A stretch of DNA of 64,000 nucleotides, from NCBI GenBank assembly GCA_049599475.1, contig JBMYOQ010000003.1, forward strand, positions 1 to 64,000, given 5' to 3'. This document shows positions 1 to 64,000 of this stretch, one piece after another. A program made the position numbers and the translations under genes. The notes under the pieces are model-generated. The model was not told where the DNA came from and ran no database searches. It worked only from the letters and a program-made list of their open reading frames with translations. Positions within the stretch are counted from its first letter, which is position 1, and the number at the start of each line of letters is the position of its first letter. The stretch is from Opitutales bacterium (GTDB taxonomy: Bacteria > Verrucomicrobiota > Verrucomicrobiia > Opitutales > JABSRG01).

Positions 1-69
1 GCGGGCATAAACGCGTCAGCCCATTCGGCTAAAGCCGAGTCATGCCGGTTGCGGTGAACCGGCTCTACC
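1..69. repeat. GTAG-type REPIN-like palindromic element (5' part cut by window edge)
   Basis: gcgggcataaacgcgtcagcc...gccgagtcatgccgg...ggctctacc aligns with 18943-19010. Confidence 0.8.
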
Positions 70-134
70 TAACACACTGGATGTCCGATGCAGGCTACGC
101 CTCTTCAGCACAATCAATGCAGCCCCCTACCCGT

Positions 135-3100
135 CTACTCATATTCTACACGCGCGCGGTAATACCTGGCGGTGTTCGTCTGCTGTTCCGAGACGGTCAC
201 TCCTGTCGCATTCGGTATCACCGATACTTTGTCAATATCGACATATACCGGTGTCGCGTCGTCTGTTGAATCTTTTTCCCAACTGCCACCAGCGAGCTTA
301 TGCGTGACACGATACCATGTCATCAGATCCAACGAAACCTCCACTGAATAATCCACATCATCAGCCTCTGTCTTGGGTATGGTGAACTCAAAAGCATCAC
401 CGGAGGAGACAAGTGTGGGCAAAGAGAGGCGCTCGCTGGAGAAACTCCCTGCGTCGAGGCTATAGAACAACAGGTCGTGCATCTGTTCGGCAGAACTACG
501 CTGCTTATTTGGATCCGTCCCTAATTCATTGACTTCTCTTCCATCGGAGAGACCGTCATCATCAGTATCAGGATCATCGACCAATGTACCATAAAGGAGC
601 TCGTCTGCATCACTCAGTCCGTCTCCGTCTGAATCCACAAATACGGCCCCCACATTGACGTTCACTCGAATCGCACTAATGACCGGAACATCGCCATCGG
701 TCGGCGTGAGCGTAATCAGGTAAGAATCACTTCCTGTGAGCCCCGACCAGGTCATATGTACACCGCCTTGCCAACCATCTTGTCGCGTTCGGTAGTTGTC
801 TCCATTTTCTGGCGACGTTCCGTCTCCGAATTCACCGTTTATTTGGAAATCGATATCACGCCGGTTGTTCTCGACGGCAAGTATTTGAAATTCCACCACA
901 TCTGACGGAGAAAATCCGGAAATGCGAAAATCCCCGCCTCCCCCACAATCAAAATAGTCCTGGGCCGCATCCCCCCATACTGTTGAGGCAAAATCAAAGC
1001 TAGTCGCCTCATCAGCGTTTCCGCCAGAAAAGCTGTCGGACCAAGAACCAATGTATAGCGGGCTTGCCTCGGCATCAGCCTTGTCCAAAGACGTATCACC
1101 TGAGGGCGAATCTATGACATTCCAAAAGCCACCTGTCGTCGGGTCGGCACTACGATTTTCTAAATCGATCTGGACTGTGTAGGCCCCAGAGCTCGGCGGT
1201 GGACCACTCACAGGCTCGATCGATAGCTGAAGTGCATCGTGCTCAGTAAAGCCCTCAGCATCGCCACCCAGCTGTATCGTAAACTCCCCCCCAGATATTG
1301 TATATTGGTCCTGAGCGAGTGTATAGGCTACCGGCCCGGCGGAGGCATCTAGAGTCGAGTTTGGCAACCGTGTCGCCGTGACGCTTACTGTATGGCCATC
1401 TTTTAACCAAGGAAGCACACCATCGCTTGTTTTGATCTTCAATGAATGAGTTGTCGCAGAAGCGCCGTTATAATCTATTTGCGATAGGAGAACCGTCAGT
1501 CGATCACCAGCAGTATTCGTCCCGGCGAGACCAGAGAGGATCTTTGCGTCCTCCACCACATTGAAGAGCGTCCCTTCAATCTCAGTATATTGCGTATGTA
1601 TCCAATAGTTGGATCGCGGCTCGAGATCCCGCGTAAGCATCCCTCCAAGCATATTAAGCCAGCCATTAAAAGTATTTTCCGCGTCATCCTCACGCCATAC
1701 CGCGCGACACGAGGTAGTAACATAAGCTTTTTCCAGTTCCGCAATATACCAGAGATACATTGCAGAATTACTATCGCGGCCATCAGATACAATTTCGTTC
1801 ATATCAAAGGCATGCACATCAATATTGTTGGCCACCAAGAACGATCGCATATCATCCATATGTTCCACGACGTCCGCTGGATTCGAATTATAATTGTCCA
1901 TCAGTTCGTGCCAAGCCACACTATCGGGAAGTGCTCCATTGTCCCGCGTATATAGCAGGAAGTTTTTGATAAATTGCCCATTCGGCCAGTCATAACGATA
2001 TGCACTCGGGCCTACAAAACGCGCATCGGGATCGTGTGCTTTGATGCGGTGATAGGTATGCACATGCGTTTCGTAGTAGCGCTCCCAATTCGCATCACGC
2101 GCGACCTTATCAGGGTCGTTGGAAGTATCGAAGGGAGCGAACCACGCGGAATTCCCGGGCTCCTCCCAGATATCCCACTCGACTTCCAGACCAGCATCCT
2201 CCACACGCTGCAGGCAATCATCCACGACTTCGTCCCAAATGAAGGTCATATCAATATGCGGCACCCCTTCGATCGTGATTCTATATTCATTCGATAAATT
2301 AGCCGGCAATAGAGCAGCCACCTCAGTTTCAGGAACAATATCACCGGGCCAGACTTCGATGTGTTGGTATCCGAATCCTGCTACATCGTCATGATCATTC
2401 GGATTCGTATACAGCTGCTCTCCATTCATCTCTAAACGCCCGCGGCTTCGCGGATCGAGATTGTATTCATCAGAGATGACAGCCTGTATCCGCGCCCCCT
2501 TGTCCTGCATACGCTGCATGGAACCAATACCACTCTCCGCAACCCAAGGAGTCAACCGACTCCGGAACACCTGAAACTTCAAAGGGTCCAAAATAGAATC
2601 ACTGGGTTCGATCCCGGAAAGCCCCCATAGCATCCCACTTGCTCGGTAAATCGAGGGACCATTGGGCTGCGCCAGATCAATGACCGCTTCACCCGCGGAC
2701 AGGCCATAATCGGGCAATTCAGGCGTGACTCGTAATTGCACTCGAGCAGTCGCTGAACCTCCTTGAGCATCGGTCACACGAACGATCCATTCCGATTCAC
2801 CAAGGTCCTGCACCGCTGGCGTCCCTGACAAGATGCCATTTTCCGATACATTCAGCCAGGCCGGCCCCGAGACTCTTTCAAAAGTCAATGCAGTGCCTTC
2901 CGGATCTTCTGCTTTCCAGTTGATAGACTCATAATAAAGTGCACCCACATTAACATTGCGCATTACGATAGGGTCTTCCGAAAAAACAGGGTTGAGATGC
3001 GATTGCTGTTCGAAGAATTCAATATCATCTACGTAGACTGCGGCCTCCGCCCACATAGCGGCAAATGCTTCAGTATCGATGCCGATGCTCGCCTGGCCAT

Positions 3101-6100
3101 CATCGATCTGAATATCCCGTATAAAGATAGTCTGCATGTCCTGAGCAGATGGAATGACCACCGAGTATTCCTCATTATTATCTCCAAAAACGGTCAGATG
3201 AGCCCGTTTATAAAGGGCACCTTCTTTCCGCACTTTCGCTTTCAAGGCATATGTGCCTCTCGAAAGTCCCGTGATTCCTTGATACACCTTTGCTTTGAAA
3301 TCGTCTGTAGAATTATTATACATTTTAACCTGATACGCAGAGTCGAAGGTGCTGCTATTGGTCCGCTCCTTGTGAAGCATCAGCATCTGGTTTCCGGATA
3401 CATCTTCCGTCCAAATCAAATTCACGTGATCAGTCTCACCACTCATAAGCCAATCAGAGGGCACCTGCCCTTGCCCTTCAGTGCTGACCTCAAAATCGCC
3501 GTTCAAAATCAGGTTTGGAGCGTCCCCGCGAACAGGCTCGACAGGTGCATTCACGAGCGAAGCTAAGTAGGCATCAAAATCAGCTAACTGCTCGTCACTC
3601 TCCTGAACCATCCAATCCCGCAGATTCGACCGAAACTCAGCAATTTTCGCCTGATGCGTAGGATCATCGATCAAGTTATTCTGTGAATGCGGATCATTTA
3701 CCAGGTCATAGAATTCTTCCGGGACGCGGTAATACATGAAGTCTCGATAAGCTTTGATTTCAGGCTCTGATGTATTGCGAACAAAATTACCCATACCATT
3801 CTCACCTCCGAGCAGATAGGTCTTAATCTGGTCTGACCAGTGATTGTAAATATAGGAGAATTCTCCATCCTGATAGCAGCGAATGTGTGTCTCATTGATA
3901 GGTGAGCCAACGGGAGGCAAACTGAAGCCTTTGTCTATATCATCCTGAGAGAGCGGTTTACCTGTCGTGGAGCTGTAATGAGCAGTCACCAAGGACTCAC
4001 GCGCGGGGTCGGTGCTCCCGGTTAGAAGATCGAAATAAGAGGCTCCAGCAATGTCTCCTGGGATCTCGCTCTCCAGACCAATGGCTTCGAGCATCGTAGG
4101 TAAAAAGTCGATATTGGAGATAAAATCCTCTGAGTTCACGGTACCTCCCACAATACCCCCCGCAGGCCATCTCACGATAAACGGAGTGCGCGTCGCCGCC
4201 TGATAGTTTTGCCATTTTCCCCCGGGGAAAGCCATGCCATTGTCGCTCATGAAGACGACGATAGTATTGTCGGCCTCGCCTGTTTCATCCAAGGCATCAA
4301 GAATCCGAGCAACACTATCATCTGCGCGACGACATGAACTATAGTAAGCCGCCAGGTCTTCCTCGTTTTTCAGGCGCGCATTCGCGTTAAATGGCAAGTG
4401 ATCGACCCATGGCATCAGCGTGTCGACATCGTCTGCAGTAAACACAGCGCTAGGGACCGAGAAATTATGCAAAATGTCGCCAAACTTATTCTGCTCGTCT
4501 TGAGTGCCGTGAAGAGGACGATGCGGATCTTCCGAATTCGCCATCAAAAAGAAAGGCTGCTGATTCGTCTGTGCTTCCTGAATAAAGGCTAAGGTGCGAT
4601 TATAGAATTCCTCTACACTACGGCCCTGGTGCATCTCATTCGTTCCACCGACTACGTCCCAGGCATATTTATGTTCAGGAGCAAGGTGATGTTCCTTACA
4701 AAAGATTCCGTTATAGTATCCGTTATTGCTGAGAATCTCGCCGAAGGTTGTCACTGATTCATCGATAGGCGTAAACCCGAGGGCACCTATTTGATGCGGG
4801 TGCTTTCCGGTCATCAAAATTTGGCGCGAAGGCTGGCAAACAGCAACATTTACATGCGCTCGTTCGAAAGTGATACCCTCGCTCTTCAGTGCCTGTATTC
4901 GCGGTGTAACCGCTTTTCCTCCGATCACGGCACCCACCGTGTCCTCGTTCATATCATCAACCATGATGAGGAGAATATTGGGAGCAGATTCGGGCTGTGC
5001 CACCGGCGTATCGACAACCTTAACTTCGTAGGCAATTAGATCGAATGGAGTTTCATTCACCGTGACCGAATGAGCCTGATTGGCCTTATTAATCAACAGT
5101 GTCTTTTCTGCAGAAGCCAAGACCTCTATATCGGAGGCCGAGCATGTTGTCGTATAAAGTTGGGTACCTGGCCCGAAATGATTATTGAAGGCAGCGATCA
5201 CATCATAGTGTGGACGGGCGGTGCCTCCAGTGCCCTCAGCATTTCCCAAATCGTGAAACATGCCTACGTGGGAAAATGCGTCCCATTTAAGCGATAGCTG
5301 AGTGCCTTGAATCAGGGCATGGTAATAGGCTGAGGCGTGATTTGCGACGAGGAAAGCTTCATTGCTAGAATTCTCGGGTTGAGCTGCGTAAAACTCTGAA
5401 ATCCAGATCGGTTTGTTCGTTTTGGTGCGAATGGTCGCAGTAATATTTCCAAAGCAGGCAGTATTCGCCATAAGCTGAGCTTCATTCAGTGTAGAGTCAC
5501 TCGCGGGGTAACCAGTCAGCCAGCCATCATAGTTCACAATATCCGCACCGTTCGTGTTGGCTAGGAAGTGGTCAAAAGCATCGTGAGTCTCTTGCAGCAT
5601 AGTTCCGTTTTGCTTCAGATCATCCGAAAGCCCGTTCATGTATGGTCCCGCAATAATCGCATTGGGGCGCTCTGCACGTAGGGCATCGTAGACTGTATTA
5701 TAAAATACAGTGAATTCTTCAATGCCGCCCATCCACCAGCCTTTGAGTTCATTCCAGATTTGAAAATATTGGATATCTGGATACCGACGCGCCGCCTCGA
5801 CACACAAGGTCGCGAAGTCTTCGTAGTGCTCGGGCAAAACAGGATCATTCATGGTCCAGTCATCCCCAGAGGGTTTCATCCATCCCGGAGCCGTGCAGAG
5901 AGTTAAGATCAACTCGGCATTCATACCTCGCATTTCTTCAATACGCATATCGAGGCTTTTCCAATCGTAGACACCTGGAGATGGATTAGGATTCCCAGCA
6001 CCCCAGCCCATTATATGAATATTTTGAAACCGCACACCTCCATCGACAAGGAGCTGCTTCATCGAAGCTTTGCCTGTCTCGTCATTGGACCAGATCCAAT

Positions 6101-6281
6101 CCTGACCCGTATGCGTGAGTCCAATTTCCATCGGGCTCACCATAAACGGCCTAGAGGTATCTACTGTAACAGTCGCGGTCTGAGCATTAAGTGAATAGAA
6201 GCCAATAGTGAGAGCTGCCAGAAGTATCCAGCAGGAGCGCTTGATGCACAAGCGAGCGAGAGGGACTCGATGCGTATTCAT
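135..6281 (-). CDS. Secreted 2048-aa multimodular enzyme: GH39-like domain + Cys-type sulfatase + CBM4-like + putative Ig (He_PIG) + second GH39-like domain + DxDxDG repeats + C-terminal verrucomicrobial-type domain
   Basis: Signal peptide. Clan-A motifs QIWNELKG and WISEFY. Sulfatase PNILLIMVDD, CQPSR, SDNG. NLILNGDFE...VYVDDIEF. DPEGTALTF..GPAWL..GILSGTP. WDIWEEPG and DMNEIV. DSDGDGLSD repeats. YSVEVSLDLMTW...YYRARV. Confidence 0.85.
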   Translation of the reverse strand: MNTHRVPLARLCIKRSCWILLAALTIGFYSLNAQTATVTVDTSRPFMVSPMEIGLTHTGQDWIWSNDETGKASMKQLLVDGGVRFQNIHIMGWGAGNPNPSPGVYDWKSLDMRIEEMRGMNAELILTLCTAPGWMKPSGDDWTMNDPVLPEHYEDFATLCVEAARRYPDIQYFQIWNELKGWWMGGIEEFTVFYNTVYDALRAERPNAIIAGPYMNGLSDDLKQNGTMLQETHDAFDHFLANTNGADIVNYDGWLTGYPASDSTLNEAQLMANTACFGNITATIRTKTNKPIWISEFYAAQPENSSNEAFLVANHASAYYHALIQGTQLSLKWDAFSHVGMFHDLGNAEGTGGTARPHYDVIAAFNNHFGPGTQLYTTTCSASDIEVLASAEKTLLINKANQAHSVTVNETPFDLIAYEVKVVDTPVAQPESAPNILLIMVDDMNEDTVGAVIGGKAVTPRIQALKSEGITFERAHVNVAVCQPSRQILMTGKHPHQIGALGFTPIDESVTTFGEILSNNGYYNGIFCKEHHLAPEHKYAWDVVGGTNEMHQGRSVEEFYNRTLAFIQEAQTNQQPFFLMANSEDPHRPLHGTQDEQNKFGDILHNFSVPSAVFTADDVDTLMPWVDHLPFNANARLKNEEDLAAYYSSCRRADDSVARILDALDETGEADNTIVVFMSDNGMAFPGGKWQNYQAATRTPFIVRWPAGGIVGGTVNSEDFISNIDFLPTMLEAIGLESEIPGDIAGASYFDLLTGSTDPARESLVTAHYSSTTGKPLSQDDIDKGFSLPPVGSPINETHIRCYQDGEFSYIYNHWSDQIKTYLLGGENGMGNFVRNTSEPEIKAYRDFMYYRVPEEFYDLVNDPHSQNNLIDDPTHQAKIAEFRSNLRDWMVQESDEQLADFDAYLASLVNAPVEPVRGDAPNLILNGDFEVSTEGQGQVPSDWLMSGETDHVNLIWTEDVSGNQMLMLHKERTNSSTFDSAYQVKMYNNSTDDFKAKVYQGITGLSRGTYALKAKVRKEGALYKRAHLTVFGDNNEEYSVVIPSAQDMQTIFIRDIQIDDGQASIGIDTEAFAAMWAEAAVYVDDIEFFEQQSHLNPVFSEDPIVMRNVNVGALYYESINWKAEDPEGTALTFERVSGPAWLNVSENGILSGTPAVQDLGESEWIVRVTDAQGGSATARVQLRVTPELPDYGLSAGEAVIDLAQPNGPSIYRASGMLWGLSGIEPSDSILDPLKFQVFRSRLTPWVAESGIGSMQRMQDKGARIQAVISDEYNLDPRSRGRLEMNGEQLYTNPNDHDDVAGFGYQHIEVWPGDIVPETEVAALLPANLSNEYRITIEGVPHIDMTFIWDEVVDDCLQRVEDAGLEVEWDIWEEPGNSAWFAPFDTSNDPDKVARDANWERYYETHVHTYHRIKAHDPDARFVGPSAYRYDWPNGQFIKNFLLYTRDNGALPDSVAWHELMDNYNSNPADVVEHMDDMRSFLVANNIDVHAFDMNEIVSDGRDSNSAMYLWYIAELEKAYVTTSCRAVWREDDAENTFNGWLNMLGGMLTRDLEPRSNYWIHTQYTEIEGTLFNVVEDAKILSGLAGTNTAGDRLTVLLSQIDYNGASATTHSLKIKTSDGVLPWLKDGHTVSVTATRLPNSTLDASAGPVAYTLAQDQYTISGGEFTIQLGGDAEGFTEHDALQLSIEPVSGPPPSSGAYTVQIDLENRSADPTTGGFWNVIDSPSGDTSLDKADAEASPLYIGSWSDSFSGGNADEATSFDFASTVWGDAAQDYFDCGGGGDFRISGFSPSDVVEFQILAVENNRRDIDFQINGEFGDGTSPENGDNYRTRQDGWQGGVHMTWSGLTGSDSYLITLTPTDGDVPVISAIRVNVNVGAVFVDSDGDGLSDADELLYGTLVDDPDTDDDGLSDGREVNELGTDPNKQRSSAEQMHDLLFYSLDAGSFSSERLSLPTLVSSGDAFEFTIPKTEADDVDYSVEVSLDLMTWYRVTHKLAGGSWEKDSTDDATPVYVDIDKVSVIPNATGVTVSEQQTNTARYYRARVEYE

Positions 6282-6312
6282 GAGGGGATATGTGAGGGTT
6301 GTGAGGGGGCAG

Positions 6313-6338
6313 AAGAGCCCGCAAAAGTGCGGACTTTT
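6313..6338. terminator. Possible intrinsic terminator hairpin
   Basis: aagagcccgca-aaag-tgcggactttt, downstream of the minus-strand GH2-GH92-GH28-hydrolase operon. Confidence 0.4.
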
Positions 6339-6369
6339 CTAGTGGGGTAAAAGGATGGCTGAATCAAAA

Positions 6370-6490
6370 GGTAGCGCCGGATCACTGAGCCGGCATGGGC
6401 GCAGCAGCCTTAGCAACCTAAGAGGCTAAAGCCGAGTCATGCTCGTTCGCAGCTTGGTTCAGGCGGTCGCCGGGGACGGCGTCCCTCCAG
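6370..6490. repeat. Composite REP/REPIN-like element (GTAG-type arm plus GGAG-type arm)
   Basis: ggtagcgccggatcactgagccggcatg matches the reverse complement of the 19010 end. It ends in cgccggggacggcgtccctccag. Confidence 0.75.
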
Positions 6491-6533
6491 AAAGTGAGAC
6501 ACCCGAACCGTCTGAATATAGGAAGAGAGAATT

Positions 6534-7766
6534 TTACATAAACGCCGGCGCTATAATATCCGCAAAGATGTCGAACGGCGCTTTCCGACCAGCTTTACGA
6601 TTGTTTGAGGTAAACACCGCAACCAAATCGAGGTCGGGTCGAATGAAAATGAATTGGCCTTTGGCACCACGGCCTGAAATCACGTAGGGGTCTTTCGCGT
6701 ATTCTTCGACGCCAGTCGACCACCATAGGTATCCGTAGCCGCCCATGTGTTTTGAATAGTGATACACTCCGGTCATTGCTTTAACATAATCTTCAGAAAG
6801 AATTCGCTGGCCGTTGAAGGTGCCACCCTGAGCGACCATTAGGCCAATCTTCATCATATCTCGAGAACGCAAGTCGAGGCCCGCGCCAACGCTGTGTACC
6901 TTGGACCCGCCACGCTTTTGCCATTTGTATTTCTCGATTCCTAGATCTTTAAAAAGCGTTTCGTCGGCGTAGTCTGTGAGACTTTTCCCTGTCACCGCAC
7001 AAATCAACATGCCGAGCATTTGCGTATTGACATTTCCATACTGAAATCGAGTGCCCACGCCATCGCCAGACGCGTGCAGTAACAGTGAAGACACTTCTGC
7101 TTGGAGCCCTTTGCCCGAAATCTTTGGTTTCTCCGCGCGACCGTCTTTGACCAATCCACTCCGCGAACTCAGCACATCATGCACCTTGATCGTCGCGACA
7201 GCGGGATCGACATCTTCCGCTCGGATCCATGGAAAGTATTTAATCAATGGATCGTTGAGATCTTCGATTAAGCCCGCATCAAAGGCGTAACCTGCAAGAC
7301 ACGCGGTCACACTCTTCGTAATTGACATCAGGGTATGCGGCTCATCGATATGCCCTCCATGGTAGTAGTCTTCAAACAAAAGCTTCCCGCCATGAGCGAT
7401 GAGAATACTATCAATTTTCTTCCACTCGCCTGCCGCAGTGCGTCTGGCCATATCCATGAGCTTCACAAAATCTGCAGAGCTTGATTCCAAGGACGCAATT
7501 TGCAGGCCATCACCGAGATCCGCCGGCATTGCATATACGGAATGATCGCGCTCTGGGGCTCTTACCTTCGAGTCCCCTTGATCCGCCGCTGCGGCTTCAT
7601 CGTTGAAAGCGGTGCCGTCAGTTTGGGCGTGGGTGAGAGTTGTGAGTGCCAGACAAGCAACCAAGGGTAACGGTTTTTCTACGAACGGCCGAATCAGGCT
7701 CATTCTCTGTTCCGTAATCGCGTTTCCGATCGCTCGGAGAGCGGAGGCTACCTTATTGCAGTTCAT
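6534..7766 (-). CDS. Beta-lactamase-related (class C/AmpC-fold) serine hydrolase, possible carbohydrate esterase
   Basis: SxxK (SITK), YGN, GLDLRSRDMMKIG, YGYLWW, GRGAKGQ. Start overlaps upstream stop (TAATG). Confidence 0.85.
   Translation of the reverse strand: MNCNKVASALRAIGNAITEQRMSLIRPFVEKPLPLVACLALTTLTHAQTDGTAFNDEAAAADQGDSKVRAPERDHSVYAMPADLGDGLQIASLESSSADFVKLMDMARRTAAGEWKKIDSILIAHGGKLLFEDYYHGGHIDEPHTLMSITKSVTACLAGYAFDAGLIEDLNDPLIKYFPWIRAEDVDPAVATIKVHDVLSSRSGLVKDGRAEKPKISGKGLQAEVSSLLLHASGDGVGTRFQYGNVNTQMLGMLICAVTGKSLTDYADETLFKDLGIEKYKWQKRGGSKVHSVGAGLDLRSRDMMKIGLMVAQGGTFNGQRILSEDYVKAMTGVYHYSKHMGGYGYLWWSTGVEEYAKDPYVISGRGAKGQFIFIRPDLDLVAVFTSNNRKAGRKAPFDIFADIIAPAFM
7666..7752. repeat. Degenerate 87-bp REPIN-like element inside the 5' coding region of the serine hydrolase
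   Basis: Inverted ends ggtaac.../...gctacc. Internal hairpin CGCTC-TCC-GAGCG on the minus strand. Same 87-bp length as the intergenic copies. Confidence 0.6.
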
Positions 7767-9325
7767 TATTTACTTTCAATTTCGAGGGTTTCAGGGGTAT
7801 TGATAATTTGCGCTTGAGAAGCATCGCCGTATGCTACGATCCCTTCAGATGCCTGCCCGACGAACTCCAGCCAGGTCATCGAAGCAGGCCAGTTGATATC
7901 GAGCTGTGCGTTACTTAAACCGTTTGCTTGGATCCAAGACGGCGTAGTTTCAGGTGCACTGATTTCTACATTTTCTAAAATCAATCCGTCCACATTTTCA
8001 AAATACGCCATGTGCGCCTTGCTTTTGCTCACACCTGTAAAACGGACGTCCTTCAAAGTAATATCATTTGCATGACGCGCAAAGAGTCCCCAGGCATTGA
8101 GCGTTCTGAACATGCGGCTCTGCGGATAATCTTGAGTATTCTCGCCGACCTTACGACTCGCCCGAGGACTATTTTTCTTACCTCCTGGTTCAGCAGCAAA
8201 AGTGACATCGATATTTTCAAGACTCACACCTTCGATCGAACGATCCTCGCTGCCAACCAACATAAGCGCCCATTTCGAGCCAGTGGCGTTTACATTACGA
8301 ATAGTGATATTTTTCGCCGAGCCAATCGCTAGTTCCCTGGTATCTCCTGATATTTTACGTAGACGATTCCCGAGGATTACCGAGATGGGACATGAACTAT
8401 CGGTTATAGTTACATCCTCGATTAATACATTTTCGATCTTCGCTCCGTCCGAGCTATAAAGGGCTATGGCATCGCGGCCTCCAATGATTTCCAAATTGCG
8501 CGCCGTGACGTTTATGAAGCCTGAGTAAGACTCGGTGCCGAATTTGAAGGCAGACTTTACGCTATTGAGGCGTGAATTGGTGACCGTAATATTTTCGCTC
8601 GGCGCATGAGACGTGTTTTTGAGGGTAATCGCGTCGTCGTGGGACGTGATATCGCAATTATCGACGAGCACATTGCGGCTACCGTCAATATTGAGACCGT
8701 CGTCATTTTTCATATAATTCTTGATCGTCAGTCCAGTGACTTCGACGCCGTCGCAGAGGAAGAAATGCTGGGTCCACATGGAAGCATTTTGCAGCGTAAG
8801 GTCGCGCACTTCGACGCCTTTACAGCCATCCAGACGGATCAAAGAAACGCGGGCCGACTCCGATGAACGCGCTTTGTAGGCGCTGCTCTTTCCATCGATA
8901 GTCCCCTCGCCTAAGATGGCCACATTCTCTGCATTTTGAGCGTATACCATGGTGCGGCGCTCGGGATAATAAATCAGCACGTCGACCGGGACATAGGGAT
9001 AATCCTCCTTCACCCCCGTATTCATCAGGGTGGCGCCTTCTGCGACCTCGAGGGTAATGTTGCTCTTGAGCGTAATCATGCCCGAGACCACGGTGCCTCC
9101 GTCGAGAATCACGCGCCCTCCACCCGCTGCGGCGGCCTTATCAATCATGGCTTGAATGGCCGCTGCGTTGTTTGTCTGGCCGTCGGCGATGACGCCTTCC
9201 TTGGAAGCAGTGAGGGTGAGGGCCAAGGCAATGGAGGGGGATAATAGCATCGCCCAGCCCACACCCAGGATCCGGCCACTGCGGACAGTCACCCAACCCA
9301 AAATTGTCTGAAACAGTCTAATCAT
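7766..9325 (-). CDS. Glycoside hydrolase family 28 (polygalacturonase-like beta-helix)
   Basis: NAAAIQAMID, SGMITLKSNITL, GEGTIDG, NDDGLNID, HDDAITLK, FKFGTES. Confidence 0.88.
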   Translation of the reverse strand: MIRLFQTILGWVTVRSGRILGVGWAMLLSPSIALALTLTASKEGVIADGQTNNAAAIQAMIDKAAAAGGGRVILDGGTVVSGMITLKSNITLEVAEGATLMNTGVKEDYPYVPVDVLIYYPERRTMVYAQNAENVAILGEGTIDGKSSAYKARSSESARVSLIRLDGCKGVEVRDLTLQNASMWTQHFFLCDGVEVTGLTIKNYMKNDDGLNIDGSRNVLVDNCDITSHDDAITLKNTSHAPSENITVTNSRLNSVKSAFKFGTESYSGFINVTARNLEIIGGRDAIALYSSDGAKIENVLIEDVTITDSSCPISVILGNRLRKISGDTRELAIGSAKNITIRNVNATGSKWALMLVGSEDRSIEGVSLENIDVTFAAEPGGKKNSPRASRKVGENTQDYPQSRMFRTLNAWGLFARHANDITLKDVRFTGVSKSKAHMAYFENVDGLILENVEISAPETTPSWIQANGLSNAQLDINWPASMTWLEFVGQASEGIVAYGDASQAQIINTPETLEIESK

Positions 9326-9329
9326 CGGT

Positions 9330-11420
9330 TTATTCGAAAAACTCTACAAGGGGGTATTCGCCGAGGGCGCTGAGGACATACCAAGAGCTCGTGCCGCCAC
9401 TATCGTTGTTACCCGGAAGCCCGTGTGGGCCCGTTCCGAATTGGTAGCGGAGAACGCCCTCGATGACCTCTTGCTCGCGCTCGGGTTTGTTTGTCCAGCG
9501 GTAGGCGTAAGGCGCCTCCATGTCGCATTCGTTGTTGAGGCCTTCGAAGCGCTCTTCGCGTTTGAGGCGTTTGAACTCGGAGCCGGGATTTGTATTCACA
9601 ATACCCGCAGCGACATCCTCGAAGCCCATGAAGGTCTCGAGTAATTTGGTGAAAGCAGCTTTACCCCCAGCGAGCTCTACGCGCTCGGCCATGCCGTAAT
9701 GCGGGCGGAAGGAGTAATTCCATTTGGTGCCTTCGTAATATTTTTCGTCCTTGAGCAATCCGGTGCTGGGATCGTATGCCTTCTTCCACAATTCCCGCAT
9801 CGGCGCGTATTTTTCAAACGTAGCGGAATCTCCGATACCTTTAGCGATGAAGCAGATACCTGCAAAAGCTGATGTCACATCCAATGTGTGCGAATAAGGA
9901 AGCCCCGCGATACGGCCTGTGTTGATCACCTCCTGCACGCGTTCTTGGGCGGCGAAAGCGTCGGCTTGCTTTAAAATACGGGGCCAGTCAATTCCTGGCA
10001 CGCCGGTGCGGTAGGCATCGGCCAAGACAACCCATTCGATTCCCGTTGCTTGATCGCGGAAACGGTTGAATCCCTTCTCCGTAGTTTTCATGTAGCCGCA
10101 GGGGAACTGCCCGTGCGTTTCCATGGCGAGCATCATGGTCTCGACAATCGGAGTCGCGCGCTCTGGATAATAGCGAAACACGAGCGGGAGTTGTGTTTTA
10201 TAAAGATCCCAAAGTGTCGAGAAATCTGTGACAAACGGAGACTCCTGCCACCAAGGGCTCTCATCCATGCAAATGCTGGGCTTCGTGAGCGAGTGATAAA
10301 GGTTGGAGTAAAACAACTCTTCCTCTCGGGCATCCTTCGCCTCGTAGGGAATGCGCTCGAGGGCCTCTGTCCATTCGGTTTGAGCTGCGGCGAGAGCGGC
10401 ATCAAAATTGGCCGGTGCTTCGGCTAGGTTTTTCTCAGCCTGCTCGAGGGAGCGGAAAGAGAATGCGACTTTGACATTCACCGTCTCGGCGTTGAGGTCC
10501 ATTACGTAGTCGACATAAAAAGGCTTAGGCTTGCGGCGGATTTTATTCGCCAGCATTTCTCCCTGCGAATCGGACACTTTGATCTTCGGATCGCCGTCGC
10601 CATAATAAGCACCCTCGCCGCCTCCAGAGACTTCTAGGACGTAATAATACGGAAAGCCCTCGTCCTGAAACATGCCACCGATGCGGCCGGGCCCCATCTC
10701 TTTCGAGCTCAAATAGTGCACTTTTTCCCGCTCATTGCCGATGCCCCCCGAGGTGAGCTCAATGAGCAGTTTGGGATCCGCAAACCCTGCAGGGAGCGTG
10801 TAGCGGTGATAGGCAACCTTATTGGAAGTCGTGATCTCCGCGCTGACCCCGGAGTCGCTGAAGGTCGCTGCGTAATAACCGGGCGAGGCCTTGATACCGC
10901 TGAGCTTGTGCAGCTTTTCACGATTGTCTTTAGAATATCCTGACAAAGGCATGACTCTCAGGAAATTATAGTAACTGAGAATGGCCCCGGTTCCCGACTG
11001 CTGAAAATGGGTAAATCCGAAGGCTGCATCGCGCAGCTTTTCTTGATATTTTGCCGGTCCCGCGGTGGTCTTTTTATTATAACCGGCACCCGTTGGATAG
11101 GCCTTGGTGTAAGGCACTACGGATACCATGCCAAAGGGCAATTGCGGCCCGGGGTGCGTATTGCCGGTTTGTGCCTTTTCCCAATTCCAGGCAGCGGCAA
11201 TGCCTTGTGGCGGCGGGAGATCCACACCCGCTTGACCATAAAAGACGTCGACTGAATCGAGGATATTGGCCGAGGCGATGGAAGTGGCGAGGACGGCCGG
11301 AAGTATCCTTTGTAAAACGGATGCTCGGCTGACGCGCTTATGCCGACTCGGTGAGCCAGCGCTACCATTTTGATACACGCTAGGGACGGCATCTCTCAGT
11401 TTTGATAATGAAAATAGCAT
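9330..11420 (-). CDS. Glycoside hydrolase family 92 (alpha-mannosidase-like), short C-terminus
   Basis: GNTHPGPQLPFGMV, GFTHFQQSGTG, ASPGYY, LWDLYKTQLPL, YYEGTKWNYSF, GLPGNNDSGGTSSWYVLSALG. Confidence 0.88.
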   Translation of the reverse strand: MLFSLSKLRDAVPSVYQNGSAGSPSRHKRVSRASVLQRILPAVLATSIASANILDSVDVFYGQAGVDLPPPQGIAAAWNWEKAQTGNTHPGPQLPFGMVSVVPYTKAYPTGAGYNKKTTAGPAKYQEKLRDAAFGFTHFQQSGTGAILSYYNFLRVMPLSGYSKDNREKLHKLSGIKASPGYYAATFSDSGVSAEITTSNKVAYHRYTLPAGFADPKLLIELTSGGIGNEREKVHYLSSKEMGPGRIGGMFQDEGFPYYYVLEVSGGGEGAYYGDGDPKIKVSDSQGEMLANKIRRKPKPFYVDYVMDLNAETVNVKVAFSFRSLEQAEKNLAEAPANFDAALAAAQTEWTEALERIPYEAKDAREEELFYSNLYHSLTKPSICMDESPWWQESPFVTDFSTLWDLYKTQLPLVFRYYPERATPIVETMMLAMETHGQFPCGYMKTTEKGFNRFRDQATGIEWVVLADAYRTGVPGIDWPRILKQADAFAAQERVQEVINTGRIAGLPYSHTLDVTSAFAGICFIAKGIGDSATFEKYAPMRELWKKAYDPSTGLLKDEKYYEGTKWNYSFRPHYGMAERVELAGGKAAFTKLLETFMGFEDVAAGIVNTNPGSEFKRLKREERFEGLNNECDMEAPYAYRWTNKPEREQEVIEGVLRYQFGTGPHGLPGNNDSGGTSSWYVLSALGEYPLVEFFE
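11326..11397. repeat. Two REP-derived segments inside the GH92 5' coding region
   Basis: Reverse complement of 11326-11366 matches 18924-18964 at 34/41 nt. 11378-11397 matches 6468-6487 at 16/20 nt. Confidence 0.8.
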
Positions 11421-11430
11421 ATTTGTAATT

Positions 11431-14619
<3,189 letters not shown>

Positions 14620-14901
14620 TTAATGGGGGGAATATTCTTGATTCTTTAAATCTTACTACTGCTTAACCACATAAAATGCAAATGTTTTCATTTTATCTGT
14701 ATTTTTTTAAAAAAATCTTGGATAAAAGCGTTACTGTAAGAAACTCCCCCAATGTAAATAATCTCAGAATAAGAGTTTTCACGCAGCATCCTCCCGATTC
14801 AGCCCACTCCAAATACGCGACTTAAATAAAGAATACAGACCTTCAGCCCGACTGACTTCAGGTGAGCTGCGATTTCCCAAAATCCTAACCGAGCAAATTT
14901 T

Positions 14902-16428
14902 ATGATTAGCAAAACATTTCTAAAACTCACTGCATGCTTATTCATCTGCAGCTCAGCCCTTCAAGCCGCCCCGAATTTTCTCATCATAACTGCAGATGAT
15001 ATGAACTGGGACAGCGTGGGCGCCTACGGTTGCACGCTCCCGGATACGACCCCCAATATCGACCGTCTCGCACAAGAGGGCATTCTCTATGATCAAGCCC
15101 ATGTTGCGAGCACAGCCTGTATGCCTTCGCGAAACGCCATCAATACCGGGCGCTTCCCCCACCGCAGCGGCGGAGAAGGATTCCAGCACCTGCGCTTCCC
15201 CGATGTACCGACCATCCCGGCCGTGCTTCACGAGGCTGGATATTTCGTAGGCATCCTAGGCAAGGTGAACCACAGCACGCCCTACAAAGACACGCCTTGG
15301 GACTTTGCCGAAGAGATTGGACGCAATACCGAGCAATTTTACACAAAATCAAAGGGAGTCATTGAAACCGCACAAGCGGCCGGAAAGCCCTTCTACTTGA
15401 TTGTCAACTCGCACGATCCTCACCGCCCCTACTTTAAGCATCAAAACAAAGACAAGGCCCCGGTACCCCGAAATGGCAAAGCACCCAACTCCATACCGAG
15501 TCGCGTATTCATGCCGGATGAAGTGCCTGTCCCCGAGGATTTTCCGGATCACCCGGAAATCCGCTATGAGCTCGCAGACTACTTTTCAACGGTTCGTCGC
15601 TGCGACGATGTGGTCGGCCGCATGATGGACTTGGTCAACGATCTCGGTATCGCTGACAATACGATCGTAATGTTCCTTTCCGACCACGGTATGGCCACCC
15701 CCACGGCCAAGTCCAACGCCTACCAAGACAGCACCCGCACCCCCTTCATCATTCGCTGGCCCGGCAAGACCCCCGCGGGCATGGTCTACGATAAGAGCTT
15801 CGTCTCAGCCCTCGACATTTTCCCTACCCTGCTCGACGCCGCCGACATTCCCAATCCAGGCGACATGGACGGCGTAAGCCTGCTCCCGACGTTTCAAGGA
15901 GAAGCCCTCCCAGAGCGCGACACTTGGGTGACAGCCTACTACGCTTCCATTGCCAGGAACCAATTCAATATGCGCACACGCCTCGACGGTCGCTATAGCT
16001 ACACCTTCAATCCATTCTACACCGGCGAGCCCACCTACCGCTCCTCAGCTCTCGGCGGGCGCGTATTCCGCACAATGTATGAAGTCGGAAAAACGGATCC
16101 CGAGTGGAAGGCCCGCGCGGAATTCATCGTAACGCGCACCCCCGAGGAGCTATACGATCTAGAAAAAGACCCCAAGGGCCTCAACAACCTGATCGACAAT
16201 CCAGAATACGCCGAACTGATCGAAGAGAATCGCAAAGCAATGCGCGCCTGGATGGTGAAGACCGAGGACCCCATCGTGCAGACCTTCGACGCCTACACAG
16301 AAGACTTTTCCCCAGATAGCCTCATAGAGACCTATTCCAGCAACCTAGCAGAGTCCGGCATGATCGGAAAAGCCCCCAGAACCTTCGATCCCTCCAAGTC
16401 CAAAAAGGACCGTAAGAAAAAGAAGTGA
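14902..16428 (+). CDS. Sulfatase (Cys-type, N-sulfoglucosamine sulfohydrolase-like)
   Basis: Signal peptide, PNFLIITADD, CMPSR, HDPHRP, SDHG, EELYDLEKDP. Confidence 0.92.
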   Translation: MISKTFLKLTACLFICSSALQAAPNFLIITADDMNWDSVGAYGCTLPDTTPNIDRLAQEGILYDQAHVASTACMPSRNAINTGRFPHRSGGEGFQHLRFPDVPTIPAVLHEAGYFVGILGKVNHSTPYKDTPWDFAEEIGRNTEQFYTKSKGVIETAQAAGKPFYLIVNSHDPHRPYFKHQNKDKAPVPRNGKAPNSIPSRVFMPDEVPVPEDFPDHPEIRYELADYFSTVRRCDDVVGRMMDLVNDLGIADNTIVMFLSDHGMATPTAKSNAYQDSTRTPFIIRWPGKTPAGMVYDKSFVSALDIFPTLLDAADIPNPGDMDGVSLLPTFQGEALPERDTWVTAYYASIARNQFNMRTRLDGRYSYTFNPFYTGEPTYRSSALGGRVFRTMYEVGKTDPEWKARAEFIVTRTPEELYDLEKDPKGLNNLIDNPEYAELIEENRKAMRAWMVKTEDPIVQTFDAYTEDFSPDSLIETYSSNLAESGMIGKAPRTFDPSKSKKDRKKKK

Positions 16429-16565
16429 TTCCGGTGGTGGGTGGTCTCAAAATGCCGGCAAGCTTAGTTTACGATCTAAGGCTCTAAGCCGTTCCTAAGA
16501 CGCAGGTTTTGCAGACGGTAATTAGGTTTTCAAAAGTGACTAGAAATCCCGCAATTAAGCTATTT

Positions 16566-16652
16566 GGTAGAGGCAGACCACTGGGCTGCCATGATTCGGC
16601 AATTGCCGAATTAGCTGACGCGCTGGTGACAACCCAGTGGTCCGTCTATACC
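16566..16652. repeat. 87-bp GTAG-type REPIN-like element
   Basis: ggtagaggcagaccactgggctgcc...gacaacccagtggtccgtctatacc. Spacer catgattcggc...gctgacgcgct is shared with other copies. Confidence 0.8.
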
Positions 16653-16785
16653 TTTTTGAAAACAACCCCAGTAACGCCGTCCTCGACTAGGGATAGATAA
16701 CAATTAAGGCCTCCGATATAATCGGGAATCTACGCGCTTATAATCATCCAGCTCCCGCTTCCGAAGTGCCCCGTATGGCAATGCT

Positions 16786-17793
16786 CTATTCGCTTTGATC
16801 ACGACTTTCAGACTCTGAGCCGGAACGGACCGCGATCACGCCCAGTTTGAGTTTTGTATTATAGTAATCTGTTGCAGTTGGAGGTTTTTCAAAGGATGGC
16901 AAGATGGAGGATTCGGGGCTGCCTAATGAAATCTGGGGTAAGTTCAGTTTCGGAATGTCTGCCGTGCGCTCGCTGAGTCCAATGCCTAGGCTATATGGAG
17001 AGATGCGGTAGCTTTGTGTCGACTCGGACAATAACATTGAAGTCACGACCGGAACTGCTGGGGCACTTGTCGAGTCATCTGAGCGATCATCCACCGTCTC
17101 CGATGGGGCTAAATCTGGATTCTGCGGTGTATCTGGATCTTCTGTGACTGGGTTTTCGGGTTCAGAGGGAGTCTCCGGAGTAGACACTGTTTCGTCTGGG
17201 GTTTCGCCCACACGATCATCGACGAAAGGCGCTGCCGATGAGTAATAAAAGACATTGCCGCTTCCTTCAGGATCCGAGCCGTAAGAGACTTCATATCTCT
17301 CACTGCCGCTTAATCCGCCCTTCTCGTGCGGTGATTCGTTATTCTCTGAATAGATAAGAAAACGAGCGTCCGTCGTCAGCGCGCTGGCTCCGGCATTGTT
17401 GATGAAGCTGCCTGCGTCGGCTACCAATGTGATATTATTTCCACTACCTGAGGTGACTATTGAAGTGCCCGAAGCCAGAGTCAGGTTGCCTTGCGTGAGG
17501 ATGGTGACGCTGTTTGAAAGCGTGCCGCTGAAGGTCCCGTCGATAGTCAACCCGCCGAATCCATCAACGAGGCTAAATGCCCCGCCCCTACTTACATTGC
17601 CGAGCGTGTTGATACTGTTGGCCGAGTTTTCCAGGGTATAGGTGCCTGAGCCTTGGAGCGTAAGAGTATCCGCTTGAAGGGCTGCTGTCTGCGTGACGGC
17701 GCCGTCTGTAATAAGCAACACATCGGCAGCGGTGCTGATCCCCGAGAGCGATCCTTCTATCACGACGCCGGCGAGCACAGACCGTTTCTCCAC
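16786..17793 (-). pseudogene. C-terminal fragment of a filamentous-hemagglutinin-like beta-helix adhesin
   Basis: G/S/T/L-rich repeats, FINNAGASAL..RFLIYS motif and Pro/Glu linker. No signal peptide or secretion domain. In-frame stop just upstream. Confidence 0.65.
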
Positions 17794-18865
17794 TGATCCT
17801 AGTCAGAATTTCCAAGACCAGGTCGAATACATGGATGTCTTGATCGGCGACCTGCTGACAAAGCTCGACGATCTCAACCTCACAAACTCCACACTCATCT
17901 TCTTCACCTCAGGAGGCGGGGTTGATCCTCAGATTTCGTATAATACACCTTCCGGTCTGCAAGTTGGACACAAGGGCTCCCTCAACAACGCAGCCTATCA
18001 TGCACCCCTGATCGCCTATGGCCCAACGACCATTCCAGCCGGAGTCGTAAACACCGACCTCATCGACACCGCAGACCTCCTTCCCACCTTAATCGCTTTC
18101 GCCAATCAACCCATCGACGCCTCAGCGATCGATGGAATTTCATTTTACCCTCAACTCAAGGGGCAAACTGGCACACCACGCCACGCCATTTACCAAACCT
18201 TCTATCCGGAAGATCCCAGCATGCTCGATACACTCGGCATGCACGCAGGCGATGCGGTTCGCTGGATCCAGAGTAAGGACTACAAACGCTACCTGAACGG
18301 ACCGGACACTTACTTTGACGCCCACGCCCTCCTTTTCGACATTGCTCAAGACCCTTTAGAAGCCTCGGCAATTGACCTCGCTACAGCCGGCAACCAAGAG
18401 CTCGCGACGGAAAGTGCCCTATTCGCCAACCTCGTAGAATGGCCACTCAATGAAAGCTCCCGAATTCTCCAAAACTGGCAGCGCACCCAATTTTCGGAAG
18501 CTCAGTTCATCCTAGGCTACAGCAATAAAACAACCGACTACGACAGCGACACCCTAGACAACTGGAGCGAATTCCTCCTAGGCACCTCTCAGACAAACGG
18601 AAGCGATGCCCCCCTACTCTTTACCATAGATACCCAGACCCACGAAGGCATCATCACCCACAAACGCCGCACCGACCTGCCCGTAGGTTATGCCGTGGAG
18701 CACAGCAATACGCTGGACCTAGGATCATGGAATAACATCACCGCGAGCCTAAATCACGAGTCTACGGTAGATCACTTGGACGGTACAGAGACGGTGATCC
18801 TGCGGACCAGCGGAGCCGTTTCTGGCGAAAGTGCCTTTTACAGGCTAACAGCGAGCGAAGAGTAA
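17790..18865 (+). pseudogene. C-terminal fragment of a sulfatase with C-terminal verrucomicrobial-type domain
   Basis: VEYMDVLIGDLL..LIFFTS, IDTADLLPTL, IDGISFYPQL, LFDIAQDPLE, YAVEHSNTLDLGSW..FYRL. Lacks the N-terminal DD and CxPxR motifs. Confidence 0.7.
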
Positions 18866-18923
18866 TCACTGGATGGTCACTACTAATCACGCTAATCTCA
18901 CGAATGTTAGGTGATTTGCGTTT

Positions 18924-19010
18924 GGTAGCGCTCGACCACCGGGCGGGCATAAGCGCGTCGGCCGTTGCGACTAAGGCCGAGTCATGCCGGCTCGGTGACC
19001 CGGCGCTACC
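18924..19010. repeat. 87-bp GTAG-type REPIN-like element
   Basis: ggtagcgctcgaccaccgggcgggcat...atgccggctcggtgacccggcgctacc inverted arms between convergent genes. Confidence 0.85.
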
Positions 19011-19090
19011 CATTATGAGACAGACACTCCGCATCCGCCTATTGCGTCTTAAGGCCCATTCGTGCTTTTAAAACCAGCCAGAAAGACTCC

Positions 19091-22000
19091 TTAGAAAATA
19101 ACAAAGATCACATCCATCTCGTTCAAGCGGATGGTATTCCCGTATACGCTATTGATTTGGATTTTCAGATATCTGCCTGTGGCCTCTCCTTCGAAGCCGA
19201 TCTTTTGCGCTTCCTCCATCGAGGCCTTGTCTAGTGTCCTGGTCGCTTGGATGTTTCCATCGGCATCGCGAACGGGGACAGGTTCGAGTGCTTTCAGATC
19301 GTTGCCAAGATAGACCTCGAAATTCTTGAGATTGGTCCGCGTGAGCAAAATCCCCTGTAAGGTGCGCTCTTCGCCCAAGTCGATGGTAATGTGATCACCT
19401 TGACCGGTGAATTTTCCGTTCCAGTTGGTAGCGGTATCGCCATCGATAGCCTGCCCTTCACTGCGTTTCCATGCATGGCTCACCTTTTTCACGGACGCTC
19501 CGAGGCTGAGCATAGTCGACTTATTACTCGCGTAGCGCAGCGCGTCGTTGAGGTCTGGTATGTTGGCCTCAACTTCAGGATCGAAGTCTTCGCTGTTCAT
19601 GTATTGCAACATTGATGACAACAACTGATGGGCAGCCGGGTTATCCGCCTTTTGCGCGAATAGGTCCGCCATACTCACAAGTAGTTTTCCGGGTCCGATC
19701 TTGTATTCGAAAATGAAGCCCAGTCTTCGATTTCGATTCCAGTCGTCAATCGGCTGCATGATCATTCCGTCAGATGGCAGATTTTCCATCGCCAAGCCAT
19801 AGGAACTATCGAGGATCTTTTCCCAATTCCAAGTTACATGGTTTTCTGTCGGAAACGTATTAAAGAGCGGATGCTCGTTTTCAATCAAGGCTCCCAAGGT
19901 GACTCGGTCGGTATTGTGTGAAAATAGGAATTTATTCCAATACACTGGGGTAAAGCTCAGGTTTGGGTGAGCGAGGCTATAATCGTGTGGCATGAGCAAA
20001 ACAGAGTCGCAGCGCGCCAATGCCGCCTCCATTTCGGCATTTACCTCGTTGAATACAGCAATGGCCCCGAGATCGACCTCGGGCTCATCCTCGCAGACAA
20101 TGAAGTCCCACGAATTCCAGGTGTCGGTGCCTTTCAACTTAAGGGTCAAGGTATAGTTCGCCGGAGCCTTGAAGCTCGCAAGATCCACGGAGAGGTCGCC
20201 CACCCGCGTGCGGCCACTCGATAGCGTGAGCTCATCAAATGCCCCAGATTTTATTACTGAACCGGAAGCATCTGTTATCTCCCAGATGAGGGTTTGGTTC
20301 GTTAAAGTGCCCTGTCCGAACCAGGCGTAAATGACGGGCGCAGTCAGGGTATCTGATTGCTCGAAGACATACGAGCTCATGCGGGCCAATGGAACGCTCC
20401 AGTTCCAGAAGCGGAAAAAGTCCTCTTTGGAAAAATAGCCCTTCTCGTCGAGAAATACATCGAGGTATCCGACCAATGACGTGCCTTGTCCTGAAAAATC
20501 GGATATGCCGAGGAGTTGCGTCCCGGCAATTCCCTCCGAAGCCAGCGCGGCCTCACAGTCTTCTTTGTAACAAAGCATCTGCAGCTTACCCGAAGCATGG
20601 AGGAAATCTTCCCACTGCGGCAGCACACCATTTTCCTCAGCTTGCTCCAAAAAGATTTCGAAATTCTTTGGCTTCAAAGGACCGGTGTATTTCACCATTT
20701 CTCCAAAATTTGGATACGCTGTCCACTGCCCGGGCTCATGTTGAATGAAGGGCAAAGTGTGTTTGGAATCGAAGCCTTTCCCCTTCCAGCCAGAGGGTCC
20801 GCGAGGCCGCGTGGTCAGGGTAAATTCGTCATGCTCGGACTGAATGGTATTCGCAGATGCAGTATGCAGCATGCGGTCATCGTAAGCCTTTAGGTCCTGA
20901 GTCAGCTGCGCGAGGAATGTGGAATTGGCCTCTCCGCGCCAGGGTTCGTTCCCGTGGGTGAAAAATATGAAAGACGGGTGATTACCATAGCGATCAATGA
21001 TGCGCTTACCCTCTTCAAGCACCCAGCCATCGAACGCCTTGTTCGATGGATCGCCCCAGATATGGATCTCCGGCAATAGATACATCCCAAGCTCATCTCC
21101 GGCTTCAAACGCGGCCTTGGGCGGACACCATGAGTGGAAACGCACGTGATTGATCCCCGACGCCTTCATCTTGCCTAGGTGTTCAAGCCAACTCGCTTTG
21201 TCCATCGGCGGATAGCCCGTCTTGGGGAAAATAGCGCAGTCCAAAGTGCCGCGCATAAAGGTCTCATAGCCATTGATAAGAAAGCGATTTCCGTCGACCT
21301 CGATTTTTCGCAAGCCCACTTGGAAGCTCTCCTCTTCTACGCCCCAATCCGTTTTTAGCGAGACCCCTAAGTCATGTAAAACAGGACTGAACTCACTCCA
21401 TAGCTTAGCATTTGAACCGAAGGAGACATTCGTTTTGAAAACGGATTCTCCGACCGGCGCACGCACGGTCTCTATTTTACCCCCTACATCAATGGTCGCT
21501 TCATGAGCCGAATTTGTAAGGTTTTCCAGAAGGACGCGCACGTCCGCGCTCCGGTCATCGGGCCGCGTCGTAATCTTCACATGCTTCAAATAGACAGGGC
21601 TTCTCCAGGACAGATCGAGGTCGCCAATTATACCATTCCACGCTCCCTGAGTTTCATCTGAAACGCTATGCGCACGACTACCGACAGGGAGCAGCAGTGT
21701 GTTATTCACCTTCACCACAGGGTTGTATTCCCCCGGCTTCAGATCTCGGCCCAAAGTATACACATGAGGTAGGCCAAGAGAGTTGTTGTCGCCGATTTTT
21801 TCCCCATTGAGCCAGACCGTGGTCGACCAATGCGGACGCTCGAGGCGCAAGATCAAATCCTTTCCAGCGGGCGCTTCCTCGAGTTGGATCGTTTTTTGAA
21901 ACCATGCATCGCCGATAAAGCGCCGCTCGGGCTGTAGGAAAAAGGGCACCTTGATATTATCGGGCTCGCGGTATTTATCATATTTTTCTGTAAACCAGAG

Positions 22001-22324
22001 GTGGTAGCCCGAGACACCCATCCATTCGGTATCCACGGTAACAGGCGAACCGAAGCCAGCATTTTGAATAGCATTCGGCAGATCAATTTTGTTCTCGAAA
22101 CGCGATTCCTCGTACCACGCTTCGCGGAGCCCCATAGGGTTCTTTTCATCATCTAGTCGCAGTGTCCACGTGCCCGCGAGCGCTACACCCTCGAGGCCCA
22201 CCGCTACACGTGCTTCGCCTGTAGCGACCGGGGGCACGTAGGCAGGCGCATACTCTGGGCGCGTAAACCCAGTCAGGACAAGTCCAGCTATAAGGACTGC
22301 GGTATTAGCAAAGATTCGTTTCAT
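19091..22324 (-). CDS. GH2-family glycoside hydrolase with C-terminal discoidin/CBM32-like domain
   Basis: LAGTWTL, LERPHW, AHSVSDETQGAWNGIIG, GINHVRFHSWCPP, HGNEP, QHEPGQW, AIDGDTATNW. Confidence 0.88.
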   Translation of the reverse strand: MKRIFANTAVLIAGLVLTGFTRPEYAPAYVPPVATGEARVAVGLEGVALAGTWTLRLDDEKNPMGLREAWYEESRFENKIDLPNAIQNAGFGSPVTVDTEWMGVSGYHLWFTEKYDKYREPDNIKVPFFLQPERRFIGDAWFQKTIQLEEAPAGKDLILRLERPHWSTTVWLNGEKIGDNNSLGLPHVYTLGRDLKPGEYNPVVKVNNTLLLPVGSRAHSVSDETQGAWNGIIGDLDLSWRSPVYLKHVKITTRPDDRSADVRVLLENLTNSAHEATIDVGGKIETVRAPVGESVFKTNVSFGSNAKLWSEFSPVLHDLGVSLKTDWGVEEESFQVGLRKIEVDGNRFLINGYETFMRGTLDCAIFPKTGYPPMDKASWLEHLGKMKASGINHVRFHSWCPPKAAFEAGDELGMYLLPEIHIWGDPSNKAFDGWVLEEGKRIIDRYGNHPSFIFFTHGNEPWRGEANSTFLAQLTQDLKAYDDRMLHTASANTIQSEHDEFTLTTRPRGPSGWKGKGFDSKHTLPFIQHEPGQWTAYPNFGEMVKYTGPLKPKNFEIFLEQAEENGVLPQWEDFLHASGKLQMLCYKEDCEAALASEGIAGTQLLGISDFSGQGTSLVGYLDVFLDEKGYFSKEDFFRFWNWSVPLARMSSYVFEQSDTLTAPVIYAWFGQGTLTNQTLIWEITDASGSVIKSGAFDELTLSSGRTRVGDLSVDLASFKAPANYTLTLKLKGTDTWNSWDFIVCEDEPEVDLGAIAVFNEVNAEMEAALARCDSVLLMPHDYSLAHPNLSFTPVYWNKFLFSHNTDRVTLGALIENEHPLFNTFPTENHVTWNWEKILDSSYGLAMENLPSDGMIMQPIDDWNRNRRLGFIFEYKIGPGKLLVSMADLFAQKADNPAAHQLLSSMLQYMNSEDFDPEVEANIPDLNDALRYASNKSTMLSLGASVKKVSHAWKRSEGQAIDGDTATNWNGKFTGQGDHITIDLGEERTLQGILLTRTNLKNFEVYLGNDLKALEPVPVRDADGNIQATRTLDKASMEEAQKIGFEGEATGRYLKIQINSVYGNTIRLNEMDVIFVIF

Positions 22325-25300
22325 TCGAGAGCCTTTCTATTCCTTTATCGGCAAGTTTTATCAACTGCTTCATCTGTTTGTTTTTGGATTCTTCTAGATC
22401 CTCTTCGAAAACGAGCAACAGAGGTAACGATGTCGCAAAATAGTCGATACGACTCGGCTCCATCAATTTGCATTCAGCATAGCGTTTCATTCCAACAAAG
22501 AGCGCCTCGGCTTTTTCAAGCTGGCCCAGTTCGATCAGTGAAAGACCTTTAAAATAGGATAATTCCGAAAACTCGGTGACTGCCATCGCCTCGAAATCAC
22601 CTTCTTCCTCAGCGCTTAGTACGAATGAGAGTTTTGCCTCCTTTGCGAGACCCATGGCCTGATAAGCACGCCCCTTCCAGTAATATACATCGGCCTTAGC
22701 CTGCAGGAGGTGGTAGGCTTCCCCCAAGTTCTGCGGAGGTTGCATGGCGACTTCAAAGTGCTCCAATGCTCGTTCACCATCGCTCACCTCCAGGGCACGT
22801 TGGCCCAGAGCTAGATGGGCTTGCGTATACTGCTTGAGAACTTTGCCCTCCCCGCCTTCCCAGGGGTGGAAGCGTTTACTCAATAGCAACTCCAGAGCCT
22901 TCCCGGGTTGCCCCGTCTCGTTATACAGAGCTGCCAATGACACCGAACAGTCGTCTCTACTCAAGACTAGATCCATATTGTCTAACAGCGTGGCCAGCCG
23001 CGCCTCAGCGGAGTCTCCAAGTTTTTCCCGCAATTGATCATACTCGGTGAAGATACGCGCATCCTCAGGGTCTAAAGCGATCGCAGACTCATAGGCTGCC
23101 TTTGCCGCAGGTCCATCAGAGCGGACGTTCCAATACGCGATGCCCAAGTTGCGCTTCACCGATGCAAACGGCTCCACCTGTTCCCAGGCATGAATTGCAT
23201 CTTCGTGGCGCTTGCGGTCGTAAAACAGATTGCCCAGCCCATAGAAAGCATTGCCATCATTCCCCGGCTGTTGTGTTGCCCATTCTAGGACAATTTGGTC
23301 ATGCTGCCGGGACGGAAACATGTAGGCGTGCCCCAAGCTGCGCGCTTTTTCGAGGTCGCGCGGATCCTGAGTCAACCAAGCGAGTGCGTAATGAGTAAGC
23401 TGTGAACTTGAGAGCGGATTCGGGACAGCATCTGCGGCGGCTTCCGAGCCATGGTGAAGATGCAAGAGCGCAATCGCTTTATCTGCGAAGCCTGTATCCG
23501 CATAATCATACACAAGATCCAACACCGTTTGCGCATCGTTCCGGCTTTTCTCGAGGAAACCATCGACATCGCCCAATTCAAATCGCGCCCAATGATCGAG
23601 AGGGTGAAGCTCCAGAAGGGCCTCCAAAACGGGCCGCCATTCTCGACCCATTTTTCTCAATATCATCGCCTTGAGCACATGGGTTTTATTGCTTTGACGA
23701 TTTGTATCCAAAGCATACTCACAATGCTCCAAGGCCTGCTCCCAGAGGCCTCTGCGGGCATCGATCGCTGCTAGCTCGTATGAGGCAGCACCTTTCCACG
23801 CATAGTCCCACGTGGCCTTGTAGGATGCTCCGTAGGCGGCCTCGAAGTCACCCAGAAAACGGTGGGCCAACCCCATGTAGTAATGGGCCTCACCCGTGCA
23901 CGGGTTCGGATGACGGTGAGTCAGGCGGTCAGCGGAAGCTTTAAAATGCGTTAAGGCGTCGGCAAACAGACCTTGTTTCAACTTCGCGCGCCCCATTGCC
24001 AAGTGTGTGCGGGCCTCCTTCGGATCCCGTCGCAGAATCTCTTCCCAATAGATTTCGGGACAACGCGTTGGGTGGCGGTATTGCTCCAGGTGCTCCGCGG
24101 TCAAATAGAGCTCATCGACACTCTCAATCTCTTCGGGCAGCGGCGGCTCGGTGGCCAAGTCACGATTGCGCTGGAGGCCCGATACGTCGACTGGTCGATA
24201 CGCAATGATCCCCTCGATACATAACTCCAGTGATGCTGGATTCTCCCCCGTAAACTTGAGCGTCTTGTCGACCCACGGATTTTCGGGCGAAATATCGATT
24301 CGGATGTCCAGGAGCACATCTGAACCGTCGCGAAGGACAATGTGAGCGCCTTCTAAAAGCCTCGATGCCGCGGCGCCCATATCGATCGTCCGGTCATCTG
24401 CGAAAACGAGACGAAGCGCGGCGTCTTTATTCGCATTTTGCACAGGACCCAATTTTTTGAAGGGCCACCAATATTGCGAAAACGTCTTGGTCTCGTATGG
24501 CTGCAGGTAAGTAAAGTCCGGCTGATTGTCCGTATAAACTCCGGCCATCAACTCCACATACGGCGCCGGTTTTCCAGTACGCCCTACCCGATCCGTAAGC
24601 TCGCGATCCCAAGCCCAGCCAAATTCATGATTTCCCCAGGTCCACTGCTTCTTACCTGGAGAGATATGATGATTGGCGACGTGGATGAAGCCGCCTTCTG
24701 CATCGTAATCGTAGGCCCCGAAAAAATCGAAGCGCGTATCACAGACCATATAACTCGTTGGCACCGGTATATTCTTATACCAACTCAAATCATTCGCCTC
24801 CGGGCGGCCAGCGTATTCCACACCGTAATACAGATTCTGTGCGCGCGGGAAGCTGCTCTGCGCACGGACTGCGTGGTCTGCGACATAATGGACATCGGGT
24901 GGGAAAAAGCTTTGGAAATTGTCATGCACTTCGGCCGCGACATTGGCCCACCACAAAAATGTCTGCGTAAACGGCGTGCGGTTATATAAACGCGCTTTCA
25001 ACTCGATGAGTGAACTATTGGGATGTAAGCGCACCCCATGCATCCCCTTTAGGCGGTTCAATGGATCATGCTCGGACATCCAGACCGTCTTGCTGCCATC
25101 CGCACCCTCTTCGAGATGAGTATCGACCGGCATATAGGTCCCCGGGCGGTGGTGCTGCGGCCAATTGAACTCAACTCCTCCGGAGATCCAGGGTCCAGCA
25201 AGTCCCACCAACGCCGGCTTAATTTCATCCTGCCGGTAGAAGAAATCGTAATCAGCATTGGTCTTATCCTGACCCAGGAAAATCCGTCCACCGATTTCAG

Positions 25301-25520
25301 GCAACATCACCAAGCGGACCTGATCATTTTCCAGCTTTACCGAGTCGTAGATCTGACTTTGAGGTTCATCAAAAACCTTATCAATAAAAGGGACAGGATA
25401 CACCTTGCCACAGGATCCCTGATACACGCGTTTTTCAAAAAAGAGCGGATTCTTTTCCGGAATTCCTAGACCATAGGTAGGCAGGCTCAGGGGCCCGCGA
25501 TGCATATCTACATTGCTCAT
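22305..25520 (-). CDS. DUF5107 domain + TPR repeat protein (YphG-like)
   Basis: RVYQGSCGKVYP, LPEIGGRI, IKPALVGLAGPWISGGVEFNWPQHHRP, PGKKQWTWG, FHPWEGGEGKV, DYFATSLP. Confidence 0.88.
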   Translation of the reverse strand: MSNVDMHRGPLSLPTYGLGIPEKNPLFFEKRVYQGSCGKVYPVPFIDKVFDEPQSQIYDSVKLENDQVRLVMLPEIGGRIFLGQDKTNADYDFFYRQDEIKPALVGLAGPWISGGVEFNWPQHHRPGTYMPVDTHLEEGADGSKTVWMSEHDPLNRLKGMHGVRLHPNSSLIELKARLYNRTPFTQTFLWWANVAAEVHDNFQSFFPPDVHYVADHAVRAQSSFPRAQNLYYGVEYAGRPEANDLSWYKNIPVPTSYMVCDTRFDFFGAYDYDAEGGFIHVANHHISPGKKQWTWGNHEFGWAWDRELTDRVGRTGKPAPYVELMAGVYTDNQPDFTYLQPYETKTFSQYWWPFKKLGPVQNANKDAALRLVFADDRTIDMGAAASRLLEGAHIVLRDGSDVLLDIRIDISPENPWVDKTLKFTGENPASLELCIEGIIAYRPVDVSGLQRNRDLATEPPLPEEIESVDELYLTAEHLEQYRHPTRCPEIYWEEILRRDPKEARTHLAMGRAKLKQGLFADALTHFKASADRLTHRHPNPCTGEAHYYMGLAHRFLGDFEAAYGASYKATWDYAWKGAASYELAAIDARRGLWEQALEHCEYALDTNRQSNKTHVLKAMILRKMGREWRPVLEALLELHPLDHWARFELGDVDGFLEKSRNDAQTVLDLVYDYADTGFADKAIALLHLHHGSEAAADAVPNPLSSSQLTHYALAWLTQDPRDLEKARSLGHAYMFPSRQHDQIVLEWATQQPGNDGNAFYGLGNLFYDRKRHEDAIHAWEQVEPFASVKRNLGIAYWNVRSDGPAAKAAYESAIALDPEDARIFTEYDQLREKLGDSAEARLATLLDNMDLVLSRDDCSVSLAALYNETGQPGKALELLLSKRFHPWEGGEGKVLKQYTQAHLALGQRALEVSDGERALEHFEVAMQPPQNLGEAYHLLQAKADVYYWKGRAYQAMGLAKEAKLSFVLSAEEEGDFEAMAVTEFSELSYFKGLSLIELGQLEKAEALFVGMKRYAECKLMEPSRIDYFATSLPLLLVFEEDLEESKNKQMKQLIKLADKGIERLSNETNLC

Positions 25521-25553
25521 AATAAGAAAAGAGAGGAGTTGCTGGGAGGGTCG

Positions 25554-26954
25554 TTATCGAACGAGCGTCTTCTCGATATCTTCGAGAGATTTGCCTTTGG
25601 TCTCCGGGACGAAGGCTTTTAAAATCAAAAATCCGACCATGCACACGCCGCCATACATCCAGAAGGTGCCAGCGGCCCCTAGAGCGACATTTATCGGCTA
25701 AAAGCTCACAGTCAGACTGAAACAAGCGATCCATAATGCGGATACACAGGCACTCATCGAGATGCCCCGAATACGTGTCGGGAACAGCTCGGAAAGGAGA
25801 ACCCACGTGATGGGTGCGAGGGTCATCGCATAGCAAGCGATCGCCACTAATACGACCAACAAGACAGCGAATCCAGTGACTCCAAAATAGTAGCATGCGC
25901 CCAATATCGCGTATGTGACCATCAGCCCCGCAGAGCCCATCAGCATAAGGGGACGTCGCCCGACTTTATCCACCGTCTTTATCGCGACAAAGGTGAAAAC
26001 GAGATTCACAATACCCGTGATCACCACATTGAACATCATGCCGCTTACATCGAAGCCAGCAGCTTGAAAGATTTCTTGGGCATAATTGAAGATGACGTTG
26101 ATCCCGCACCATTGCTGGAAGACAGCGATAAATATACCGAGCCCTAAAATTTTGAGAAGCTTGGGATTTTTAAATTCAGTGAAGCCGTTGGGGGCTGCGC
26201 TCTGCCCTAGGGTCTCTTTCGCTTCAGCGAGGGCCGAGTCCGCGTACGCATTGCCTCCGAGCTTAGCGAGGATGGACTTCGCTTTGTCCTGTCGCCCCTG
26301 TTGCAGTAACCATCTCGGCGACTCCGGCACAAACCAAGCCAGGAGTAAAAACAATCCAGCAGGTACTGCTTCCGCAGCAAACATCCACCGCCACCCGTAT
26401 TGACCATTCCATGACTCTAAAATGAGTGCAGCACTTGCATCTTCTGCAACCGGCTCAGCGTTGTAGATCAATAAATTAACAATCTGTGCAGCCAAGACAC
26501 CGATCACGATCGTCAATTGATTAATCGAAACAAACTTCCCTCGCATGCTGGGCGGAGACACTTCGGCGATATACATGGGCGATACATTGGAGGCTAAACC
26601 GATACCAATACCCCCAATGATCCGGGCGATGATGAACACATTAAAAGTAAATGACCAAGCGGTCCAAAGCGCAGAAACCACAAATAAGGCCGCGGCGGTG
26701 ATTAGCACCTTTCGACGACCGATGCGGTCCGTAATTGCCCCAGAGATCAATGCCCCCAAGAGACAGCCTAGCAGCGCTGAGCTCATTGCCCATCCGGCCT
26801 TCCATGCTTGCGCATCTTCCGTTAATCCGAAATAGGCCTCATAAAACGGTTTGGCTCCTCCAATGACCACCCAATCGTAGCCAAAGAGCAGTCCGCCCAT
26901 CGCCGCAACGAGGCTAATCATCCAGATGAATCTGATATTATATACGGGGTTCAT
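25554..26954 (-). pseudogene. Sugar porter family MFS transporter interrupted by an in-frame TAG at 25698-25700
   Basis: GGLLFGYD, GRR, PMYIAEVSP, PESPRWL, FQQWCGIN. Reading through TAG gives PINVALGAAGTFWMYGG...VPETKGKSLEDIE, ending at TAA 25554-25556. Confidence 0.8.
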
Positions 26955-27052
26955 AGGGGAGGCTCACATATTACCAGCCCATACACATATCGGCCATAGG
27001 GTATCTAATGTTATTGCATGGACAAAATTATTATTATCGATAACGTATAAGC

Positions 27053-27937
27053 ATGCACTCCGAAGAGCGTTTCACCGAAGGTTTTCCCGACCAGCGCTTG
27101 GTCATTCTACCCAAGCACGGAATCCAGCGATCTCAGTCATTGGGCTGGGTCAGCCAATTATACATTACACATATCGGAGCCTATCCCACAGCTCCGAACC
27201 ACTATGTGGAACGCTCGGACAGCCAAGACAATATTCTCATTTACTGCCTCGAGGGAAAAGGCACCCTCACCCTCGAAAAAGAGACCTTCAAAATAGGCCG
27301 CGGACACGCTGCCTTCATCCCAGCTCACACATCGCATGTCTACCAGAGTGACCCCAATGATCCATGGTCAATATTTTGGGTGCACTTCAGGGGAGAACAG
27401 AAAGAGACAATACTCAAGGAGATGGAAGTGAGCTGCTCGGCACCGTTGATCTACGCTCCCAATGTCAGTGCCATAAAGCATCGTTTCGAGGAAACATATA
27501 CTTGTCTCGCACACAATTTCTCAGATGCGGGACTTATTGCAATGAGCAGTGGACTCATGCGACTGCTCAGCGAAATTAAGCTCAACCAAAGCACTCACCA
27601 AAGCGGCAACCAAGCGATAGAAAACCGCATTCAGGTCACCATCAAATTCATGCACCAGCATCTGAATGTCCCGCTGACCTTGAAAGAGATGGCGACATAC
27701 GCCGGCCTGTCGGTCCCCCATTTCAGCATGCTTTTCCGAAAGCGCACCAACCAATCTCCTGTAGCCTATTTCACCCAAATACGCATCCGTAAGGCATGTG
27801 AACTCTTATTGAAAACGGAGGAACCCGTGCACGCGATTGCAAATCAGCTCGGTTACCCAGATCCGTTCTATTTCAGCAGAGCATTTAAAAAGACCCAAGG
27901 CGTCTCACCCATGGACTATCGTATGCAGCTGGAGTAG
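27053..27937 (+). CDS. AraC family transcriptional regulator
   Basis: Cupin ligand domain (PWSIFWVHF) and double HTH (GLSVPHFSMLFRK, LGYPDPFYFSRAFKK). Divergent from the sugar porter operon. Confidence 0.93.
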   Translation: MHSEERFTEGFPDQRLVILPKHGIQRSQSLGWVSQLYITHIGAYPTAPNHYVERSDSQDNILIYCLEGKGTLTLEKETFKIGRGHAAFIPAHTSHVYQSDPNDPWSIFWVHFRGEQKETILKEMEVSCSAPLIYAPNVSAIKHRFEETYTCLAHNFSDAGLIAMSSGLMRLLSEIKLNQSTHQSGNQAIENRIQVTIKFMHQHLNVPLTLKEMATYAGLSVPHFSMLFRKRTNQSPVAYFTQIRIRKACELLLKTEEPVHAIANQLGYPDPFYFSRAFKKTQGVSPMDYRMQLE

Positions 27938-27951
27938 CAGAAGCAACCGCT

Positions 27952-29454
27952 CTACTTATCCAGATACTCTTTCCAGCTTTGGGTGGGCATGAGCTCTCCG
28001 GCCTCGAGGCGCTCCCAGAGCTCCGGCGCTTTTTCCTGCACGGCATTCATCACCTGGACTGAGCGCAAGTTCTTATCGGGTTCGCGTTGGCCGAGATCTT
28101 TGAGTCCGAAGTCTGTATTCTCCTGCTGCCACTCACGTTCTAGCGCGCGCATTTCTGCAAGCACCGAGGCGTATTCGGGATTATTGGCCAGATTATACAT
28201 CTCGTGCGGGTCATTCTCTAAATCATAGAGCTCCTCCTCCGGTTTCTGGTCCTCAAAAAAGGTCATTTCAGCATCGGACAAGGCACCCTCGCGCGCAAGA
28301 CGACGCATGACGTGGACCGCGGGGCGGTTTAAATCCAAGTATGCCTGCCCTGCATCCCAAGGCGCATCAGGTATATGATTCTTAATGTATTTGAATCTCT
28401 GAGTCACAACACTACGCGACGCTTCATCAATTTCGTCCCAAATGTCGCGCGCCGTGCGGACGTATTCGCGATAGTTGGGGTGCTCCCTTCCGATCACCGG
28501 GCGGCCTGTAACGTAGTCGGGGATATCTGCGCCTGCCAAATCTAGGATAGATGCCGAGATATCCGTGAGTGTCACCAATTCTTCCACAACAGTCCCCGCC
28601 TCGATGCGTCCGGGCGCCCAAACAATCATGGGGACATGAATTCCAGGCTCTTGCAGATAGCCTTTGCCGCGAATATTGCAGCGACCGTTATCTGCCACAA
28701 AAATCACGATTGTGTTATCCTCGATCCCCTCTTTCTTGAGACGCTCGAGGATGAGCCCGACTTCGTTATCCATATACTCAACCGTATCCAAGTAAGCGGC
28801 CCAATCATATCGGATTTCGGGCGTATCCGCCATGTAAGGAGGCAGTTCGATCTCGTCGAGGCACACCGGATCTTCAGACTGCTCTCGCACCTCACGCCAC
28901 CAATCTCCGCGATGGGTGACTTTCAACTGTATTTGGTTAAAGAAGGGCTGATCTTCCGCGGTGAACGTATCCAATTTGTCGAACAGCCCAAAATTCTCGA
29001 CACCGTCGTAGGCGCCCACTGCCTTGTGTTTAAAATTCACATCTACCTTGCGTCCTTTCTGGAGGACAAGGTCACTCCCCAAAACACAGGTATAGCCCTG
29101 TTCGCGCAACCAGGTGGTAATGGGCTTATACGGCTCAGGGAGCGGGCGATCTCGGTGGCTCCGGTGGTGTTGTGCGTCGAAAATATTTTGGTGGGTTCCG
29201 ACCATCATTGCGGATCGACTTGGCGAGCAAATAGGATTGGTCGCATAGGCACGCTTATACAGGGCACCCTCGGCAGCCATTTGGTTTAAGTGAGGCGTCT
29301 GCACTCCGGCCATCCCATAGATCTCCAAATCGATGCCCATATCTTCAGCCATCAACCAAATAATATTGGGGCGCTCTTCCGCTCCCGCTTTTACCATAAT
29401 AAGAAAGGCCAAAAAAAGGCCCTTCAGCAGCAACAATAGATATTCAACACTCAT
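27952..29454 (-). CDS. Sulfatase (Cys-type)
   Basis: RPNIIWLMAED, CSPSR, ADNG, EELYDLENDP. Confidence 0.92.
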   Translation of the reverse strand: MSVEYLLLLLKGLFLAFLIMVKAGAEERPNIIWLMAEDMGIDLEIYGMAGVQTPHLNQMAAEGALYKRAYATNPICSPSRSAMMVGTHQNIFDAQHHRSHRDRPLPEPYKPITTWLREQGYTCVLGSDLVLQKGRKVDVNFKHKAVGAYDGVENFGLFDKLDTFTAEDQPFFNQIQLKVTHRGDWWREVREQSEDPVCLDEIELPPYMADTPEIRYDWAAYLDTVEYMDNEVGLILERLKKEGIEDNTIVIFVADNGRCNIRGKGYLQEPGIHVPMIVWAPGRIEAGTVVEELVTLTDISASILDLAGADIPDYVTGRPVIGREHPNYREYVRTARDIWDEIDEASRSVVTQRFKYIKNHIPDAPWDAGQAYLDLNRPAVHVMRRLAREGALSDAEMTFFEDQKPEEELYDLENDPHEMYNLANNPEYASVLAEMRALEREWQQENTDFGLKDLGQREPDKNLRSVQVMNAVQEKAPELWERLEAGELMPTQSWKEYLDK

Positions 29455-29463
29455 TATAGATTC

Positions 29464-30909
29464 CTATAAGTTCACCCCGGTTCCCTGTAAGGACGCGTCG
29501 TTATCCCACATAATAAACCAGGGATCTTGGGTGCGTTTTTGAAATTCTTTCAGCTCCTCTTTTAGGAAATTTAAGACCTCCCAATAAGACCCGTCATCCG
29601 CTAAATTACTGACTTCCCAGGGATCTGAGGCGAGATCGTACAATTCAAACTCAGGGCGATCTAAGTAGTCCTCCACCGAGCGCAAACCCAATTGATCTTG
29701 GTTCCTCTTCAAAAGGCTCTGCCAAGATGACGCCGCCCACAAGTCCGATGCAAAGGGATACGGCAGCCCATGGGCAATATTCCAGATCAGTTTGTAGTTA
29801 TCTTTTCTGACAACCCGCATCGGGTAATACATCGTGAGCTCGTGGAAATTATGAGCCGCGAATACGGCTTTACGCGCATCTGCATTCGGTGAGCCTTCCA
29901 GCAAGGCTGAGAACGAAGTGCCGTGAAAATCCTTTTTATCAAACGAAATACCTGCAAGATCTAGGAGCGTCGGTGTGAGGTCAACCCATGACACGAAGGC
30001 ATCCGATACACTGCCTGCGATATCTGCTAGCGGATTTTTGATAATACACGGCAGGCGAATACCGGGCTCATAGACCGTAGTTTTGGCTCCTGGGAAGGCG
30101 ATACCGTTGTCCGAAATATAAATGACAATCGTCTCATTTTCCTTACCAGCCTCTTCGACGATCTCCAACAGGCGCCCCACCCCTTGATCGATGCGAGATA
30201 CCGATCGGTAATACTGAGCAATCTCAGCGCGCGTCTCGGCATTATCTGTAAGAAATGGTGGCACATGGACTGCATCTGGCGCGTAGACGACAGGTTCTAC
30301 ACCGGGGTAACCATCTGCGCGGTTTCCGAAATTATTAGGCAGCTCCCAACTCTCCGGCTTAAAGGGGTAAGCGCGGTGCGGATCATCCGGGCAAAAGTAT
30401 AGGAAGAATGGTTGGTCGCCACGGATTATATTTTCGCAGGCCTCAGCCATCTCAACCGTGCTACGCGGGTCCGCCTCAAGAACGGAATCGAAGCGATAGA
30501 CACTCTCCGGGGCCAAGTGGTATTTACCAATACGAGCGGTGTGGTAGCCCGCCTGACTCAGCAAAACCGGGAACGACGGCGTGCCTTCAAACGTGCTGAA
30601 GTGGTGGTAATCGTGAACATGGCCGTAGGAACCCGTGGCATGGCCGTATTTTCCCGTAAGAATCACCGAGCGGCTAGCGGCGCAACTTGCGCTGGTGCAA
30701 TAAGCATTCTCAAAACGCATACCCTCCTTCGCGAGACTGTCCAAATGAGGTGTCTGGATGACTTCATTGCCATAGGCCCCCAAGGCATCCACTCCGTGAT
30801 CATCCGATACGATCAAGACAATGTTTGGGCGCGCTTCTGCGAACAAAGTCGTCGCGCACAACGCCCACGTGAACAGGGCAATTTTTAGCAAGCGGATAAC
30901 GGGGTCCAT
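29464..30909 (-). CDS. Sulfatase (Cys-type, CxAxR variant; sulfamidase-like)
   Basis: RPNIVLIVSDD, CAASR, DPHR, SDNG, HELTMYYPMR. Confidence 0.92.
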   Translation of the reverse strand: MDPVIRLLKIALFTWALCATTLFAEARPNIVLIVSDDHGVDALGAYGNEVIQTPHLDSLAKEGMRFENAYCTSASCAASRSVILTGKYGHATGSYGHVHDYHHFSTFEGTPSFPVLLSQAGYHTARIGKYHLAPESVYRFDSVLEADPRSTVEMAEACENIIRGDQPFFLYFCPDDPHRAYPFKPESWELPNNFGNRADGYPGVEPVVYAPDAVHVPPFLTDNAETRAEIAQYYRSVSRIDQGVGRLLEIVEEAGKENETIVIYISDNGIAFPGAKTTVYEPGIRLPCIIKNPLADIAGSVSDAFVSWVDLTPTLLDLAGISFDKKDFHGTSFSALLEGSPNADARKAVFAAHNFHELTMYYPMRVVRKDNYKLIWNIAHGLPYPFASDLWAASSWQSLLKRNQDQLGLRSVEDYLDRPEFELYDLASDPWEVSNLADDGSYWEVLNFLKEELKEFQKRTQDPWFIMWDNDASLQGTGVNL

Positions 30910-31014
30910 AGAGTGATAAATGGAGGGGGATTCGAGGGCGCTGAGTATACACCCAAAACGCGTTTCCCGCCCCTCGCTATGTGAATAGGACCCTGAGAGA
31001 ATCGGACCTACACC

Positions 31015-31833
31015 TTACTCACTCAGATCTTTAATGTAGATATCCTTGAAAAAGACCTCTGCCCATTCTGCTTGGAAACCAATCCGGCCTGATTCTAAGG
31101 GGATTGTTTCTCCCTTTTTGGTCATCTTCATATCCTCCACTTCGAGAACCTTTTCTCCATTTAAAAAATATTCCGCCAACTCGGCGCCATTTACACGGAT
31201 CTCCACGTCGTTCCACTCACCATGCGGATTTTCCTTACCGAGGTTCGTCCAACAACGGCCGAAGCGCTTTTCCACACCTTGAGTCTGCAGCGGGGCTTCG
31301 GGATCAAAAAACGGGTCTCCCCTGCGCACGTCTGCAGTGATTGGCCAACCTATGACAAACAGATCCCCTGTCCGGTAACGTGCCTTGCCCGTGAAGTTGG
31401 GGTCCGAATCACCCATTTGATACTCAATGCAATCCGGCCAGACTTTGCTTAGATTATTCGTAATATGGAAGAGGACGCCTGAATCGCGCGCCACCTTTGT
31501 GCGCGGCTCGAATTTTTTGTCACCCCATTTGTATTTAAACTTCAGGACATAATGACTGTAGCTTTTATCCGTAAATAATACGTCTGTCTCTTCGAGCGCA
31601 CCGTCTTCAATTCCTGAATACACCTGAATGGCACCCAATTCTTTATTCACCGAAAAGTCTCCAAACTCTCCGCTTTTGATATTGCGAGCAGACACCCAGC
31701 CATTGAGATCTTTGCCGTTAAACAAAGGTTGAAAACCTTTCTCCGCCGATGCTTTTTGAGCGATCGCCAGAGCAGAGATCAAGATTAACGACTTCGAAGA
31801 AAGAGAGAATATAGTGCCTAAAATACGCTTCAT
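31015..31833 (-). CDS. DUF1080 / 3-keto-disaccharide hydrolase family protein
   Basis: LFNGKDLNGW, RDSGVLFH, WPDCIEYQ, GEWNDVEI, GRIGFQAE..FKDIYIK. Confidence 0.9.
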   Translation of the reverse strand: MKRILGTIFSLSSKSLILISALAIAQKASAEKGFQPLFNGKDLNGWVSARNIKSGEFGDFSVNKELGAIQVYSGIEDGALEETDVLFTDKSYSHYVLKFKYKWGDKKFEPRTKVARDSGVLFHITNNLSKVWPDCIEYQMGDSDPNFTGKARYRTGDLFVIGWPITADVRRGDPFFDPEAPLQTQGVEKRFGRCWTNLGKENPHGEWNDVEIRVNGAELAEYFLNGEKVLEVEDMKMTKKGETIPLESGRIGFQAEWAEVFFKDIYIKDLSE

Positions 31834-32021
31834 GGTGATGTAAAGTGAAGTTAATGCAGAGAATCTAAGCTATTCGATAATACCCGTATCAAGCAACCAT
31901 GAATACCTAGCCAAGTGGCTAGAGCATTGAGTAAGCTCTGATTTCGATACATAAAATTGCCTACTTGAGGCGCAGTTGGAAACAGGAAGCGACCCCGGCT
32001 CTATCGAACTTCCGCAGGCTT

Positions 32022-33254
32022 TCAACCCGTTACTTCAGACAGGTTTGCCTTCAGCCTCAGTCGGACGAAATCACGATAATTTTCAGCAGGTTCGGTCTCG
32101 GCGGCCCATGATTCCCAGTTTGAGACGGCCTCCACAGTTTGATCGATTATCTCTGCTATCCGTGCCTTCTTTATCATAAAGTCCTGACCCACTTCGACCA
32201 GGTCACGGATTTTCAGCCCTACCCGTTTACCACCGAGCGTCATCCAGGGCCCGCCGAGATCGTTCTCTGTAAACATCAGGTCGTATGCGGGCGAAACGGA
32301 CCAAGTTCGCTGCTCATGCGAATAGACAAATGAGAAATTCTTGGCGTGATCATCATGGTTGTGTGCAAGGACATTGAACACCATTCGCGCAAACTGTTCC
32401 TCCACTGCCAGCTGACTCTGGGTAAGCGCATAGGTCGTTTCCAAGAGTTCGATATAGTCATTCTGCGTGCTCCTGAAATCGAGTTGCCTGAGACCCGCAT
32501 AAGTGTGCGTGTGTATACGCAGATTCGGATTATCAATGGCTCGATCGAAGCGTTCTACGGCGAAGTGCATTTCTCCCTGACGATCTGAGACGAGTCGCGA
32601 CTGTGGCACCCGGATACCCGAGGCTTCCGCCATCCGAGAATAAGCACGCTCTATCGCACCTGCGGAGTCCCTCTGATGTGTCAGCTTCAGCAACCACGCA
32701 CGCATCCCTTCAGGAATGTGGTCTGTGCCCGTGACGATTCGCCGCGTCTCAGAGTCCATAGCAACCAGCAATTTGGGGCGCGCTCCGCCTGCCGTGCCAC
32801 CAGAGACTACAAAGGACCTGTTCAGCACGCCGGCATGCTCTTTTTCCACGATCTTACGTGCAGAATCCACAGCTGCCGAGATGTCGACCCATTCCTGCGC
32901 ATCCGCAAATCCGTCGCTTGGTTCATAGCTCAACGCGCCCATGGTACGGCTACCTTGATAGGCTAATAATCCCACTTGAGACGGCATTGGGCGGCCTTCC
33001 TGCAAAAACCGCTGCCGGATAACATCCATCCCGAAGGAATCCGGCAATGAATCCACAAACAGTCCTGGGATGGTATTGCCGGCCCAATCAAACGGCCCAT
33101 ACACCTCTCGACTCAAACCAAGGTTCAGCGGCGAAAGCTCATGTTTTTCCCTAAGAAAGAGGACATCATACTGAAAGTAGATACCCCGATCCGTCTCCGC
33201 GATCTGCCCAATCCGTTGGCCTTGGTAGAGTACGTTGAGTCTAAGCGTCGACAT
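32022..33254 (-). CDS. hipA: HipA-family Ser/Thr kinase toxin
   Basis: N-terminal couple domain (DSLPDSFG), GGARPK, ERFDR, NHDDHAKNFSF, SPAYDL. Confidence 0.9.
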   Translation of the reverse strand: MSTLRLNVLYQGQRIGQIAETDRGIYFQYDVLFLREKHELSPLNLGLSREVYGPFDWAGNTIPGLFVDSLPDSFGMDVIRQRFLQEGRPMPSQVGLLAYQGSRTMGALSYEPSDGFADAQEWVDISAAVDSARKIVEKEHAGVLNRSFVVSGGTAGGARPKLLVAMDSETRRIVTGTDHIPEGMRAWLLKLTHQRDSAGAIERAYSRMAEASGIRVPQSRLVSDRQGEMHFAVERFDRAIDNPNLRIHTHTYAGLRQLDFRSTQNDYIELLETTYALTQSQLAVEEQFARMVFNVLAHNHDDHAKNFSFVYSHEQRTWSVSPAYDLMFTENDLGGPWMTLGGKRVGLKIRDLVEVGQDFMIKKARIAEIIDQTVEAVSNWESWAAETEPAENYRDFVRLRLKANLSEVTG

Positions 33255-33492
33255 CGTCTAGCGAACTATACTTGGGCTCTGGGAACACTGCTTTGAGAGC
33301 CTCTACATCTCCCAGCAGACCCACAATACGGAGAAAATTGTCGAAAGAGCCCTCGCCTTGTCGCTCAAGCTTCTTGTATGTCGACAAAGGGATGCCAGAG
33401 CGTACTGACATCTCCTCTTGCGACCACGTCTTCCGCTTTCGCGCCGCCTTTATCGCAGCGGTGAGTTGCTTCTTAACTCTCCCAGGGTGCAT
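33241..33492 (-). CDS. XRE-family HTH protein, HipB-like antitoxin
   Basis: ARKRKTWSQEEMSVRSGIPLSTYKKLE. Overlaps the hipA start. ATG at 33492 is preferred over the ORF-track start at 33528. Confidence 0.85.
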   Translation of the reverse strand: MHPGRVKKQLTAAIKAARKRKTWSQEEMSVRSGIPLSTYKKLERQGEGSFDNFLRIVGLLGDVEALKAVFPEPKYSSLDDVDA

Positions 33493-33493
33493 T

Positions 33494-33552
33494 TGGCTAA
33501 TATAATAGCTAAACCATCCATATTTCAAGATAATTAGCTAATATAATAGCTA
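33494..33552 (-). promoter_or_regulatory. Promoter with two palindromic operators of the hipBA-like operon
   Basis: T(A/G)GCTA-ATATAA-TAGCTA at 33494-33511 and 33535-33552. Minus-strand TTGAAA lies between them and a TATATT/TATTAT-like -10 lies inside the proximal operator. Confidence 0.75.
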
Positions 33553-33615
33553 TTAAAGAACAAAGGATAACCGTAAGCACCATTCCAGCTACTCGGTTTC
33601 CCGCCCGGGATAAGC

Positions 33616-36600
33616 CTATTCTACTGTGATCAACTGCTCAGGTAAGGTATCTCCAACGAAGGATTCAGATCCCTTATCGGCAGCCAGCATTCCCAGACGA
33701 ATTCGATAGGTTCCGGGGGTCTCGGGAGCCAAGAATTGCTGAGTAAAGGTGTAGGACTGCCCAGGCTCAACCGAAGTGGATACCGTGGATACCCACGCAG
33801 ACTGAGCCATCAACTGATCGGAGCCTTTCATAAGGAGCTCAAATTCACTAAACTGCAGAGACTCTCCGCTGCGATTCTGGACTGTAAGCTTGTAAGTACT
33901 GAAGGACTGCGTGTTCGGTAAATTGAAGATTTTGCGCTGCCCCCGATTCTCGAAAACGACCCCACTCTGCTGATCGATTTGAATCCAAGACTCACCATCA
34001 TTCGAGCCTTCCAGAGTCCACGCGAATGGATCTGCCTGGGTACCGCCACCGCCCAGCTCCACGAGAGATAAATCGTCAATAAACACGGAACCAATCAACT
34101 GATTCGCACGTAAGCGCAATGTAAGCGCTTCGGGGTTCTTCTGCTTCCGATCATCATCCACCACGGCAGTGTTGAAAACTCCGCGGAAGAGCGTCCACTC
34201 AGTCGGCTGACCTCCATGCTTGACCCACTGGCAAGTGCGGTCGAATACGTCGTTTGTATCCAGTACAAAAGAGCCTTGGGTATCCGGAGCATTGCGCATC
34301 CAAAAACTGAGTACGTAATCCGTATCAGGCTTCAGGCCTGGTATCGTAATTGTCGAGTTTCCGGTGTTTTTACCGTCCATGCTACGGATCACGAGGGATG
34401 CTTTTCCAGAAAACGCATCTTCGGTGGTGATACTGGCCTTGCGCAACTCCCAGCCTTCGACTCCATTTTCAAAGGAGCCTGTATCAATCATTTCAGGACC
34501 CGGACCCGCCTCAGGCGTATTCGTGATCGCATACTGATCAACAGGGAAACCGGACTCCGGGAAATGATACTTGACCCATGCAGTCGAGTTTTTCGTGAGA
34601 TATTTGGTGGATTTCTGATTATCGAATAGCTTGCTGGCATCCTCTTGAGGAATGCTATCACTGTGCTGAGAGGTCACATATGTCCCATGTTGCAAAGTCT
34701 GATCTACGACTTTTACGGCATCTCTGAGAAAAACAGGAGAATCCGCACCCCAAGCCTGGGTCCCGCTATTTGCATATTTTGCCTTTAGGGTAAACGTCTC
34801 GCCAGCTTTGACGGATTCGGGGACATCCACACTCACAAAGGTAGAATCAACAATTCCGATTTCCGGAGCGTTCTCAGTCACTTCGATTCGAAGATTCTTA
34901 GACATCTCGCCAAACCATCCTGCACCCACCATTTGCCACTGGAAATTATAAATTCCGGATTCCATAGGAGCCTGCATGACTCGACTGAAGGTAACAGTCT
35001 CGCCAGATTCTGCGATCTGCCAATCATCCAAAGGTATACGGTTACTCCCCCAGGTTCGATTGTCCTTGGTATTCTCGCTTCCCAGGGTGAAACCATTGGC
35101 CTTAGTCCAAGGCTCTGAAGTGACAGTGCTTGCGTTTTTGAAAGTGAGGCTCACCGCGAATTTAGCGCCTGGGCGTATTCCGTTGAGCTCCGGCTCTCCT
35201 TGAAGCACCTGCTCCACGAAGGTCGCATTATACGACGGCAAGGGCATGGCCTCTTCACAGTGTTCAATCGCGATGCGGTAAGGCTCGCCAAGGTGCTCAG
35301 CCAGAGTCTCCCCAAAGTATCCTTCCGACTCGTGCACCATTTTGAGATTGTAGGGAAAATCAGTCGATGTCGGTTCTTCGCGGCCAGCATAGCCAATCCG
35401 CACAGGAAACAGTTCCATATTGAACACATAACTTTCGCCAGGGTTCACCACGACGCCTTGAGGCAGATAGCTCCGCGCCAGTCCCAGAGTAATATCCTCC
35501 CCCACTGTTGAAAGTCCGATACGTTTGGGATTTTCCGGAGTATTCATCCACGCGAGGTCTCCTGTGTTTTTCACTTCGACTGCGACAGAAACACGCTCCC
35601 CCTGAGCAAGTGAATCCGGTAATTCAGAGACCGATACTATTTCTGCATTCTCGTCTAATGGCTGCCATTCAAGAGCAGCGATCACACGATCATACATGTC
35701 CTTAGCGTCCGCGTAATTACCGGTCTCCAACAATGATTCTGTATCAAAGACAGTGATTCGGTCGCGCCAACGTGCGTTGCGAAAGCCTTGCAGCTGATGC
35801 GTTTTCACACTCCCAAACTTACCGACAAACTCCTCTGTCTCCATCAAATTACGTTTAAATAAATCACCATACATCTTGTAAGCCTCATTGATGATCGTTT
35901 CGGGCTTTGGATCGACCATGAATGCGTTGGTATCACGCTCCAACTCTTCAGCAGTTGGCGCGCGTCCAAGCATTTCAAGGTAAGATGCCACCACCATATC
36001 ACGGGCTTCCTCGATCGTGTATTCGTAGTAGTGATACTTTTCACCAGTCTGAGGCGTACCATTGTGGAACAAATAGTGTTCAATTACTTTTTGGTTTGGA
36101 ACAAACTCAGACTGAATTTCGCTCCCCTCCGCGACCATAACACTCTCTGGATTGTAGATAAAGGCAGCCGCCGGATCTGGAGAGTTATCATTATCCGAGG
36201 TACCACGCCCTACTCCCGAATGCGTCGCGATAGAGCGATTTCCGTAGAAATTGATATTCTTCACATAATCCATCACGAAGCCATAGCCAAAGGAATCGCC
36301 CTCGAGAATATTGTTGCGGATAACGCCTCCTCCAAAATCAAAGACCGCAGGGCCCGCACGCTTCCATATACGATTCCCCATAGGCATCCCTATTTGGATC
36401 CGACAGCCCGAAGCGATGATACGGTTATCCTCGATAATATTGTTCCGGTAGTCATACAACTTCAGCTCTTTCCCAAACGTCGTATCTGTCCCGATATAAC
36501 GGTGCGCGGAATCATCCACAAAATTGAGCCCACCGTGATTGTCGCGGGAAAAATTCAGAATCAGATTATCATGCACATGGGATCCTGGGGCACCGAATAA

Positions 36601-38448
36601 CACCATGCCGACATCTGTGCAGTCCATGATGAAGTTGTGTCGCGCGATCACCTTTGTCGCACTGATGCTAAATCCATCAGACCACCCTACTTTTGTCGAT
36701 GCGGAGATTCCGACTCCATTTTGATCGACGTACTTTCCGCTACCACGCGGATCATCACCAGCACCAAGCACATAATTGTGTTCCACGATATGGCTATGCG
36801 AGCCGCCCGATTCCACGAGATGGCACGTCGACCAGGTACGGGCATTAAACAAGATATTTCGTTTCACCCACACGCCTTCGCAATGAGAGAAAAAGACCAT
36901 GGCTCCCTGAGCTTCACCCGGCTGCACACTCTTCTGCCCTAGGACGTACTTATTGCCGTTGACCATGACGCTATCCAGGTGGATATAGCTCTGCTTATTA
37001 CCGTTGATCAAGGTATCGTAATCGCCCTGATCGATATTTTGACGGATCATTGCATAGTCTCCAAAAAACAGAGCATCCATCGTAGCGATACGTTGATAAG
37101 TCGCCTTGTAATTCAGGGTTCGACTCGTATCGTAGATTTCCCCCTTTTCCAGAAGGAGGTCGTTTCCACTATCCAAAACGCTTTGTAAATCAGTCCCCAC
37201 AGGCACCGCGCCATCGATGCGCGCATAACGCGTAAAGCGATCCCCCATCACTGGCTCATGCAGACTCTGTGCAGAAAAGTAAAACGGCTCCTCTTTCGAC
37301 GCGAGGGGTTTCGCTTTAGTCCCCAAGAGACCCGAGCTTATTAGCTCATGATGGCGCATTGCGCCGTCACCCCAGGTTACCAAAATATCCGTTTTCCCAT
37401 TACCACTAAAATCACCAACAGTATAAACATTCTGATCGCGATGCTTGATGCCTTTTCTCAGGATGGTCTTTCGCTTCAATCCGCTACCGGCAGAAAGCAT
37501 TTGTTCAAAATAGACCCTCCCGGAGTCGTCCCACATCCGCGCAATATCGACTCGAGAGTCACCATCAAAATCCCCTGTGAACCAGCGGTGATCTCTTACA
37601 AACGGAAATGCTTGCGAGAGCCAAGATTTGCGCTCAAGCCCTCCATCAGTCAGAACGAAGATATCAAAGCTTACAGCATCACTATCATTCCATAGTGCTG
37701 CGAGTTCCGCACGGCCATCGCCATCAAAATCCTCGGCGAGCCACTTCATAGATAAGATTCGCGCTTCATCTGAAGCATATACAGGTACATTCGCGTCCGA
37801 AGTGATGAGGTCCACGGAGATGGTAGGCCCTGCATTCACGACTACGAAATCGTCCCCAGGCTCGGTATCGAACCCACCTGTTAACCAGACATCATCAGCA
37901 TTAAATTCCCCCTGCTGATCCATCCACTTCTTCGGAGCAGAAAAAGACTGCCCTTCCGAGTAATATACGAAGACCGACCGTTTTCCCTCTTCACTAAAAA
38001 CGCGGGCAATATCTGTCTTAGCATCTCCATTAAAATCACCTTTAAACCACTGAGATGCGTATGAAAAATCTCCCAATTGTTTCGCCCATGTAGATTGCTC
38101 GATCTCACCTGCACGATTCAATGAAAAGACATCGATCGTAGCCCGTCCAGCATCGTCCCGGAGAACCGCGGCATCCGATTGCCCATCCCCGTTAAAGTCT
38201 CCGTATAACCATCGTTGAGACTGGCGATAGCTCATGGCTTCGCTTGAATACTCGATGTCTTCGAATTTCGCTTTGTCGGAGAGATGCCAAGACATCTCCA
38301 GAGCACCTGCTTGTTCCCATACATAAGCGACATCAGCTTTGCCGTCGCCGTCGAAATCGGGAGCTCCGTAGGTCTGCGCCCATGTATTCGCGATGCCTAA
38401 TGAAGCCACGAGCGGGAGGGTAATTGATTGAATGGATGGAGTTTTCAT
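33616..38448 (-). CDS. Secreted multidomain protein: FG-GAP/VCBS propeller + right-handed beta-helix + NBR1-Ig-like repeats + discoidin/CBM32-like + CBM4-like
   Basis: Repeated GDFNGDGxxD. Beta-helix with DCTDVGMVLFGAPGS. VKNTGDLAW / FKNAST..W / YANSGTQAW Ig repeats. WTLEGSNDG. Start MKTPSIQ at 38448 gives a signal peptide. Confidence 0.8.
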   Translation of the reverse strand: MKTPSIQSITLPLVASLGIANTWAQTYGAPDFDGDGKADVAYVWEQAGALEMSWHLSDKAKFEDIEYSSEAMSYRQSQRWLYGDFNGDGQSDAAVLRDDAGRATIDVFSLNRAGEIEQSTWAKQLGDFSYASQWFKGDFNGDAKTDIARVFSEEGKRSVFVYYSEGQSFSAPKKWMDQQGEFNADDVWLTGGFDTEPGDDFVVVNAGPTISVDLITSDANVPVYASDEARILSMKWLAEDFDGDGRAELAALWNDSDAVSFDIFVLTDGGLERKSWLSQAFPFVRDHRWFTGDFDGDSRVDIARMWDDSGRVYFEQMLSAGSGLKRKTILRKGIKHRDQNVYTVGDFSGNGKTDILVTWGDGAMRHHELISSGLLGTKAKPLASKEEPFYFSAQSLHEPVMGDRFTRYARIDGAVPVGTDLQSVLDSGNDLLLEKGEIYDTSRTLNYKATYQRIATMDALFFGDYAMIRQNIDQGDYDTLINGNKQSYIHLDSVMVNGNKYVLGQKSVQPGEAQGAMVFFSHCEGVWVKRNILFNARTWSTCHLVESGGSHSHIVEHNYVLGAGDDPRGSGKYVDQNGVGISASTKVGWSDGFSISATKVIARHNFIMDCTDVGMVLFGAPGSHVHDNLILNFSRDNHGGLNFVDDSAHRYIGTDTTFGKELKLYDYRNNIIEDNRIIASGCRIQIGMPMGNRIWKRAGPAVFDFGGGVIRNNILEGDSFGYGFVMDYVKNINFYGNRSIATHSGVGRGTSDNDNSPDPAAAFIYNPESVMVAEGSEIQSEFVPNQKVIEHYLFHNGTPQTGEKYHYYEYTIEEARDMVVASYLEMLGRAPTAEELERDTNAFMVDPKPETIINEAYKMYGDLFKRNLMETEEFVGKFGSVKTHQLQGFRNARWRDRITVFDTESLLETGNYADAKDMYDRVIAALEWQPLDENAEIVSVSELPDSLAQGERVSVAVEVKNTGDLAWMNTPENPKRIGLSTVGEDITLGLARSYLPQGVVVNPGESYVFNMELFPVRIGYAGREEPTSTDFPYNLKMVHESEGYFGETLAEHLGEPYRIAIEHCEEAMPLPSYNATFVEQVLQGEPELNGIRPGAKFAVSLTFKNASTVTSEPWTKANGFTLGSENTKDNRTWGSNRIPLDDWQIAESGETVTFSRVMQAPMESGIYNFQWQMVGAGWFGEMSKNLRIEVTENAPEIGIVDSTFVSVDVPESVKAGETFTLKAKYANSGTQAWGADSPVFLRDAVKVVDQTLQHGTYVTSQHSDSIPQEDASKLFDNQKSTKYLTKNSTAWVKYHFPESGFPVDQYAITNTPEAGPGPEMIDTGSFENGVEGWELRKASITTEDAFSGKASLVIRSMDGKNTGNSTITIPGLKPDTDYVLSFWMRNAPDTQGSFVLDTNDVFDRTCQWVKHGGQPTEWTLFRGVFNTAVVDDDRKQKNPEALTLRLRANQLIGSVFIDDLSLVELGGGGTQADPFAWTLEGSNDGESWIQIDQQSGVVFENRGQRKIFNLPNTQSFSTYKLTVQNRSGESLQFSEFELLMKGSDQLMAQSAWVSTVSTSVEPGQSYTFTQQFLAPETPGTYRIRLGMLAADKGSESFVGDTLPEQLITVE

Positions 38449-38549
38449 GAGATTAAAGAGATGTGTCTGTCGATTTGCATAAGTAACGCGGCTCACCGAG
38501 AGGGTTCGCCCTAAGTATAATCGAAGAGGAAGTTACATATTCGAAAGCC

Positions 38550-39629
38550 TTACGGTTTGGGTGGGAATGCCAGGACAAGCTCCATTCCATTATTGCTTTC
38601 TAAACAAAGCTCTCCAGCTTTAGCAGGAACAAAGAAACGTTCGCCCTCAGAGACAGAGAGACAGGTGCTTTCATACATGATAGTTCCCGACCCTGAAGTA
38701 ACAATTCCGATACAGAAGGATTCGAATGTGCGCTTAAATGTCCCTTGAACCTTCAAGCGATTCACACGAAAACAGCTTGTTTTACGTTCATCGATCAGGA
38801 TCGATTCGACGCTCTCCCCCTGCTGATCTAGAACTTCCGGTTCACAGAAAAAGCGCTCCTTTAGTTGATCGACCGTCACTGGATTATAGTCAAACATTGT
38901 GAGCGCAAAATCCACACCGCGATCCATAAAACGAGCTGACTCCGGAAGCACATAGCCACCACGCTCAAATTCGATCCTTACCACGAGGTCGGAAGGCTCC
39001 ATGATCTCTATCATAAACACCCCCTCACCTATCGCGTGTGGCATACCACCGGGCACCAGGAACACATCTCCAACCTGAACAGGCACCTTATCGAAACACG
39101 CCAGCATCGACTCTATATCTTGCTCTTCGATGATGCGCTTAAACTCGCCTTTCTCAGGAGGCCGTTGGAAGCCCATGTAAATGTAGGGATCTACCACTTC
39201 ATCGCGGAAACCGAGTATCACATAGGCTTCGGTTTTACCGTGATTACTATTCAAATACTTCTTGGCGAAGGGTATCGTGGGATGACACTGGATGTGCAGA
39301 CGTATAGCAGAATCTAAAAATTTCACGAGATAACCCGTGGAATTTCCATACTTTGCGACATGCTCAGCTCCCAGTATTGCATCGGGATGGCTTTCGCAGA
39401 GAGTTTTAAGAAAAGTAGTCTCTCCCTCGATACTCACAGACGCAAGGCCCTCATCCTTTAACGCCTCGCGCCCAATATTCTTGGCCTGCGTCGTAGACCC
39501 AATCCAATCCTCCGGAAAGTGAGCATCTTCGGGCACAGCCTTTCCCTCCATGGCATCCAAAGTTTTACCTCCAGAATAGGTCCGCCAAACTCTATTTGGC
39601 GGCAGCTTAATGACATCAGGAATATTCAT
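38550..39629 (-). CDS. manA: Type I mannose-6-phosphate isomerase (cupin)
   Basis: PEDW, LVKFLDSAIRLHIQCHP, GKTEAY, VPGGMPHAIG, EIMEPSD. Start MNIPDV at 39629. Confidence 0.8.
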   Translation of the reverse strand: MNIPDVIKLPPNRVWRTYSGGKTLDAMEGKAVPEDAHFPEDWIGSTTQAKNIGREALKDEGLASVSIEGETTFLKTLCESHPDAILGAEHVAKYGNSTGYLVKFLDSAIRLHIQCHPTIPFAKKYLNSNHGKTEAYVILGFRDEVVDPYIYMGFQRPPEKGEFKRIIEEQDIESMLACFDKVPVQVGDVFLVPGGMPHAIGEGVFMIEIMEPSDLVVRIEFERGGYVLPESARFMDRGVDFALTMFDYNPVTVDQLKERFFCEPEVLDQQGESVESILIDERKTSCFRVNRLKVQGTFKRTFESFCIGIVTSGSGTIMYESTCLSVSEGERFFVPAKAGELCLESNNGMELVLAFPPKP

Positions 39630-39630
39630 T

Positions 39631-40899
39631 TTACAATTGTCCAAGAAGTTTAAAGAGCCCTTGAAGCCCCATCCAGGTGGTGACACAGGAAAACAGGAGA
39701 ATCGCGACCAGGATAACATTCGTCCTCATATTGTTTTTATGCTCCCCCATGATACTCTCACGATTCGCCACATAGAGAATACACAGCACGGTAGCGGGCA
39801 GCAGAAATGAGTTGAACGCCTGTGAGATAATCATCACCAAGACCGGGCGCGCGTCAAAGATCGGCACAACAAGGCCGAGCAGCGAAATTAGCAATACAAC
39901 CACTCGGTATTGAAGGAGTGTCATATCTCGCTTCGAATCCCGGTAATCACAGATAAGCCACGGGAGGAGCAAAACATTTGGAAACTGTGAAGAAACACCG
40001 GCAGAAATAATCCCGATAGCGAAAATCGCGGTCGCTAAACTACCTGCGACTGGTTCTAACAAAGAAATCATCTGAGATGCCTTTTCTAAGCCGATGCCAC
40101 TGGCATAGAGCGTTCCTGCGGCAGCTGCCATAATAGCACCACTAATAAGAAACATCAGGCTCGCCGAAACTGCTGCGTCCAAGCGTTGCTGCTTGAGGTC
40201 CTTGAGCGTCCAGCCAGCTTCTTTTACCAAAGTTGTCCGGATAATGAAGAGCCCTGGAAACACGGTCGTACCCACCATGGAGGCGATCACCAGAAAAGCG
40301 CTTTGCCCCGAAGCTTCATCCACATTAGGCACGTTTGGAATCAGTCCTTGGATAATCGATACAGGCGAAGGCATCATAATGAAGAAATTCACCAAAAAGC
40401 ACAGCGCCATGACCGCTACTATGACGGCTAGCACGCGCTCAAAGATCTTGGTCTTACCGTTCCAAAAAATGAAATATACGAGCGCCACGAAAAAGCCCGC
40501 AAAGTATATGGGCTTAATACCCCCATCGACCATTGTCTTCGACCACTCGTAGCATATATCGGCGACGATCCCCATGACGCCCATAACACTCCCGCATACA
40601 CCAAAACCTAGACCGACGACAAAAAAGAGACCGACGACTGGGTGGATGTGTTTTCGGAAAGCGGCCAAGGCAGTCTCACCTGTGACCAATGTAAACTTCC
40701 CGTAGAGCCCAATCAAAAAATAGGTGGTCAGACAGGACGCTAAAATTGTCCACAATAGAGACATTCCATAAGTTGCTCCGGCCTTTGCCATGGCGGTCAC
40801 ACTGCCCGTCCCTATATTGAATCCGAGCAAGAATATTCCCGGGAGAAAGATGGCGATCATTTTTCCAATGCGTTCGCCGATTGTAGGAGTATCAGACAT
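39631..40899 (-). CDS. NRAMP-related (LeuT-fold) transporter
   Basis: About 11 TM helices, PGIFLLGFNIGTGSVT..AGATYG.SLLW, VGTT, MGEHKN. Confidence 0.8.
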   Translation of the reverse strand: MSDTPTIGERIGKMIAIFLPGIFLLGFNIGTGSVTAMAKAGATYGMSLLWTILASCLTTYFLIGLYGKFTLVTGETALAAFRKHIHPVVGLFFVVGLGFGVCGSVMGVMGIVADICYEWSKTMVDGGIKPIYFAGFFVALVYFIFWNGKTKIFERVLAVIVAVMALCFLVNFFIMMPSPVSIIQGLIPNVPNVDEASGQSAFLVIASMVGTTVFPGLFIIRTTLVKEAGWTLKDLKQQRLDAAVSASLMFLISGAIMAAAAGTLYASGIGLEKASQMISLLEPVAGSLATAIFAIGIISAGVSSQFPNVLLLPWLICDYRDSKRDMTLLQYRVVVLLISLLGLVVPIFDARPVLVMIISQAFNSFLLPATVLCILYVANRESIMGEHKNNMRTNVILVAILLFSCVTTWMGLQGLFKLLGQL

Positions 40900-40901
40900 A
40901 G

Positions 40902-43900
40902 CTATTTTTCGTTGAGATTAAGGGATAAATTTCGGTAAGAAATGGACTGCTCGGGATAATCGAACCCCTGCCTAAATTGCTCGTCACGATGCAAGTCTTC
41001 GTAAGGGGAATGGAGCCGATTCGCCTTCCCCTCATCGCCCACACTGATGGCGATAATCCGCACAAAGGGGCTGTTTGGCAGGGTCAAGGTGTTCACTCCT
41101 TCAGGAATTTCGAGCCGATAGGAAAAGAGATATCCATATTCGTAATACAAATCTTCGCGCCAAGAATGCCTATGGGATGCGTACCAAGCGACACGATCCG
41201 TTTTCGCAAAAGCAGGAGCGATACGCCTCAGGTCATTCCGCAATGAATACGAGATATCCGACACCTCTCCAACAAACTCGCGATTATCCCATTGTCCCAG
41301 ATAGCCAAACCACCCGCTCACAGTCACAGGAAGCTCAAATTCACCTGCTTTAAAGACCACCGGAGTATTCACATCTGCAGCGGCCAACAGATGAATCACT
41401 TGAGACCCTTTAGGTAGGTGGATGTTTTGCCCGCGACTCGCAATCGCGTTGTATCCGCCAGGCTCGGTATTTCCGATTTCGAACTCCACATTCCCAAGCC
41501 GGACAAGATCTCCGATCATTTCTGATGGGTAAGTATTTCCTTTTCCATCAAAACTCCCAGAACTGCCTGCGACGGCTTCCTTACGCCCACGCACCCGCTC
41601 ACGAGGCCAGTATCCATCTTCGCGGAAATCATTCGTCGAGAATACATCCGTATCATAGGAAAGTGCTACCGGGCGGGTTCGAGGTTTTGTAGATTCTGCC
41701 GACTCGATCTTGAGAGAAACGGTTTTGAGCTCGAAAGGACTAAAATCAAGGGAGATCGCATCCCCGGCCACGGGAACGTCTATACCCAGCGGGCGCTCCA
41801 ATCCATCGACTTCTGTCGCTTCACTTAGGGGCAGACTTGATTTAAATTTGTAATCATCCAGTGACTCACCGTGTAATTCCTGGAGACGTACGATAATTCG
41901 ATCCGAGTTCTCGGCTTTCTTGATAGCTTGGACTCGTATCTGGTCATGACTTGATTCAAACAGAGAAAATTCGGTACGGTCGGCGAACGCATACCGGGGC
42001 ACACCGAAAACCGACGGGCGTTGTTCGAATTCGATAGCCTGTTCTTGAATTCCCCCATCTCGCCAATCGCCATCATGTGAAATCAATGCGTACTTGAATT
42101 CGTGACGCCCCCAGTCTTGCCAACGCATTTCCCGAGTCCGGCCTCGATCCAGGATCTCGTCTTCCCAATCTTCGGTATCAGGAGAATGCAGGAGGGTGAG
42201 CCGGAGCGTATTCCCATCTGGTTTATCACTGCCATACTTATGTCCTGTCAGAATACTGACACCATGATCTCTCGACTCATCTGTAAGATCTACCCAATAC
42301 TGCTGAGGCACTTCAAACATTCGCTCGTGCGCGTTGCCGCGTTGCATATTTCCAATTCCCGCATGGTAAGTGGCCTTCGAGGAAGAGGCCTTAAAATGGA
42401 AGGCCGCCTTTAATAGCGCTCCTCGACTTTTCCAATCAATGCGATTGTCCACTTCGACGCGCGCAGACTCAGGGCCTGAATAGAGACGTATCCGTTGCGC
42501 AATCAGAGAGTTCTCCACCTCACGAACCACCTCGATGGCAACACGCACCGGCCCCTCCTCGACCACGCGCATTGATATCGGGCTCGAAGCGACGCTGCGT
42601 GCCGGTTCTTTGAGATCTTTCCAATCTATATGCCATGCAGGTTTACGGTGCGGGAAATTGGCTATAAACTCGAGTTGAGCGGGCTTCTCGAGAATTTCCC
42701 GGCTGGAGAACTTATCGTATATACTCGAAATATCCCCATGAGCATCCATGACGACACGGTAGCGCTCGTTCTCAAGGGAGTCTTTGGAAACTCGAAGTGT
42801 GCTCTCGAAGCGGCTCCCCCCCTCACGCAGGGAAAATACCGCAGCGCCGACCGATGGCAGCTCTGCTTGAAAGAGGAGTCGGGGTTTACCATCCCAGCCC
42901 TGGCTCAATTGAGTTGGGAGCTTTTGACCGTCCGCTGAGTATACGGTAATGGCTTCGACTCCGGAAAATTCGTCGGGGAGCAAAGACTCTATTGTGAAAA
43001 CACCCTCGCGTGCCCGCGGATTGAATACAAGAAGCGGAAGCCCAGGCACATCGGTATCCAAAAGTGGAGCCAAAGCACCTATGGCATCCGAATATACACC
43101 ATCGATCTGGTTAAGCGCTAGAATGCCGTCATTCCATGCCTGCGAATGCGCCTTCGGTATGCTGGTTCCTGAAAGAATGTCATGAAACTGGTTGCGAAGA
43201 AGGAGGCCCCAGGCTTGATCCAAGGCCTGCTCAGGATATGCCATTCCCACCAACAATTTGGCGGAGACCGCGGCCCGCTCTGCAGCATCCACCAGAAGTT
43301 CGCTATCCCGGTTAAGCTTCTTTGTGTATGATTGAGACGTGAGCGTACCGGTGGAGTGTTCTGTAAGGAGAAGATCACTACTCCAGGTAGGGAATCCCGC
43401 AGCCTCTCGATCACTGATTGCTTCGAACATCAGATTAGACGGGCCAACCACCACATTGATATCCCCCTCTTCGACCAACGACCGCTCGAGGCTCTCTAGC
43501 GTCACTTTCTGAACGGTGCCGCCACGATCCGCGTTATTTCGATCGCCTCCACCTGCATAGAAATAATCGATAGGTAAGCCGGAGCTGCGCTCGTTTGCAC
43601 GTAGCCGACGGAGTGTTTCCTTATGATTGTGGTAGGGTTCATCGTGCGACTCTGCGTAATCACCGGCATTCAACGCGGCGATCACCCAATTTCCATCTGG
43701 GCCAATCCAGCGACCGATGTTAAACGGGATGCCATTCGCAGATTTCCACGTCAGTTTCTGCGTTGAAAATCCACGTATACCCGCATGGCTCAATACTGAG
43801 GGCAAAGAAACAGGAAAGCCGAAGCAATCTGGCAGTAAAAATTCGCGACTCTCGAGACCAAACATTTCCGAAAAATACTCTCGCCCGTGTAGGAGTTGTC

Positions 43901-44315
43901 GAATGAGTGATTCTGTTGAAGGAATATTCGTATCACTTTCGACCCAAGAGCTACCTGCAGGAAACCAGCGCCCAGCATCGACATATTTTTTCAGTGTATC
44001 GAACTTCTCGGGGTAATATTCTTCCATCAACGAATACCGACTCGCTCCAGTCCAGTTGAAGGTGAAGTTTGGATACATTTCAAACGACACAAAATTCTCA
44101 TCCAAGGTATTTTTCAGAAAATCCCGTATCGTCTCTGTGTATGACCAGCGCCATACATCATCCAAGTGCGTATACGGGACGACAAACAGAGTGGGCTCTG
44201 ATAAATCAATCGAAGATGGGTCCGTGGGATACGTCACTTCTTGCGAAAACAATGTTTTGGGGGCGTTAGCGACCCCGATCGCTACCGCCCCAACCAATAG
44301 GGCACGGCGTAGCAT
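40902..44315 (-). CDS. Glycoside hydrolase family 38 alpha-mannosidase
   Basis: THLDDVWRW, ESLIRQLLHG, LPDCFGFP, TQKLTW, NQFHDILSGTSI, LRLTLLHSP. Confidence 0.92.
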   Translation of the reverse strand: MLRRALLVGAVAIGVANAPKTLFSQEVTYPTDPSSIDLSEPTLFVVPYTHLDDVWRWSYTETIRDFLKNTLDENFVSFEMYPNFTFNWTGASRYSLMEEYYPEKFDTLKKYVDAGRWFPAGSSWVESDTNIPSTESLIRQLLHGREYFSEMFGLESREFLLPDCFGFPVSLPSVLSHAGIRGFSTQKLTWKSANGIPFNIGRWIGPDGNWVIAALNAGDYAESHDEPYHNHKETLRRLRANERSSGLPIDYFYAGGGDRNNADRGGTVQKVTLESLERSLVEEGDINVVVGPSNLMFEAISDREAAGFPTWSSDLLLTEHSTGTLTSQSYTKKLNRDSELLVDAAERAAVSAKLLVGMAYPEQALDQAWGLLLRNQFHDILSGTSIPKAHSQAWNDGILALNQIDGVYSDAIGALAPLLDTDVPGLPLLVFNPRAREGVFTIESLLPDEFSGVEAITVYSADGQKLPTQLSQGWDGKPRLLFQAELPSVGAAVFSLREGGSRFESTLRVSKDSLENERYRVVMDAHGDISSIYDKFSSREILEKPAQLEFIANFPHRKPAWHIDWKDLKEPARSVASSPISMRVVEEGPVRVAIEVVREVENSLIAQRIRLYSGPESARVEVDNRIDWKSRGALLKAAFHFKASSSKATYHAGIGNMQRGNAHERMFEVPQQYWVDLTDESRDHGVSILTGHKYGSDKPDGNTLRLTLLHSPDTEDWEDEILDRGRTREMRWQDWGRHEFKYALISHDGDWRDGGIQEQAIEFEQRPSVFGVPRYAFADRTEFSLFESSHDQIRVQAIKKAENSDRIIVRLQELHGESLDDYKFKSSLPLSEATEVDGLERPLGIDVPVAGDAISLDFSPFELKTVSLKIESAESTKPRTRPVALSYDTDVFSTNDFREDGYWPRERVRGRKEAVAGSSGSFDGKGNTYPSEMIGDLVRLGNVEFEIGNTEPGGYNAIASRGQNIHLPKGSQVIHLLAAADVNTPVVFKAGEFELPVTVSGWFGYLGQWDNREFVGEVSDISYSLRNDLRRIAPAFAKTDRVAWYASHRHSWREDLYYEYGYLFSYRLEIPEGVNTLTLPNSPFVRIIAISVGDEGKANRLHSPYEDLHRDEQFRQGFDYPEQSISYRNLSLNLNEK

Positions 44316-44320
44316 GGGCC

Positions 44321-44671
44321 TCAGCGAGAACTCTCCTCCGAGATCGGGATTTCTTTAGATAGAGGAATTTCTTCACGGTAAAGCTGCGCGGCTTTACCGG
44401 ATAGGCGTAGATAGAAATCTGAGGGCAAGCCTTCATAATCGATGAGGACTCCCCCATTTCCAAATGGTGGATTATTCGAGCCATCACCAGGCGCGTTGAA
44501 CCAGCCCTGATATCCAGTCACCACCTTCCCCTTCATCGTGGTAGGATCGACTTCCTTCATTACCGGTCCGTCATAGGGCTTCAGTACGTCTTCCTTTGCA
44601 TGCGCCACGGAGAACAGGAGCGCGGCAAGGAGATTCACCATTATCAAAATTCGAGCGAGGGGGATATTCAT
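44321..44671 (-). pseudogene. Internally deleted GH71/99-like glycoside hydrolase remnant
   Basis: Signal peptide and N-terminal motif GKVVTGYQGWFNAPGDG joined directly to the C-terminal motif NPP...YEGLPSDFYLRLSG. Confidence 0.7.
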
Positions 44672-44954
44672 AGGAAGGAGCTAAAAGCCTATCAAATAGG
44701 CCCATCGCAGGCATGTTTGAGCCTGTCATTTCCAAGTCTATTTTGGCCAACCCCGCATACACCCAGGAAAGCATGCACCTGCCTCCCCTGCATTCACCCA
44801 GTTGGCAGACACAAGCATCGTCATGGCACAGAAAGACATGCAGTATTTGTAAATTATCGTAAAATCCGCAGACACTCGCGATTTCGATCATCCTCTCCCC
44901 CTATCGAGTCGTTAAGAGCAATCGACTCGGAATTCCAATAACCCATCTCAACCT

Positions 44955-46490
44955 ATGACAATCATCCCTAAATTCGGAGCCATCGCAGCGTGCGCGTTGA
45001 TAGCCCTCGGCTCATCAATCACCAATAGCGCATCCGCACAAGCATCAGCGGAGAAGCCCAACATCATCTTCTTCTCTTTCGATGATTTAAACGACTTCAT
45101 CAACCCGATGGGCTATACACAGGCGAAGACTCCTAATCTAGATCGACTCGCCAAGGCAGGGGTCACCTTCACCAACGCGCACACTCCAGCAACCTTCTGC
45201 GCGCCCGCTCGTACCGCTATTTTTACTGGACGCCATGCCACCACGACCGGTGCCTATGAAACGCAGGTATACTTTCACCAGCACCCAGACATCGTACCAA
45301 TGCAGCAGAGCTTCCAAAACGCCGGTTATGCGACCTTTGGCGGCGGCAAGCTCTTCCACCACCGCGAAGGCTTTATTGATATGCGAGGATGGGACGAATT
45401 TTTCATGCGCAATGAAGAGCTAAAGGCCGAAGGATGGTATATGAATTCATGGACCGAGGACACTCCGCTCCCTGGAGAATTCCCCGTGAGCACCTACAAC
45501 AAAAACCGAGTAGCCGAGGGAAGCCTAAAGCGGACAACCACTTTCCTGGAAATCGCAGCTATTCCCGATGATAAAGAAGAGGAAATGGCCGATACACGCC
45601 GTATCAATTGGGCCTGTGAAGTTCTTCAAAGAGATCACGATAAACCCTTCTTCCTTGGGGTTGGAATCTATGCACCTCATTTCCCGAACTACGCACCTCA
45701 AAAGTATTGGGATATGTATGACCGCGATTCACTCGAAATCCCACAATATACGGAAGGAGATCTTGATGACATCGGTAAAATGATCAGAAAGCAGAAGCAA
45801 AACCGTAAAAAGACCCACCATGATCGCCTGGTAAAATGGGGGCTGCTTCCCGAGACCTTTCATGCCTACCTAGCGTGCGTATCCTACGCAGATGCTATGC
45901 TCGGCCGCGTATTAGATTCCTTACAAAACAGCAAATATCGCGACAATACAGCCATCGTCATCTGGAGCGACCACGGCTACCACCAGGGGCAAAAAGGCGA
46001 ATGGGGAAAACACACGCTGTGGCAGCGCACGACAAACGTCCCCTTCATTTGGGCCGGAGCTGGCATTGCTAAAAATAAGAAAGTAAGTGCCACAGTCAGC
46101 CTTATCGACATGTATCCCACGTTCGTTGAAATGTGCGGCTTAGCTCCAGATCCCGGCCTCGAAGGCAAGAGCCTCGCATCGGCATTGAAAAATCCAGCGA
46201 GTGCCCAGGATCGTGATGTATTCGTCCCATGGCTACATCCAAACAGCTACACGGTGATCAATGAAAAGTGGCGCTACATCCACTATAGAGACGGTTCAGA
46301 GGAGCTCTACGACGTGCAAAACGACTTTGAGGAAATTCACAACCTAGCCGAATCTCCAGAGTATGATTCTATCAAAAATAAGCTGAAGCAATCGGCTCCG
46401 AAGAATCATGCAAAACCCGGCCCGAAAGCACGGAGCGATCTCAAGCTAGTGCTTAACGGCTTGGACTATCATTGGGAGAGCAAGAACTAA
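44955..46490 (+). CDS. Sulfatase (Cys-type, iduronate-2-sulfatase/choline-sulfatase-like)
   Basis: KPNIIFFSFDDLND, CAPAR, GKLFH, PFFLGVGIYAPH, WSDHGYH.G.K..WGKHTLW. Confidence 0.92.
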   Translation: MTIIPKFGAIAACALIALGSSITNSASAQASAEKPNIIFFSFDDLNDFINPMGYTQAKTPNLDRLAKAGVTFTNAHTPATFCAPARTAIFTGRHATTTGAYETQVYFHQHPDIVPMQQSFQNAGYATFGGGKLFHHREGFIDMRGWDEFFMRNEELKAEGWYMNSWTEDTPLPGEFPVSTYNKNRVAEGSLKRTTTFLEIAAIPDDKEEEMADTRRINWACEVLQRDHDKPFFLGVGIYAPHFPNYAPQKYWDMYDRDSLEIPQYTEGDLDDIGKMIRKQKQNRKKTHHDRLVKWGLLPETFHAYLACVSYADAMLGRVLDSLQNSKYRDNTAIVIWSDHGYHQGQKGEWGKHTLWQRTTNVPFIWAGAGIAKNKKVSATVSLIDMYPTFVEMCGLAPDPGLEGKSLASALKNPASAQDRDVFVPWLHPNSYTVINEKWRYIHYRDGSEELYDVQNDFEEIHNLAESPEYDSIKNKLKQSAPKNHAKPGPKARSDLKLVLNGLDYHWESKN

Positions 46491-46533
46491 GGCTCTCCGC
46501 CCATCCATCAACTCAGAGCCCCACTCAATAATC

Positions 46534-48054
46534 ATGAAACGCTTCTACACTCGTTTCACGGGAGCACTATGTCTCGTGCTCTCGTCATGCGCTCTTTCCC
46601 TAGCGGCGAAAGAAAAGCCAAACGTCCTATTCATCATCTTTGACGATCTCAATACGCGGGTATCCACCTCGGGCTACCCAAATATGATCACACCAAATTT
46701 TGATCGCCTGGCACGCGAGGGTATGACGTTTACGCGCGCCTACGCGAACTATCCTGTATGTGGCCCGTCTAGAGCATCCCTACTCAGCGGACTGTATCCA
46801 CAGTCGACCGGTGTAATCGACAACTACACGGACATACGCGAAACACGCCCTGGAACCATATCGTTGCCGCAAGCGTTCAAAGACCAGGGATATTGGACCG
46901 CATCAGTAGGTAAAGTATTCCACAATGAAAAGGCGAATCACAAAGAAGCCGCGTGGGATGAATTCCACTATTTCGAAAATGAAGAACTCCCCTTGGTGAC
47001 ACCGATCAGAGAGAAGTGGGAAGCAGAGAACGGAAAGATTGATGCGAATGGCAAGAATGCTCGGGCATGGCGAAAATTTGCACTTACCATCGCACCTCAG
47101 ACTGCTAATCAAAAACCAGGATGGGGCCCCACGGGCCTGAACGACGAAGACCACAAGGATGGTAAAAATGCCCGTCAGACAGTCTCATGGCTTAAAGAAA
47201 AAAGCTATGGCGAGAAACCATTCTTCATGGCTGTCGGCATCCATAAGCCGCACGGCCCGTATTTGGCGCCAGACAAATATTTTGAGATGTATCCAAAAGA
47301 AGAATTGGATATCAAACCCGCGTCCAATGCATACTGGGAAACGGTGAACCGCATGGCGATGACTCACCGCTACCGTGGCTTCGATTTCGAACTCGGAGTC
47401 GAAAACGATGCCCTACGTCGCGAATACACGCAGGCCTACCACGCATGTATCACTTTTGCGGACGCTCAAGTCGGCCTGATTTTCGACGCACTCAAGGAGA
47501 GTGGCGAATGGGACAACACCATTATCGTGATGACTTCGGACCACGGCTACCTTCTCGGAGAGAAGTTTATGTGGGGCAAAGTGATGCTCTGGGACATGGG
47601 CACCAAGGTCCCGATGATCGTGCGGGTTCCAGGGATGACACGCCCCGGCTCATCAAGCGATAGCATCGTCGAGCTCGTTGACATCTATCCTACCCTCACT
47701 CAGCTGGCAGGCCTCAGAGCTCCAGACAATCTTCAGGGTAAGAGCATGGTCCCGATCATCCAAAACCCAAAGGCAGATACCAAGGAATTCGCATATACTG
47801 TAGTTCGGCGTGCAGGAAATCTCGGTAAGACAATTATGAACGACCGCTACCACTACATGGCATGGCCCAATGGATCCGAGGAGCTCTATGACTTCGCAAA
47901 AGACCCAGAGGAAATGGTGAATCTCGTAAACTCCCCAGAACACACGGGCCAGCTCAAGCGCATGCGCGAAGAACTTAAGAATGTCGAAGCCTACGCCTTG
48001 AGCGAGAGCACCGAGCTCACACGAGCCGCCATCGACAAAGCCAACAACAGATAA
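46534..48054 (+). CDS. Sulfatase (Cys-type, iduronate-2-sulfatase-like)
   Basis: KPNVLFIIFDDLN, CGPSR, GKVFH, PFFMAVGIHKPH, TSDHGYLLGE. Confidence 0.92.
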   Translation: MKRFYTRFTGALCLVLSSCALSLAAKEKPNVLFIIFDDLNTRVSTSGYPNMITPNFDRLAREGMTFTRAYANYPVCGPSRASLLSGLYPQSTGVIDNYTDIRETRPGTISLPQAFKDQGYWTASVGKVFHNEKANHKEAAWDEFHYFENEELPLVTPIREKWEAENGKIDANGKNARAWRKFALTIAPQTANQKPGWGPTGLNDEDHKDGKNARQTVSWLKEKSYGEKPFFMAVGIHKPHGPYLAPDKYFEMYPKEELDIKPASNAYWETVNRMAMTHRYRGFDFELGVENDALRREYTQAYHACITFADAQVGLIFDALKESGEWDNTIIVMTSDHGYLLGEKFMWGKVMLWDMGTKVPMIVRVPGMTRPGSSSDSIVELVDIYPTLTQLAGLRAPDNLQGKSMVPIIQNPKADTKEFAYTVVRRAGNLGKTIMNDRYHYMAWPNGSEELYDFAKDPEEMVNLVNSPEHTGQLKRMREELKNVEAYALSESTELTRAAIDKANNR

Positions 48055-48084
48055 TTTAGAGAAACAGTCTCGAGAAAGACTCCG

Positions 48085-48141
48085 ATCCGCATGCCTCGGT
48101 CGCGTTCTAAGCGCCACTAGACGAGGGATGCGGATTTTTTT
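48085..48141 (+). terminator. Probable terminator after the sulfatase pair
   Basis: atccgcat-g-cctcg...cgagg-g-atgcggat followed by a T-run. Confidence 0.55.
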
Positions 48142-48345
48142 GCACTTGGGTTTCTAGGGATCGAACCGACATTCCTACTGTCACCTGAAACAGAGTCTAT
48201 CACCCAGGAATAAAAAACGACCGGCAATGTTTCACAGCGCAATCTTTTCAAATTCGATGAAACTTCATCGAATTTTCTTTGTTTATAATATTTACAAACC
48301 AATTTACGTTCTTAGAAAATGTAAACATCTAGTAATCTATCCGCA

Positions 48346-49596
48346 ATGCGCGCTTCCATCCCCTTCGCATTCATATTCATTTCCACCTCACTCGCCGCTA
48401 TGGGTGATGACTCCCTTGTCGTTGAGTCTCACTCGACGGACGCATCGGGATCTCTCATCCATTTCAGTCTCCCAGCGGATTCAAGCCTCGCCGGAGCAGA
48501 CTCCTTTGTCCTCGTCGAAAATGAGACAGGAGCCCGGTTACCGGCCCAGGGGACATCCGGTGATAATGCCTTCGTGGCACAGCTCGACTTGCCCTTTCCC
48601 GCTGATTCAAAGAAGCATTTTACAATCGACGCGAATGTCGAGGGCACCGACGGATCCTCATTCGAAATCACCGACGATGGTCTAGGGATCCAATTCGAAC
48701 AAGGAGCGCACCCCTTTCTTCGCTACAATTACAAAGCCGACCCAGAGCGCACGATCAACGGTATGGACCCCCAGCCCCAGGTGATTAAGCGATCAGGATA
48801 TATCGATCCGGTGTGGACTCCCTCGGGCCGGAAAGTCACCGAAGGTTTCCCTAGCTCCTACTTTCACCATCTAGGTGTTTGGGGTGCATGGGTGAATACG
48901 CGATACCAAGGGACCAGATTCGATTTCTGGAATCTAAAATCCCCTAAGGATATCGAGCTCGTATCATTTACCTCATGGGAAGAAGAGCCTCTGGCGGGGC
49001 CCGTGTTTTCAGGATTCGTTGCCAAGCATAGATATACGCTCCAACACCCCGAAGCGCTAGAAGTCCTGCTGGACGAAGCACTTCAAATAAAGGCATTCAC
49101 CACGAAGTTCGGCAACGCTTTCGACTATACACTCACCCAGGAGTGGCTCGCAGATGACCCCCTGGCACTTAAGAAACACCGTTATGGCGGCACCTTCGCC
49201 TGGCGCTATCCATCCTCTTGGGATGCTGAAAAAGGCTACGCGACATCTTCCGAAGGACACCGGCAAATGCTTTCAGGTGAAACGGGTGTCGACGCCACAC
49301 ACGCTCGCTGGATCAAAGTACATGCATTCGACGGAGACGCCCCCGTAGGCTTCCTAATGATGAGCCATCCCGATAATTTCCGTCATCCAGAACTGACACG
49401 CATGATGAACAATGGACCAGGACTCGGCGGCTACATCCACTTTACGCCTGTTCGTTCAGGAGCCTGGAAACTCGAAAAAGGCGATATCAACACCTTCAAA
49501 TACCGCGCAATCACCTTCGACGGTACACTTTCCGAAGAGAACGCCGAACTACTTTGGAAACAATACGCCGAACCTCCAAAAGTGACTTTCAAATAA
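48346..49596 (+). CDS. DUF6807 / 'PmoA-family'-like secreted protein
   Basis: RSGYIDPVWTPSG..VT, HHLGVWGAW, YGG, MSHPDNFRHP, YRAITFDG. Confidence 0.75.
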   Translation: MRASIPFAFIFISTSLAAMGDDSLVVESHSTDASGSLIHFSLPADSSLAGADSFVLVENETGARLPAQGTSGDNAFVAQLDLPFPADSKKHFTIDANVEGTDGSSFEITDDGLGIQFEQGAHPFLRYNYKADPERTINGMDPQPQVIKRSGYIDPVWTPSGRKVTEGFPSSYFHHLGVWGAWVNTRYQGTRFDFWNLKSPKDIELVSFTSWEEEPLAGPVFSGFVAKHRYTLQHPEALEVLLDEALQIKAFTTKFGNAFDYTLTQEWLADDPLALKKHRYGGTFAWRYPSSWDAEKGYATSSEGHRQMLSGETGVDATHARWIKVHAFDGDAPVGFLMMSHPDNFRHPELTRMMNNGPGLGGYIHFTPVRSGAWKLEKGDINTFKYRAITFDGTLSEENAELLWKQYAEPPKVTFK

Positions 49597-49615
49597 ATCC
49601 ATCACGAAAACCATC

Positions 49616-51061
49616 ATGAATCTCACCTCATCACGACGAAACTTCATCAAATCGAGCTCACTCCTCCTCGGTGGCACTCTCCTGTGCAGCGCTCAAGTAA
49701 CCGGGGCCAACCAACAGGTCCGAATCGCCATTGTGGGCATGCGATCCAAGGGGAAAGACCTTTTACGCCGATTCCTGAGGCTCCCCAATGTCAAAGTCGC
49801 GAGCCTCTGTGAGGTAGATTCGAACATTTTGGCGCAGGTGGCAAAGCAGTTCGATGGACAAATAGACGGTGCCACTCTCGACAAAGACTACCGCAAAGTC
49901 ATCGAGCGCAAGGATATCGACGCGGTGGTTTTAGCGACCCCCAACCACTGGCATGCGCTGCAAACCATTTGGGCCTGCCAAGCAGGCAAACACGTATACG
50001 TCGAGAAGCCAGCAGCACACTCTGTCTGGGAAGGCGAACTGATGGTAAAGGCGGCCCGCAAATACGACCGCATCGTCCAAGTAGGCCTACAAACCCGTTC
50101 AATGACGAGTGGCCCAGAAATCCGCGAATGGCTCAAGGAGGGCCACTTGGGAGAGATCAAGGCGATCCACGCAGTATTTTACAAGGACCGCAAGAGCGTA
50201 GGCATGCGCCCCACTCCTCTTGAAGTTCCTAGCCACATCGACTACGACCTCTGGCTTGGACCCGCAGAAGACCTACCGATCTACCGCGATTCTTTCCACT
50301 ATGATTGGCATTGGGAATGGAATACCGGTAATGGCGACCTTGGGAACATTGGCACCCATGTTGCCGACATCGCACGGATGTACCTGGGTGATCCCAAACC
50401 AAGCTGCAAAATGCTCACCTTTGGTAATCGTTTCCAATGGAACGATGCCGCCCAGACACCCAACATGCACGTAGCATCCTTCGACTTTGGGGGAATTCCC
50501 ATCATCCTGGAGGCTAACAATTTCAAATACGACGCAGAGGGTCGCCGGGCACTCAGCTACAGCCAAACTCGCAGGGGCCAAGTAGTGATCTGCGAAGGCG
50601 GTAAACTTGTGGGACATGGTCAGGGCAAAGCTTTCGACCTAGAAGGCAAGACCATCAAAAAATTTCCCGGGACGGAAAACCATCAGAAGAACTTCATCGA
50701 TGCGATCCTTTCCGGTAAAAACAGCGACCTGAACAGTGAAATGATCTCAGGACACGAATCCTGCACCCTGCCCGTAATGGCAGGCGCAGCCTATCAGGCC
50801 GGAAAACGAACATCCAGCGCAGAGCTGGCAGCCCAAGCAGAAGAAGGCTCCCCCTACCTCGTCGACGCATATAATCGCTACAAAGCACAATGCAATCGCC
50901 TAGGCATCGACCTGGAAAAGGAACAATGGGTGAGCAGCGGCTTCATGGATTACGATCACGATACGATCAAATTCACAAGCGGAGCCAACTTGAGTGCTGC
51001 AAACGGCTTCATGAAGCGGAAGAAATACCGCGAACCCTACGTGGTAAGCGAGAACGTCTAG
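49616..51061 (+). CDS. Tat-exported Gfo/Idh/MocA oxidoreductase
   Basis: SRRNFIK, DIDAVVLATPNHWH, HVYVEKP, YDLWLGPA, GNGDLGNIGTH. Confidence 0.93.
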   Translation: MNLTSSRRNFIKSSSLLLGGTLLCSAQVTGANQQVRIAIVGMRSKGKDLLRRFLRLPNVKVASLCEVDSNILAQVAKQFDGQIDGATLDKDYRKVIERKDIDAVVLATPNHWHALQTIWACQAGKHVYVEKPAAHSVWEGELMVKAARKYDRIVQVGLQTRSMTSGPEIREWLKEGHLGEIKAIHAVFYKDRKSVGMRPTPLEVPSHIDYDLWLGPAEDLPIYRDSFHYDWHWEWNTGNGDLGNIGTHVADIARMYLGDPKPSCKMLTFGNRFQWNDAAQTPNMHVASFDFGGIPIILEANNFKYDAEGRRALSYSQTRRGQVVICEGGKLVGHGQGKAFDLEGKTIKKFPGTENHQKNFIDAILSGKNSDLNSEMISGHESCTLPVMAGAAYQAGKRTSSAELAAQAEEGSPYLVDAYNRYKAQCNRLGIDLEKEQWVSSGFMDYDHDTIKFTSGANLSAANGFMKRKKYREPYVVSENV

Positions 51062-51105
51062 AGTCACTCTCAAGAGTTCATACTGATTGATGCCTGACTG
51101 ATGCT

Positions 51106-51237
51106 GGAACGCCGCAAACTTCGATTTTCATACATTCGAAGGACAGACTCAGAGGGCTGATTGCGGCGTTCCCTGAAATGGACAGGGTCTCGACCCAATC
51201 CATTTCAGGCGCCTTGCACTAAGCCCTCTGAATTCTG
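51106..51237. repeat. Structured palindromic element A (ERIC/MITE-like or ncRNA)
   Basis: Stems 51106-51117/51161-51172 (12 bp), 51150-51158/51222-51230 and 51172-51182/51199-51209. Confidence 0.55.
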
Positions 51238-51318
51238 CCTATTTAATCAAGATTTTAGAGATTCGGTATTAGACCAGTATACTCTTATCCTGAGCTTATG
51301 GGAGAGACACAGTGCTGG

Positions 51319-51392
51319 AATGGCGCTGCGTTTAGGATGATGTCATCGGTAGCGGCCGCTACCGATGAAATCATCCTAAACTCAGCGCCATT
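51319..51392. repeat. 74-bp near-perfect loopless palindrome
   Basis: aatggcgctgcgtttaggatgatgtcatcggtagcgg|ccgctaccgatgaaatcatcctaaactcagcgccatt, two mismatched pairs. Confidence 0.85.
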
Positions 51393-51549
51393 GCTCCGCC
51401 ATCTCCGGTAAGCCTACGTCCGCTGTCCTCAGCGTCGACAGAGCCAACACCGAAAAAGACATGCCCCCAGAATAGTTGAGGATTTCCAACATCATCCGAA
51501 CTATTCTAATCAAGCCTTTGTCACTATCTTCTAGATACAAAAAGACCTA

Positions 51550-52491
51550 TCAGTTAGCCAATGTAGCCTGACGCTCGTATGCGGTCCATACCGCCTCTGC
51601 TGCGTCCGCAGACAGACTTCCGTCATAGACGAAGACTCCGTAATTTCGCCGATATTCTTTTTGAGGTTCGAGCACCCAAGATCGCTCTTGTACCGAATTC
51701 ATATTTACAAAAATAGCTCCGTTTCTGCGCTTGGAATTCCAAGTCCTTAAGAGTTCGGGGTAATCAAAGTTGTTCGGGTGAGTCATTAGGAGGATACCTG
51801 CGGTTGAACCCGTATCGGTAAGGCCCTGGATGCGCACCCATCTGGCCCGCGACCCGTCCGCCTTATCGTAGCTCAAACCTTCGCTCGTAAGTACCGTGCT
51901 ATTCTCTTTATTCCAGAATGGAGTCCCTCTGAGCGAGAAGCCACTGTATCGATAATTGAATACTGTAACAGGAGTATCCACTGTGGGTGCCTGAACAATC
52001 CCAAGATTGAGCAAATACCCATCTACCGTATCGTTAAAATCTCGAACTACCGATACATCAAGCTGCTCAGTTAAAAGGCGCCGCGGCCCCTCAGGTGCCT
52101 TTCGGTCAAGATATTCGCTGAGCGCGAAAAAGCCTTTCTCCGTCACACGGCTCTCCACTGCGCGCACAATGCCGTCTCTTTGCTGTAATTCCCAACAAAG
52201 GATCTTTCGTCCTTCGACTTCGACAAACTTCCATGGCCACCACAGCCCAAAGTGATGTCGGTGGTCTGAAGGCTGAAGGTCGGTTACGACAAATCCCGAG
52301 GGAGTCTTCAATGGGTGAATAAAATTACTACCATTGAAATGCTTCCCTCCTTCTGGATTCACAAGCGGTTTGGCCTGATACGAAACAAGTGCTTGTCCAT
52401 CAACATCGATGGACAGGAGACCATCATTGGCAGCTGTTTCAGCAACTAAGAGTACCGCCAAGAGTGCGGCTAAATAGCATCGAGGGGACAT
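51550..52491 (-). CDS. DUF6807 / 'PmoA-family'-like protein
   Basis: SNFIHPLKTPSG..VT, DHRHHFGLWWPW, YRYSGFSLRG, MTHPNNFDYP. Confidence 0.75.
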   Translation of the reverse strand: MSPRCYLAALLAVLLVAETAANDGLLSIDVDGQALVSYQAKPLVNPEGGKHFNGSNFIHPLKTPSGFVVTDLQPSDHRHHFGLWWPWKFVEVEGRKILCWELQQRDGIVRAVESRVTEKGFFALSEYLDRKAPEGPRRLLTEQLDVSVVRDFNDTVDGYLLNLGIVQAPTVDTPVTVFNYRYSGFSLRGTPFWNKENSTVLTSEGLSYDKADGSRARWVRIQGLTDTGSTAGILLMTHPNNFDYPELLRTWNSKRRNGAIFVNMNSVQERSWVLEPQKEYRRNYGVFVYDGSLSADAAEAVWTAYERQATLAN

Positions 52492-52510
52492 GCTCAGAGA
52501 TCAAAAAATA

Positions 52511-53818
52511 TTAGACGGTCCAGGGATCGCGCATGGGCACATTCATCAAGGCCGAGGCCTCGGCGTCGCCGACAATCGTTTCACTGACCGGGTCCCACTT
52601 CAGTTTGCGCCCACCGAGTTTCATCGAGATGTGATGCAAAACACAGATCGTGTTGGAGCGATGCCCGACCTCGACCGGACAGACAGGATCACTGCCATCG
52701 CGTGCGGAGGTGATGAAATCGCTCATATGGTTACGACTTTGATAAAGGCTGATCTCGTCGCCAGTGGGTCTGCGACGTAAAATCTCTTTATCGCTGGCTT
52801 TCAAGGCCCCGCGCGAGCAATAGACCCAGCCATCTTCAGTCACAAAGCGGACGCCTGGTTTCCCGTTATTGGAGGTCATACGGACTCCATTACTATATAG
52901 GGCCTCCCCTTGGTAATCAACGTGCACATTGAAATGCCCACGATCTGGGAATTCGCCTTTAGCCTGAATCTCGACTGGGCCACTATCTCGATCCGTCCCC
53001 ATGGCCCATTGGCCAATATCATACATATGCGATCCCCAGCCTGTAATCATTCCCAGGCAGAAGCGCTCCACCTGTAGCCAGCCTGGCCTTCCGTATCCAT
53101 TTTGTGGATGCACGCGGCTTTCTATATAAGGCATATCTGGACAAGGCCCCAACCAGAGGTCGTAATTCAAGTCACTCGGAGGAGCGCTAGGCTCGCCGTT
53201 GGCAACCCCCTTATCGGTTGGCAGCTCCACCTGGATTTCTTTGAGCTGTCCCAACCAATTGTTTCTCACGACATTACATGCGATGAAGAAGCGGCTCATT
53301 GAGCGCTGCTGAGATCCAGTTTGTAAGACAACATTATTTGCCCTGACCGCTTTCACCAAAGCTTTGCCTTCAGGAATCGAATAGGCAAGCGGTTTTTGAA
53401 GGTAAATATGTTTGCCTGCATTTGCGGCCATCACACCGATAATACCATGCCAGTTATCAGGAGTGGATATAACGACTCCGTCGATATCATTCCGCATTAA
53501 AAGCTCACGAAAATCTTGATACACATCAACCTTTACGGCGGCCTCTCCCTTATTCGTATAGAACTCGGTGACTATATTTTTCGAATCGTTGGCACGTTTT
53601 AGGTCAACGTCACACACGGCGATTACGCGTGCATTGTTCCCCTCTTTCCAGCCGCTATTGAGTGCGTTTTTCATATCGCCTCGCCCCATGCGTCCACAGC
53701 CAATCTGCGCTAGCTGCATGGTCGAATTCTTGGTGCTGCTTCCCCACAGTCCACTTGGAGTGAGAGAGCAAGCGGCTCCCAGGATTAGGCTATCTTGGAT
53801 AAAGGTTCTTCTTTTCAT
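52511..53818 (-). CDS. Tat-exported Gfo/Idh/MocA oxidoreductase
   Basis: MKRRTFIQ (start 53818), IGCGRMG, ISTPDNWH, YLQKP, QTGSQQRS, GMITGWGSH. Confidence 0.92.
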   Translation of the reverse strand: MKRRTFIQDSLILGAACSLTPSGLWGSSTKNSTMQLAQIGCGRMGRGDMKNALNSGWKEGNNARVIAVCDVDLKRANDSKNIVTEFYTNKGEAAVKVDVYQDFRELLMRNDIDGVVISTPDNWHGIIGVMAANAGKHIYLQKPLAYSIPEGKALVKAVRANNVVLQTGSQQRSMSRFFIACNVVRNNWLGQLKEIQVELPTDKGVANGEPSAPPSDLNYDLWLGPCPDMPYIESRVHPQNGYGRPGWLQVERFCLGMITGWGSHMYDIGQWAMGTDRDSGPVEIQAKGEFPDRGHFNVHVDYQGEALYSNGVRMTSNNGKPGVRFVTEDGWVYCSRGALKASDKEILRRRPTGDEISLYQSRNHMSDFITSARDGSDPVCPVEVGHRSNTICVLHHISMKLGGRKLKWDPVSETIVGDAEASALMNVPMRDPWTV

Positions 53819-53825
53819 AGGTCGA

Positions 53826-54788
53826 TTATTTGGCGGTAAAGGATTCGTGGGTTTGCTCAGCCTTGCCGACTGGTTGATCTGGGGCATCTAAATCCCCAAT
53901 TGCGTATTGAATGCCGTTGAGGACAAATTTCATAAGCGCAGGATTTTCAAAACTCTGAGCATTGTGAGACGGGCTACAGTAAAAGACGCGCCCTTCGCCA
54001 TGCGTTTTGATCCAGGAAATATATCGCCTCACCTGCTGCTGCCCAGGCGACCGTTTTATCATTTTCTTGAGATCCGAAGGCTTGAGTTCGTTCAGATCCA
54101 TCTCGAGCAACGGATGAAAATTAAAGTCGAAATAGGTATCTTTGAAGCAGTATGGCTCATCGTAGTGCACCATATTTTCACCACCGAAAGCGGATGAAAT
54201 AGGGTGATCATGATCGAGGACGACGCAGGTCATCATTTGTTGCTTGGGGTGAAAATCAAAGGCGCCGCCTAAGACTTCGTTAAAGCCATCCGTGTTGATC
54301 ATCGCAATCGAACCGTGAATGGCGACTGCGCCCTTCCCGCCCGCAACGTATTCGATCAAGTTATCCTCGAGTTGTATGGCTTTATCAACGTCCTCTATCG
54401 CGTCTCGAAATAGATGACGGTATTTTCGGTGAGAACAGTTGTTTACCAGTACTATTGCGTCGAATTGGTCGATTTTTTCTTTCTCAAAAAGCGAGATATC
54501 ATCCGAAATCAACGCCTCGTAAGCTCCCGTCTTCTCACCCAAAATTCTCACGACCTCTGCTGTGTGTGGAGTGGCCCAGTGCACGAAGCCCGTAATTTTC
54601 GTGAAGACCAGAACCTTGCGCGGTTGAGCAGCCTCGGCGTCCGCCTTTTCTGGAGCACGTGATTCGATGAGCTCCAGCCATTCATCATTGAGAGGAAATC
54701 GACCAACTTTTTCAGAGAATCCCTCCGCGGGAATAATCCAAAGGGCGATTAGTAAGAACCAGCAGATCTGCTTAAAATATGAATCCAT
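53826..54788 (-). CDS. ThuA-like (trehalose utilization, class I glutamine amidotransferase fold) protein
   Basis: KVLVFTKITGFVH, GGKGAVAIH, DEPY, HGEGRVFYCSPSH, LNGIQYAIGDL. Start uncertain (54788 or 54818). Confidence 0.85.
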   Translation of the reverse strand: MDSYFKQICWFLLIALWIIPAEGFSEKVGRFPLNDEWLELIESRAPEKADAEAAQPRKVLVFTKITGFVHWATPHTAEVVRILGEKTGAYEALISDDISLFEKEKIDQFDAIVLVNNCSHRKYRHLFRDAIEDVDKAIQLEDNLIEYVAGGKGAVAIHGSIAMINTDGFNEVLGGAFDFHPKQQMMTCVVLDHDHPISSAFGGENMVHYDEPYCFKDTYFDFNFHPLLEMDLNELKPSDLKKMIKRSPGQQQVRRYISWIKTHGEGRVFYCSPSHNAQSFENPALMKFVLNGIQYAIGDLDAPDQPVGKAEQTHESFTAK

Positions 54789-55263
54789 ATAGGGTAAATG
54801 TAGTGGCTGGGGTTTCATCGATCCTATAAACATCACCCTTATAGAATCGGTCGCACATGGCGTAGGTAGACAGATGAATAGCCTTTTTGATCGGCAGGAA
54901 GTTCTGTCATGTTCCCATATTAACACGAAGGAGGTATTTTCCCTACTTCACTGCGTGCGAAGAAATCTTCATTTCGTGCACAATAAAGATCCACTCAACA
55001 ACTTGAAATTTAGTCATACCAGGCGGCGTTAAGACCTTATTCATCAACGACACGGGTTGATCGATCAACGAAACCGGCAGGGACACCCCTTAATTCAACT
55101 TTCTAAAAGCTGTCCACGACGTGCACTTTTAAAGTACAGTCGAATGTAATTTCCTACATAAATGCGAGCAAGGCGGCTAGTCCGGATTTGAGACTCATCT
55201 GTGAGCGATACGAATTACCGATTGATCTCCATGCAGAATACCGCCATAGACCGCGGTTTCACT

Positions 55264-56076
55264 ATGGCAAAACCCATCGCACTGATAACCAACGACGATA
55301 GCATCGAATCCCCATTGCTAGCCCCGCTAGTCGAGGCAGCTTCGGAGGTCTGCGAGGTATTTGTGGTAGCTCCCGCCACGGAACAAAGCTGGATTGGGCG
55401 CGCATATTCGCGTCACCGCAAACTCCAGATAAAGGAGTCTGGGGCCTTCAGTCACCCGACATGGACGATCGATGGGACCCCATCTGATTGCGTGAATATT
55501 GGCCTGCACCACCTTTTACCCGTAAAACCCGACATTGTTCTTTCCGGCATCAATATTGGCTATAATGCAACCGCGACCTACATCTACAGTTCAGGCACTG
55601 TCGCGGGAGCCCTCGAAGGAGCCTTTCACAACATTCCCTCAATCGCATTCAGCAAAGCACTGCCCGAGCACGCTTACACAACTGCGACCGAGGAGCGCGT
55701 ATTGGACGAGCAGTCGGTGATCGATTCTGTAAAAAGCGACCAGAAACGCATTCCCAAGATGATCGAGAACGCCCTGAGCGCTGAGACAGAACTTGGCCGT
55801 GTCTGGAACATTAACTTCCCGGAGGCATCTGACGAGCATTCTGACATCGCCTACACGCACCCAATCCGGCTCCCTGGTTTTTCGTTTTTCAAAATAAATG
55901 AAGACCAAGTCGCCCATTTCGAATTTTCAACCAGCGGCAAATTGGACATTCCTGAAGATACCGACATAGCAGCTATCCGCAGAGGAGATATTTCTGTCTC
56001 TATTCTAGGGTTTGGACAGTTGACCCAGTGGAACGGTTCGCAGGAAGATGATCCTCTACGCTTGAAAAGCTGCTAA
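55264..56076 (+). CDS. surE: 5'/3'-nucleotidase SurE
   Basis: LITNDD, VVAPATEQSW, GTPSDCV, SGINIGYN, SGTVAGA. Start MAKP at 55264. Confidence 0.93.
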   Translation: MAKPIALITNDDSIESPLLAPLVEAASEVCEVFVVAPATEQSWIGRAYSRHRKLQIKESGAFSHPTWTIDGTPSDCVNIGLHHLLPVKPDIVLSGINIGYNATATYIYSSGTVAGALEGAFHNIPSIAFSKALPEHAYTTATEERVLDEQSVIDSVKSDQKRIPKMIENALSAETELGRVWNINFPEASDEHSDIAYTHPIRLPGFSFFKINEDQVAHFEFSTSGKLDIPEDTDIAAIRRGDISVSILGFGQLTQWNGSQEDDPLRLKSC

Positions 56077-56106
56077 GCCGCCCCTATGCCTCGATTTTGA
56101 TCATTT

Positions 56107-57357
56107 ATGAAGCTGACTAAAGTCCTTTCTTTAAGCCTTTTAGCCCTCTCTGCCGCGCTGGCACAGATCCTTCCTGCCCAGACTCCTGAAGAAGAGCAAT
56201 CGGCAGAATCATTCGAGGGCATCTGGGAGGCCTCCTTCCCCGAGACGAATCAAAAAGCATTCCTCTTCGTGAAAGGTAATCAGATTGCCTCGTTTTTCTT
56301 CGATTTTACCGACGACAATTTGGTCCATCCGGCGGAGTGGTCCTTCGAGACTGCACCCTCTCCGAAACTACGCATCACCAGCGAAAAGGGAGACAGCTTT
56401 GAAATCGTCCGCGGAGAAACCAGCTACCAAGTCTATTGGGGACGCCCGGATGGCAGCTTCGCAAACGGCTCGGCGATCTCGGTGCCCGAATCAGAGGTTG
56501 GAAAGTTAGCGGTATCTCCCGATGAGGCCAAACGCCGTGATACCACGCTGGCATCGGCCGAGGGCTTTTTTGGCACGTGGGAAATACAGCCCAAAGAAGG
56601 TCTACCTTTCTATATAGTTGTAGAAGACAACCGGACTGCAGGCAGCTCCTATCCATTCTCCACCTACGGAACTCGCGGATTGCGGGGTCGCTGGGTGAAA
56701 CGTGGCGATGAACTTCATATCATGTGGGATTCGGGACACTATTCAGTGATCAAGGAGCTTCCAAACCGTTATGAATCGGTCTTTTACAACCCTGGAGATG
56801 CTCTGAATGACGAAGCTAGCGGTGAGACGACGATCGCGTCTCGTGTTGATTTCCGTACGCCCGGCATCTGGGCAACAGAATACGCTGAGACCAAGCCCAC
56901 CTACGCGACCTCAATATCGGCGTTCAGAAAGCGCAGTAACGCGCGTTCATTCTATCGGGGTAAGTGGGATGTCGTAGATCACGACGGAAGCCTCAAAGAG
57001 ACTCTCGACTTCAGCCGCTTCCAAGACATCGATTCAAACCGTGAGGGAGGTATCGATGGCTCATGGAGAATCAGTTCAGACTGGGCTTACATTACCTGGG
57101 AAGACGGCCTCAGGGCAGTCGTTCAGCCGATTGACGACGCATTCGCGATTTCGATTTTCCTCCCCAATCAGGCTCTCGACGGAACTCCCTATAAATATTT
57201 TCCGCTCGTTCCCCACGACAGTGGAAAATACGCAAAATACATTGAGAAGCGCACCGAAGCGACAGAACGCCTACGCGAGTATCTCGAAGACGAGCGTCGC
57301 GATGCTGAACGCCGCCGCGCCCGCGAGAATTGGTTTAGCTTCTGGCCCTTCGACTAG
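56107..57357 (+). CDS. Secreted hypothetical protein with three related beta-rich repeats
   Basis: Signal peptide, FEGIW/FFGTW/YRGKW and GRW..LHIMWDSG / GSW..AYITWEDG. Confidence 0.7.
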   Translation: MKLTKVLSLSLLALSAALAQILPAQTPEEEQSAESFEGIWEASFPETNQKAFLFVKGNQIASFFFDFTDDNLVHPAEWSFETAPSPKLRITSEKGDSFEIVRGETSYQVYWGRPDGSFANGSAISVPESEVGKLAVSPDEAKRRDTTLASAEGFFGTWEIQPKEGLPFYIVVEDNRTAGSSYPFSTYGTRGLRGRWVKRGDELHIMWDSGHYSVIKELPNRYESVFYNPGDALNDEASGETTIASRVDFRTPGIWATEYAETKPTYATSISAFRKRSNARSFYRGKWDVVDHDGSLKETLDFSRFQDIDSNREGGIDGSWRISSDWAYITWEDGLRAVVQPIDDAFAISIFLPNQALDGTPYKYFPLVPHDSGKYAKYIEKRTEATERLREYLEDERRDAERRRARENWFSFWPFD

Positions 57358-58709
57358 GAAGAGGCCGGCTCGGTAGAGTTCACATCCTCAATTACCGAGG
57401 GGAAGAGAAATTCGAAGTCGTTGATCGTTGTCCCTTGAGGCAGCCCATCCACGTCGAATCCCATACTACCGAGTAAGCCCAGTGGAGGTTTGTCCGTGAC
57501 AGAAGAGACATCCATCAGCAGTTGCTGCTGCACGAGAGTCAATGCTTCTTCCAATGAAAACGCGGCTCCAAGCCCTTTTCCACTTTTCTCAAAAAACGCA
57601 TTAAGCACACCGCCGTCGATTTTATCTGGGCGTGCTTCCTTAAGATATTCCAACCACGAAACGATTTGCTCAAAATTCCCGGGCCAATCATAAGCGATCA
57701 GGCGACTACTCACTTCAGCACTGTAATTCTGAGGCCAGAGCCCTTGAGGCAACCATTGCTCGGAACTATTACAGAGTAGAAAGACAATATCTGCTACACG
57801 CCCCTCGAGTGCCGGCACTTCGATACTAGTAGCCCTAAATATCCGCTTCACATGAAGAACACCTTCATTTTCTACAAGCTCTTTGCGCCCTACGAAGGCA
57901 AAGCGAATAGCTTTTTCTGAACCAAACATCTCTGCGGCGGATTCATATAGATAAGCTAGCGCATCAAACGCATCTTCGTCATCAATCTCTTCAAATTCAG
58001 AGATAACAACTGTGATGTGCTCGAATTCCTGAACAGCCTGCTCCAGCTCGGGCCGGATATCAGTATCTATAAATGCTTTGAGTGGTATCGGATCGAGGAC
58101 ATGCCGACTCAGGCCTTCCCAACATGCACACTCTTGGAGACCTAAACGCGCTTCGCCACCCTTGGGATTAATGAGCATCAGCACATCATTTCGACTCCAA
58201 GCTGAGTACATTTTTTCTATCCAACGCTTAGCAGCCGGAGTCTGGTCCGACAAAAACTGTAGAGGCGTCTGATACGACGGACGTGTAGTCCCCATATAGA
58301 GATTCTTAAGCCTATGAAATGGGTCCTCAGTCGATTGTGACGATTCGGAATCTGGCTCTACAAAACACCGCACCTGCCCTAGGAACATCTCTGTATCCAG
58401 CGGTTTCTCATAAACTCGTGTTGCGCCCAAATTGGCCACTTTCACCAGTTCAGCTGTATCCATCACGCCAGAAACTAGGAAAACTGGTAACCGTGGCTGA
58501 ATGCCTCGCACTTTTTTCAAAAAAGCGGCGCCGTCCATAAGCGGCATACGATAATCAGACACAATCAGAATATACTGACGATCACGGATCATGCGATAGG
58601 CATCATTCGCACTCGTCGCAACATCCACGGCAAAACCATGCTCATTGAGCAGAGCTCGCAGCATCAGGGCGTAATTTTCCTCGTCGTCTAGAACTAAAAT
58701 CTGGGACAC
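57354..58709 (-). CDS. Response regulator with degenerate sigma-54-activator-like AAA+ region
   Basis: ILVLDDE, SDYRMPLMDG, EKP receiver motifs. VPALEGRVADI and YDWPGN are present, but no GxxGxGK or GAFTGA. Confidence 0.75.
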   Translation of the reverse strand: MSQILVLDDEENYALMLRALLNEHGFAVDVATSANDAYRMIRDRQYILIVSDYRMPLMDGAAFLKKVRGIQPRLPVFLVSGVMDTAELVKVANLGATRVYEKPLDTEMFLGQVRCFVEPDSESSQSTEDPFHRLKNLYMGTTRPSYQTPLQFLSDQTPAAKRWIEKMYSAWSRNDVLMLINPKGGEARLGLQECACWEGLSRHVLDPIPLKAFIDTDIRPELEQAVQEFEHITVVISEFEEIDDEDAFDALAYLYESAAEMFGSEKAIRFAFVGRKELVENEGVLHVKRIFRATSIEVPALEGRVADIVFLLCNSSEQWLPQGLWPQNYSAEVSSRLIAYDWPGNFEQIVSWLEYLKEARPDKIDGGVLNAFFEKSGKGLGAAFSLEEALTLVQQQLLMDVSSVTDKPPLGLLGSMGFDVDGLPQGTTINDFEFLFPSVIEDVNSTEPASS

Positions 58710-58904
58710 AATCCAAAGATCGGCCCGGATGTTTCAAAGTTGAGCCTGCACTATCAATAAGACGTTGCAGGTGGCTAAATAACTCTCAATCCTCGACGTA
58801 TTATGCTGAAACGAGCCTGGTTTTTGCTATTTCAGCCCAGATTCGTTTATTCTTAAATTTACAAATTACCGAACCCGTCGCCCAAATCGCTGTTTTATTC
58901 ATTT

Positions 58905-60488
58905 ATGAGACTATTTTCACTGTTGATTCTCGCCCTACTCCCACTCGCCTCGGTTTCGCTCGTTCATGCACAGGATGCAGAGAGCACCCCGGACACTCTA
59001 GCCGCTGAAGAGGCAGCACCAGAGGCCTCCGAATCAGTATCCGAGGCAGCAGATACCGAAACCATTATTGAGGAGGAGCCAGCAGAGGAGAACCCAGTGG
59101 TAAAACTGCGTGAAGAGTCCGAGCTGCTGAGGACTGAAAGCGGATTGCGTGAATTACAAATCAAGGCAGAGCTTGCCGATCAGATTGCAGAGACTCAGCG
59201 CTTACAAATCGAAGCAGCACACAGGCGCGCAAAATTACAGGAGGAGCTCTCAGAACTCCAGACTGAGCGAGATACTTTGAAAGCGGAAATGTCTCTCAGG
59301 GAGACCAAAGCAGCGGCTGAACTAGCAGAACTTTCCCAGGCAAACCAACGCCTTGAGCAAGAACTCAAAAACGCCGACCTCGAAGCGCGTCAAGGTCTCG
59401 CCGAGATTACCCGGGAACGCGAGCGCCTCAAAGTAGAGTTTTCACTTCGCGAGCAACGCCTCCGCGACGAATTATCAGAAAAGGAGCTCGAGCGCCTACG
59501 CACTCAGTCTGAATTGGCCATGGCGAGCGATCGCATGAAGATCCGCGAACTCGAGATTCAAGCAGAGAAGCAGGAACTCTTACATGAAGCCCAAAAGATC
59601 GATCTAGCTCGCAAGAAACTGCAAGCCGAGAACGAGCGCGCTGCCGTCGAACTCGTGCGTCTCAAGCAAAAGCTCGAATTGCGCAACCAGGAGAAACAAT
59701 GGAAACGCGCTGTTGAAGAGCCTTTAGAATACCCTGCTGAGCCATTCGATGGAACAGCCCTCGCTATTTCCGATCGGCGTATCGCCCTCAATGGCCCCAT
59801 CATTACCGGCACCGCAAACTACATCACTCAGCGTATTCATTTCTTTAATAACCAGGACGACGATTCGCCGATTTTTATCGTGATCGATAGTAGCCCCGGT
59901 GGGTCGGTGATGGAAGGTTACCGGATCCTCAAAGCGATGGAAGCGAGTTCGGCTCCTATTCACGTAGTCGTAAAGAGCTTTGCAGCAAGCATGGCGGCAG
60001 TCATTCTGACCATGGCCGAAGAGTCTTACGCATTCCCAAATGCCGTGATCCTTCACCACCAGCCTTGGAGCTTCTCTGTCGGTAATATTACCCAACAGTC
60101 CGAGCAAATGGAGATTTTCAAAGACTGGGCAAAGCGCCTCCACCAACCCGTCGCCGACAAAATGGGCGTGACCCTTGAAGAGTTCTACACCGAGATGTAT
60201 GAGAACAATTCCATGGGCGACTGGCAGGAATTCGCAGATAAAGCGCAGGAACTGAAATGGGTCGACCACATCACCCTCGAATTGCGCGAAGAAGGTATCA
60301 CTGAAAAACCCACAGGTCGCGCCCCACGCCCCTTCTTCTTCTTTTTTGCAGGAGATGATGGCGAACTCGTCCCCGAAGAAGGCCTAGAAGCACGCATCCC
60401 ACGCTCGGCGATGCTCCCTGCTCCGGATCCGTTCGACTTTTACTTTCTCTACAATCGGATGGGCTTCTACCGCTGGCCCAACCTCTAA
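58905..60488 (+). CDS. Exported protein: long coiled coil + ClpP-like (S14) serine protease domain
   Basis: Signal peptide, ~200-aa E/L/R/K/Q heptad region, IDSSPGGSV, AASMAA (Ser), HHQP (His). Confidence 0.82.
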   Translation: MRLFSLLILALLPLASVSLVHAQDAESTPDTLAAEEAAPEASESVSEAADTETIIEEEPAEENPVVKLREESELLRTESGLRELQIKAELADQIAETQRLQIEAAHRRAKLQEELSELQTERDTLKAEMSLRETKAAAELAELSQANQRLEQELKNADLEARQGLAEITRERERLKVEFSLREQRLRDELSEKELERLRTQSELAMASDRMKIRELEIQAEKQELLHEAQKIDLARKKLQAENERAAVELVRLKQKLELRNQEKQWKRAVEEPLEYPAEPFDGTALAISDRRIALNGPIITGTANYITQRIHFFNNQDDDSPIFIVIDSSPGGSVMEGYRILKAMEASSAPIHVVVKSFAASMAAVILTMAEESYAFPNAVILHHQPWSFSVGNITQQSEQMEIFKDWAKRLHQPVADKMGVTLEEFYTEMYENNSMGDWQEFADKAQELKWVDHITLELREEGITEKPTGRAPRPFFFFFAGDDGELVPEEGLEARIPRSAMLPAPDPFDFYFLYNRMGFYRWPNL

Positions 60489-60595
60489 GAAAGAGAAGTT
60501 TAAAAAGACACGTAAGCCTTTTGTCGCATATCAGTTTTCGTAGACGAAATTATCGTCACTATGCGATTATTTTGAGGACCCTCTGCGCATGAGTA

Positions 60596-62863
60596 CTAGC
60601 TCAGGTTCATTGGGTCCACATCGAAGACATCAAGCACGTCGGACGAAGACTTGAACTGCGCGCGAATCTCCTGAAGGCGTCGGCTCGCCTTGGTCGGATT
60701 GTCGGTGAAAAACCAGACATGGTAGCGATACTCATCTCGAATTTTCGCGATGGGTGCTGGAGCTGGCCCGCGGATCTCGGCAATGCCGCCTAAATGCGCT
60801 TCCGCAAACACCACCCATTGATCGATCACAAAGCTGACTTTGTCTTCATTGCGCCCGCGAAAAATGTGGCGAATCAGGTGTCGGAATGGAGGATAGGTAA
60901 ACTCGCGTCGCTGATCTAATTCTTCCGCCAAAAAGCCCTCAAAATCGTTCTGTCGTGCGAAAAGTAAGGGGCCCGAATGGGGCGTAAACGTCTGCGCAAT
61001 AACATCGCCAGCGGCATCGCCTCTTCCGGCTCGCCCCGCAACTTGAACCAAAAGTTGAAAGGTCCGCTCGGCAGCCCGGAAGTCGGGCATGTGCATCGAT
61101 AGATCTGCATCCACAAGACCAACCAGTGTTACATTCGGAAAATCCAAGCCCTTGGCAATCATCTGCGTGCCGATCAAGACATCGATCCTGCCACGCCGAA
61201 AGTCATTCAAAATGGTCCGATACAAATCCTTCCGCTTCATGGTATCCGTATCCATTCTTACCACATTAGCTCTCGGTAGGATGTCCTTCACAGAAGCTTC
61301 AATCCGCTGTGTGCCGAAACCTCGTTTTCTCAATTGCCGAGAACCACACTTGGGACACAGCCCCGGCACGGGCTGCTCGATACCAGACAAATGGCAACGA
61401 AGCACCTCTTCTGCAGCGTGATAAGTCATCGAAATACTGCTGTTCGGCGACTCCGCAAACCAACCGCAATCTAAGCACTGCAGAGCATTGGCAAACCCTC
61501 TTCGATTGAGAAAGAGAATGCTCTGTTCTTTCTTTTCAAATCGGTCCCGCAACTGATCTATCAACCGTTGGGATAGGCCCATTGCCGCCTTATTCTTTAA
61601 GACTTCTAGACGCATATCCACGATGTGAATCGTCGGAAGCTGCCGATCATCGATCCGCTTATTCATGAGGTCCACGGCGTATTTCCCCTGTTCCACATTG
61701 AACAGAGTCTCCAGCGAAGGTGTCGCGGACCCCAAAATACAGAGGGCTCCTTCAGACTTCGCACGGACGACCGCTAAATCGCGCCCTTGATACCGCGGCG
61801 ATTCATCTTGCTTGTAGGAGGGCTCGTGCTCCTCATCCACCACGATTAATTTCAAATTCTTCAACGGGGCAAAAATCGCCGAGCGAGCACCCACAACAAT
61901 ACGCGTTTCTCCCAACGCCACTTCACGCCAGGCATCGAAACGCTCTCCATCAGATAGATGGCTATGCCAAGCGACAGTTTTAAGCCCCTTGGCTTCCAAC
62001 CGTGCTCGAAGGCGGCTCACCGTCTGCGGAGCTAGTGCAATTTCCGGAACGAGAAATAAGACCGATCCCCCCGCATCGAGCACGCGCTCCGCGGCCTGCA
62101 AATACACTTCAGTTTTCCCGGACCCCGTCACCCCATGCAAGAGGCGCACTGAGAAGCCACCGGTCTCAAGAGCTTGCTCATAGGAGCTGACCACTCGCGC
62201 CTGATCCTCAGTCAAATCCCACGACTTAGCTGCTGAAACCACTTCGTGCTCACCGATTTCGTCACTGTATGGATCTCTCGATACTGTCTCGTAGCTCTCA
62301 CTGAGCCATCCTTTATCCACAAGAGCTTTGTAGCTTGAAGCACCGACTTTCAATCGCTTCAGGATAGTGGTTTTAAGGACCGGCTTAAATTGATCCTGGA
62401 TAAACTGATACAGTTTCGCCTGTTGTGGAGCACGTTTTTGAAGGCGTTCCAATTCATCGTCAGCAGGACGCGTTTTTCCCAATTCCACGAGCACGCGTAT
62501 CTTAGGCGCCATTCCCTTTCGAATTGCCGCGGGAATCATGCATTCGAGCACCTGATCCAGGGTAGCTGCGTAATAGACGCGCATCCAGCGTGCCAGCTCG
62601 ATCAGCGGACGCGTCAATACGGGAAACGGGTGCACGAGTTCGACAACATTCTTGAGTTCGAAGCCCACGGGCTGCTCATCCGTCACCTTATCGACAATCC
62701 CCAGTTCGTAGCGATTGCGCAAGGGCACCCGCACCATGCTCCCCACTGAGACCGCACTAACCATAGTCTCGGGTAAAGCATAGGTGAGCCCATTCGGGAA
62801 AGAGTTCCCGCCCGTCAAAGGAAAGACTTGGACGAAAATCTGAGCTGAGCGCACATCTGCCAT
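60596..62863 (-). CDS. priA: Primosomal protein N' (replication restart helicase)
   Basis: [55 protein letters not shown]. Confidence 0.97.
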
Positions 62864-62957
62864 GAAGCCGACAAGAGTGCCATGCAACCTCTCAAAATTG
62901 CACGCAGGAAATGCTTTGACTCACGATTTCTTCAGTATCAATTTTGTCTCAATAAGC

Positions 62958-63437
62958 ATGAACGACCCTGAAGAAAGCCAACGCGACCCTATTTTCGACT
63001 CATTTAAGGAGTTCCTCTATGCGCGAGGTCTGCGAGTGACAAACCAGCGTCTCGCCATCTTCGACGCTGCGTTCAACATGAAGGATCACTTCACAGCCGA
63101 CACTCTACTAGAAAAGGCCAAAGCGATCGATACTTCGGTGTCCCGCGCTACAGTCTATCGCAGCATTCCCATTCTCGTAGAGAGTAATGTTATCCGCGAA
63201 GTCGATGTAGCCAAAGACTACAAATTCTACGCGACAAATCACGAATCTGAGAATTTTAAAGCTCAGGTCGTTTGCGCAAACTGCGAGAAAATCCACGAGA
63301 TCGATGCCCCCTTCATGGAGTGGTATGGTAAGTCCGTTGCGGATAAACTGAATATGGACATTATCTCCAGACGCCTTCAAGTCGTCGCGAGCTGCAAGAA
63401 GGGCGACGCATGCCCTGATCGCCAAACTCGAGCCTAA
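62958..63437 (+). CDS. Fur-family transcriptional regulator
   Basis: [27 protein letters not shown]. Start MNDPEE at 62958. Confidence 0.9.
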
Positions 63438-63470
63438 TGGCACCTTGCTAAACGAATAGCGACCGAAAAT

Positions 63471-63836
63471 ATGTCTGAAAGAGATTTGGAATTCGAAGTC
63501 GGTTTTTTCGAAGGAGTTTACAAACGGGGCAAACGAGATACGCGTGTCATAGAAATTCTGGGGCATCTCTATACCAAAACAGGTAAAATCACTGAAGGCT
63601 TACGTATGGACCGGACTCTGGTGCGCCTAGAGCCCGAAAATGCCCTCGCCCACTACAACTTAGCCTGCAGCCTAGCGCTGAAGAAACGAAAAAAGGAAGC
63701 CGTCGCATCGCTGGAAAATGCGGTTTCCCTCGGTTACAGCGATCTGGCGTGGATGTGCCGCGACCCTGATTTGGAATCCCTGGAGGGATATCATGCATTC
63801 GACGCGCTGATCGAGAGACTGCGCCACATTTTATAG
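63471..63836 (+). CDS. Small TPR protein
   Basis: LGHLYTKTG, PENALAHYNLACSLAL, DPDLESL. Confidence 0.85.
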   Translation: MSERDLEFEVGFFEGVYKRGKRDTRVIEILGHLYTKTGKITEGLRMDRTLVRLEPENALAHYNLACSLALKKRKKEAVASLENAVSLGYSDLAWMCRDPDLESLEGYHAFDALIERLRHIL

Positions 63837-63936
63837 GGTTCAACATTCGAACTAGGCCACATTAGGAAGCCTTATTTAATCCAATTCGAAATAGATCATC
63901 GTTGAACCGTAGGCCGCGCAGGGACAGTCTTCTACC

Positions 63937-64000
63937 ATGAGCAAAATCGTGATCCTCTGCGTTGATGACGAAGCCGAGGTCCTTCAAGCCGTCGTGCGTG
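63937..64000 (+). CDS. Response regulator receiver domain, truncated by window end
   Basis: MSKIVILCVDDEAEVLQAVVR. Confidence 0.75.
   Translation, partial: MSKIVILCVDDEAEVLQAVVR

Follow-up and report, generated by a model that had tools for sequence, protein, structure and literature searches.

Decayed REP and REPIN elements are probably translated within the signal peptides of two genes of a sugar-degrading operon in a marine Opitutales bacterium

Two genes of one sugar-degrading operon in a marine bacterium (Opitutales), encoding a serine hydrolase and a GH92 enzyme, carry palindromic repeats in frame within their leader sequences. In the reading that we prefer, at a probability of about 0.65, these repeats are tolerated and decaying REP passengers that are translated in cleaved leaders and do not act as a control device. 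Both genes lie in the window, a 64,000-nucleotide stretch of DNA (Table 1). The elements themselves are ordinary RAYT-associated REP/REPINs of a family that is expanded in this genome and inserts mostly between genes.

Table 1 Features of the operon and of neighbouring repeats in the window
Feature	Position	Strand	Remarks
Intergenic composite past the hydrolase: truncated GTAG REPIN and GGAG-headed arm	6370..6489	.	
Serine hydrolase, beta-lactamase class C family	6534..7766	-	Pfam PF00144; 410 aa from coupled ATG, leader about 47 aa
Hydrophobic core and c-region of hydrolase signal peptide, codons 35-47	7626..7664	-	Read from sequence; aligns with orthologue signal peptides
Decayed 87-bp GTAG REPIN, in frame, codons 5/6-34 of hydrolase leader	7666..7752	-	
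ATG within REPIN, hydrolase codon 22, possible alternative start	7701..7703	-	
ATG in TAATG overlap with GH28 stop, likely native hydrolase start	7764..7766	-	
GH28 gene, between hydrolase and GH92	7766..9325	-	Pfam PF00295
GH92 gene	9330..11420	-	PF17678 and PF07971; 696 aa, ATG 10 nt past GH2 stop, leader about 51 aa
Left half of GTAG REPIN (model positions 1-47 of 96), GH92 codons 19-34	11321..11366	-	29.9 bits
Weak match to conserved flank preceding many REPINs of this subfamily	11368..11381	-	11.0 bits; threshold 12
Decayed arm of second, GGAG-headed REP family, GH92 codons 8-15	11377..11397	-	
GH2 beta-galactosidase-like gene, upstream in operon	11431..14532	-	Ordinary leader
Intergenic REPIN, 5′ arm of RAYT-flanking type	16566..16652	.	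24/26 to RAYT-flanking REP; fold z -5.57
Intergenic REPIN, subfamily of GH92 half-element	18924..19010	.	66.2 bits; fold z -3.94

A REP/REPIN family expanded in the genome

Scanning the whole genome with an HMM and an arm matrix revealed about 414 GTAG/GGAG-type REP/REPIN elements, nearly all intergenic, as the first-pass annotation expected of REPs in general. Coding sequence makes up 86% of the genome; 12 of the 414 elements lie more than half inside a called CDS, and about 1% are in genes. The reversed genome yielded no full-length HMM hits of at least 12 bits, and a pattern search returned 137 matches compared with 0 for the control; the same REP pattern had 0 matches in the 6 family genomes searched. 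Sixteen mid-gene single-arm matrix hits were discarded as noise, their number being that expected from the reversed-genome control. The GTAG-headed repeat is an imperfect palindrome with a 26-nt arm consensus that starts GGTAG, and inverted arms separated by a spacer form 118 paired elements of 64–120 bp, with an intergenic class of 87 bp as the commonest length (34 of 116 distinct pairs). Both intergenic elements singled out by the first-pass annotation indeed measure 87 bp and yield the quoted peptides, each in one open frame. The annotation held this combination to be noteworthy, but it is what the family (through its modal length) and chance would give, with at least one open frame in 92% of real elements and 95% of shuffled ones. 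In the proposed check for lengths divisible by 3, 56 of 116 distinct pairs qualified, a number driven by the one 87-bp subfamily, which is intergenic.

A RAYT gene, which the annotation had suggested looking for, is present in the genome: L009 reaches 93 bits on NF047646 (cut-off 80) and has identical inverted REPs on either side, and a second RAYT-like candidate, L003, scores 79.6 on the same model. The RAYT-flanking REP is identical to the 5′ arm of the 16566 element at 24 of 26 positions and to the two in-gene arms at only 15 of 26, and a RAYT is the presumed mobilizer of the in-gene subfamilies. Elsewhere in the genome, a REP is read as protein in an Hsp70-like protein, where it forms a loop insertion of ~9 residues relative to the 7 homologues shown. 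A profile of REPIN-encoded peptides (16 sequences, 32 positions) searched against 1.84 billion representatives gave 9 hits, mostly multi-stretch matches that carried no information on the family.

Repeat insertions in the hydrolase and GH92 leaders

The 5′ arms of both in-gene elements score 28–33 bits on the arm matrix. In the hydrolase, the diverged 87-bp element reported before the hydrophobic core proved to be a true family member, with 32.7 bits for its 5′ arm, 25.5 bits across positions 2–87 of the full-length HMM and 56 of 87 positions identical to the consensus built from 25 intergenic copies of 87 bp; the frame in which it is read is free of stops in 29 of 32 copies. The hydrolase ATG is coupled to the upstream stop as described, and the gene has a further ATG at codon 22, within the element, and a TTG at codon 35, just past it. 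The closest hydrolase orthologues have 380–392 aa at 62–76% identity; without the REPIN the leader would measure 18 aa, compared with 24 aa in those orthologues, a mismatch that counts against the preferred reading.

The GH92 insert is more complex. Its half REPIN encodes GSAGSPSRH and matches its best genomic copy at 37 of 41 positions. The peptide and the 34/41 identity of the original description both hold, but they belong to different arms: 34/41 refers to the + strand arm of the 18924 element, whereas the arm encoding the identical peptide gives 27/41. The insert was also taken for a half-element only, and it is larger, including an overlooked GGAG-type arm with 17/21 identity to a genomic copy, a value of 17 that is reached by 1 of 2,788 gene starts. 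The same two REP families make up the intergenic composite past the hydrolase. Between the two GH92 arms, the match at 11368–11381 falls below the 12 bits used for listing conserved REPIN flanks (22 listed) and is suggestive only as such a flank. Consistent with the annotation, the stretch from the half-element to the mature domain of GH92 has no in-frame ATG, GTG or TTG and contains only ATA at codon 39 and ATC at codons 48 and 53. Full-leader GH92 orthologues have 668–673 aa, and subtracting about 26 repeat-derived codons from 696 aa leaves 670, the length of orthologue P0002. The hydrolase and GH92 genes had been called consecutive, but the GH28 gene sits between them; its leader exceeds the L042 counterpart by about 14 aa, and two tests for a repeat origin of this extension were not significant (14/21; 190 of 1,200 null).

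Empty alleles and translation of the repeats

The proposed search for empty alleles in orthologues was successful. A syntenic GH2–GH92–GH28–hydrolase operon in L042, at 70–75% nucleotide identity, is without any REP arm, and the hydrolase REPIN is missing in L041, L042 and L043. In L042 and L041 the hydrolase orthologue starts at an ATGA overlap with the GH28 stop, in the same position as in the window. Because these alleles are empty at a same-position start, we place the REPIN insertion after the coupled hydrolase start. As L042 lacks both inserts and has the same coupled hydrolase start, comparative sequence evidence makes it very probable that the repeats are translated within the cleaved leader. 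Close orthologues were not found in GTDB among 61 relatives, 7 family genomes and 401 order genomes, and a genome-contig scan for them reached at best 51–52%. Contigs of run X1 cover the region in one piece and run X2 gives short identical pieces, with 11321–11364 covered by a run X2 contig with no differences; no empty allele was seen in the contigs of either run. Leaders are unrelated in orthologues whose mature parts share 94% identity.

In both genes, codon 1 has a better start context than the other candidates, with percentiles of 0.71 for the coupled hydrolase ATG, 0.05 for ATG22 and 0.42 for TTG35, and of 0.49 for GH92 codon 1, 0.16 for GTG15 and 0.21 for ATA39, in a context model that is weak because Shine-Dalgarno sequences are rare here (AGGA or GGAG in about 5% of 1,252 starts). 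By inspection, the two leaders (net charge +3 and +6) have the positive n-region, hydrophobic core and small-residue cleavage motif of a Sec signal peptide with an extended n-region, and their cores and c-regions align with orthologue leaders. Both genes look alive: their frames are intact, dN is 0.16–0.20 against L042 with synonymous sites saturated, and relative-rate tests found them no faster than orthologues in 6 of 6 comparisons.

Decay of the inserted elements

The hydrolase copy keeps the REPIN layout and the GH92 copy is half-lost, and in both the stable hairpin is gone. Differences of the hydrolase REPIN from the consensus fall on codon positions 1, 2 and 3 in the numbers 11, 10 and 10, and a frame still open after 31 random changes has a probability of 0.55. 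Selection against the hairpin is not supported, since the folding energy (-24.3) matches that expected under random decay (-22.1 ± 5.2). The inserts thus appear to decay neutrally, without constraint on amino acids or hairpin.

Alternative explanations

The first-pass annotation had proposed that signal peptides are a target of the family, where it would place a stable hairpin past the start codon and could tune translation, processing or enzyme stoichiometry, a reading that we consider very improbable. In its favour, a search of 662 stop-coupled genes over their initial 180 nt found 3 strong arms, all of which precede a hydrophobic core, with 0 in mid-gene windows; REP-like peptides recur in the same operon of other lineages, as judged from protein sequences; and a short local stem is still predicted for each in-gene 5′ arm. 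The corresponding signal-peptide enrichment is not significant (Fisher p = 0.6; 3 cases, of which 2 are the discovery cases) and was obtained with a crude heuristic that over-calls signal peptides (303 of 662 stop-coupled genes) and mislabelled GH92 as lacking one. Only 3 of 414 elements are located in a leader, and in 78 element–gene pairs the frame of the gene runs through the element without a stop in 12 cases, compared with 20 and 16 for the two control frames. The in-gene copies fold like shuffled sequences (z of -0.82 and -0.01, compared with -3.94 to -8.14 for intergenic copies), and arm complementarity in the hydrolase REPIN has fallen to 13/24 compared with 17–22 in 25 members. Over their first 105 nt, neither of the two mRNAs stands out from 683 coupled genes. 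At the hydrolase site an intact copy would exceed the 5′ ends of all these 683 genes in stability, whereas the real copy lies near the median, and one lineage (L042) has the operon without any REP. With stable hairpins lost from the in-gene copies, a tuning role is unsupported; the milder proposal, that the family is tolerated in cleavable signal-peptide n-regions, is supported.

Two further readings place the start codons elsewhere. The hydrolase might now start at ATG22 inside the REPIN, a rescue start from which the right arm alone would be translated, giving a signal peptide of normal length (26 aa) with this arm as its n-region, with perhaps a similar event at C62. This codon is absent from all 25 intergenic copies (ATA in 20) and its use would give a protein of 389 aa, near the 387–388 aa of the closest orthologues; at C62, a start at a TTG in the right flank would yield a normal leader and has the best context (0.76 compared with 0.05–0.13), and two paralogues have short normal leaders. 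We nevertheless regard a start at ATG22 as unlikely, given its poor context relative to the good coupled ATG, a single ATA-to-ATG change that could be chance among 31 differences, and the failure of such a rescue to account for GH92, which has no downstream start. It is also quite improbable that the elements are extragenic or the genes dead, with the native start destroyed or the spacer struck and the upstream ATGs being artefacts of gene calling. Di Nocera et al. do suspect misannotation of N-terminal REPs in Opitutus terrae (PMC3733652), other N-terminal overlaps in the present genome have a good downstream Met (for example C23:33317 and window 38476), and openness proves little where random change so often leaves a frame open. 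Against this, the hydrolase ATG overlaps the upstream stop just as in the empty orthologues, GH92 has no canonical downstream start (ATA39 would leave a 13-aa leader without an n-region), and neither gene shows frameshifts or rate acceleration.

Possible recurrence in other lineages

We scored orthologue N-termini with a model-based test against 1,200 null N-termini. The long-called orthologues P0315, P0168 and P0201 match the GGAG-type REP model, with 0, 4 and 16 null N-termini scoring as high, and P0192 is borderline (44); the 12 short-leader orthologues are null-like (86–1,065). Counting against translation of the repeats, most database calls in this second lineage begin at a downstream Met (P0004, P0124, P0196). 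A palindrome test on back-translated orthologue peptides was abandoned as powerless, since its best result was 21 of 300 shuffles and it failed to detect even the elements of the window. Judged from protein sequences, REP-like peptides in matching positions of another lineage suggest repeated landings. We tentatively raise a broader view, which we think possible although doubtful, that n-regions in polysaccharide-utilization operons are recurrent REPIN landing sites, with independent families per lineage, nesting, new start codons and fast signal-peptide turnover.

Discussion

Under the preferred reading of tolerated passengers, rare copies that land just inside genes would persist only if they keep the frame open and add harmless residues, and the n-region of a cleavable signal peptide would be such a permissive place. 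In the hydrolase, comparison with L042 and L041 indicates that an 87-bp REPIN entered five codons past the coupled start in a naturally open frame. In GH92, the composition of the insert points to two or more insertions in succession, which left one arm of GGAG type and one half of a GTAG REPIN, together about 26 codons, in an order that can only be presumed. Ribosomes would begin at the upstream ATGs and produce leaders of 47–51 residues with net positive charge and an intact core, from which signal peptidase would remove the repeat-derived residues. Old REP remnants and fast-changing leaders may then allow the same sites to be struck again in other lineages, as the protein sequences hint.

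The family resembles GTAG REP/REPIN–RAYT systems as described in the parts of two published accounts drawn on here (Bertels and Rainey, PMC3337134; Di Nocera et al. 2013, PMC3733652), sharing GTAG-headed palindromes, spaced inverted pairs that form long hairpins, a REP-flanked RAYT, several spacer lengths and hundreds of mostly extragenic copies. It differs in that the two copies of interest here are intragenic and decayed, one of them reduced to half an element and nested with another REP family. In-gene REPs had been presented as a departure from the extragenic norm, but the latter account already describes in-frame intragenic ('codogenic') GTAG REPs in Opitutus terrae, as singlets and dimers and many in glycoside hydrolases; its listed 70 are mostly internal, and 13 start at residue ≤50 by our count by eye. 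Compared with that in-frame set and its notable N-terminal share, in-gene copies are rare here, and coupled-start orthologues argue for their translation, in signal peptides. Rickettsia palindromic elements are likewise read in frame within functional proteins and, in the sections consulted, are judged neutral or slightly harmful, measure about 150 bp, often lie in mature domains and are nearly half in genes (PMC2229807, PMC10969869), with a CGTC tag (PMC3733652). By contrast, the present elements are GTAG/GGAG-tagged and RAYT-linked, with pairs of 64–120 bp and about 1% in genes, and do not belong to that class. The Yersinia RU-2/YPAl MITE, another small mobile repeat that gives residues to a signal peptide, forms part of the predicted signal peptide of YPO1552 (PMC2229807); in the passage concerned its hydrophobic peptide is proposed to create the signal, whereas in the present case an existing signal with a native core gains a longer n-region from the repeat. 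Beyond these items we found no literature on REPs or REPINs in signal peptides in a search that largely covered journals outside subscription.

A new regulatory system is not indicated. With empty alleles and a stop-coupled start, this case shows N-terminal REPs that are probably translated and not annotation errors, and it suggests that small mobile DNA may find a safe harbour in the cleaved leaders of compact operons. For CAZymes of REP-rich marine bacteria, predicted start codons and secretion can err in both directions. If the recurrent-landing reading is true, genuine protein sequence would often lie behind the N-terminal REPs that are commonly put down to misannotation.

A REPIN family in a genome with a RAYT gene

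The window lies at the start of C3, one of 146 contigs in an assembly of 4.68 Mb; it has a G+C content of 50.5% and is contained in a seawater metagenome run. The source would be a PVC bacterium from the sea, probably a member of Opitutales. Its elements match 125 genomic loci by BLAST, and a 26-nt arm matrix at 16 bits gave 255 matches in the genome versus 7 in its reversed version. Seven subfamily HMMs and two more matrices together yielded 414 merged elements, with no HMM match of at least 12 bits in the reversed genome. Only 12 of the 414 lie mostly inside coding sequences, as called by a purpose-made dicodon gene caller, with coding DNA making up 86% of the genome. The element pattern occurs 137 times here and in none of six other genomes of the same taxonomic family. 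Among 12 Y1_Tnp matches, the RAYT gene that the first-pass annotation had proposed looking for was found: L009 passes the NCBIfam RAYT cut-off, L003 falls narrowly below it, and inverted GGTAG sequences lie on both sides of each. The L009 flanks match the arm of the intergenic REPIN at 16566 at 24 of 26 positions and the two in-gene arms at 15 of 26. This is a REPIN/RAYT system of the kind described in PMC3337134.

In addition to these two short genes, the genome has roughly ten Y1_Tnp ORFs of greater length (open frames of 313–392 aa); three that were inspected lack obvious GTAG flanks, and three tested scored under the RAYT cut-off. Many REPINs of the GH92-type subfamily are enclosed by another short inverted repeat whose flanks are conserved (22 cases listed) and which adjoins GGAG-headed REP arms (for example, C9:13394, C76:3566 and C143:3812); the genome shows BIME-like nesting of three repeat types. 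A 74-nt near-perfect palindrome in the window is built from two flanks that normally border the 87-bp REPIN, and resembles excision scars described in PMC3337134.

Features of the window and of contigs C62 and C132
Feature	Positions	Strand	Remark
GH2 gene	11431-14532	minus	operon member
GH92 gene	9330-11420	minus	operon member
GH28 gene	7766-9325	minus	operon member
Class C serine hydrolase gene	6534-7766	minus	operon member
Half REPIN, GH92 leader	11321-11366
REPIN, hydrolase leader	7666-7752
Intergenic region with two REP families	6370-6489
Intergenic REPIN	16566-16652
Intergenic REPIN	18924-19010
Divergent ORF	16786-17793	minus
Divergent ORF	17693-18865	plus
REP arm of another family	38476-38513
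Palindrome	51319-51392
C62 element	C62:10347-10441
C62 region (L104/L106)	C62:10257-11180
REP arm, Hsp70-like gene (L105/L146)	C132:2965-2997

Repeat-derived DNA in two signal-peptide leaders

The two insert-bearing genes had been described as consecutive; GH28 separates GH92 from the serine hydrolase, so they are not adjacent. Frames are intact in both, dN against the orthologous locus L042 is 0.13 (GH2), 0.20 (GH92), 0.19 (GH28) and 0.16 (hydrolase) with synonymous sites saturated, and the window lineage was significantly faster in none of six relative-rate tests. Together these observations argue against long-dead genes and are compatible with recent silencing.

The hydrolase element aligns gap-free to its subfamily at 56 of 87 positions, below all 25 paired 87-bp copies (69–87), which had been selected for two strong arms, and seventh lowest among 52 near-full-length matches. 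L042 carries the same four genes at 70–75% nucleotide identity with no REP arm in the operon, and thus provides the empty allele sought. There and in L041, a second orthologous locus, the start codon of the hydrolase and the stop of GH28 share nucleotides (ATGA) at the position of TAATG in the window, so that the native start very probably precedes the element. Alternative starts are an ATG at codon 22, within the element, which none of 25 intergenic copies has, and the TTG of codon 35. Start-context ranks are 0.71, 0.05 and 0.42 for codons 1, 22 and 35, from a model trained on 1252 unambiguous starts that is weak because Shine-Dalgarno motifs are rare (about 5% genome-wide). Together with G-poor starts, this rarity indicates that initiation would be mostly SD-independent. 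Whichever hydrolase ATG serves, some repeat-derived codons are predicted to be translated.

The GH92 leader carries model positions 1–47 of a 96-bp REPIN (29.9 bits). Of 42 orientation-copy pairs of this REPIN type, 9 have frame 0 open, and the stop closing the GH92 frame in most copies falls in the missing half. Upstream, codons 8–15 resemble an arm from another REP family, headed by GGAG, with 17 of 21 positions identical, a score attained by 1 of 2788 gene starts; the same two families occur together in an intergenic region of the window. The GH92 ATG lies 10 nt past the GH2 stop (spacer 24 nt in L042), and, as first proposed, there is no canonical start after the element. About 26 codons derive from repeats, and 696 − 26 = 670 aa, the length of the orthologue P0002.

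Two long divergent ORFs, both seemingly lacking N-termini and one of them a sulfatase C-terminal half, are flanked by both intergenic REPINs and are possibly an inversion or deletion junction. Elsewhere in the window, a REP arm close upstream of a 1626-codon ORF is probably extragenic, since a normal Met and leader follow it.

Tolerance, targeting and recurrence

The 87-bp length and stop-free frame noted earlier are accurate, but they do not show selection for coding: among intergenic pairs no length is commoner than 87 bp (34 of 116 distinct pairs, and 25 of 32 in the subfamily to which the hydrolase element belongs), and an open frame is present in 92% of real versus 95% of shuffled elements. 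The hydrolase's frame is open in 29 of 32 subfamily copies, so insertion there is tolerable.

Genome-wide, 20 elements reach into an ORF beyond the first codon at which it could start: 8 are N-terminal, 4 include the start, 6 are internal and 2 are at the end. Most of the 8 are followed by a normal Met. In three cases an ATG precedes the element, a hydrophobic core follows it and no ATG intervenes: those of the hydrolase, GH92 and C62, where a right-flank TTG scores better and gives a normal leader. The C62 locus has a fresh composite REPIN (53 bits) with an open frame before the core of a secreted protein, whose ATG is 13 nt past the upstream stop; this protein has no NCBIfam match and two paralogues with short leaders. 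In an Hsp70-like protein, a near-perfect arm of another family forms an in-frame N-terminal-domain loop of about 9 residues, in the mature part, relative to 7 homologues (of 10 loci, 8 were aligned and a motif filter removed 2). Among 78 element-gene pairs there was no excess of gene-frame openness: elements are open in the gene's frame in 12 (control frames, 20 and 16), and as far as an ATG in 6 (4 and 4). Of 662 stop-coupled genes, the same three carry a strong arm within their first 180 nt, against none in mid-gene windows; the arm-in-leader test gave p = 0.6, with a signal predictor that mislabelled GH92 and two of the three being the discovery cases. Leaders are about 2% of coding DNA, and two to three of three to four convincing in-gene copies lie in them. 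The proposal that the family is tolerated in or targeted to signal peptides therefore divides: tolerance is suggested, short of proof, and targeting finds no support in the frame control.

Orthologue clusters contain members with longer gene calls and odd N-termini, which we scored with the REP matrices of this genome converted to peptide form and compared with 1200 null N-termini. Scores as high occurred in 0 null N-termini for P0315 (GH28; a downstream Met also gives a complete leader), 4 for P0168 (GH92; it has both arms in the same frame, the left one a single residue off the window's offset), 16 for P0201 (GH28) and 44 for P0192 (hydrolase), versus 86–1065 for twelve short-leader orthologues. 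The first five residues of P0192 resemble those before the window's hydrolase insert. In trees, the window lies outside a group in which some orthologues are empty and others REP-bearing (GH92 support 94/96, hydrolase 88/96, neither starred). A single old insertion would have to remain recognizable, which is not expected of a neutral insert shared by lineages whose synonymous sites are saturated; these protein sequences, with one long call per cluster, make independent landings appear more likely. The GH92 orthologues P0002 and P0149 have unrelated signal peptides despite 94% identity in the mature part, pointing to fast leader turnover.

The suggested stable hairpin tuning the operon finds no support in folding. 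The hydrolase element (−24.3 kcal/mol, z −0.82) and GH92 composite (−22.4 kcal/mol, z −0.01) are unremarkable beside intergenic copies (z −3.94, −5.57 and −8.14); among 683 coupled genes, 42% and 35%, respectively, have more stable first 105 nt, and with an intact element in its place the hydrolase would be more stable there than any of the 683. Hairpin loss matches random decay and changes are spread evenly across codon positions, so that neither structure nor peptide appears to be maintained in the in-gene copies.

Long n-regions are compatible with Sec export. Di Nocera et al. (PMC3733652) report GTAG REPs in frame within genes, with the largest number in O. terrae, and caution that N-terminal REPs may be misannotated; in Delihas (PMC2229807), a MITE supplies part of a predicted signal peptide, and Rickettsia elements are summarized there and in PMC10969869. 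A keyword search within PMC3116915 yielded no relevant passage, and our search of mainly open-access literature turned up no account of repeated REPIN occurrence in signal peptides. Nothing points to targeting or to a regulatory hairpin, and the repeated hits on leaders are a hint. The in-gene elements are real and in frame, probably translated and cleaved, and most likely neutral; orthologues give good evidence for a single gene pair, and the elements would represent a known element in a little-described niche.
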